Shown: in pieces, positions 1-64,000 of the stretch | Layout of the letters: each line of letters starts with the position of its first letter | Numbering within the stretch: the first letter of the stretch is position 1 | NCBI GenBank assembly: GCA_973895155.1 | Contig: OZ316896.1 | Location: 2,356,001 to 2,420,000, forward strand | Length of the DNA: 64,000 nucleotides | Direction: 5' to 3' | From: Marsupella aquatica | Lineage: Eukaryota; Plantae; Marchantiophyta | Position numbers and translations under genes: made by a program | Notes under the pieces: model-generated | Seen by the model: only the letters and a program-made list of their open reading frames with translations | Told to the model about the DNA's origin: nothing | Database searches by the model: none

Positions 1-461
1 TGTTGCCAATGTGTGGCGGCATCTCGATGTGTTAGCCTAGACATGGTAAATTTGTTCTGTAACCAAGAGTTTGTTGTCCACATTTCTGGATCGTCAAACA
101 ACTTTTTCACAAATTTGCCAAACTCTGCTTTGGGCATCAAAATCTCCAATTCTTTGGCGTTGATCGGCCATTCATGATGAGGAGGTTTCACGTTTTCTGT
201 TGTGATGTTCCACTCCAAATTGTCACTTTCATCCTCCAACTTAGTTGAATTTGGCAAGGGGTTTTTATCGCCCGTACCAATGTCACAAGCATTGGGTTCG
301 GACTCATCTTCCAACCCTTTTGTTGGAGATAGCGAGTTTCCATGAATATCATGATCAAAATGATTGTAATAAGCATCTTGAGCGTCTTGCATGTATAAAT
401 GAGCATATTTGTCTTTTGGAACTTTTTCATCATCATCAGAATCCAAATTCCATTTCGTCAT
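1..461 (-). CDS. 5' part of an unknown ORF (>=153 aa, open to the window edge), probably element-encoded
   Basis: ATG at 461, 11 nt after a U-rich acceptor (tttgtag, AG ending at 473). Translates without stops as MTKWNLDSDDDEKVPKDKYAHLYMQ...HHEWPINAKELEILMPKAEFGKFVKKLFDDPEMWTTNSWLQNKFTMSRLTHRDAATHWQ to base 1. It is absent from the ORF track because there is no stop in the window. No domain recognised. Confidence 0.6.
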   Translation of the reverse strand, partial: MTKWNLDSDDDEKVPKDKYAHLYMQDAQDAYYNHFDHDIHGNSLSPTKGLEDESEPNACDIGTGDKNPLPNSTKLEDESDNLEWNITTENVKPPHHEWPINAKELEILMPKAEFGKFVKKLFDDPEMWTTNSWLQNKFTMSRLTHRDAATHWQ

Positions 462-629
462 GATTGCAAGATCTACAAACATAAAAACATATTTAAAACA
501 AATCCAAATATAATGAAATGGCATGGCATAACAATATAAATAAATAAGATACATATCACTTTATAATTACCATCTGATTGTTTGTAACTTAATGACTTCA
601 TGTAATAATTAGAGGGTCAAGTTTCATCT

Positions 630-2281
630 CTAATCTCTAAGATAAGGACTATTTTGGGCAAATAGTCTACAATCCGGGAATGTCCGAACCATCTTCAAAC
701 TCCAAAAGGCACACTCTTGCCTTTTCTTCACCTCGGTGGACATCATATCACGGACCATTGCTTCCAATTTAGGACCATGCTCCAAGGTATTCCAACCCCT
801 ACCCAACCACCGTGTCCTCATGGACGCTCCATCCCAATTCTCTAAAAAGAGACTCTCAAAAATGTTGCCCAAAGCATATATATCAGTGGCAGCACTATAC
901 TCTACTGGGGTGGGCGAAATAAGCTCTGGAGCTAATTGAGGATATTGTTTTTGATAAGCTACAACTTTATCTGTAGGAGTAGACCACATTTGATTCTCTG
1001 GTAGTCTGCACTGTGACTTATGTTTGGACAAGCCAAAATCGCATAAGCCAACATACACCTTGATGGCTACATCATCTTCATACTCAAAATGTAGAAGAAC
1101 GTTTCCAAAGTGAAGATCACAATGGAATCGGTTGTGATCATGCAAATATTGTAACGTCTCAAGCAGCGCCAACGCAATTCCCAATCGGTTCTCCAGAAAA
1201 AGTTTCTTTTCAGAAACAAACTTGAAATCAATGTTGGAGGAACCTTGTGATTTCCCTTTGTTCTTTGATCACAATTCACATCTATCTATGAAGCTTCCCA
1301 AATCACCTCCGTTGTAGTGATCATACACAAGTCTTGGTGGATCATCAATCCTCATTGCCAAAGCCCCAACAATTCCCTTGTGATTTAGTCCTCCCATAAG
1401 CATTTCTTGTAATGCATCTGTCCTCCTCTTATGCTTATCTCCTTTTTTGAATCTTTTTGCCACTAGTGTGACATTCTTCGGAATAAGAGGGCAATCTAAT
1501 ACGTGACAAGTGTACACCTCCCCTTGCACATCTATCCCGATGGAATGAGCATTTTGCACCTGCTCAGGCTTCAAGAAATGGATACTCCTCACATCCGGAA
1601 GTACACGTGATGGACGTGTTCCTTTTCCATCGTTTCTGATATTCACATCCCCAAATTGCATCACCTTGTTTACATATTTGACGTTGCTTTCAGCTTTTGC
1701 CATTGCCAACTCTTTACTCCAAGTTGATAACAAGTCCCTCTTGTGCTTAAACATCCTAGGATTTCCAAGCATTGTAGTATCATCCATGTTTAATTTGGCC
1801 ACCATCAAATCCCAAATATTGATCTCCAAATTAACAGCCAAGTTGTCAATGAATCCTCCTACTTTCTCACACTCAAGTACAAATGCATCCTTCTGCTCCC
1901 GTGTGATAGTGTCTTCATCCTCTACACTTTCACGCAAATAACAAGTCATCTCGTTCACAAACTTCTTGTATCCTTTTAGACCGTGCCTTGTAAAATCCAT
2001 CTCGAACGCATTCTCCTCATATTGCTTAGGTTGAGTGTAATGATATAATATTCCTTTCCAGATCGCCACTACTGCATTAAAGCGAACCTGTTTCACCTCA
2101 ACATTGCCCCCTCTTCATTTCTTCTTCCCACTGAGTTTGCCAACAGTTGATTTATACTCAAGAGTGTTTCGTGCATTCCTGAGTGCTTGGAGAGCCACAT
2201 GGTCCGGTTCAGCCCCTTCATCAAGAACCCTAGTAATCATTCCAGCAACTGCCTGTATTCTACACGACTAGTCGAGTCCAT
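630..2281 (-). pseudogene. Intronless protein kinase (~550 aa; N-terminal extension plus C-terminal kinase domain), disrupted
   Basis: ORFs 1269..2096 and 630..1184 are in one frame, separated only by TGA at 1269-1271. Another in-frame TGA lies at 2115-2117 (KKK*RGG). A probable 1-nt frameshift near 2240 would join MDSTSRVEYRQLLE (ATG 2281) to MITRVLD. Kinase motifs in order: GIDVQGEVY, LVAKRF, ALQEML, YNGGDL, HCDLHFGNVLL, CDFGLS, LAPEL, TDIYALG. Confidence 0.85.
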
Positions 2282-2434
2282 TGTGGCTTCCCTGGAATGG
2301 TGTGTGAGATGAGTACAACCTTACCCACTCAATCAACTGCCCACAAATACCCTGTGAATCACGGATTCACGTGATTATTACGCACTGGATTATTGTTTCT
2401 GGATTTCATTGCAATTCATTTTTATTAATCTTTT

Positions 2435-2546
2435 GAATGTCATAACGATAAAAGAAGGGAGAACACATTTGTGAATTATCCCATGCCGAGCCTAAGCTCC
2501 AAGCATGCGCACAAAAGTTTTCTTTTCTTTCACAGTTATGACATTC
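2435..2546 (-). ncRNA. Long hairpin 1 of a 3-unit structured RNA array (pre-miRNA-like)
   Basis: Inverted arms gaatgtcataac (2435-2446)/gttatgacattc (2535-2546) and tttgtg/cacaaa enclose the 36-nt conserved module at 2474-2509. Confidence 0.6.
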
Positions 2547-2580
2547 CTACTTGGATCTATGTGATAGCTATAATTTATCA

Positions 2581-2718
2581 ATCATTTACCAATTGAGTGA
2601 AAAGAATTTTGAAGAATCGTGACACCCATGTAAAATATCACATGCCGAGACAAAGCTCCAAGCTTGCGTACATGGGTTTCTCTATCTCCATAAATCTTTC
2701 ACTCAATTTGCAAATAAT
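2581..2718 (-). ncRNA. Long hairpin 2 of the structured RNA array
   Basis: Inverted arms aattgagtgaaa (2591-2602)/tttcactcaatt (2697-2708) and cccatgta/tacatggg enclose the 36-nt module at 2633-2668. Confidence 0.65.
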
Positions 2719-2720
2719 AA

Positions 2721-2828
2721 TAAATTGTTAAGGTGATATTAAAATACTCCTGTACGAAATATCCCATGCCGAGCCGAAGCTCCAAACACGCGCGCACAGG
2801 AATCTCTTTATATCCCTCCATTAATCTA
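2721..2828 (-). ncRNA. Long hairpin 3 of the structured RNA array
   Basis: Ungapped imperfect inverted arms 2721-2756/2793-2828 (cctgtacg/cgcacagg at the top) enclose the 36-nt module at 2757-2792. The minus strand gives a GAGC-UUCG-GCUC tetraloop and several G-U pairs. Confidence 0.65.
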
Positions 2829-2844
2829 AAATTCATTTTTTTAT

Positions 2845-2955
2845 GATTTAGGGCACAAACTCATTTTAGGATTTGGATTTAGGGCACAAACAAAGTTTAG
2901 GGTTTTAGGTTTAGGACACAAACAAAGTTTAAGGTTTTAGGTTTAGGGCATAAAC
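2845..2955. repeat. Degenerate telomere-like (TTTAGG/TTTAGGG) tandem units mixed with GCACAAAC
   Basis: tttagggcacaaac, tttagggttttaggtttagg, tttaaggttttaggtttagggc. Confidence 0.7.
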
Positions 2956-3260
2956 AAAACATAAACAACATACACTATACATACATTCCAAAAATACATT
3001 CATACATACATTCCAAACAATATACATTCACCATAATATAAATCAAAACTTAAATCAAAACTTAAATAAAAACATTCACCATAACATAAATCAAAATCAA
3101 AACATATATCATAACAAAAATCAAAACTTAAATCAAACCATATACCATAACATAAAAAAAACATCAAATACAAAAAAACTTACCCTATACACTTCGAGCC
3201 TTCTTTCTCCTTCCTTCCCTCCTTCCTTCCTTCCCTCCTTCCTTCCTTCCTTCTCCTCCC
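2955..3260. repeat. A/C-rich low-complexity tract followed by a (CCTT)n microsatellite
   Basis: Repeated aaatcaaaactt and catacattcca units; ccttccttccct repeats at ~3205-3255. Confidence 0.75.
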
Positions 3261-3374
3261 CCCTTGGCCTCCACAATACACAATGAGCCCCTCCCTCCCC
3301 CTCTCCCCCCTTTTATGGTCCCGGCTCAACTCCCGGCTCCTGCTCTCGCTCCTGGCTCCCCTCTCGCAAACCCT

Positions 3375-3850
3375 AATTGCGCCTCCGCCTCCCCCTTTGG
3401 CCCGGGAACCCTAATCCCGGCCCGGCCCGGCGCTCCTTCCCGGCCCGGTCCATATTCTCCCGGCCCGGTCCACTTCCCCCCCTCCGCACTTCCCGGCCCG
3501 GCCCTCCCTCCCGACCCGGTCCACTTCCCCACCCTTCCCGGCCCGGACCGGGGTCCCTCCCTCTCCCCCCTTCCCCACCCTTCCCGCCCCCCCTCCCCAC
3601 CCTTCCTGGCCCGGACCGGGGTCCCTCCCTCTCCCCCCCTTCCCCACCCTTCCCGCCCCCCCTCCCCACCCTTCCCGGCTCGGACCGGGGATGCTTCCTC
3701 TCCCCCCCTTCCTCCCCACCCTTCCCGGCCCGGACCGGGGCTCATTTCCTCTCGCGCCCCCGGGCTCCTCCATTCGCGGCCCTCTATCACATCCCGGCCC
3801 GGTTCTAGTTTCTCCCGGTCCGATCTCGTCACTGGCCGGGACCGGCCGGG
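3375..3850. repeat. GC-rich imperfect tandem repeat (~60-66 bp units, CCCGG cores; G-runs on the minus strand)
   Basis: cccggaccggggtccctccctctccccccttccccacccttcccgcccccctccccacccttcc and variants repeated; this explains the overlapping Pro/Gly-rich ORFs. Confidence 0.85.
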
Positions 3851-4282
3851 ACGACATATGTCATCTATCGTCTCAAATACTTGTATTTGCCCGACAAGTC
3901 CAAACCGGGCTTATGGGTAATAAAGCTCCTCCAAACTCAAGCTTAAGCTCTTGTTTTGGGGGGCATCATTGTTTTTCAGCCAGATTGAGCATCATATCCC
4001 ATAGTGGTCTCTGAACAGACCGGACTTCATTGTTACTTAATGCCCTTCGTGATTTTTCTTTTATATTTTTGAGAGCAAAATGTCCTGGATAAGATTGATT
4101 CATCTCCCTAGGAAGATTCAGTCTCCTCTACTTTTACTAAAGTTAGATCCCCAGGTTAAATCAAACCAAAAATGTCTCACCTTTCACTATAGTATGGTCT
4201 TGTTTTTCGACTCTTGTGGGCAATAATATCTCCTCAAAATTTGAGCTAAAGCTCCCTTTATGGGGGAATCATATCCAATACT

Positions 4283-4685
4283 TGTTAACCAAAGACCCGG
4301 GCAAAGATGACATTCACAATGACATGCCCAGAACCGTCCATCCAACTAACAAGCTAGTAGCAACAGAGATCATGGTTCAACTCAATTGAGGCTACGTCCA
4401 CAAGAACACACAAAAGCTTTATTACATTCCAGGCCTGCCAGCCATACTAGGTCACTCTCCACAATAGAAGTTTTATCTATCTCTCAACTATGCTCGACTT
4501 CCTACTCATAAGCAGCAACTTGCTTGTGCATTTAGTACGTACCGTGCAACACAAATAACCTAACCAAGTCCACAATTAAGGTTGGCCTAACTGTAACTAG
4601 AAATGTAACTCTAAGCACACCTAAGAGTACACAGGAGAGTAAATGCCTAAGTAAGCAATGATCTCTCCCTTGACTCTGGTCAACA
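4283..4685. mobile_element. Probable solo LTR (copia-like)
   Basis: Starts TGTTAACCA and ends TGGTCAACA (TG..CA with short terminal inverted repeat). The internal motif tggttcaactcaattgaggctacgtccacaagaacacacaaa is homologous to ~42040-42165. No clear TSD. Confidence 0.55.
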
Positions 4686-5464
4686 CACACACTGATGGAC
4701 CAAACAATAAGTGTGACCACCCTTCTTGAATTGTTTTGCCTAATCACAAAATTGGGGCTAAGTAAAAAAAATTCTGATACAAAACAGGCATTTGTGAGAA
4801 TAGACTTTATTTCAGAGTTTTGAAAGCGAGGAGCAATACATTGAGTGCTCTTCACATTGCGGAAGTGCGGATTTTCAAAGATGTCAAAATGAGCCATAAA
4901 ATTGTCAACTTTCATGGATGGATGAGACTACGGTGAAGATCGATCAGAGGGCTATCAATGGGCACCTATATGTACACACGAAAGTCAAGTTTCTTGAGTG
5001 AGTCCTTGTCGTGCAAATTGTGGTTTAATCCTCTCTCCCTCTGCCATATGATGTGGTTCCGAGTTTAAACATGGTGAGGATACTCTAGGTATGACTTCGA
5101 TCAAGTCCTGAGCCTGTCCAAAGTCTCCGCACCCTAGTGTGCAAAACATCAAGCACCGCTTCATGCACGATGAGACTATGCCACCATAGCTCCTGGAGAG
5201 CTTCAAGCGCAACCATGTAGCTCCATATCTCCAATCAAGACCAGGCAACCATAGCTTGAGAGCTTCAACCCATGCCCAAGACAGTTGCAAAGTCCTCCAT
5301 AGCAACAAAGATTGCAAGAATAAGATTGCAACTTAGGACTGGGAACTGAAATTTGCATGAGGAGCAGTAGTTTAATTAATAACATGTCTGAGATCTCACA
5401 ACGATTGGCAAGCTCAATTGAAATAGACAGATTCAAGATGAATTGAAAGAGCTGGAAAATCCAT

Positions 5465-6285
5465 GACTGTGTGTGTGAAGCTGACGATTACTTTGTCCAG
5501 AAGTGGGATGGTACTGGAGTGAATGGCCTGTCCTCAATTCAGAAAAGGATAGCAGCACTAGACAACTATCACTTGGAGTTTTGGCAAACCGCCATGGATG
5601 AGTACATATTGCCAGATTGGAGCAACAAGAGCTCTGGATTCTCTCAAAAACAATTGCAGATCTATTTGAGAGGTCTTTTAGAAGAAATACTTGAGGCAGC
5701 CTACCAAGGAAACTGTGGAGAGATAACTGGAAATTCTTGAAGGAAGAAGATTTCCTGGTGTGTTTGCTTCAATAGATTGTATGCATTATTTGTGGAAAAA
5801 TTGCCCTGTTGCATGGCAAGGACCCTTTACAAACAAGGACAAATATAAGTCAATTGCATACCATCTAGATCTGATATGCTTATTTTGGCCTCCCTGGATG
5901 CGACAATGATCTGAACGTTCTGGACACTCAGGTCCCCACTGGTGAACAAATCTTCAAAGAAATGAGGCTCATCAACTGAAATTTACTCTGAATGGAACAT
6001 AGTATGATAGATATAACTTCCTCACTCATGGTATCTATCTACTAGACTACTCTATTTTTATTAAAACAGGGTGAAGCAAGGAAGTGGTCTTTAGAATGCC
6101 ACTGAAGAAGGTGCACAAAAGGACTTTGAGAGAAAGTTTGGAGTGTTGCAAGCTAGTTTAATTTAGCATTATTCAAAATACTGTGAGGCTCCACAACCAA
6201 GCTGTGATCAAAGCCATTGATATCCTTCTTGCTTGTGTAATTTAACATAACACGATAATAGAGGATGAGAGATTGAAGAGTTTAC
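5465..6285 (+). pseudogene. Decayed PIF/Harbinger transposase (plant ALP1/HARBI1-like DDE nuclease)
   Basis: Fragments DDYFVQKWDGTGVNGLSSIQK, AMDEY, FPGVFASIDCMHYLWKNCPVAWQG, GLPGCDNDLNVLD, KDFERKFGVLQA and ACVI*HNTIIEDE, with stops and frameshifts. Confidence 0.9.
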
Positions 6286-6754
6286 CTCAGGAGTGGGAAC
6301 AAGGTCGAGCAACCTGGGCAGACTAGGCAAGGGTCACAGAGACTCACAACTCCTGATTGGAAAGAACACTTGGCCAATCCAGTGTTGAGCATATTAGGGC
6401 TGTCAAACAAAAAGGTTATATATCAATTTGATTATGTTGATGCGATGTAGTTTTTTAAATTTGGAATTCTAAATGAACAATCTGAGCTTGGCAATTTCAC
6501 AATTCTGTCTCAATTTGTCTCATTTCTGCATGCACAACACAAATTCTGAAATCTGGTCAAAACTACCTGACAATTAAAATTGTGGGAAAGTACAATAGGA
6601 AATCTGCCATGGGTCCTCGGTCAGGCAAATGAAAGACCATGGATTTCACAGATTATGCTACTTAAGGGAAAAACAAACCTGAAATGTGAGCTACAAAATG
6701 TCCACCACACTACTGTCATTGCTAATTGGCACCTAAGGTGTGGTACTTGTAAGT

Positions 6755-7019
6755 CTACATCAGGGCATGTCAGCTAACATGTCAGCTAAAGTCTACATAG
6801 ATTAGGGCATGTCAAAGCACACTTGTAACTCAATAGGGGGTGTCAAAGCACAGTTGTACCTGAGTTATGGCTCGATCAGAACATGGCTCGATCAGAACAT
6901 AAAACATACTTATGGCCAAGACAGAATAGTTATAGGTGACCAAAATTGTACCCCGTAAGGGTGGTACATCCAAAAAAATTAAGCCATAACCAATGTAACT
7001 TTGACATGCCCTGATGTAG
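6755..7019. mobile_element. MITE-like inverted-repeat element (Tourist/PIF-like)
   Basis: ctacatcagggcatgtca (6755-6772) is inverted at 7002-7019. gggcatgtcaaag (6805, preceded by TTA) is inverted at 6999-7011. Related ends occur at ~6837 and ~7377. Confidence 0.5.
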
Positions 7020-7438
7020 TGTTATGTCCTAATTAGGACTCAAAACATAAAACTCTATTATGGCCAGGACATAATCAGTATGGGCTACCAAAATTAGGCT
7101 ACCAAAATATAAGAGAGATATGCTTAGTAGACCCCCTTATGTAAAAATTTTGCTTAATCAACCCCCTCAATACTTTTCCCCAATCTGGATCGTTGATGGA
7201 CCTTTCGATCTCAGATCTGGACCGTTGATAGACCTCATGGGGGTTGATCAAGTCCCGGATCAAGTAACAAATTTCATTTTGGGGTTAGATCAAACAAATA
7301 CCTCCAAACTATAATCTATGGGTTACCAAAATAGATACCCATAAGGGTGATAGCTACAAAAACATGATCAGGATAACTTTGACGCGCCTTATTAGTTCTG
7401 ACTTTCATTCATGAACTTCTCACTTTCATTAATTAATG

Positions 7439-7473
7439 AACTTGGGTGTAACTTGGGTGTAACTTGGGTGTAA
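7439..7473. repeat. 11-bp tandem repeat (aacttgggtgt) x3
   Basis: Read directly from the sequence. Confidence 0.9.
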
Positions 7474-7787
7474 GGAGAAACGGCCAACTTGAGTACCAAA
7501 CTAACAGGAAAGCCACAGACGACAGAGGCAGCCGGGGAGAAGAGGATCGTGGCAGGGTTTAGGGTTTAGTGGAAAAGTCTGGAAACTTGGAAAGCGTACA
7601 CACTTGGTGTTAGTTTGTACCAGAAATCATGTAGATTCTCGCAAAAAGCAAAAAGCGCGCGATGCCGGGGCGTGCTCCAGGACTCCAGGAATGTTTTAAA
7701 GCAGCAGCAAGCATCGACAGGGAAGCTCATCGGTCTCAAGCTCACTCGATCCCAGCACAGTCGCCGCTAGCTCCATCCGACTATCCA

Positions 7788-8153
7788 ATGGCCTACCGCG
7801 GGACGCTTCTATCTCTCGTGCTCGTGGCACTCGCGGCAGGCGTGCTCATCGACGGAGTGAGCGGCGCATCGTCGCTTGTGCGGCGCCGACTGGCAGCTGT
7901 AGTACCTTCCACCACCTGCCCTGCTCCATGCGTACCGCCACAAGTCTGCTGCAAATTAGCAGGAACTCTGTACCATTGCGTTAACACCGCGACGGACATT
8001 AACAACTGCGGAACCTGCAGTAATGTTTGCAGTATCGGTGCAATTTGCTGCCAAGGTACGTGCGCGAATCTGCTAACAGACCCCAACAACTGTGGAGGTT
8101 GCGGCACCAAGTGCACACCGCCGAAGGTATGCCATTATGGCGGGTGCCAGTAA
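7788..8153 (+). CDS. STIG1-family secreted cysteine-rich peptide (121 aa, single exon)
   Basis: Signal peptide MAYRGTLLSLVLVALAAGVLIDGVSG, basic RRRL site, and STIG1 pattern CC...CVNTATDINNCGTCSNVC...CCQGTCANLLTDPNNCGGCGTKC...CHYGGC. Confidence 0.9.
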   Translation: MAYRGTLLSLVLVALAAGVLIDGVSGASSLVRRRLAAVVPSTTCPAPCVPPQVCCKLAGTLYHCVNTATDINNCGTCSNVCSIGAICCQGTCANLLTDPNNCGGCGTKCTPPKVCHYGGCQ

Positions 8154-11100
8154 TGCCACATAGGCTTACAGGATGCAGTCCAAAGCTGCACCGAGACGGC
8201 ATAGACTACTGCACAGACCAAGAAAAGATTCGAATTGACATGTCGGAGCTGTGTCGCGTCGATGAAGCTGTCAAAACAAGCGTGGTACAATACCATTAAT
8301 TGGTCACGGACGACATGGCAGTAAGGGTAGCTAGAGCTGTCAAATCCTTAAGTAGGGAACGATTCAGATCATCTGCTTAGGCGATATGACAATGAAAGCT
8401 AGCAATTTTTAGTTATTACCAGTGGATAGACCAATTACACTTTTCCCATCAGGCCATATAATATATATATATGTAGACGAGTTAGATCGACTAAACACTC
8501 ATGAATACCGATGCGGAAGGATCTGGTTGCTGTTTGGCAGTGAATCAATGAATCGTTGATTGACTAGAAGCCAAATAATGCCTATGTACCAGTAAATTTT
8601 AATCTCGTCTGTTCAATGCAGTCAGCGACACTGAGTGGACGACTGATTGATTGATAAACTGCACGCGGTTTGTGAGTAGAGGCAAAAGATATGGCCTCTC
8701 TTGCATTCTGCGTGCAGCTAGAAATTTGCAGCTACCATTGTATCTATCCAACTCGTCATTAATTAAAATATAATATCTGATTCCCTTATCTTAATTTACG
8801 CTGACTTGACTGGTGAAATTTTGTTTACACTGGTTGTAATCCGAGTTCACGTTAACCTCTCCGGTTAATAGATATGTCTCACGCACCCGCTCACGCATCA
8901 GTGGTGATGATAATTAGAGTTTATGTGCCTGACGATTTATGGTTTAGTCTGGAAAATACAATGCTACCTACGAAGTACATTAAAGAGCCAGGACCCAGGT
9001 CGCACCATGCTTAGCTGGAATCCTGTTGGACGAGCTCACACATAAAACGCATATAGTAGAAGCAAAAAGTTGAGTTAGCGATATGACACTCCAACAAAAT
9101 TAAGAAGGTGAGCCTCGGATTTGGAGCCATTGACGCTTGACATCTACTGGATTCATATTCTGAGCGGGGAGAGAAATTATCTCTAGATAGACCACACTAC
9201 GTACAGCATAATTCAACAGTGTTACAGGGCTTGCTTTAGCTTAATTCTCTTTCAATCCATTGCGTCTAATTTTAGGCGCTTGAAGCTCAGTTATAACAAA
9301 GTAAGGCGTTGATGGATAGGCCGATGTGGACTTCTTCAGTGCTGTTTACTTCGGGCTGAAGTGAGCCTTGCGTTTCCTCGAATTTTCTCCTGCATTTACA
9401 TAGCGTGAACTCGATCTCAATCATTAATTCCAGTCCATGACCTTGGACGTGGCGTCTGAGCGTTGCTGTCAGCCGCGGCCAATTAATGCTCGATTTCTAC
9501 TTACATCCAGGCGCTAAGGTAGCCCTCGATCACGACGGAGAGGGTTCTTTGATGCGGCTCAGTTTTGTTGATTCTCATCGTGGAAGCAAAATCAATGGCT
9601 CCTGTCTACTATTTCACTCCCTAAGCTTAGCAATTTACGGTGTACGCAATGTACGTGTCCTCTAATAATTTCCTTCGTGGTATGAAAATATCCGAGACCC
9701 ATCATTCGACAAACCCACCTGCTCAATTCGATGATGTTTGCAGAACAGGTGATCGAGTGATTCTTGGGAGAACTTGACTTATTCAATATTCAGACTGTGA
9801 CACAAGCGGAGTACATGAATAATGAATCGGTTTCAAGCTAGTTCCTCAGACCCAAGTTGGGCCGTAGCTGTAGGATCAGGAAGAGAAAAGAACGGGGTTG
9901 GGTATTGGGAGATAGCTGGACAATCCGAGCTCATTAGAAAAGTTTGTCGCTTCAATAACAAGTCACTCTGCTTTCCAAAAGTACATCGGTCTAAGATCTA
10001 TCCACCCTAGACAGAAAGCACATCAAGAGAGTCTTAAAGGATGTGTGGTCACTGCAAGAGATTACGTTACTAAATGATCATATAAAATGATGGTTGAAAT
10101 TCCGATTCCCTTGATAATCATATTGTGATCAGTGCTTTGCTGCTTGAAACTTCAGTTACAAGAATGCTTGTCCTATAACTTACATCCTAAGCAAAAACTA
10201 GTTTGTCCCATGGCCCCAAACGTCTCGAAATGCCACCCTCAGTTGTAAGTTGAATGTATTTCATGTGAGACAGTACGTCCCTCAAAGAGACACCCGAGCC
10301 CAGGCTGGGTGGTGGTGGCAGTAGTTGCAACACTACCCTGAGCCTCTACAAACGAGAATCAGTGGTCTTTAAGATTTTCCAGCTTTGGGGAAAGCATTCT
10401 TTGAAGTTATAACTTGTTTAGACGTCAGGGAGGGAATGCTTGGTATGACTAATCTCTCTGTGAAGTCATCAATCATCTTGCTGACTTACATAGAGGACCA
10501 TGATCCAGTCTAGAATGACAACATGTTTCATGATCTTACAGGCGACAGACAACCATCATGTCTTCTGTCAATCACACATTGTGCCTAGCTAGCGCCCAAG
10601 CTTTTGATTGAGAGAGCAGAACCCCTAGAGCAGCACTCCCCAAATCGAACACTCTGCTGTTGTGAGTCAGATGGTGCTGTGGAAAAAATGACAAACGGCT
10701 GTACTGTATTTACAATAATCTAGACTCTTAGATTGGAACGGGCCAATGTGGTTGGCTGAGGTCTCTTTAAATTAAGTTCCGAACAAGACTCTGAGAGGGA
10801 AGTCCACTCTTACTCCTGCAAAGTGACGAAGAGACTCAAACGTTTCGACGTAATTCCTGGTGCCGGGGGGTTGTCGAGGGAGAATTTGAATAATTAATTA
10901 CGTTCAAACTCTGGAGGGGCTTTATATAGGCTATCGTTTCTATTCTTTTTGTCTTATTCAAGCTACACGGAAATACTAAAGTACAGTCCTCTTGTAGGGA
11001 AAGTTGAATTTACGAGCGAATGCCACCTTGTGTCTTGTGTGCAAGAGGAGAAGATGCTAAGACGTTCGATTTCTAGTTTTCCATAAATGAATTTGTGACA

Positions 11101-11842
11101 GTTAGAGATCCCTAGCTAGATTTATAAAAAAACCATTAGATATTGCCTAACAAAAGGAAAAAGGGTGGCAATGTTTCTGCTAGATCGATCTGCCGATTAC
11201 TTGGACATATATCAACTGGGACATCCAGAAAACCACGCCTACTTTTGCCTTTAAAAAACCAAATGAATTCCATTCATAAAGTCAGCAGGCAAGCTCCAAA
11301 AGGCAAAACCCAAGTGGACGGAAGGTCGAGGTGCTACAATCCTGTGGGTCCGGAACCAGGGAGAAGCTGGGCCTCCAAAGGAGTCAACTAAACTAGGAAT
11401 TCAGAAACTACAGCCTGAGCAGTACACTCCTTCAGACCGGCCTACTTTGGAGCCAGTGGGCAACTTGGAAATAGAGGAGAAAGTTCAAGATTGCATTGAG
11501 ATGGGAGCGTTTTTCAAATATTCTTGCTGCAAGTGAGTGCCCTGTGCATGACTTTTCAAATATTCTTGTTGCATGGTATCTGGGGAGAGCCATCCATTTC
11601 ATGAAAGCGAGAAAGAACACACAACCCAATGCACATTCAATTCAGACGAGAAAAAGGAACAGAGAAACACATTTATTGAAAAGGAGAATTTGACAAGGAA
11701 GCCTTTATATACCAAAATCCACTGTCACTTTTATACAAGTCGATCCACTTTCACTTTTGAACTGTTAACTCAAACAGCACTTTTGGCAAATCTTGAACTT
11801 TAACATTTTTAACAAGTATATATGCCTCATGCTAATACTACA

Positions 11843-12720
11843 TTAGCATCGTTCAATAGTCTCCTGCCCACCCCCAATCTCCACATGCACGTCCCTCCGT
11901 CTCCTGTGCAGAAAGTTGGTGAGCATAGCAGCAGCCTTGTAAGTTATGTTGAACTTAGGCTTAACTAAGTCCAATCTTTCATTAGCCTCCACCACTTCTG
12001 TTTCATCCCACAATACCCCACTCCACCTTACCCTGTATCCAGCATGCATTTTGTTGAAGACTTTCACTGGGCTTTGATCTAAACCCATAGCCATGATTTC
12101 AACCTTGCTGAAGCTTCACATTATGAACTTCTCCATGCTTGTGTATCCCTGATCATCAAAGACAAATTCAGAGTATCCTGGTTTGTTTGCAACAACTGTA
12201 GCCTATTTTGTTCACCCAAGAGCCCTTCAGAATTTTATTTTTATTTTTTAATACTTTTAATAGGAAATCTGTGAAACCCATAGAAAGGGAGCGGTCTATC
12301 ACAACATTTGAATTCAATATCTATCAGTCTCATCTCAAGTTTAGGATTTAGAGTTTATCTCAAGTGAGGTACCACAGCCATGAGTTAGCACACAACCATG
12401 CCTCTCTGGGCAGAATCCTTCAGAATTGTAACATCATGAAAACTCCCAGGATATCCTGGGTCTACATAAATGGACAAACCAGTATGGTCAACCAAGACAA
12501 TAGAATTCAAGCAGTATTTTCCAACCTTGGAACCATTTGCTGTGGTTTGCATCGCAAAAGGCCTACAAATTTGCAAAGAGTTTCATCCACAGAACCAATA
12601 CATCCTGAAATTTTGTAATGACCTGGCCTACCTCAATTCTCTCCTCAACAGTAGGCCAACAAATCTCATCGGCCATGGCTTCATTGACATAAGATGCACT
12701 ATACATTGGATCATCACAGA
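11843..12720 (-). pseudogene. Decayed Harbinger-type transposase (DDE_Tnp_4/HARBI1-like)
   Basis: Fragments NEAMADEICWPTVEER, YCLNSIVLVDHTGLSIYVDPGYPGSFHDVTILK, DQGYTSME, FNKMHAGYRVR and AAMLTNFLHRRR; frameshifted and interrupted by an AT-rich segment at ~12200-12380. Confidence 0.85.
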
Positions 12721-12887
12721 CAAAAGATATTGACATAAGATGCAATATACATTGGATCATCAGACAAAAGATTTTGCCCCCTTCCAATGCACAACAGTTG
12801 GAGGTTATGTTCCACTGCACAACAGTTGGAGGTTATGGGGTACGGCAGGCAAGTCAATCCCCCAAAAGTTGTCTTTTGGCAGTATGA

Positions 12888-13285
12888 GAGCATAAAGTGC
12901 CAACCTCCTTTCAGGGCAAATCTAGCAGCAGGCAAGGAGCGGATGCACATCGAACCTCCAAAGTTTTGGAGATTGCAGGGTAAGGTGGGAGAGTTGATGC
13001 CCAAAAAGTGGCTGCTATGTGCATATTTGGCATGACTCTCCAAAAAGTAGCCCTTGGCGGTATGGGGTCCTTGTCTGGAGCATACACTGCCAACCTCCTT
13101 CCAAGGCAAATCTAGTCTTAGGCAAGAAGAGAATGCACATCGAGCCTCCAAACTTTTGGAGGTTGAGGGGTAAGGTGGGAGAGTTGATCTCCAAAAAGAG
13201 GCTGCTTTGTGCATATTTGGGGTAAGGGGGTACAGGTGGGAGAGTCGCTCCCCAAAAAGGGGCCGCTATGTGGGAATTTGGCAGA
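12888..13285. repeat. Imperfect ~190-bp direct repeats, probably the subterminal region of the Harbinger element
   Basis: gagcataaagtgccaacctcct...gtgcatatttgg at 12888-13030 is repeated at 13078-13220; partial third copy to ~13285. Confidence 0.75.
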
Positions 13286-13615
13286 TGGGGGTAGAAAAAC
13301 GACACGTTGGAGACACTTAGGTTTCTTTGGTTTCCCAAGTAAGAAGTTGTCCGAGCTGTTACAATTTTTGGAGATACAGCACTTATTTGCTTCGACACCT
13401 GTGAACTGATTTCTGTATGGGAACCTAATCTCGAGCATAATCTTGAAATAGAACTGCTAATGTCTAGCTGGAATCAAGCTCGACTAAAGAATTCAAGCAA
13501 GACGAGCTAGAAATTGGATTACAGGCAAGCAGCCACTGAAAAATACAAATTCAGGACTAACATCCGTCGAATCTCATAACGAAGATCAGGAGGAGAGGAG
13601 ACCGACATTCACGAG

Positions 13616-13726
13616 AGAAACTTGAGATCGCAATTTTTCTCCGAAATGAATGTCACAAATGACAGAAACTTGAGATCGCAATTTCTCTCCGAAATGAATG
13701 TCACAAATGAAAGAAACTTGAGATCG
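13616..13726. repeat. 48-bp tandem repeat, ~2.3 copies
   Basis: agaaacttgagatcgcaattt.tctccgaaatgaatgtcacaaatga repeated. Confidence 0.9.
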
Positions 13727-14724
13727 TACAAAACCCAGTGCAGTATGAGGTACACCCAGTCCACCCTGAAGTACTCCAGACGTGGCCCTCTTCAGAACAA
13801 TTTTTAGTAAAATCCTATGGAAAACCAACCGGAGGTTAATCCGGCCAGTTTGCTCAGATCCACCAATGTCAATGACGAGACTTTTCACTCATCTCTACAT
13901 TGAGAAAACAAGATTTCATGACTAGTGTTCTTACAAAATGCCAACGTGAGGGCGACGGTTCTGTCCCAGAACGATGCACCAGATTCTCACCAACGGGTTG
14001 AAGCAGCGTCCACCTTTCCTTTGTGAAAATTCTCTCAGGAGATTTAGGATTCTTCACTGACAATTGTCCCGCCTGTGAGGGCTGTGTCTAGGCTTTTTGC
14101 TTCTCCTCGGTCCTCAGTTCAGACGCAACGTTCACTGGTTCACTCAGTTCGTTCATCCCGCTCAGGTTGGGAGCGTGTCCAACCTGCTTCTTGTTTCATT
14201 GGATCAGGGTCTACCACCGACTCTTTCCATACTTCTATTGAAAGCTCAATGCTATCGTTTGTCTCTCCTCCCTCACTCTGGTTAGAGGACAAGCTTGCCC
14301 CACTTTTGCAGTACATAAAGACTCTGACCCAATTGGAAAGTGCTTGCTGCAGCCTTGCAGCCATAGACGGACACAACTCAGATAAGGGATGGGACTGGTC
14401 ACAACACAATAACAACTCAACCAATTGGCATCATCCCATAAAATCTCCTCAAAACTCCAGGCTGCAAGCTCCAATCGCATGAAAGGGAGGCCGCTCATTG
14501 ATGGAGTAAATTAGAAAACGATGACCTTAAGTGAATGGGGGTGATCAGCTCTAACATTTTCTACAAAGAAGCTCCACTGGAATGGTCAGAATTCTCTTTC
14601 CGTCTACAAGCTTGATAGCTTTGAATGTGTACATCCACTGACTGCCAACACGTGGGCTGCATGATGGACCAAGGTGTCTACCTGAGACCAAACTTGGACT
14701 ACTCCTTAGTCCACACATTTTAAT

Positions 14725-17700
14725 TTAGAATCGCCGCATCTCCTTGGGAGGCTTGAAGTTGACTGGGTGAGTCTCTGGAGTAGCTTGGTCATCCTCCCTC
14801 CACATTTTGATAGTCTTGTCCGCTTCACACGTGACTAGACGGCTGCCAGTCACGTCAAAACCAAGAGCATAAATGCCTGCTTCGCTATCCAGAGACCCTG
14901 AAAATGAAAGAAAAGACATTGTCAATTACTCCATCAACAGCCATTTGAACAGAGATCTTGGTCAAGATCCACTTCAACAGCATCTAGTACGATTCTTGAT
15001 CAAAGTCTGAAAACACGCTCTTAAGCGGAGCAAAGTCACCAACAACGACAAAACAAGCATGGTTAGAGCGCTAAAATGGAGGAAAAACCCACCGGGCTGA
15101 ACAACAGTTTGAGCTTGTTGAAAGTTGTGGCCACTCTTCCAGTCCCAGAACCACAAGCTACCATTATCCCCTGTTAAAAAATTGGAACAGTGTCTAAGAA
15201 GTGAGGAAAACCCGTCGGAACATGCTTATACAATGGGACTTATTTCCAATGATGCGTACTTCAAGGAAAGTAGATTAAAATATACTTCGTCCAATACAAG
15301 GGATTATCCTCTAATTAAGTGAAAAAATTATTTAGCTTGTGTTCATAGAAAAGGGCATTCAAAACAGAAAATTACACGCTAGACAAATACATTTTGCATG
15401 ATCGATGCAAATCTCAGTTGGTGTGACCCAAATCATCCAGGAACACCAAACACTGCTACAGAATCGAATTTGTGTAACATATAAGGTAGCTATATAGTTT
15501 TTCCCCTGCTTGGACTAGAGCAGATGCATCTTTCGATACTGCAAGGGTAGCATGCCAAGAAAACCAACGAAACTCGGGACAAACCTGCTGAGCAGAGGAC
15601 ATTATCCTCGTTAATAGCCATACAATTGACAATTGTTCTCTGCTGCGATCTGTGCAACGTCAGAAAAATGAGGCAAGTGAGAGACGGAGGCAATTCAAAA
15701 ATGTCCCCGCAATAAGCATGGAGTGTAGGCAGTGTATGTGCACATATAAATCTTCATATCCCTCTATTTCTGGCAATGGGAACTTACAGCATGTTGTGCA
15801 GAAAATCGCCCTTAGGGAGGCGGAATTTCTTTATGTTATCTGCAGAGGCTGATGCAAAAGTATGCCTGTGATGAAAATAGACAGGTAAACTTGGGTAAAA
15901 GAACACCAAAATTCCGCTGACCAAAGAGTAGTGAAACCGTTGACTTATGAAAACCATCGTAAATATGACAAAACAGTGAAAGAGCTCTGCCCCTCGATAC
16001 TTGTCTGATACGGCATCCATCCCACGAACTTTAGAACTCCCATGGTAAACATTCAGAGCTACTAAATTATGCGCTCTTCGATCCCCCTTCCCAGAGAAGC
16101 AATATCATACCAAACACAGACACACACGGGATAGGCACTTACTCGAATGGATGGATGGCAAGAGCACGCACAGATTTCTTATGAAACGTCAGAGTCGACA
16201 TAGACTTTCCTGGACAAAGCAAAAACGATATGAATTTCTCCAGATAACTCCGAGAATTTCAAAACACCCTCAGAAACACATCAGCGCCAACAAGACAATT
16301 TGGGCCCAATTCAGCAACACCAAGCAATACCTGCAGCCAAGTCCCACAGTTTGATGGTTGTGTCGTGTGATCCTGTCACCACTTGTGGGTCCTGCTCAAG
16401 AATGAAAACCAAATTTTATTACTTCCCACTACCAAACCAGATTTCCATCCCAAAATATGTTAAGCGACTGAAAACATGTTCTGCATAGGTTGTCTACATT
16501 GATAGCATTCTTGGGGAAAAGACCGACTCTTAGAAGAAGATGAGAAAGAATAAACGTACCGTGGCTTGCGTTATGATGGAGCACACAGTATTTTCATGTC
16601 CAGAAAGAGCAAAAATTTGAGCTTTCGTTCGCATATCCCAGACCTGCAAGAAAAACCAAGATTAGTACAGACCTAGACAAGTTACAACTTCTGCATTTCA
16701 CAACTTTCTCTAAAATGAGGCCTAAGAATGTCGACCTTACCCGGCAAACAGAGTCACGCCCACCGGTCATCAGAATGTCCAACGTTGGATGAAGGGATAA
16801 GCAGTAAACGCCACTTAAGTGTCCATGATATGATCGTATCACCTGCCACAACAGGGCATCGGAAAATATAAATGTATGAGAATTCAGATAACAGCGCAGG
16901 AAACTGCCCAGTTCGAGCCCCACTTCTCCGGTCTGGACGCAAGACTGAACATTGCAAGACTGAACATTGCTGCATGTGGATGGTAGGACAATCAAGGTGG
17001 TGGTTGCCTGAGATAAATCCCCCAATTCCCATCGGTAAAGGATGTATTTAAGGAAGTACAGGATTATCCCCATGCTTCCCTTTCCAGCACGCCGTGTCTC
17101 GTTGATGGCCTATTCACTCAGCTACCTATTATATATCTTGCATCCAAAGGCGATGAGACCCGGTCGTCTTTGGGACATTCATCTTGGCATGGAAGAGAAT
17201 GAATTGATTGTAAAGTAGACAAATCTCCACTTGCAGCCATGGACAGCTGCAATTCATTACACTTTCACCGAGATCCTATCTGTAGCCTGTGGACACTTAT
17301 ATAGTTCTACAGTACTGAAGAGAACACATATTCTATTCACATACCTTGTTGTACTCCAAGTCCCAACATTTAACTTGTTTGTCATCACCAGCTGAAAACA
17401 GATAGGGATGACGAGGACTAACAGCCAAACCTGAACAGCCATCATCCACAAAGTGCTCAGAAAAATTTAGGATTTTAGACAAACCCCCGACTAGATCTAA
17501 CAAAACTGAGATCAAAACAGTTTCGGACAAGTGTAGATGATGACCTCGAACTTGTTCAATATGACCAGTCAATGTCAATCTGAGCTTGCCAGTTGCTGTT
17601 TCCCATATCTGAAAGAGAACAAAAAGAATCAGCTCGCGGCACTAGCTGACAGTGGACATACAAGTACAGCATACAAGACTTCGTATGCAGAGCTCAAAAC

Positions 17701-19950
17701 CAACTCTAGATCGTGATCCACCAACCTGGCAAATCTGACTATGACCTATCCATTCAGTCTATTGGAAGAATACAAATTCTTCTTATATTTTCCGAGAAAA
17801 TCTTAACAAGGTGCTTAGCGACATCCTCGCTCGGGACAGAAAGCACTACATAGTCTCATAGGAAGGCAAACAGCTCACTTTAATGGTTCGATCCGCAGAG
17901 CCCGTGCAAAACCACTCATTTCCCGGGTCGAAAGCTATCGATCTCACCCATCCAAGATGTCCACTAATAACCTGGACGCAATGTTGGCATCATCATTGAC
18001 TGCGACACATGAAGCCGTGATTCTACCTGATGGTTATCAAATGAACTAAGCGTTTAAAAATATATTGATTCGCACTACAAGACAAAACTAGCCATAGTTC
18101 ACTAGAAATCAAAAATTAGATCTGGGGTCATTCCAAGTTCAGAATACATTCATTGGACTCTCTTAACCTTGACAAAGAACGGAGTATATTCTTACTCTGT
18201 ATTTGATCCAGGGTGGATGCCATGCTGGCTTTGGCCATTTACTAGGTAGTCTTTTCATCACAGCGGCACTAGACTGATACCTGAATGTAGAAGAACCCAG
18301 TAACAGTCAGTTTCAGAGACAGTTCTAAACACTACAACTCGGATAAAAGTGTTTTTGTTAAAACGCCAGGAAAGTCACCTTTCAACTCCTCCGACTGCGA
18401 GTTTACTTTCTCCTGGAGCACCTGGGCCAGCTGCTGCGGAAGGCTGGGCGCGTGGGGGAGCAGTGACAATTTGCAAGCTTGCTCCGGGTTCCAAGGCATC
18501 TTTTTTGGTGCCAGGGACTGCAAAGGCAACGCACTTCTTGAATGACAACTAATATAATGAGCTAGCAGTTGACAAGGAATTGTGTAAAATAATACAGTCA
18601 CGCTACTGATGGCATCAAAACAAAATAGGAATTCCAACGCAGCTCCAAGGCCGTGGCTACGAATGTTACAAGTCTAGTCGCATCTCCATGCGCTTCCAGG
18701 TATATGGAACAAGAGCTCCAAGCGAATATCGCAGCATAGGATAGGGACTACCTGCAGCTACTTCTCCTGCTGACTGACTAACTGGCGGAAGAGCCAGGGT
18801 GTCTCCCCCATTAGTTGAAGGTGCTGCAGTTGAGTCCCTTGGAGGCAATGGAGGCAAATCTTTAACAGCACCATACTCGTCTCTAATCTGCACATTTCGC
18901 AAAACAGTGGATCCCGTCATGGGTAGGATTGATCGCATCCCTCTGGCAAGAAGAAAGTCAGACGCAATACATGCTGGCTATGCAGCGTGCGTGAAAAAGT
19001 GTTCAGAACACGCACCTGAAATGAAGGGCCCACAACAAGAGAAGAAAAAACCCTAGATTCCCTCAGGGTTTGGATATGGAATTTGAATTCCTCGTTTGAT
19101 CATTATTCGTTCTTTCAAGGCCGTACAGAACCATAAAAATAAACCCAAATAAACCTAGACCGCGAATCCGTTGACGTTTTCATACAACAGCGGTGACAAT
19201 GAGTAGAAGGACGGAGACCCCACCTTACTCTGTATCCTTATGTTGCGACTGTAAACACGACAATGCAGAATGTCACCATAATTCATATGCACAAACAACC
19301 AGAAGACAACTGCGTTAGAAATGTGCTCACCGACTCTTCATAAGCAATCACCAAAAATCCCTCAACATTCGAAAAGGGAAAAGGAAGACCACGGACTTGC
19401 GCAAGATTCAAGCAATTCAGATAGTTATCCTCGTCTTCTGGTCCCCATCGATGAGCATGAAAATTAAGCCTCTTATAATTAGTAACGGACTAGCAAATTC
19501 TGGCAGTAAGATTAAAAAGTCCAAGGTCCGTGAGAACTTAAACCCTAACTTTAGATATCCACCAACCCCGTTTCCTCGAGAAAACCTAAAGAATGCATGG
19601 AAATACCACACACCACCAAAACAATTGCTTCATTCCACCTCACACAGAAATATTCAAGCTACACGCGACCCTGGCGGAAACGAACCCAGCTCAGCCTACC
19701 TGCTGGCTGGCTCATGTGACACACGGCGCAGTCCAAACAAATTGAAAGACACGAAACGAGCCACTCTAGAAACCATGGACGACTGGAAAAGCAGAAGCAA
19801 TGTACGGTACCTTTTAGGATCGCCGGGAACGCGGTCACCATGGGAGGTAATGAAGAGATCCAAGGAGCGCTTGAGGGATTTGAGACTGAGTTTCTTCAAC
19901 GACTGGGGCTCGACAATGAAATCGACGCCTCCGATAGTAGGGGCCGGCAT
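14725..19950 (-). CDS. PRL1: PLEIOTROPIC REGULATORY LOCUS 1 / PLRG1 / Prp46 WD40 subunit of the MAC/NTC spliceosome complex (multi-exon)
   Basis: N-terminus [35 protein letters not shown] exons include [78 protein letters not shown] and [14 protein letters not shown]-terminus [33 protein letters not shown]...[10 protein letters not shown]. Confidence 0.96.
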
Positions 19951-20214
19951 GGCTGAAGGAGACGGAGAAAGGAAACAGCAACGAGGAAGGAGAACGAGGG
20001 CACCTAAAGAATCCTCAACACCATCGCACTTGAGGTGCGGTGCGCTTCGCTCGACAGGGTTTTGGCTGCTGTCTGTCCCCTGTCATCAACATGTTCCCCT
20101 TCCCGCTCCTGCCTCTCTGCAACGCGAACTGCGATGGTCTTCTTTTGTCCCAGGCTTTTGTCCCAGGCCCTCATGGAATGCGCTACGTAGAGAGAGACAT
20201 TCAGTACTTGATGG

Positions 20215-20745
20215 ACCTCTAAAACTGGACCTCTAAATTGGCAAGTGTTATTACTTGGTGACACCCCCTCAGGTTTTGGGTACCTTTGATTTAAACCGCC
20301 ACTAGCCAAAGACAAAAACGTGGTTACACAGATTTCACCATTTTTAGTATTTTTCCCAAAATTGTGGAGCAAAGTCTCAGGGGAGAGGAGAGGAATGTGA
20401 AAAAGTGAGAAGCTTTGGACACTCCTCCTTTTATATGGCTAGTGGTGGCTTAAAGTCTATCACCGTCTGATCACTCATGAATGTCAATACCCCTTTTCAT
20501 TTTGGACCTCTAAATTGGCAAGTTTTATTACTTGGTCACACATTAACCCTGAGGTTTTGGGTACCTTTGATTTAAGGTCTATCAACCATCTGGATCACCA
20601 TGAACATCAATACTCCTTTTCATTTTGGACCAACCGTCTGGATCACTCATGAACATCAATACCCCTCGTCATTTTGGACCAACCTTCCAAAAGGGGTATT
20701 GATGTTCATGAGTGATCCAGATGGTTGATCAATACCCCTTTGTAT
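20215..20745. mobile_element. Small repeat-rich/foldback element just upstream of PRL1
   Basis: ggacctctaaattggcaag...ggtacctttgattta at ~20227 and ~20504. gatcactcatgaacatcaatacccc occurs three times directly and once inverted at 20693-20727. Confidence 0.55.
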
Positions 20746-21653
20746 TTGACAAACTGGAGGTTTGACTACAGTAGCTAGCATTAGTCAAAAGTTGGGGGCG
20801 AGAAAACAATGGGAGGATCCCTAGTGCAGACCCCTATTTTCCACCCTCACCCTGCCCATTTGCGTTTGGATCCCTCTTCTTTCAATTGTGGGTTCCTTGC
20901 AAACTTCTCACAATTAACCATTTCCCTGTCCTAGAGGTATTTCCATTGGCCACCACACCAAGCATATCAAAGGAGCCCTAGTCCATGGAACATGTCTAAC
21001 TTTGACTTAGAAAATAAAGCACATTTTAGGGGAACCCAAAACCTAAGTGCAGCTAAGCTTCACATGGTTAGAAAAGTTGGGGCTGAAAAAGGGAGTGTAT
21101 TTAGTGACATGGCCCTACTATGCCCAGTGGAACATAAAAATTAACTTTCTTCAGCCATAGGCTAATTGGATGCAATCTTGGTTCATTTGTTCCAGTAATA
21201 TTCCTAAGTTTGGATGGTATCTATGAAAATGTGCATTTCAACTAGGATGACATGAATGTAGAGTTTAAAAGCTTGTAAGACGCTACATTCAGTTCACCCA
21301 GTTTTGAGATTCCATCCAAATTCAAAAGTTTGGATGGAGATCTTATCCTGGATACAAAATCAGGAACTGGATCTAAAATAGAGACTTACAATTTTATTTT
21401 ATCAAGTGCTGATAAGATTGGGCTCATGAACACTAAGACTTTTGAGCACTATAACATGCAATCTCATTCTTTACTTTCTGTGGTCCCTTTTGGAAATATC
21501 ATTTTGGCAAGAAGCTTCCCTGGCCATACTGAAATGGTGTCAGTATACACCTTTCCTGCCCCCAACCCATCACCCTCCCTACAGCTTGAACAGTCATCCT
21601 TTAAAATCCAGCTACCACGCTTACTTGTTGACTCCCCCCAGAGTTTGAGTCCC

Positions 21654-21867
21654 TGACCATCTAACTATACACAATCACAATCCAAAGCTACTCTTCAAGG
21701 CCTATGGTCTAGAGTGAAACCTCTACATTGTGACTCTGGGGCGTAAATGAAGTTGGGCTTTGACCATCTAGCTATACAATCACAATCCAAAGCTACTTTT
21801 CAAGGCCTATAGTCTAGAGTGAAACCTCTAGACTGTGACTTTGGGGGCGTAAATGAAGTTGGGGCTA
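21654..21867. repeat. ~107-bp direct duplication of a dispersed repeat family
   Basis: tgaccatcta.ctatac..aatcacaatccaaagctact...gtctagagtgaaacctcta...gcgtaaatgaagttggg occurs twice. Related sequence lies at ~22995-23045 and, inverted, at ~60683-60735. Confidence 0.75.
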
Positions 21868-23070
21868 CGACTGGAGAACGGAGATTGGGGCCAGAGTGAG
21901 TCTGAAAATGGCTCAGCGGGCTGGATGTACTCACTTCTATTTACATTCAAAGGACAGATGTCCAGGGTAGTCTCACATATGCACTACAGTGAACTCTGGA
22001 TAAATGCACTCTCCATAAACACTTACCCTGGATTATTGCATGCCATCTTGTTCTTCCCCTTTTGTTTACACGAGATAAGCGGTTTTTAAGCGTTTTTTCT
22101 AAGCACACTTAGGGCTAAAATCATTCCGCTAAACGACAACTTTCTAAGCGCTTACCCTGGATAAGTGATTGAATGCGCTTATTTGTAAATGCATATACTC
22201 CAGACGTGTCATTTACTGATAAAGGGATGCCCATTATTAGTAGAGTACATAATGCACTTAAGGAGTGGGCAAAGAATTAGGGCAGGGATTAAGGTACGAG
22301 GCTGACTACGGGGTCCATAGAGCATGCGAACACTGCTGCGCACTGTAGCTCATGGTACTGTAGCTCGTGAATCATTGGGGTAGTCAGGTGGAATCAACAT
22401 GGAGGAAAGGAAGGTGACAACACTGACTCACAAGCACAAGCAAGAAATGTGTCGCCACAAGCAAAAGCATCCAGAGCTCACAAACAAAGCTCTAGTTGAA
22501 TGGGCTTCTGAAACATTTTGGCGCTAAGGTACATCAAACTACTGTCGGTAGAATCTCGAAGAAATCTTTCTCATTGCTTGCCAATGTGACTGCAAATGAA
22601 GTCAAACAAAATCATAGTGCACTTTGCCCAGATCTGGAAGAAACCCTGGATAATTACACATTTAACAAAGGATCCCAAATTAAGCACACTTATCTATTAC
22701 AACAATTATCTATTACAACACTTTTAGTGGGATGTGCGCTTATCAAGTCATGCAACACCTGCTTAAGTGCATGCCATGTCCTTCTTCCCGAGAGGGTGCG
22801 TTTATCCAGAGTTTACTGTATAACTCTTTGGCTCAAGATCATTCAAGTCACAACATTGAGCAATGCACAAGCATTGAGCTGATCATATACCTAGCCCCTG
22901 CCCAAACAACTAAACTAAGGTTTGTGATGGCCCCTGACCAAACAACCAAAGGTTTGTGATCACAATTATCTTACTATAAAAACACCAACTGAAGTCTAGT
23001 GTGAAGAGCCTAGACCTAGAGGGAAGCCTCTAGACCGTAACTCTATGGTCATCATGTGTATGTGAAACTC

Positions 23071-23280
23071 ATATGGATATACATACAAAAAGAATAATAT
23101 GCACATAAAGAAGAATGATATATTATATATGACTATTAAAATGATAATTTTTTTATCATTTTATTAACCTTCAAAGAATATGGCGATCATGTGCATGTGA
23201 AAAATTAATATGGATGTGCATACAAAAGAATGATGTGCACATAAAGGAGAATGATATATTATTATGACATTTTTATTGTC
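23071..23280. repeat. Diverged AT-rich direct duplication (~137-bp spacing)
   Basis: atatggat...catacaaaa.gaat.at.tgcacataaag.agaatgatatat at 23071 and 23208. Confidence 0.65.
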
Positions 23281-24073
23281 CTCTTCAATATTCATACGGG
23301 TAGTTAGTGCTAATAAGCTGAAAGTTACATTAGCATGTCCAATACGCCATTTTCGCACCCCACTACAATAGGTTATTGAACAGAGTTCACCCAATGGAAC
23401 CTCCATCTTTTTGGTTAGCTTCATTCCACGCGCAATTGAATTTCTGTCCCAACTGTTTGCCTCGTAAAATCATTCATTCTCTCTACTGTCTTGTCGATGG
23501 CAGCGGCAGGATTGTCTGCGAATTTGATGATGAAAAAAACAGCTCAGGCACAGCCATTCAAAGTCAAATGTAGGCACTTCACATGAAAACATAATCTCTC
23601 GGCATATCACCAAAAAGCTTGGATCATTTCATGTGTTGAGCCTCAACCAATTTTAGATACTTTTTCCATCGAATCGCACCGAAAGGTTCTGCAAGAGATT
23701 TCTTTCATCAGAGGTGATTTAATAGCTCCACTGTTTAACGTGAGGAGCTTAATATTATCCATCTGTTTAACAGCATCCATCGATTGGAGACGATGCTTGT
23801 AAATTTTTCTCAGTTACGGACTTGAATCCATCGAGAATTGAAATCCGGATAAAGTATTAGCTTCGGGATTGAGATGTTCCACTCTGAGAAAGGCAGAGAG
23901 CGCGGTCAAGAGACCAGGAGAGAAAACTAGTTTGTTCGGATTTTATAAATTCTGGAATTGATTTCGTGTTTCTGCAAGCTGATCGGCAAGGTGGCGGGTG
24001 AGCTAAACGAGCTGGAGAGTCCCCTGTTTGCCCGTGATTTTGGCTGGAAGGAGAGGCTGCGAAGAGGAGAGCA

Positions 24074-27000
24074 ATGTTGCAGAACAAATCGTTCGTTAAG
24101 AAAACTCGGCATGGCAAAGTGCTCAAGGTGTGTTGTCGTAATTCTACAATTTGCAGTCAATTGGACCCTATCGTTTAAGGTCCTGTATGTTAAAGCCCTG
24201 TAGAAACACTGTTGCCAGGGTTTAAGGACGTACGACTGCAAAAAAATTCGACGGTTTTGATTGAAAGAATTTAGATTTAGTGCGGACGAATTTAGAATTG
24301 TGCTTATGGTTTATCGTTTCGATGACTGGTCTCATGGCTGCTTCAGAGAACTCCCAACCTTTCTTTCGCCGTCGTCCAAAGCTACCGCCACTCCAGATTC
24401 TAGGGCTTAGCTTGAACCCTAAAAATCTGAGTAACTTGACTACTTGTGTACCTGCACTGTGAGCCACTGAGCATGAGTTTCACGTCCGATTATTGGCTTG
24501 AATGGTCATTTGCACGATAGGTTGCGGGTGCATCCTCTTTAATATCGAAAGCTGGACCTACTCTGCTGAATCTCCCTCTCCACCTTTCTGCGAAGCACAG
24601 GGAAGGACAGATCCACTGAAAGTAGGAGTTCGTTCTTGGCTTTGACAGGTAGTCCGTGAGCACTATCTGCGAGATGACATAGCATGTGGAGCAACGTTCT
24701 GTCCAGTCTGTGACACTTCAAAAGCCTCACTCACGCAGTCATCATCTCAGATCCTTGTTATTGATACCAATGTTGCCCTCCATCAGGTACCCTTGCTTAC
24801 CTCCTTCGTTCCAGCGCCAAGTTTAATTTGTCTGGTGCATTCAAGATAATTCATTTACATTTTAGCCCTTGCTTTACATTTCAAACAAATATAGGCAATA
24901 GATTTGCGTTTGTTGAGTTGGATTGTATTTGAGGACATTACCGGCTTATGTGTTGTATCCTTATGATGTTTTTAATCAATTACTTCTTGTCATCATCAGA
25001 TTGACCTTTTAGAGAATGTCGCGATCAGCAACGTGGTAGTTTTGTCCGTTGTTCTAGAGGAAGTAAAAAACAAGAACTTAAGTGCCTACAACCGCTTAAG
25101 GACAATTAGCAGCAACCGAGCTCGCCAGTTTTTTGTTTTCTCAAATGAGAACCATAAGTAAGGCTCTGAACTCTCGAGTTTCCTGACATTTGTTTCTGCA
25201 AAATTCGTCCACATAGATTTCAGAATAATGTGTGCAAATCCTATTTTAGAAACCGTTTCACACATTTGAGTATCACGGAGGATTGTGAGTAGTTTACAGG
25301 GCTATATTGCGTTCTGGACTTCTTCACTTGTCATACTAGCTTGGGGACTATCAGTACTGGCTTGGAATGCTCCTGCATCGATGACACGTCCGATGTGCAG
25401 GGAAACGTATATCAAAGGATTTGCTGGTGAGAGCCCAAATGATCGAAATGACCGTGGTAAGTTTACTTAGATCTTTTTCACTTCTTCACATGCGGGTTCT
25501 CCATATATTCACATGGAGGCATGAATTCTGGACTTTTGGCAAGATTTCTTTTAAAGCTCCCGAGACTCCGGTTCGATAGCTTTTGGTCTGTTAGTGTCGT
25601 TGATATAAGTTATTTGACATTCTTTCGCAGCAATCAGAGTGGCAACGGCATGGTATCAGCAGCATTTGGGTCCTGGTGTCAGAATTCTTCTTGTTACAAA
25701 CGACGCGGATAACAGAAGGAAGGCTCTCCAAGATGGCATTGCTGCTGAAACAGGTTGTTATTATGAATGGTGACTTTGGTAACTTGTTATGTCTATATTG
25801 TGCTTTGATAGTGAGCGCTGAGCATCACTTTCAAAGTGAGCCTTGGGAAGATTCTGCGTAGGGTGCGGAGTTCAACCTTATTTGAATTGTTCGCAGTTGT
25901 TATTTCTAAATGGTCTCTTGTGGCATTCAGTCCAAGAATTCGTTCAGAAGCTGGGACAAACAGATCTTCTGGATCTGGTAGCACGGAGCGGAACCAACGA
26001 TACTGACATGCCGGATGTGGAGGATCATCGTGCTTCGAAACGGAAAGTAATATACCCTGAGGTATATTTTTACTACCTAGCATAGATGGCATTAATGGTT
26101 CAAAGCATAGGTATAATGCCTGTTGGGGTTAAATGAAAAACGCAATGGAGAACTAAGGTTGTGGGTGTTACGCGGCTACTGCAAGCTCCGCTTGCTGATG
26201 CGTTTTGTCAATTGATACCTCCCATATTAAGTGGTTAGGGTTCCATTGACTATCTGCAGCATGATGCGGTTGCTTACGCCTTTTGTTCTTCTCCTTTTCT
26301 TTGTTGTGGACAGCACAAACCCATGTCAGAGATAACAGCAGGTTTACACAAGGGCGTCTTTCATCAAGGAAAACTGCGGGTCAATAGATACAACGCTTTT
26401 GAGGCTTATGTTGGAAGCGAGAGCATTGGGGATGAGATTTTGATAAATGGAAGAGTGGACATGAACCGTGCTTTTGATGGAGATGTTGTAGCTGTGGAGC
26501 TTTTGCCAGAGGAGCAATGGCAAGGAAACTCCTCAGGAAAGATAGTAGAAGATGGCAAGTGCGAGAACCAGTTTTTCGAAGTTAGTCAATTTACTTGATA
26601 TTCTTCCCGGGGGAGTAGGATAGATTCAGATCAATAGTTGAATGTGCCCCTGAAGGTTGAAGTGATTTGCTCGTAGAAATTGCAAAAAAGTTATATACTG
26701 AAATATGTATTACCTCAGTGTTTGGATTTCAGAGACGCAAGCACTTTGAAGCCTTTCATCATTGCTTGCTTATCAGGGTTGCTCACTTAATTCTTGTGTT
26801 TGTCTCTGGTCATTTCAGTTGATGACGATGAGGACGAAGAAAGGGTTGGATTGGTCCCAGACACTGCAGATGAAGCCTCTCGTGAAGTATTTCAGAAGGA
26901 AAGTGAGAAATCTGCTCCTGCTCTTGTAGCACGACCGCGTGGACGTGTAGTCGGAATCATCAAGCGAAATTGGCGACCGTAAGTTCCTTTCTGTGTGGAA

Positions 27001-30000
27001 CTCTCTAGTGCTTTTGGAGCTGCAAAACTTCATATCATGCTCCTTCTCGAATTCGAGAAAGCAGCAGCACCGTAGTATGGGCAAAACAAGACTGAATATT
27101 GTTTCGTAGAGAAGAATAGACCATGGACTCGTGCGCATGTCATTTCATTTTTTCCGCTGTGATGTTGCCACTTTGCATAATCGTTATGAAGGTGAAATTG
27201 ACAATCAGTTAACCCATACCTATTCATAGAAAGAACTCTGCCTTGTGAATAGCGAGGTGAATAAAGGGATAATTGATGCATTGATTTTGTGCTCTGCTCC
27301 ATTTTGCGTTTCTGCCATAGGTGCAAGTGCTTATTCGCTCTACCTATGGTTCCAGATCTTGTGTTTTTAGACTCAATTGTGTAGGGCTAACTGATCAAGT
27401 ACGGGCTTGGATCATCGAATAAACGGGATGGTGATGTTACAGGTACTGCGGATCGCTGGAACCTATGTCAATGCCTGCAAGTGGCGGAGGGGTGGTCAAT
27501 GCACTGTTTGTATCTGCAGATCGGCGAATACCCAAGATTCGAATTCAAACTCGTCAACTAGAAAATCTGGCAACGAAACGCATAATTGTTGCTGTGGACA
27601 CTTGGGAGCGAACCTCTCGGTATCCGACTGGACACTATGTCAACGCTATCGGTGAAATTGGGGACCGTGGAACTGAGAGTGAGGCGAGTTCTTGTAGATC
27701 CTTGCCTTATTCTGTTTTTGTGACTTTCAATCATATAAGTGGGCCATTGGTGATCGATATGAGTGTTTGATGAAAGCCCATTAGTATTAGAACAACGGCT
27801 TGTCTCTTCCCATCTGTACGTCCCGGTTCTTTTTGTTGATTGTCCATTTGTGGTGATTTGAATGGATCTCCAGGTTTTACTGCTGGAGAATGATATAAGC
27901 AATAAGCCCTTTTCAGAGCAGGTCTTGGCCTGCCTTCCACCTCTACCCTGGTCATTGTCTCCAGAAGATGTGCAAAATCCAAACCGTCGAGACCTGCGTT
28001 CCATCCGAGTTTTCAGCGTTGACCCTCCAGGTATGTAGACTATTCTTTACTTCCAACACATATGTCTAGTAGCTTTATATAGGACAGAAGGTCTTTGACA
28101 GGTCAATGTATACTCACTGTTCGTACAACTTATCCAGAATTTCACCACTTGTTTTGTTATTCTTTCTAAACTGCAACTTGCCAGAGTAAATCACATGACT
28201 CCTGTTTTGTGCAGGCTGCAAAGACATTGACGATGCCTTACATTGTACACTCCGTCAAGATGGAAACTATGAAGTTGGAGTCCGTATCCTCAATGCGGCC
28301 CTTCTGCAAGACGTTTTGAGAGTGTCACAGCTGCAAGATTTTCTTGACCGCATTATTAGCTCACTACAGGACTTGTTTCTTGACTTGTCGCTGATTATTA
28401 GACATTGCAGATGTGACCAATTTTGTGCTCCCTGGCACTCCTCTAGATGAGGAAGCGTCACAGCGAGGCACCTCTGTCTACTTAGTAGAGCGCCGCATAG
28501 ACATGCTTCCAAAACCACTCACAGAAGGTAAGGTAGACTAACGTCTGAACACATATAATCTTGTCCTATTGAGCCTAACCAGTGTTTATCTATCAAATAG
28601 GCAAAATTGTTGTCTATATAAGTGGGTAGGTTCGTTCCTGTGTACATGACACCGGTTCTGATGATTAAAATTAGAAGATAAGCAGTTGTCTACTTTCTAC
28701 TCTCGTCAGTGGAGAGATCTACTTTAACATTTATAATAAATTATGTTCTAAGGTGAAAAATCTTATGAAGTTGTTTTTCATTCCTGAGTCTTACTTTGGT
28801 TTTGATGTCCAGATATATGCTCATTGCGTGGGGAAGTTGAAAGGCTGGCGTTCTCTGTAGTTTGGGTACGTGAGAAGTTTAAGTGTGATGTAGTAAAACA
28901 CAAATGACAGTTCTGAACTGAGATGTAGAGTTCTGTTGCGATGAACTTCCGGAACATGCAACTGGAAAAGTATACGTTCAGTTTTATTTGCAGCTCTCAT
29001 GGGTCTGAACAAATTCATTTCATTTCAATCCGCTTTGGGAAACTTTCAGGAGATGACGCCAGACGCAGAGGTCATATCAGTACAGTTTACAAAGAGCATC
29101 ATTAAGTCAGCTGCTGCAATGTCTTATATTGAAGCCCAAGCTCTCATGGATGACAGGTACTTTGTCCCTTAGTTGAAGATATGTTTACCTAACTTATATC
29201 TTTCAACTTTTCTCCGATTGGATGAATTTGGTAATTTCAACTTCTAAGTGGGGTTCAGTGTTGAGCACCGGTATCCATTCTAAGTTACTAAACACTTCGT
29301 CCTACCTCAAAGCACATGGGAACGTTTGTCGATACTTTTGCCTCCTTAATCTACCAGGAGATGTATGGATACGAGGAAAGGCATTTGTCACATATATTCT
29401 GTGTGACTTCTTACATATAATCCAGGATCTTTTGGGTAGTAGTATTAACTAATGGGTTTGATTCTCTTATGCTTTGCAGTCGCCTCTCAGATCCTCTTAC
29501 AGTTGATCTTCGCAACCTGAATAGGCTTGCTAAGGTAAGCAACTTTCCTCAATGTCTGTGTAATGTCAATCTTGCTCCTCTTAAGCAGGAATACCTGTTC
29601 TTATCTGTTTCTTTCTTTCGTTGGACGGGTGTTTGATTTTCCTGGGGTTCCTGGCGGACGTTAGCTTTGAGATGAACGAGAATGACAATGAGCCCCAGAG
29701 ATTTATTGAGATGCAATTTATTAAGAATTATAGTCTACGTAATGGCATGGCTGCAGATTATGAGACAAAGGCGTATAGACCGTGGTGCTCTCACATTGGC
29801 TTCTCCAGAAGTCAAGTTTGAGATCGACTCGGAAACACATGACCCTCTTGATGTTGGTAGGTCACCCGTTTGTTCATATTATGCTTTTACAAGGGTTTTG
29901 TGCTTGTGCTCAATGAATTTCTCCAAAGTAACTGCAAATTTACAATCTGCTGCGATTGATCTCATGAGTTGATGAGATATCGCTGCTGATCATTGGCAAA

Positions 30001-32551
30001 ATTAATGCAGGGATGTATCAAGTGCGAGAAGCAAATCAGATGATTGAAGAGTTTATGCTTGCAGCCAATGTCGCTGTGGCAGAGAAGATCGTGAACCACT
30101 TTTCTCAGTTTTCTTTGCTGCGGTAAAGTTTTGAAATGGCCGGAAACTACTGCAGTCTCCTTTGTGGAGTGGTCTATCGTTTAATTTCGATTGAAGTGAT
30201 TGACTGCATTGTCGAGAGTTAGGCTCAATGTTTAGAATGAATGAATCCTTCCAGTTAAGCGGAAGGCATCAGAGCACAAGTTGCAGGACGACAATTGAAA
30301 GAATTTGGATACTTTCTTTAACCGAGAAGTACTTTACTGTCACCACGATGAGAGGTCAGAAACGTTAGTATCTCATAGGTTTAAAGCAGCTTTGTATCTG
30401 ATGATAGAAAAATGATTGTCTGCTTGCTTGGTACAGGAGACATCCAGTGCCCAGTCCAAAAATGTTAGAACCATTGCTACTTACGGCAGCTGCAGTGGGT
30501 GCGGGATTAGATGTTACCTCATCCAAGAGTTTAGCAGATTCATTGGATCGTGCTGTCGTAAGTTCACAAAATCTCAGACATTTTTCCCATTGTTACTTTT
30601 CAAAGGGTGACGTGTAGATTACATTTAAGCTGCATGGAAGCAGATAGATTCAATTTGAAGAGTGTCTAGTAATAAGCCCTCCCTGTCTTTGTTGCTATCA
30701 GGGCAAGAACGAAAAAGGGGAAAAAAAAAATTGTAGTTGACCCTCATGACCAGATTCCTGCAAGTTTGAGTGGTCCTCGTTTCTCTTAATATTGAAGGAA
30801 TTCGGGTTCACTTCTGCGATTGGATCTTAAGTACCCAGCGCATTCGTTATGAAGATACATAGCTGATGTCCACCTATATTACTTGTTGTGGAAACAGAAA
30901 TCCGACGATCCGTACTTCAACAAGCTGATTCGTATTCTCGCTACGCGGTGCATGACTCAGGTTTGCGCTAAATTCCTTTAAACATTCTTTCACAGCTTCT
31001 AATTTGGTGACAATGACACGCCATTCTTCTGTCTCTATGGACAAGACCCAATTAAGAGATAAAGGAACTAAGCTTTATGAGTTCGCTTTGTGGAATATGT
31101 AACAATCATGTGCTTCTGGTGGTTACTGTTCAGGCTGTATATTTTTGTAGTGGTGAACTGACTCCCCCAGAATACCACCATTACGGACTAGCAGCTCCCA
31201 TTTACACGCACTTCACTTCCCCTATTCGAAGATATGCAGGTTAGTTTCTTGAATACTTTAGATGATAATGTTTGCATATTGTAGTACTCTATTTGTTTTA
31301 CGGATGTTAAAACGAATCGCGTTATTGGTAGGGAACTCGACTTGCTTACCTGAGTAAGTTTGTTACTAGGTTTGATTAGTCAGAGTTTGAGGATCTCGTG
31401 CATTTGTACAGCTAAGTTGGAGCAGAATTGCTGTTCTGATGCTTGCGGGAAGACTTACTATTCCCAATTAGTCGTGCAAACTAGTCCACTTAATGCAAGG
31501 ATCATGTGATTCCATCATGTTTCATGTTGTCTACTGAGGCAGGTCTTAGATAGCTTAAAACATTTGTTGGGCGAATTTGAGAAATTTCAATTTCCAAACA
31601 TTGAACATGACATGTTTTTTGACAGATGTTATTGTACATAGACTACTCGCGGCTGCGATTGGACTGAATGCCTTACCTCCTGTACAGAAGGAAAAGTCGA
31701 TGTTGACTAGTCTTTCAGACAGTAAGTTCACACCTTGCCAAATGCAGCATATCTCAAAATGGTTTCAATGTCGGTTCAACTGGAGAGTTGAGAGCTGTTT
31801 TGATTAATTAGCTCATAGCGCATGCTCGTAATGAAGCTGGGATGAATAACCTAAATTCTTTGTTTTGTCTTTCAAGATCTCAATTATCGGCATCGAAATG
31901 CTCAAATGGCTGGCCGTGCGTCCATAGAACTTCACACATTAATATTTTTCAAGAATAGGTACCTTCTTGTCATTACCAAGTGCTTTTCCAATGATAAGGG
32001 CGGTATTGCCGGAATATTGTTTTCAGGTTCTCTAATTCCGGCTTCAAGCGTGTTACTATACATATGAGAGCGCGTTGACGTTCTGTACTCACCTCTGCAA
32101 TCTTTTTACTTACACCTGTACTCATTTTCTGGGTTATTGTTTCATTCTCAGGCCCGTGGACACAGAAGCGAGGATTGTCAGGATAAAGTCAAATGGACTG
32201 ATTGTCTTTGTGCCGAAGTAAGTAGCCCAGTATTCCAATATCTTTGAATACCATGGCTTCGGATTTAATTTCAGAAGATTTTGTTGAGACTCGTCTCTGA
32301 AGCAAAGTATGATTGGTTGCAGGTTTGGTATTGAAGGTCCTGTATTTCTTTCTGGTAAGGAGAAGCAGAAGGGTAAGAACAAGGACGGTGATTGGATCGT
32401 CAATGAACACGATCAGACAACATCATCACGTGATGGAAAATATCACTTTAAAGTTCTTGACAAGTTGGTTGTTCACATTGAGGTTGTGGAGCCACAACCA
32501 AACAGGCCAAAGTTGCAGCTCTCTGTTGTTGACAGAACTGCTGCTGATTAG
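24074..32551 (+). CDS. RRP44: Exosome catalytic subunit RRP44/DIS3 (PIN, cold-shock, RNB and S1 domains; multi-exon)
   Basis: Start [21 protein letters not shown] exons [21 protein letters not shown] and LLVTNDADN; [23 protein letters not shown]; [13 protein letters not shown]; [15 protein letters not shown]; IEEFMLAAN; [20 protein letters not shown]. Ends ...[12 protein letters not shown]. Confidence 0.96.
28284..28401 (+). other. Probable U12-type (minor spliceosome) GT-AG intron in RRP44
   Basis: 5' splice site GTATCCTC; branch-like TTCTTGAC at 28377-28384, ~18 nt before AG; splicing restores GV(H)IADV. Confidence 0.7.
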
Positions 32552-33461
32552 CATAATTGTGCTCCACTTGAAAAATCAGTGGAGATCAATTTTGAAGTTA
32601 GGATGTCCCGGTTCCGAAGTGAATTTAAATTTGAGGATATTTTGTTGATTATTTGTCATCATATGAATCATCTGGAAATGGCCCTAAATCTACGATAAAA
32701 CTGTCGAACAGATTGTACTAATATCTTGGAGTACATTTTTGAAGTGCGGAAGAACGATTGGTTGATCTTGAAGACAATCTGACATAGAGCAGAATTGAAG
32801 AGCACTCACCTCCATGCCTGAGCGCATACAAAACACCACCAAAAATCTCTTTTTCAGAAAAAGTAGTTAGAAAAGAGCGGACCTCGAGTCAGCCGGCTAC
32901 TAGAGATTAGACAGGCCTTGCCTTAAAGTTGGGCAACCAAACTAATCAAAGTTAAATGTTGGTGACAGGGCTGTACCTTGCAGTTAGCCACCGAACCAGT
33001 AGAAAAGGTAAATGCTGGTGATAGGTTAGGAGGATGTCTCTTTTCCAACGTTATATGACTTACATTAACAAAGTGGTAGAGACTATACCATGGTAATGTT
33101 CCTCATAATAGCATATGTGAAGAACACCCATATCTAGAATAGGCTCGTGACAAATTTAGCTAATGTGTCACTATCACAACACCGCCCCCTACCAACTCTT
33201 TGGTCACTTAGTGTGAATTTTATGTTTCCAGGTTTACTCATCCATAGATATGTTTTACTCAAAAGAGAGAATCAAGGACTAAGAATTTATAACTCTGTTG
33301 GAAATTCAAGAGCCCCTGGATAAATAAGTGGTCTAAAAACTTGTACTTTCCTAACACAAAAAAGAAGTGAGACAAAAAGAGGACTTCCCTGAAAGCCTAC
33401 TGGTCTAGGATCTGGAATCCCCTGCTACTCTCATGTAAAAAGCAACCTTTGATGCTCCCTT

Positions 33462-33720
33462 CGTGGCTTGTCTATGTGCACATTCCCACCTCTTATTAAT
33501 AGATTCATTTCCACTGTTCAGAAGGATTAAAAAAAACCATCTTTGCCCAAGAAGCCCAAACCATTGGGTACTAGTCTTATATGCCCAATCCGTGGCTTGT
33601 CTATGTGCACATTCCCACCTCTTATTAATAGATTCATTTCCACTGTTCAGAAGGATTAAAAAAAACCATCTTTGCCCAAGAAGCCCAAACCATTGGGTAC
33701 TAGTCTTATATGCCCAATCC
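33462..33720. repeat. Apparently exact 129-bp tandem duplication
   Basis: cgtggcttgtctatgtgcac...atgcccaatc starts at 33462 and again at 33591. Confidence 0.95.
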
Positions 33721-34930
33721 AACCACGCAAATACATCTGCTCCAGAATTTAATTTGGAGAAACCCAGATTGGGTGGACCTACACTGCTCACTGCAAATTA
33801 GTGTCACACTGATTCTGGTGAAGCAAAGTTTAGGCTACACTCATTAATTAGTGCTACTCATTAAACAATGTTTTTGTCCAATAGAAAGAAGGTGGGTGCT
33901 CCAGGTTCCGCATAAAAATCCTTAGCCCTAGTATGGATGAATAGCCATGTTCCCCTCTTATGAGTAGAGCATTCCCACCTATTGCCCCATTTGTGACTCG
34001 ATATCAGTGTGAGTAGTGAGTGCATTGGCGAATCTGATATTCAATGGCGGGCAGCGTATGTACACAATCCCCACCTAAAGTGCTATTTTCACATGTGAAG
34101 GTTCCGGCATGCTGGGGAGAAGATCTGTCCGGCCAAGGCAGGCTGTTTTAAAATAATACAAGTTGGTGGAGTAGGGATTCACACTCACACTAATTCAATG
34201 CTAACATTAATGGCGGTGAAATGAACTGTGTAGGGCCATTGTGGCGTGCAAGGACACTGACAGGAAACAAATTCCTGTTATGAGTAAAAAAACCCACTTC
34301 TGTTAGACAAAGTTGTCCTTAGCTAACCAAAACCTGGTTACTATAACCCAGATTTGGAACTCCTATTTTGGCTAGCAAACTGGCTAGCCATTAGAGTCTT
34401 AAAAATGCACTAGAAAGTCAAAGTCAGCAAAAACGAAAAGACATAAAGGACCACTAGTGACTGGCTAACAATACTCTCCTCACTTTCAAAAGTAATCAAA
34501 AGACATAAAAGACCACTGACTAGTGACTTGCTAACAATACAAAAGACTTAGAGCCAACTTGCATGAGTGGGTCCTCACAAATGCAGCCTTCAGCTGCAGC
34601 AAAAGATTGGGGAAAAAGTAAATCTTGGATCACAGTTGGATCATGTGAAGTGCAACATGGCATGTGCTCAAACATTTTGTGTCGCTCTGTCGCTTACAAT
34701 CAAAGGTAATAAGGGCACAGCAAAGTTTCCAGTGCCACACTTCCGCAACATGTCACTTTTACCCTTTTTGTTCATGTGAAATTTTGAGGTCCGGACCTCA
34801 AGGGTCCTTGGAAGTGCTAGTTTTATGGCGTCAGGCTTGCACACGAGTAGTAAACTGCATTTTTCTCTAAGCCATTTCTATGCTGCATTCAGGAAGGTTT
34901 AGGGCCAAATTTGGTTTAGGGGCCAACTTT

Positions 34931-36107
34931 TAAAGTACAATGCGAGTTGGCTCTTCAAGGACCACTATGGCGTCACAAAGCAAGGCCATAAGGAAAAGTT
35001 GTGGGACACCAGTTGTGCCCATAAAACACCTTATGACCAGACTTTATGGGTCATTGGTTGCAGGGGGGATATGCATTGACCAGTGCCATAAGGGATGAGT
35101 TATGGGTACTCCGGCTCAGAGTAAGTGCTTTTGGCCCATCGCTGTTGGACAACCCCAAGCATATTACCTCAATAAGTGGTTATGATAGCATTCTAATAAT
35201 ACACATTGACTGGCATGTTGTTTTTTTCCCTGGATGACACGATGTTGTGATGACTCTATGTTGTGATGACACAAAATTCAAAGTGAGTCAAAGTTAAAGT
35301 TACGGGTTTAAGTAAGCAGCCGCAACACTTTCTTACAGGAGCTGATTTTGGCCTTCTGCAACTTTTATGGCCGTTCCCATAACTCATTACAGCCATGCTT
35401 TGAGACGCCCTACTAGTGACTGGCAAACAATACTCTCCTCCCTATCAAAAGTTACTGTTTGCTCACATTATACAATAACTCAACTCTCGACTGAACTGCG
35501 TACACTAAAGTACAATGCGAGTTGGCTCTTAAAGGACCACTGCGACGTCTCAAAGCAGGGCCATAAGGAAAAGTTATGGGACACCAGTTGTGCCCATAAA
35601 ACACCTTATGCCCAGACTTTACGGGCCATTGGTTGTAGGGGGGATGTGCATTGACCCGTGCCGTAAGGGATGAGTTATGGGTACTCCCGGTCAGAGTAAG
35701 TGCTTTTGGCCCGTCGCTGTTGGACAAGCCCAAGTATATTACCTCAATAAGTGGTCCCAAGTATATTACCTCAATAAGTGGTCACGATAGCATTCTAATA
35801 ATACACACTGTTAACTGACATGTAGTTTTTTTCCCTGGATGACACGATGTTGTGATGACGCAAAATTCAATCTTAGAGTTGAAGTTACGGGTTGCGGTAA
35901 GCGGCCGTCGCACTTTCTTATAGGAGCTGATTTTGGCCTCCCGCAATTTTTATGGCTGTTCCCGTAACTCAGTCCTTACGGCCAACTAGTAACTCATTAC
36001 AGCCGTGCTATGAGAAGCCCTACTATTGGCTCGCAAACAATACTCTCCTCCCTATCAAAAGTTAGTGTTTGCTCAAATCATACAATAACTCAACTGTGTA
36101 CACTAAA
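34931..36107. repeat. Diverged ~575-600-bp tandem duplication, with an internal ~27-bp duplication at ~35730-35783
   Basis: taaagtacaatgcgagttggctctt at 34931 and 35506; the units stay colinear through caatactctcctccctatcaaaagtta. Confidence 0.85.
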
Positions 36108-36887
36108 TAAGCAGTATAGTATTGCTATACTTTAGTGGCGGCCAATCCACACGTACTACCTGTAATTGGACGACATGGACAAAGTCTAGGCCATGTTTTG
36201 CTTTGTGGTGGAGAATGGGAGGAGCTCCAGCACACTTTCGACGAATTCCACAGCAAGTGGACTCCGCCCGAACCAGTCAGCCACCAGGACTATACTTGTG
36301 GCTGGCAAGATTTCGCATCGGATAGAGAGTATGTGCAGAGAGATCAGTTCCAGCTGTGCAGTGTGCCCCAGCTGTTTGGATTCCATTCTCTGAACCAGGA
36401 GATTCTGAAGAAACTGCCATCGCCACTCTGAACCAGGAGTCGATTCTGAAGAGGCTGCCATTGCCATGGTTGTTACTGATCTGGTCTGATCTAGTCTGAT
36501 CTAGTCTGCATAGGCTGAGACGAGGACTGGAGTGAAGTGGGCTTGATGTGTGAGACGAGGACTGGAGTAAAGTGGGTTTGATGTGTGTGGAAAACTCACT
36601 TCTGGAGGAAAGCAAGTTGTTCTGGGAAGGTTGAATTTGCTAGTGGATTTGATGAGCTCCACTCCCCACCTAGAGCAGCCGAATTGTGATTGTGGGGGCT
36701 TGACTTCTGGGAAATTGATCGTCCCGTGGAGGAGAGTTAGGAGATTATTCCTGTCCATGTGAGCGGGTGTGGTAGAGGTGAAAAGATAATAGAAATTTCT
36801 GTTTTCCTTTTTGCGGGGGAAGATCAGGCGGAGGTTGTGACGAATTCATTTGTGTAATAAGTTGGGGAGGTTGGGGAGACTGTTGCC

Positions 36888-38518
36888 ATGGGGCACGGGA
36901 GACGGTGTATAGGATTAGGAGCACGAATTGTTGGAGCAGTAGCGAGGCAATATGGTGAGACTCCCACCAGCGCCAGAATTGGACTAACGGAGGGGTTGTC
37001 GAGCTCTTCGGGGCTATTCAGAAGCTCCGTCAGTGGCACATTGTTCCGCCCCTCCTTAAACTTGTGCCTTCTGCAAGCAAATAGGTTCTCCTGCTGTGCA
37101 AAAGTGGACCTTCCCCCTCCCCGCGAGGTTTGTCCAACCACTCCTCTCGCTTCTCAGATGAAGATTCACCTGGGGTCGCAATTGGCATTTTCTCAGTCAC
37201 ATATTTACTTCCAATTGATTGTTTGACTGAGTGAACGCAACTATTTGTGAAGTTCACTGGGATTGGCGCGCGAGAACAGAATTGTACCAAATTGTCTATC
37301 TTTGGTCGATCATCTCTCGTAATTTGTACATATCAGACTCGGTTCATATGGATTCACCCCAACTTCCTTTTTGGCGTTTATATCGTTTCTTTCATCAGGT
37401 GTGATTGTTGTTGGGGCAATAGGATTGGGAAACAATCATGCTATAATTGTTAAGAATGAATTTTCATTTTTTCTGGCTCTCTGCACGAAAACATAGCCGT
37501 AAGTCAGGCGCTTACTTGCTTTGGAGTGTCTTGAAATGTTTGGATCAGTTAGCTCTGCTAGACCTCCGGGTCAATTATAGGTTGACATGGGTTGTTGTTG
37601 CAGATAACTGTGGAGTATGAAGACAAATCCGAAAATACTGATTATTTCATTGAACTTGCTGATGGAATAGGTGTGTATCAGACCTTTACTTGTAGTGAAT
37701 TGTTGCTAGGAAGTGACTGCTTTTGAGTTTGAAATATGAGGTGAAAAAGCACTGCAGATTTCATGATCCTTGTGTCGTCTATATGGGACGGAGGGTTTTT
37801 ACATTAGAAACTGAATCTGTGTCCATCATCTACTCCTGACAGAAAACGCAAACCCTGAGCTGATGGTTTTAGGGAACCCTGACGACATGCAACCAAGGTC
37901 GGTTTCTTTCTCCTCCACAACTCTGCAGCAGTCCCAAATCGAGTCTCGACGATCAGAGTCAATAGCTGCATTCAATATTATCAGTGTACTTCATTGAATA
38001 GTTACTACATTCTGGGCTCCTCGCACTTTGCAGCAGGCTTGGTTCTGTACTTGGTAAACCACAACTACAACTGTTGGGAGGGTCTCCTTCAGTGTGTGAG
38101 AGCTTTTGTTTGTGGACGAGGCTAAATTACATATTCGTGCTGTTGACAGGGATGGGTCCTTCGAAGTGACTACAGGCCAACATGTTCTGTTCTCAAGCCT
38201 GCAGGTATGTTCACCGTGTCCGAGACAATAGAATCAAGAAACCTTTGAGATTTAAAGTGATGAAGCAGCTGCAACTCTTGGAATTGGTCTTTTGTGACCT
38301 TGAAGTAACTTTTCCTGTCTTCCTACTACAAATTAACAGTGGTTCGAATGGGAATTAAATTCTCCACTGCACAAAATGAAAGGTTGTTCTGAGCCAATGC
38401 TTCTTTGCAGGCCAAGAGGCTACCCAGGGTGGATGAAATTCTGCTTGCTTTGGAACAATTACCTACCGAGGCATTGAGTTGTGAACTCGAGACTAGCGAG
38501 AAGGCTGCAACCGCGTAG
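36888..38518 (+). CDS. Rdx (SelW/SelT/SelH-like) thioredoxin-fold protein with a probable transit peptide and no CxxC/CxxU; 5 exons
   Basis: Exons 36888-37127, 37604-37670, 37843-37897, 38150-38204 and 38411-38518 join in frame through GT-AG introns: ...LPPPRE-ITVEYEDKSENTDYFIELADGIENANPELMVLGNPDDMQPRDGSFEVTTGQHVLFSSLQAKRLPRVDEILLAL...*. ITVEY, PRxGSFEV, LFS and RxP..EIL match the Rdx pattern. Confidence 0.75.
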
Positions 38519-39785
38519 ATCAGGGCATTTACACAAAATGGTGTCCTTAAGTCTTAAATCGTACCCCAAGTCCTCCAGCACAGTTAGTACACTTGGATAA
38601 TCATTTGTTCCTGTGAGAAGTGAGCAGGTATACTGTAATTATTTTAACATAACTGGACCTTGGAGGTGGAAAGGGAAGTGAGCAGGTATATTGTATAATT
38701 GGACCTTTACAGGTGGAAAGGTTGAAATCTCTTCAATCAGCAGGTGTTCCGCTACTTGCAAGCAAAGCTGGAGACTTACCCCATGTCCAAGCAAACGCGG
38801 CTCTGTACTGAGAAGTTCAAGCAAGCTATTATTAGGTCGGTTTATCTTTTCGCTGAATTGTACAAGTAGTTTTCATGAAGACTTTTGAATAGTTGCATGT
38901 ACCAGATACAATAGCCTATGGTCGGTGTTTACCCATTGCGTTATTGAGATGTCACTATAGAATGCAGGTGCTACTGTCTCGTCTGAGAACGCTCAGTTGC
39001 TTTTTCGCTCGTCGATGTCCTTTTAGCCATGTGCTGCGTCTTGAATGAAGATGTAGGGTTGGGCTGGGCTGAAGGACAACACAGGGCACTGGCCTTTCTA
39101 TTGGGATTTTGTGGAGATGAAAGTGTCTATCTCGAATTCTACGAGGGGAAATAGAAAATTCAGGGGTTGTCCAATGACTATCCCATGGGATCCTAATTTC
39201 CAACAAACTTGCTGGCCACCAACCTCCAAAAGAATATGCGTACATTGGCCGAATGCGCAATTGCACCTGATGGTTACAATCCAAACACAAAATCTACAAC
39301 GTCAGATTGCTCGAAGCCTACATTTCTTGCCTAAAATGGGGGACATATTTCACCACTTTCAGGACAATCCTCTTGGTAGCAAGCTTTCAGATAACTAACG
39401 AAGGTTTACTGCATCAACTCAGTAAACTCATTGGACATCGGAAACTGGACAGAGGAGCATCTGTTGACGCATTCGCGCTACAATAGAATTCACAATCAAG
39501 GGTTTCCAGTCAAGCCTGGCTCCAGTCAGTAATGAATTAGATGGAACAGTCATTTTCTCATCGAGTCCTTCAACTAGCAGCCCATTCAGTTCCCGACATG
39601 TGGGGAGAGTTCAATTTCTAAATTGTCCGCAAAAGTCTATACATCTGATTTACAAATATACCTTTCCTCGTGCCAAACAAGACTCACAGCCAGCCTGGCC
39701 CAAGATATCAAGCTCCCTGATTCTGAAGAGGCGGTTGACAGATCAGGTCGTGCAATGGCAAAATTCCCTGCCCTACCTACAAATT

Positions 39786-40604
39786 CTAGCAGGTTCCGTG
39801 GAGTGAGAAACGATTATCTTCAGGGAACAAAAAGCTGCATAGTTCTTTGTACGTGTCAGGATCGATTTTGCAAACCACAACAGCATAGAGCTTCAGCGCT
39901 TGGAGAGATCTGGCTTCGACACTAAGACCCACATATGTTGCAATCAAATTGAGGGCCCTAGTCGACAAGTTCATCTGTGCTTTGAGCTCTGGCTGCCCCT
40001 CCAGCCAAGACTGAAGCATACTCCAATCCAGCTCACCATTTCCAGAGGGATCCAATCTCTTTATCGTCTCAATTGACCCAGGAACCATGAGCGAAAGGTC
40101 TGTCAACAGCCTCTGCCGAGCTGAATGCAGCAGTCTGCTTACAATTGGGCTAGAGCTTAGCCTTTGAGCCCTCCTCTTCTTGAACAAATCCTCTTTCGCC
40201 TTCATTGTGATGTCCTTTCTTATTCCAAGGATACCCCGGTAGTGTCTGGGTGTACGGTTCCTCAGAATTTCATTACCCAGTTTAGGAAGTAAGAACGGTG
40301 TATCCGAATTTTGGGAGCCGGAAAGGTCCACCTCGAAGCCCAGAGCAGAGTATTTCGGAGGTGAAACCTGGACTCCAGATTCAGCCTCGGCAAGAGTGAG
40401 CGACGACATTGAATCTAAGTCTGGATTGGCCTTCGGCTGTGCTGAGCTCGTGGAACTCCAATTCAACACCTGTTTATCATTGCTATTTAAAGCTTGGAGT
40501 TCTTCACCTCCAAGGCCCACTGACTTCGAAAATTGGCTTGAGAGGAGATTCACTTGAGATTTGAGTTCGAACCTAACCGCCCCTGGCCTTGATGATTTCA
40601 CCAT
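39786..40604 (-). CDS. Hypothetical 272-aa ORF, possibly part of a decaying gene
   Basis: Long ORF with protein-like composition. The frame continues past single stops on both sides, and a 14-bp duplication lies upstream (~40693-40720). No domain recognised. Confidence 0.4.
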   Translation of the reverse strand: MVKSSRPGAVRFELKSQVNLLSSQFSKSVGLGGEELQALNSNDKQVLNWSSTSSAQPKANPDLDSMSSLTLAEAESGVQVSPPKYSALGFEVDLSGSQNSDTPFLLPKLGNEILRNRTPRHYRGILGIRKDITMKAKEDLFKKRRAQRLSSSPIVSRLLHSARQRLLTDLSLMVPGSIETIKRLDPSGNGELDWSMLQSWLEGQPELKAQMNLSTRALNLIATYVGLSVEARSLQALKLYAVVVCKIDPDTYKELCSFLFPEDNRFSLHGTC

Positions 40605-42007
40605 CCTTTGCTCTCTCGCTCTCTCTCCCTTACAAATTATCTGAAACCACAGTCCCCCTCCTCGAATAGGCTCCAGATGTGTTCAGCTCTTCACTCTTCC
40701 AGCCAAACTCTTCCAGCCAAAATCTCCTGGGCCGGCTTGCATTATCGTGAACACTTCATCCTTCAGCAGATTGAAATTCGAGACTAATTACATTTGCGGA
40801 CAGCATACCTCACTCCTGAGCAGCAGCATTTCCGTGCTACAATGAATGACATGCGGAGTATTTTGCAAGCTTCATAATCTCAGCCTCCAACTTACATATG
40901 AGTTCAAATACAATTCGGTGATAAAACTCTACAACACTATGAAGCGTAATCGACACTTTGCTTGTGAAGAAGAGAAGGCTTCATACATACAGAATCCGAG
41001 GCGTTGGTGTTCAGTCAACATCCTCCGCCCGAAGCCCACAACCCTAATTCCGCACATTCAACCCAAAACTACACCACAAAAGGATCTGAGAAAAGCCTCA
41101 CGGTTCTGCAGACACACATTGTCATGGAAACAATCCACCTCCACAGTTCCCCCACCTCCAGCGATCGAGTCACGGCAATGCGTGCACCCCACCGAGCCTC
41201 TGGCCACAACAGTTGGTTAGGTCGGGTCACGGGAAGTGGAAGGACGACCTCGAAATGGAGAGTGGCGGATGCGCAAATTGAGAGCACGGCGCTCTGAACG
41301 AGAATCAATCATTCCACCACGGATTGCAGGGGGACGAGTGGGGTCCCACCCACTTATTACGAAGATCAAACGACCACCATGAATTGATTTGCTCCAGTGC
41401 TGCTACACAGAATTTCCTCACGTAGCATTCCTCTTCCTTAAATCACAACTCCACACGAGAGAGCTACAATTGTTTGTACACCTTAGAATACAATGTATTT
41501 GGCCCCTGGGGGTGTCACAGGGAGTGATGGTACTCCCTACCCCCAGTCCCCTAGTCCATGGAATCCTGCCTCATGAGAGGACACGGTGGGTCCACCATCC
41601 TGCACAGCCACCCCCCTCGCGCCCCTGTATTTGAGAACCCCTTTTTGAGGTCTAGTGGCATAGCCACCCCTGGCGCCCGTGTATCGAGAGCCCCCATATT
41701 CGAGGCCCTGTATTCGAGATCCACTGTATGGAGTGGATTCCGTAGCATTGCCCAAACAAATACCCTTGCGATTGTATTCTAGAGTGTACATAGTATTTAA
41801 AATGTAAAGTTTTGGACTTGAGAGCAAATGAGTATTAGGGCTAACTCTAGTCTTGGGTTAGCTTCTTGATAGTTAGGCTAAATTGCCATTAGGATGTTAA
41901 TATTGGCAATTAGCCGCGACTCTAGCATCTAGCATATAGAGGAAGCTAGCTAGGTGCTAGGAGGAGAGCTTGCACAAGTAGTCTTTGTGTGGCCATGGTG
42001 GCCAAAG

Positions 42008-42340
42008 TGTTGAGCATCGACAACATTCACAAGAGCATGCCCATAACCATCCAACGATCAAGTAGTTGACACAAAGAGATATGTGGTTCACCTCCATATG
42101 AGACTACATTCACGAGAACACACAAAGAGTTTTACTGCACTCTAGGCCGACCAGCCATACCAAGCATCAACAACACAAGCTCTCCCTATCTCTTAACTGG
42201 CTCCGTAACAATGAGACTGGGTTCCCATTACCCAAGCAAACACCACTTGGGTATAGTGTGTATGTAGCATGACTAACCTAATCTAGTTTTCAACTGAGAC
42301 CACCAGGAGACTAATCGTGTTTTCGACTAAGGTCTCAGTG
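42008..42340. mobile_element. Probable copia-like LTR fragment related to 4283-4685
   Basis: ccatccaac...gtggttcacctccatatgagactacattcacgagaacacacaaagagttttac...ggccgaccagccatac aligns by eye to 4338-4447. Begins TGTTGAG; the right end is uncertain. Confidence 0.5.
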
Positions 42341-43045
42341 TGTGGATGTTCGAGGGGGGTGTGAGGGAAAATCATACTCCTTATTAGAGTTTATGTACAG
42401 TCCTTTTAAATGTTGTAATCTTATTGGCTCAAACATTCTGACATACATCTGTACTCCTCACTCCCAGCCTAGGGAACCCAGGGGTGGTGGCCCCCGAGAC
42501 TTTATTCCTGCAAATATGAGGGCAGAGGGGCTGACCGTGGCCGGATGATGGTGTGGGGAACTGCCGCATAGGGGGCAGACCATGGCCGGGGTGAGGGTGT
42601 AGGAACAGCCACAGAGGGGGTGGGAGGTATGGCCTGCAAGCTAGGGCAATGTGGCAAGTGGGTGATGAGTGGGGCCGGGGGCGTTGATCCCTGTCTTTAT
42701 TTCTCTCTTAAAGGAGGCCCATAACATTACTTAGAACCCTTTAAGGACTCTGGTTCTGAAGTCTTCACTACCCATCCTTGAGACCCCCTACTATATACAT
42801 TATAGCCACTGGCAAGAGATATTTGTGTGTTTCCATCAGCAACGTTCTTAGTGGCAATCTAGTTAGACTAAGAACTTGTCCACCCTTTGTCACAACCAGG
42901 ATAACAAGATCCTTAAGGAGAACCGTTGGATTCCGGTGAATGGGTCCTATAATTAGCCGGAAAATTTGGCTAATGGGATACACAAACAATCTAGCCAAAT
43001 TTTTGCCAAAGTGGCAAACACTTTTGGAGGAGGTGGAATCTGGCG

Positions 43046-43182
43046 AAATTTTGCATGTATTATTGTAGCCTTAGTGGGAAATTTTGCATGTATTGTTGTA
43101 TATTGCATGCATTATTTTAGTCTTAGTGGGAAAATTTGCATGTATTATTGTATTTTGCATGCATTATTCTAGCCTTAGTGGG
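43046..43182. repeat. Minisatellite of ttttgcatgtattattgta...ttagtgggaa units
   Basis: Three imperfect copies seen directly. Confidence 0.8.
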
Positions 43183-43760
43183 ATACAGGCCAAGGCTGGA
43201 GATACCGGGCTCCCCAAAGGCCTCGATATTACTCTGACCAATACCGGGCGCAGATACAGGGGACGGTATCCACAGTACTTTATTACACTCTCGACCTTCA
43301 AGAAGAAGATAAGCCTTCGCCTGCGAGCCTATCAGATCCGTAGCAGCTCCATCACCTCATACAATCCCCAAGTTCCCAATTCCCTTCACACAGGAGGATC
43401 CTCTCTCTATCTCTCTCACCCACTTCTTCTTTTCACTTGCATTTCTAAATTCTTCTCTATGACTCTATGAATTCTTCCTTCTGAAAGCACGAGGGAAGAT
43501 CGAAGCCCAACAATCCGAGCGTGGGATTCACTCTGATCCATACGGACTTCAGAAAGTCACTGGGGATTCCATTGATTCGTCTCTGTTTTGGCAATCCCCA
43601 GGATTCCAATTGCGCCCAGTAGAGGAGAGAGTGATAAGTGGGAGAGAGGCATTGGGAGACGACCGTATTGGATGCGGAGGAGGTGGAGCACTTACTGGGT
43701 TTTGATTGTCTGGTAGGCAGACGGAGAGCTTCTCAGCTTGCTTGCTCGCAACTTTATATA

Positions 43761-45606
43761 ATGGCAATGGCAGCAGCGGCAGCTTGCTGTTGCTCTCTGC
43801 AATGTCAGCCTCGGCGCGTTGGTGGTTCGGCCGAGGCGGCTGCTGCTGCTGGAAGGTCTAGTGGGAGCGCGCAACAGCAAATTGGCAGAACGAGGAATTC
43901 GGGAGGGGGCGCTCCCGTGGGCCGCAGGATAGGAAATGGGGTTGTGGTAGGACAGAAGGAGCACATGGGGAGGAGCTTATGCCTGCTGAGAGCTGTAGCG
44001 TTGCCTCCTCAGCACTATTCTAAACTTCTTCCCGGCTTGCTAGTCGAGGCCGCGAAGAGAGTGGACACGGGACGGAGCTTTGCACTGAGCTCAACTTTGG
44101 TTGTGGCGGAGGACAAGCTTGACGAAGCCAAATCTCTGTGTCTGGAGATCCTCAAGTGGGGGGAGGCCAAGATGGTATATGTTGTCTTCCTTGGGTAGCA
44201 CTTGTATGAGCCCTATGGTTTGATATAGCTTGTGCTGTCCATCGTCGTTTCAATGTCGAGCAATTCACGTCTTAAACCCTGCTTCAACCCACCCTTGAAT
44301 CGTCCTTCTGTCCTGAATTTTAGATTACAAGAGGGGGACCAAAGAGCCGTTCACTGGAAGCCAGGACCTTGGGGTTTACAATTGTAGAAGGCTAATCCAG
44401 GTGACTTGTCTTGGCAAATGTGGTGACCTATCTATCTTTGATGATTTACCTGCGCTGACTAATGGACTTACGAGTATATTCTTGGGGGAAGCTGCTGTTA
44501 GTTTCTTGATGGCGATTCCTGGCCCAAGGTTTGGCAGGGATTTTACGCATTCAGTCCCACAAGAGGCGTGCCGTTTCTATTGTTGGAAAATAATGAACGT
44601 GCCTGTTGTTTGTAATTGTATCTGTCAGATTCAAGGCCTTGATGATTGTGGGAAATTTTCTATCGCAGAAGGAGAGAGGTTCAGGTGTTACGTTATTCGA
44701 ATGCAACGTGGACCCCTTTGAGAAAACTACATACCACTTCTGGGAGCTATACGACAGCTTTCAATTTATGAACGATGTGCGGTCTTCACCTGAGCACACG
44801 AAGTTTATGGATGATGTACGTACTGTTCTTGTTCATTGGATTAAGCATAGTGAGAATGTGCTCGGGATGAAAGAAGTGAAGGTCCACAGTTCAACTTCAT
44901 TTTAGAAATCTGTGATACAATTTTGTTAAGCAGGTAAGTTAACCTCAGTTTCTTGTCAGCAGTAGCAATGCACTGTCAAAATTGTCTACGCAAAGTACTA
45001 TCTTTGATGTCAGTTCTTGCCGAAATCATGAAAGGTGCAGTGACGTGTTCGGGGGGGTTTTGCCGGCACAGGTTAGGCCACTTTTGGTGAAGCCTATTGG
45101 GTTAGCTGCTTATGAATACAAAGATGGCAAAATTGGACACATGTTGAATCCGATAGGTACTTGATCTCTGCCACCTTTCGTTGATTTCTACTTTGATCTC
45201 CAACCGTGTTATTGTCTGTAGGTTGCAATCATCATAGCAGCACCTAACTGCTCGTCAGGAATTCTGCACAGTTTCTATTGAATAAGTGATTTACCAACCT
45301 CGCTTACATTTACGCCTTTTGTGTTAAGTTTTGTTTGATTGATCAAAATTTTATGCTCTCTTCCGCTGTGTGATGTATGCTGTAGGGCCCAAGGGAGAAG
45401 GCGGTTTGGATGATGCAACTGGTCAATCTGGCACAAAACAACAGTCGTCTTCAATTGGCCAAGGACTTGGTGAAATGGAAGAAGATTTAGGATCAAAAGC
45501 TTGGGGCCTTGATAAGCTGTTGGCCAAAGTACGTGGGGATGACAACAAGTCAGGATGGAGCTTTAAGACCCTATTTGGTGATGCCGACGCCAAAGCGAAA
45601 AAGTGA
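43761..45606 (+). CDS. Probable plastid-targeted ABM-like (dimeric alpha/beta barrel) protein; 4 exons
   Basis: Exons 43761-44174, 44669-44815, 45072-45156 and 45386-45606 join in frame. Ala/Ser-rich transit-like N-terminus, then FALSSTLVV...GVTLFECNVDPFEKTTYHFWELYDSFQFMNDVRSSPEHTKFMDDVRPLLVKP, the ABM-type F.F.E.Y......H pattern. Confidence 0.8.
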
Positions 45607-46871
45607 AAGACGAAGGCACACACATTGTTTCAGGTTGGTTGAAATGAGTTGCAAAACTGGGGACAGTAATGAAGGGGCCATTGAGGGGCCCAGGATGACA
45701 CCTCCAATAGGTTTTCGGTTCAATTTTGTTAATCGCCTTCATAGCAGTTATTGGCACCACCAGTATAGATCTGAGTACCTGGAGAGCAACTTGCTGATCT
45801 TCGTGACCAGAGGACTGGTCATCGTAAATACTGTCAATCTTATGAGGTCATGGCATGTGGGCCTTTCATCTAGGAAACGTCAAACAAAATCTGGTGTAGA
45901 TTTTAGCCTTAGGACAAAAAATGGAATGTACGCTTCCTCTGGGTGTGTTTCCATGAGCTCATTGAGCCCTTTCTTCCCCCTCGGTCGACAACAGTTACAT
46001 TTGGACTGAGCAATCTACAATTGTCTTTTGGGTTAAGCAAGAAGGTAGGTCCTGTCAAATTTGTAATCATTCACATCCCTTGTCGGTGTTCGTCTGTTGT
46101 ACCTCTGCCACTAATGCGTATGGCAAAGGTTATAAATTATGCTCTTTCTCAAGGGGATCGTTACAAATTTAAACTGAGAAGTACATGGTGGGCTGAAATA
46201 CCGACACTCACGGGTATGATTACTAGAACATTCGGAGATAACAGCGAAGGTTGAATATAGGAAATGGACTCTCTTACGAGTTTGACATGGATTATATCCT
46301 CTGAAAGACTGCCAACCTATGTCATCTAAACTGGATTCCCTTGTGACGCTTCTTGGGTGTGTAACACACCCCTAGACTAGCTAGCGAAGTGCACATGGAG
46401 GCAAACGCTTCCACGGACGTATTGCACCATTGACGGGAAGGGTGAAATGGTCCCTGGTGCAGTGGGTGGTAACGTTTGCAGTACGTGGACACCATCACCC
46501 AGCTTCAGCAGATCGATGTATAACGTTCACACCAAGTTCCTAAGAAATAGTATGACAGGCTTACAATTTAGAGAATTCTCCCGATTCCTGATCTTCCAAC
46601 AATGACAGGAATCCCCGGCACACCGTCCTTGTCCGAGCTTGTTACTTCGGGAGTCGAATTTGGGAATTGTGGATTTGATGTGGTCCGAGTGCAGTACGAA
46701 CACCAGTATTGCACTCCAGAGCCAAGTTTAAGTCCACCGTACTCCCACCCTGCACAAGATCTGCGAGAATGATTCTTCGAAATGAAACAAACCAGTATCC
46801 CGAACCAAGCAGTATAGGTTAAGTAAGCTATCTTGTCGCAATGGATGATGTCGTTCGGTAAGGTATCTTCT

Positions 46872-47021
46872 CTCATTGGATGATGCCGTTCCACCATATT
46901 GTATGTTCCGAACAGTACAATTGCCCGACTTGGTGTGCCAATGAGTCCTCATTGGATGATGCCGTTCCACCATATTGTATGTTCCGAACAGTACAATTGC
47001 CCGACTTGGTATGCCAATGAG
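46872..47021. repeat. 76-bp tandem duplication whose unit has 8-bp inverted ends (CTCATTGG...CCAATGAG)
   Basis: Units at 46872-46945 and 46948-47021 differ at one position. Confidence 0.9.
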
Positions 47022-49465
47022 TAAAGGGTGCTGTACGAGTGTTACGACACGAGTGAGTTCCAGTTGTCTTAGAAACTGGCCTTAACGTCTTGAAGATTGA
47101 TTGGTTGTTCGAGTGGACAAATCTATTCCAGTCCCCATTAGTTCTTGCTTAGTATGGTCTTGAACTACCGGTGACCCCAACTACTTCCATATCTCTCTGA
47201 GAGAAGAACATAGTTTTGTCCAGGACCATAGCTTCGAGTGCAGTATGTCAGACAAGCCAAGTGTGCTAGCAGTAGAAGACTCCAGATTTGCGTCTGAGAA
47301 GACTACCATTCATGAATCAGCCAATCTATTCTCAAGAATCAACCGCTAGGATATCAACAAGCCTTCCACAAAAATTTGGTAACGGTAAACTTATGAAAGT
47401 ACAAGTTCACGGATACAAATGACCGGCCAACATCCTGATCCAATATCACGGTTTCCATTCCACAGTTACATCAAATTTGGTCGGACACTCGTGACCGTCC
47501 TATTCAACTTTCCCCTGCTACTCACACTTCAAATCTCTGATCTCCAATTTAGTAAACGGCTTAACTAACATCTCCATTAGCGGCTGCCTTCATGATTTCA
47601 CAAAGCTGAAAAGCAGTTCATCGGAACAGCGACAGGGTCTATACACTGCAGACCACAACTTTGCAAACGTAACATTTGGAACGAAAGCCACTAGTTCCCT
47701 CTGCTGGGTTACTGCTGGCAGCAAGCTTTGTGCCTTTTCTGATCAAGTCATAGCTAGTGAAAACACCGAGACACCCACTTTGGACACTTCCTACACCTAA
47801 GATACCAACTAGAAAGAAGCATTGTCGGGATAGAAAAAGACGGACCGTCTTTCCCACATGCTTTCCTATCTCACCTCTTCAATCTTCAATTGACTGTTAC
47901 TACCGACCTCGTTGAGCCAACTCATGAATCTCAAATATTGTGAGTCTAATTCACAGCCGAACATCAGGACAATTTGGTTGAGTACGAAAAGTCGAACGTA
48001 ATTAAAACCAACCACGCCTTTTAAGTCGCGAAATAGGGATGAGACATCAAATATTAACATCAAAAACCAGACAATCTGGCAGTTTTTCAAAATTATCACT
48101 CATCCACAACAACTCATACATGGGTACAGATCATCTTCCATATAGTCTGAATGCGAACTTCGCATTAACAATCCATCCATCTTAGGGGTTTCTTTGACGC
48201 GGCGGGTCCACCGACATATCTCCAAACCAGAGCCGAAGCTACAGGCGGTTTTATTCAACAATTTGTCAGAGACTTCCACTTTCAAAAGGAAACGCTCCGC
48301 TCAGTACACTGGATAAACCAGAGGCATAGCATATACATTTTGGAAACTGCAAATGATATTCCTATTGCATTGGCTTCCAAGAAAGCAAACTCCCTTGTTC
48401 CAAAGCCAAATTCTGAATGCCAAAGTTAAAAACGAGCAAAACAAACAAACCAGATATACTGTCTCCAGATAACACAAAGAGGGGACGAAGCACATAACAA
48501 AAGTCATCAAGTACAGTAGGGCAATTGAAAGTTCGTACATATTAGTATCAAGCTTTTTTCTGTGCAACGTAGCCCATGAAATGCCCCCAAGCTGAAAAAA
48601 TTTGTACATTTAAATTACAAGACTTATTTCTGTGCAGCATAGACCATGAAATGAACCCAAGCTATGGATCCCTGTAGTAAGATAGGATTTCCTCAATGAA
48701 TCAAAACAGCAGCCCAACTCCGAGACCGATGGTCCAAACCTGGATCGTCAATTTTCATACGTTCAAAGCTTGATATTACAGTAAAAGTTTGAGACTGCAT
48801 TATAGTAGTCAAAAGAATGAGAGCCAGCCATTTGTCATGAAGGCATAACATTAAAGCCTCCATATGAGAAAACTTGAATTCCAGTACCAGCTAGGTACAA
48901 AACACCTAGCCAGTACACTTTTCGTGCCCTCTCAATAAGGCAAAAGAATATTGGATGGACATAGCCAAACCTCATCATACTGTCAATTCCAGATGTCAAA
49001 ACCTTAAATGGTCCGTGCTTGACTCGACATCTGAAGGGCAACGAGGCATACCTTTCGCCTCTCAAGTCAACTTTCATGACTAGAGCAGATGACGATTAGC
49101 TGCCATATTGCCGTGCAATGATCAAGATGTCGAGGTGATGGACTAAAATCGATATTAAGAGCCTGCCTTTCAGTCTGCGAATCATCCACAGGAAGGATGA
49201 GAAAGGTCATCAATAACCAGGAGTACAGGCCCGCAGTTGTTGCCATTCGACCTTACAACAGATCCTTACATTAAACTAGGAAAAGAGATTCTTGATCCCG
49301 CATCAACTGGAAAGAGGACAACTGAAAGGTCTGCTCACCTTAGAGTACGTCGGATCACGTATCGTTACTCAAACTTCGTCCCATGCCTTTCTCGGGATTC
49401 AAAACTCCCGAGACAGTGAATAAAAACTCACGGAGACAAAAGTTATACTTGCCTTGTGTAAGATT

Positions 49466-62596: not shown

Positions 62597-64000
62597 CGAG
62601 AAATCGGAAGGGCGGATTGGAGGTCCAAGAATATTTGGGATTGGGAAGATTTTGCCGGGTGCGAAGTATATTAGAGCGAGGGGAGGACATGGAATCCTCT
62701 GACCATTCGCAGGCTCAGGTAACAGAAACTCAAAGTCTTTGAACCGGAATGTTCTCTACATTGGGGTTGGGAATGCTTGGCCTCCCGAAATAATCCGTGC
62801 CCCCTTAAAATCCCCTTCTGCCGCTGTGGGTGTCCTCGGTGGGAGGTTATAGGTGTCCATTGCTGAGCTTGGTCTCTGTTTGTTTATAGGTCAGATGTCT
62901 CCTTGATCTACTGGCACAGGGTCTGAAGGGGAGTCTGGCATCGATTGTTTATTGATGGAGGGTTGGATTGGATTGGGTTGGGTCTACCTCACTTCTCCCG
63001 TCCACGGGAAAACCCAGGCTCTGGATTGTTGGAAGAAATGGACTTCTCCCCGCTCTTACTGACAACCTGAGCATGGTTTTTCCCGTTGATTGTGACAGAG
63101 AACTGCCCTCTTGTGTTGTATCTCCCTTAAGAAAAACACAGTCTAAAGAGTTACTGATTTCCATTGCCTGTACCAAGCTTTTAAATGCGCAGTGCATGCA
63201 CTCTCAGGTTAGGGTTCTTCTATTTCCTGAATTCTCTTGTGAGGAGCAATCACGGAGGTGTAGTCTTGGTCACATCCGGCAGTGAATGATTATACACGAG
63301 GTGATGCAGTTCGTCTCATACCAGGATTACTCAGATAGACAGAAGGATTCCTTTGGTCCCCAATAGTAGAGAAGTGTGGTTGTTTTAAGTATGGAGAAGG
63401 TGGGATTTGGAACTGTCCGTGTTTCGAACTTGGACTTGGTGTTTATTTGTGTAGGTATATGAAACACCCATGGGGAGGGCCAATATGCATAGCTTTTTAC
63501 TAAGAAAGTTCATGGGTCGTCCAGTACTATTGCGGCCCGGCTCCAAACACCTCCCTGCTCTGGTACACTTAAGACTTGTTATTTGTCATCATCTGTCTGT
63601 GAATACTGTTGAGGGAATGAAGTCCAAGAAGCATACTGCAAAAGGAAAATATTCGTGAGCATTTGTTCTCGTTACTGCGTCACGATACTACAGTCGAGTC
63701 TTGCTTGCTTCAGTGTGATATGCTGTCTGAGAGTGATTGTTAAGGATATAAATCTTGAAGTCCATTGTGTTGATAACTTTGTTGAGATTGCCCTATGGTC
63801 ACCGTGTCTTGATCACTGTGTGAAAGGAATGTGAAAGCTTTGCCACATTGAATTAGCTACTTTCGATCCGTTAACAGTACTGAAGGCCAAAGTGCTGTGC
63901 AGGACATGCTCTCTGCAGTGGCTGCAACTGTAGGGCGTGAGGTCCATGTGTTTGTAAGTCCAGCTGCGGTTCCATCGTCAGACGAGGGGCCATCAGCAAG

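What the first reader, a model, noticed from the sequence alone, without database searches (positions are those of the whole stretch)
2435..2828. Array of three long hairpins with a constant 36-nt apical module and variable stems: candidate element-encoded small-RNA/guide cassette
Seen in sequence: a 36-nt unit occurs three times, at 2474-2509 (aattatcccatgccgagcctaagctccaagcatgcg), 2633-2668 (aaatatcacatgccgagacaaagctccaagcttgcg) and 2757-2792 (aaatatcccatgccgagccgaagctccaaacacgcg). Copy 1 matches the other two at 31/36 and 32/36. The flanks differ between copies, yet each copy's left flank is the reverse complement of its own right flank for ~35-50 nt, starting right at the module edge (tttgtg/cacaaa, cccatgta/tacatggg, cctgtacg/cgcacagg). 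On the minus strand the module folds as a ~8-bp stem, UG bulge, GAGC/GCUC stem and UUNG tetraloop (canonical C-UUCG-G in copy 3), with a 6-nt AUAWUU bulge at the junction. Many arm mismatches in copies 2 and 3 become G-U on the minus strand; copy 1's outer arm favours the plus strand. The array sits in the predicted first intron (2352-3183) of the kinase transcript. Inference: ordinary tandem duplication would not replace stems while keeping pairing and a fixed cap, so this looks like selection on RNA structure. It could be a constant processing/protein-binding handle with swappable payloads, such as a polycistronic miRNA-like cluster or a guide array. I do not recognise the arms as known miRNAs or the cap as a known Rfam family.
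Basis: partly seen in the sequence, partly recalled or inferred. Interest (0 to 1): 0.88.

Follow-up and report, generated by a model that had tools for sequence, protein, structure and literature searches.

The report
Three RNA hairpins sharing one cap
A repeated, likely mobile stretch of plant (probably liverwort) DNA carries three long hairpins with the same 36-letter tip but unrelated stems, and these are predicted to be cut into different small silencing RNAs, although no RNA data could be found to show that.

Summary
Three hairpins at 2435-2818 share a 36-nt cap (30-32/36 identical) on unrelated, self-complementary stems; all fold best on the minus strand (z -8.3, -7.2, -5.7). They lie in a predicted 5' intron of a broken kinase gene of a dispersed multi-copy family (10 proteins on 9 scaffolds of the liverwort Calypogeia fissa; hundreds of diverged contigs in four public runs). 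Other copies supply new evidence: 21 of 31 listed substitutions in hairpin 3 leave the site paired on the minus strand (13 on plus; nulls expect 12.5-17, p 0.0005-0.03). Two contigs of a third organism keep cap and base but replace the roughly 20 nt between them. No TSD, Rfam match, target in the window or literature hit was found. The best reading (0.45) is a polycistronic pre-miRNA-like cluster on a probable transposon, with a shared loop-side processing handle and diverging duplexes. Against it: known plant precursors conserve the duplex, not the cap. No small RNA, transcript, target or transposase was seen, so a protein-binding or decoy RNA stays a close rival (0.3).

The parts
2435..2546 (-). 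Hairpin 1 (3'-most on the predicted RNA): about 38-bp imperfect stem plus cap
   Evidence: (I16)
2474..2509 (-). Cap 1: 8-bp stem with one mismatch, 2-nt bulge, 4-bp stem, UUAG loop, 6-nt 3' bulge
2584..2715 (-). Hairpin 2: about 48-bp imperfect stem plus cap
2633..2668 (-). Cap 2 (UUUG loop; least perfect of the three)
2728..2824 (-). Hairpin 3 (5'-most): about 27-bp stem plus cap. In other copies 2743-2756 and 2793-2799 vary, while 2800-2815 and 2728-2742 show no listed variant
2757..2792 (-). Cap 3 (C-UUCG-G loop)
2352..3183 (-). Predicted 5'-UTR intron holding the array and AT-rich short tandem repeats (2839-3176)
   Evidence: splice-site letters; repeats; no RNA evidence
630..2281 (-). 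Kinase gene (about 550 aa in intact relatives: helical N-terminal domain plus Pkinase domain), broken in this copy by a frame change near 2240 and stops at 2115-2117 and 1269-1271
1..601 (-). Second predicted gene starting 29 nt after the kinase stop (ATG 601, predicted intron 570-473), running off the window; no family or homologue found
3184..3320 (-). Predicted first exon and promoter end (purine-rich; a TATA-like word near 3315, read by eye)
   Evidence: sequence; inference
3330..3860 (.). GC-rich block of CCGG-containing repeats in both orientations, resembling subterminal or promoter repeats of DNA transposons (resemblance recalled)
   Evidence: (D2, D4)

Best explanation
A repeated, likely mobile element of a plant that is probably a liverwort carries, in the predicted first intron of its kinase gene, three hairpins with one shared 36-nt cap and unrelated paired stems, which are likely precursors that Dicer-like enzymes would cut into different small silencing RNAs, with the cap likely acting as the handle that sets the cut. 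Shown: the hairpins, the shared cap, the multi-copy context, and substitutions in other copies that favour pairing on the strand that would be transcribed with the kinase. Inferred: Pol II transcription and splicing; a first cut a few base pairs below the 6-nt bulge (cap 36 nt plus 3 bp gives 42 nt and 15 bp, the size reported for short loop-to-base precursors); release of 21-24-nt duplexes from stems of 27, 48 and 38 bp; and targets among host or rival-element transcripts, as for rice miR820. The stems would diverge because their targets differ or move, while the cap is held by a sequence-reading factor or by gene conversion between repeats.
For: (1) Three stable hairpins of pre-miRNA size, 97-132 nt; the whole array folds at -147.8 on minus against -108.1 on plus. 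A near-perfect inverted repeat elsewhere in the window shows no strand bias (-72.9 on both). (2) G-U pairs in the MFE folds: 15 on minus, 3 on plus. (3) Of the 40 listed variants on hairpin 3 (9 more hidden), 31 fall on paired or opposed sites; 21 of these leave the site paired on minus and 13 on plus. Nulls: 14.3 expected, p 0.0007 (positions redrawn); 12.5-17.0 expected, p 0.0005-0.03 (letters redrawn). At the left-arm positions of two mismatches (2745, 2764), all 4 listed variants are transversions that create a pair. 2750 and 2799 change together in a deep X1 contig (inferred from the depth totals). (4) One arm stretch (2800-2815) has no listed variant while its partner varies at 4 sites (2743, 2745, 2747, 2749), as a guide and its passenger would. 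(5) In organism C two contigs keep the base of hairpin 3 (to 2736) and a cap but carry 19 or 22 other letters between them (table 5c). The loose ends left and right of caps in organism C are complementary by hand alignment (about 17 of 22 positions, table 7; consensus rows of 4 and 3 contigs, not linked). (6) In organism C the array bins are deeply covered while the bins on either side are almost empty (2001 and 1356 against 2 and 4). (7) Precedents: miR820 in CACTA elements (PMC3459959, abstract), non-homologous polycistrons (PMC2812943, passages), intronic pre-miRNAs common in Marchantia (51 of 95 in genes for known proteins; PMC9291395, passages).
Against: No small RNA, transcript or degradome data could be examined. 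Bologna et al. found no sequence conservation outside the duplex in short loop-to-base precursors (PMC3787264, passages); here the pattern is the reverse. No common 5'-U register across the three hairpins at a fixed distance from the cap (read by hand). Best target penalty in the window is 4.5, and no host transcriptome was available. The cleanest strand test, transitions at Watson-Crick pairs, is only 10 against 4 (p 0.09). The variant nulls are partly circular, because other copies reverting to a better-paired ancestor count as 'kept'; 10 of 31 variants leave a mismatch. Cap variants are many (20 of 36 sites; these mix all three cap types and decayed copies). Stem lengths differ (27-48 bp), and the two replaced segments differ in length. 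No transposase, TIR or TSD was tied to the element, so 'mobile' rests on dispersal.
Confidence: 0.45

Rival explanations
1. The caps are binding sites for a protein (element-encoded or host) displayed on long stems whose sequence does not matter. The array would regulate splicing, export or translation of the element's own transcript, or act as a decoy that soaks up DCL/DRB proteins, and would yield no functional small RNA.
For: Sequence conservation is in the cap, including its bulges and loop, not in the stems: 7 of 12 cap pairs never vary and none changes on both sides, while 5 of the 10 pairs below it do. Bulge-plus-tetraloop caps are typical protein ligands (recalled). Stem lengths vary, and the two replacements in organism C differ in length.
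Against: A binding site needs only a short stem, whereas 27-48 bp of pairing are kept. One arm stretch looks more constrained than its partner. No RNA-binding domain was found in the element's proteins.
Confidence: 0.3
2. Neutral DNA foldbacks: a short element or a snap-back (template-switch) event copied the flank next to a fixed 36-nt sequence into an inverted repeat three times, and the hairpins are now decaying; or they are MITE insertions.
For: The window holds another long inverted repeat of unknown function (20628-20730). C>T and G>A changes dominate the copies, as in methylated, decaying repeats. Some of the 'kept' variants are simply the ancestral state.
Against: No TSD at any hairpin. 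MITE families conserve their arms (recalled), and here the arms are the variable part. G-U pairs are 15 against 3 by strand and minus-strand pairing is favoured among variants. The cap is conserved to a third organism where the flanks are not.
Confidence: 0.1
3. Single-stranded DNA hairpins read by a replication or transposition protein (an HUH-type origin or recombination site), strand-specific like attC sites.
For: With DNA parameters the minus strand also folds better in all three (-27.0/-22.7, -23.7/-19.5, -13.3/-7.1). Constant tip on variable stems is the layout of rolling-circle origins (recalled).
Against: The array is internal, in a predicted intron on the sense strand, not at an element end. 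UUCG-type loops and G-U pairs suit RNA (recalled). No HUH or helicase gene was found in the part of the element seen.
Confidence: 0.07
4. A poison-antidote (drive) cassette: the kinase and the hairpin RNAs act as toxin and antidote, or the reverse, to bias the element's inheritance in spores.
For: An RNA repeat array upstream of an enzyme gene on one transcript recalls type III toxin-antitoxin loci (recalled). Hairpin small RNAs act in Teosinte Pollen Drive (PMC11390486, search listing only; details recalled). The kinase family is restricted and multi-copy.
Against: The arms do not match the kinase or second gene of this copy (best penalty 4.5 or worse). There is no genetic evidence, and this copy's kinase is broken.
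Confidence: 0.08

Closest known systems
Rice MIR820 in CACTA transposons (PMC3459959, abstract seen)
   Same: A hairpin precursor carried inside a multi-copy element; a possible counter-silencing role.
   Different: miR820 is one miRNA family with a conserved mature sequence and a validated target (OsDRM2). Here there are three unrelated stems under a shared cap, and neither product, target nor element class is known.
Plant non-homologous polycistronic MIRNAs, e.g. Ath-MIR859-774 (PMC2812943, passages seen)
   Same: Several hairpins with unrelated stems within a few hundred bases on one strand.
   Different: The passages seen report no shared apical sequence and no location in a mobile element; the clusters there have small-RNA support.
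Short loop-to-base precursors, MIR156/160/171b (PMC3787264, passages seen)
   Same: A structured terminal region of about 42 nt with a small loop above the duplex; here cap plus 3 bp gives 42 nt and 15 bp.
   Different: The paper reports no sequence conservation outside miRNA/miRNA*; here the terminal region is the conserved part and the stem diverges.
Artificial miRNA backbones, and tetraloop-ruler RNase III substrates such as yeast Rnt1p (recalled)
   Same: A constant scaffold or loop that fixes the cut, with a replaceable duplex.
   Different: The first are engineered and the second are fungal; no natural plant array of this layout turned up in the searches.
MITEs and foldback elements (recalled)
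   Same: Short inverted-repeat units in introns and repeats.
   Different: No TSD; arms differ between units while the centre is constant.

Membership tests
Plant MIRNA (pre-miRNA) | Single-stranded foldback able to hold a 21-24-nt duplex with few mismatches | tested here: met
   stems of about 27, 48 and 38 bp below the cap; over all three hairpins 114 Watson-Crick, 15 G-U and 14 mismatched opposed positions
Plant MIRNA (pre-miRNA) | Precise miRNA/miRNA* excision seen in small-RNA reads | not testable with these tools
   no RNA holder listed; only contigs could be laid
Plant MIRNA (pre-miRNA) | Duplex is the best conserved part of the hairpin | tested here: not met
   between the three hairpins and towards organism C the cap is conserved and the stem is not; within close copies one arm stretch, 2800-2815, is conserved
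Plant MIRNA (pre-miRNA) | Complementary target with cleavage | tested here: inconclusive
   only the 64-kb window could be scanned; best penalty 4.5
Short loop-to-base precursors | Structured terminal region of about 42 nt with a small loop | tested here: inconclusive
   cap 36 nt plus 3 bp fits, but the cut site is unknown
Any Rfam family (miRNA, snoRNA, ribozyme, cis-element) | Match to a covariance model | tested here: not met
   0 matches at E <= 10 in 1-8000 against 4227 families
MITE | Target-site duplication and conserved terminal inverted repeats | tested here: not met
   no duplicated flanks, apart from a palindromic TTAA at both ends of hairpin 3 that is part of the stem; arms unrelated between units
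DNA transposon (host element) | Dispersed multi-copy family | tested here: met
   451, 881, 506 and 542 contigs laid on 1-6000 in four runs, about half or more of them under 90% alike; 10 kinase proteins on 9 Calypogeia fissa scaffolds
DNA transposon (host element) | Transposase, TIRs and TSD | tested here: inconclusive
   the element runs off the window's left end; the second gene has no match; a broken Plant_tran (Harbinger-type) gene at about 5685-6272 may or may not belong to it

The most novel reading that the evidence does not exclude
A selfish element of liverworts carries a natural modular small-RNA cassette: an expandable array of hairpins in which a sequence-specific cap, read by a dedicated factor, programs Dicer-like cutting, while the roughly 21-nt payload between cap and base is replaced over evolution to aim at new host or rival targets. 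It would be a plant transposon's own programmable guide array, paired with an element-encoded kinase.
Probability: 0.2. Interest if true: 0.9.

Novelty: new variant of a known kind. Interest (0 to 1): 0.68.

Why it matters
Plant miRNA precursors are thought to be recognised by shape, with sequence conserved in the mature duplex. A family that conserves the loop-side cap and varies the duplex would point to a sequence-reading processing step. It would give a natural, compact backbone for multiplex artificial miRNAs. It would also offer a testable case of a mobile element carrying several small-RNA weapons at once. Even under the rival reading, the cap is an undescribed, selected RNA motif on an undescribed kinase-bearing repeat family of liverworts.

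Tried and rejected
No whole genome is held for this window, so full-length copies could not be aligned and no covariance model worth calibrating could be built (3 sequences). Exact-pattern scans: 0 hits in viral contigs; 16 in metagenome contigs, all chance, with 22-25 of 36 identity to the cap, no cap-type hairpin and no kinase; 15 in prokaryote genomes, judged chance from nhmmer scores of 13-20 bits against 35-39 for the true caps. Kinase scan of viral contigs: 13 pattern matches, 0 relatives. No RNA holder listed. Rfam: nothing. Earlier findings of this scan: nothing in 4 look-ups. Paper searches: the cap sequence, 0 papers; kinase-bearing bryophyte transposons, 0 and 7 unrelated; conserved-loop, divergent-mature clusters, 0; one search was too loose to use. 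Supplements were not searched, so liverwort miRNA tables there could hold these arms. Second gene: no homologue in 2 searches (96 and 3 candidates) and no Pfam family. Kinase folds and Atlas: generic kinase matches only. The N-terminal helical domain was barely tested, and its single-sequence model was unusable (pLDDT 40). Considered and dropped by eye: H/ACA or C/D snoRNA (no pocket, no consistent boxes), hammerhead or other ribozyme cores, histone stem-loop, IRE. Translating the arms by hand gave only a 6-residue likeness to a recalled deacetylase motif, which is no evidence. An earlier count said 21 of 32 variants; the computed figure is 21 of 31.

Full report
Observation. The window holds three copies of a 36-nt unit at 2474, 2633 and 2757, 30-32 of 36 identical. 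The core pattern never appears in 100 shuffles of the window. Each copy is the tip of its own hairpin, with z-scores of -8.3, -7.2 and -5.7 on the minus strand. On that strand the cap folds alike in all three: an 8-bp stem, a 2-nt bulge, a 4-bp stem closing a UUNG loop, and a 6-nt bulge on the 3' side. The stems below it are about 38, 48 and 27 bp long and unrelated to each other (6 comparisons, 74-325 of 500 shuffles as good). In register, 5 of the 10 pairs next to the cap change on both sides between the copies, while none of the 12 cap pairs does (three sequences only, structure taken from them). No TSD flanks any unit and Rfam gives nothing.

Context. The array lies between a GT at 3183 and an AG at 2352 on the minus strand, upstream of a kinase gene (ATG 2281, stop 630-632; Pkinase E 2e-12). 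The gene is broken in this copy. Intact relatives are about 550 aa, with a helical N-terminal domain. The family has 10 annotated proteins on 9 scaffolds of the leafy liverwort Calypogeia fissa (one of them 77% identical over part of the query) and a distant member in Riccia fluitans; the rest are unnamed metagenome proteins. The host is therefore probably a liverwort (inference). A second predicted gene starts 29 nt after the kinase stop and leaves the window; it has no match. GC-rich repeats lie at 3330-3860. Contigs of four public runs pile up on the region as hundreds of diverged pieces, so this is a dispersed repeat family. Its class is open: no transposase or terminus could be tied to it, and a broken Harbinger-type transposase at about 5685-6272 may be a separate insertion.

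Evidence from other copies. No genome was held and collection scans gave only chance hits, so the comparative evidence comes from two read-laying runs. On hairpin 3, 40 variants were listed and 9 hidden. Of the 40, 31 lie at paired or opposed sites. After the change, 21 are paired on minus and 13 on plus; two nulls expect 12.5-17.0, p 0.0005-0.03. At the left-arm positions of two mismatches (2745, 2764) all 4 listed variants are transversions that make a pair. Six of the 7 G-U pairs have a Watson-Crick variant. 2750 and 2799 change together in a deep contig (inferred from depth totals). Against this, 10 of 31 variants leave a mismatch, the unbiased test of transitions at Watson-Crick pairs is 10 against 4 (p 0.09), and reversion to a better-paired ancestor inflates the count. 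In the window itself G-U pairs number 15 on minus and 3 on plus, whereas an ordinary inverted repeat at 20628-20730 folds equally on both strands. Variation is uneven: 8 of 14 and 4 of 7 sites vary next to the cap, but 0 of 15 and 1 of 21 further down (listed rows only, and the distal left arm is GC-poor).

The third organism (run X5) covers the array bins deeply but hardly the bins on either side (2001 and 1356 against 2 and 4; depth is not a copy number). Its caps have many different loose ends (18, 5 and 6 contigs at 2477, 2625 and 2629). Two of its contigs follow hairpin 3 to 2736, then carry 19 or 22 other letters, then a cap (table 5c). Its left and right loose ends pair at about 17 of 22 positions by hand, but they are unlinked consensus rows. 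In the two close organisms, loose ends show that hairpin-1, -2 and -3 type arms recur as diverged relatives. The payloads are thus not exchanged copy by copy; they drift faster than the cap and are replaced over longer times.

Mechanism. The strand under constraint is the one that would be transcribed with the kinase, which points to RNA. Long imperfect stems of 27-48 bp are more than a protein-binding site needs and are the size of plant pre-miRNAs. The cap plus 3 bp equals the 42-nt terminal region reported for short loop-to-base precursors (PMC3787264, passages). I therefore favour a polycistronic pre-miRNA-like cluster in which the cap fixes the first cut and the stems carry different guides (0.45). 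Its likely purpose, by analogy with rice miR820 in CACTA elements (PMC3459959, abstract), is to dampen host silencing or rival elements. Every step from transcription onward is inferred. The same paper on loop-to-base processing reports no sequence conservation outside the duplex, the reverse of what is seen here. No 5'-U register is shared by the three hairpins, and no target was found in the window. A protein-binding or decoy array remains a close rival (0.3). Neutral foldbacks or MITEs (0.1), a kinase-RNA poison-antidote pair (0.08) and single-stranded DNA sites (0.07) are less likely.

Comparison and novelty. It would work like MIR820 and like the non-homologous polycistrons of Arabidopsis (PMC2812943, passages), and intronic pre-miRNAs are common in Marchantia (PMC9291395, passages). 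It cannot be filed as a MIRNA family: precise excision was not testable, and the usual conservation pattern was tested and not met. Searches for the cap sequence, for kinase-bearing bryophyte transposons and for conserved-loop, divergent-mature clusters found no description; supplements and subscription journals were not covered.

Verdict. The feature is real, appears to be under selection as a minus-strand RNA structure, and sits on an undescribed multi-copy kinase element. Its function is unproven. Novelty: new variant of a known kind, with about a 0.2 chance of a modular guide cassette. Interest 0.68.

Noticed in passing
window 20469-20730: Near-perfect inverted repeat (39-nt arms, 95% complementary, 6-nt bulge; -72.9 kcal/mol on both strands, z about -12) built from a three-copy 40-nt direct repeat; no strand bias, used here as a control.
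   Followed up: partly
window about 5350-6400 (+): Broken PIF/Harbinger-type transposase (Plant_tran, E 1e-28 at about 5685-6272), facing away from the kinase gene; whether it belongs to the same element is open.
   Followed up: partly
window 4373-4700: Start of a very deeply covered repeat (depth 1000-10000 at 4201-4600) with many different loose ends at 4373-4421 in all four runs laid; probably the end of another high-copy element.
   Followed up: no
window 1-601 (-): Second predicted gene of the element, 29 nt behind the kinase stop, with an acidic N-terminus and no homologue found; contigs in X1 and X2 join 578 to 1103, a deletion derivative.
   Followed up: partly
proteins P0046, P0053, P0056, P0062, P0051: A wider family of 440-520-aa kinases with helical N-termini and a similar C-terminal end, including one from Riccia fluitans; possibly further element-borne kinases of bryophytes.
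   Followed up: partly
window 1444-2539, X2 record 12 and X1 record 6: Contigs of 1328 and 989 nt at depth 329 and 184 that match kinase and array only in patches: a younger, more uniform subfamily that would be the best source of intact copies.
   Followed up: no
window 7635-8153 (+): STIG1-like small cysteine-rich protein gene (Pfam Stig1, E 6e-14).
   Followed up: no
window 50010-51788 (-): 592-aa open frame resembling the C-terminal half of a SIZ1-type SUMO ligase (resemblance recalled, not tested).
   Followed up: no
window 12242-12412 / 60210-60340 and 21668-21846 / 60679-60735: Dispersed short repeats shared in inverted orientation across the window, and 62-nt and 52-nt tandem triplets at 61932-62117 and 43048-43203.
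   Followed up: no
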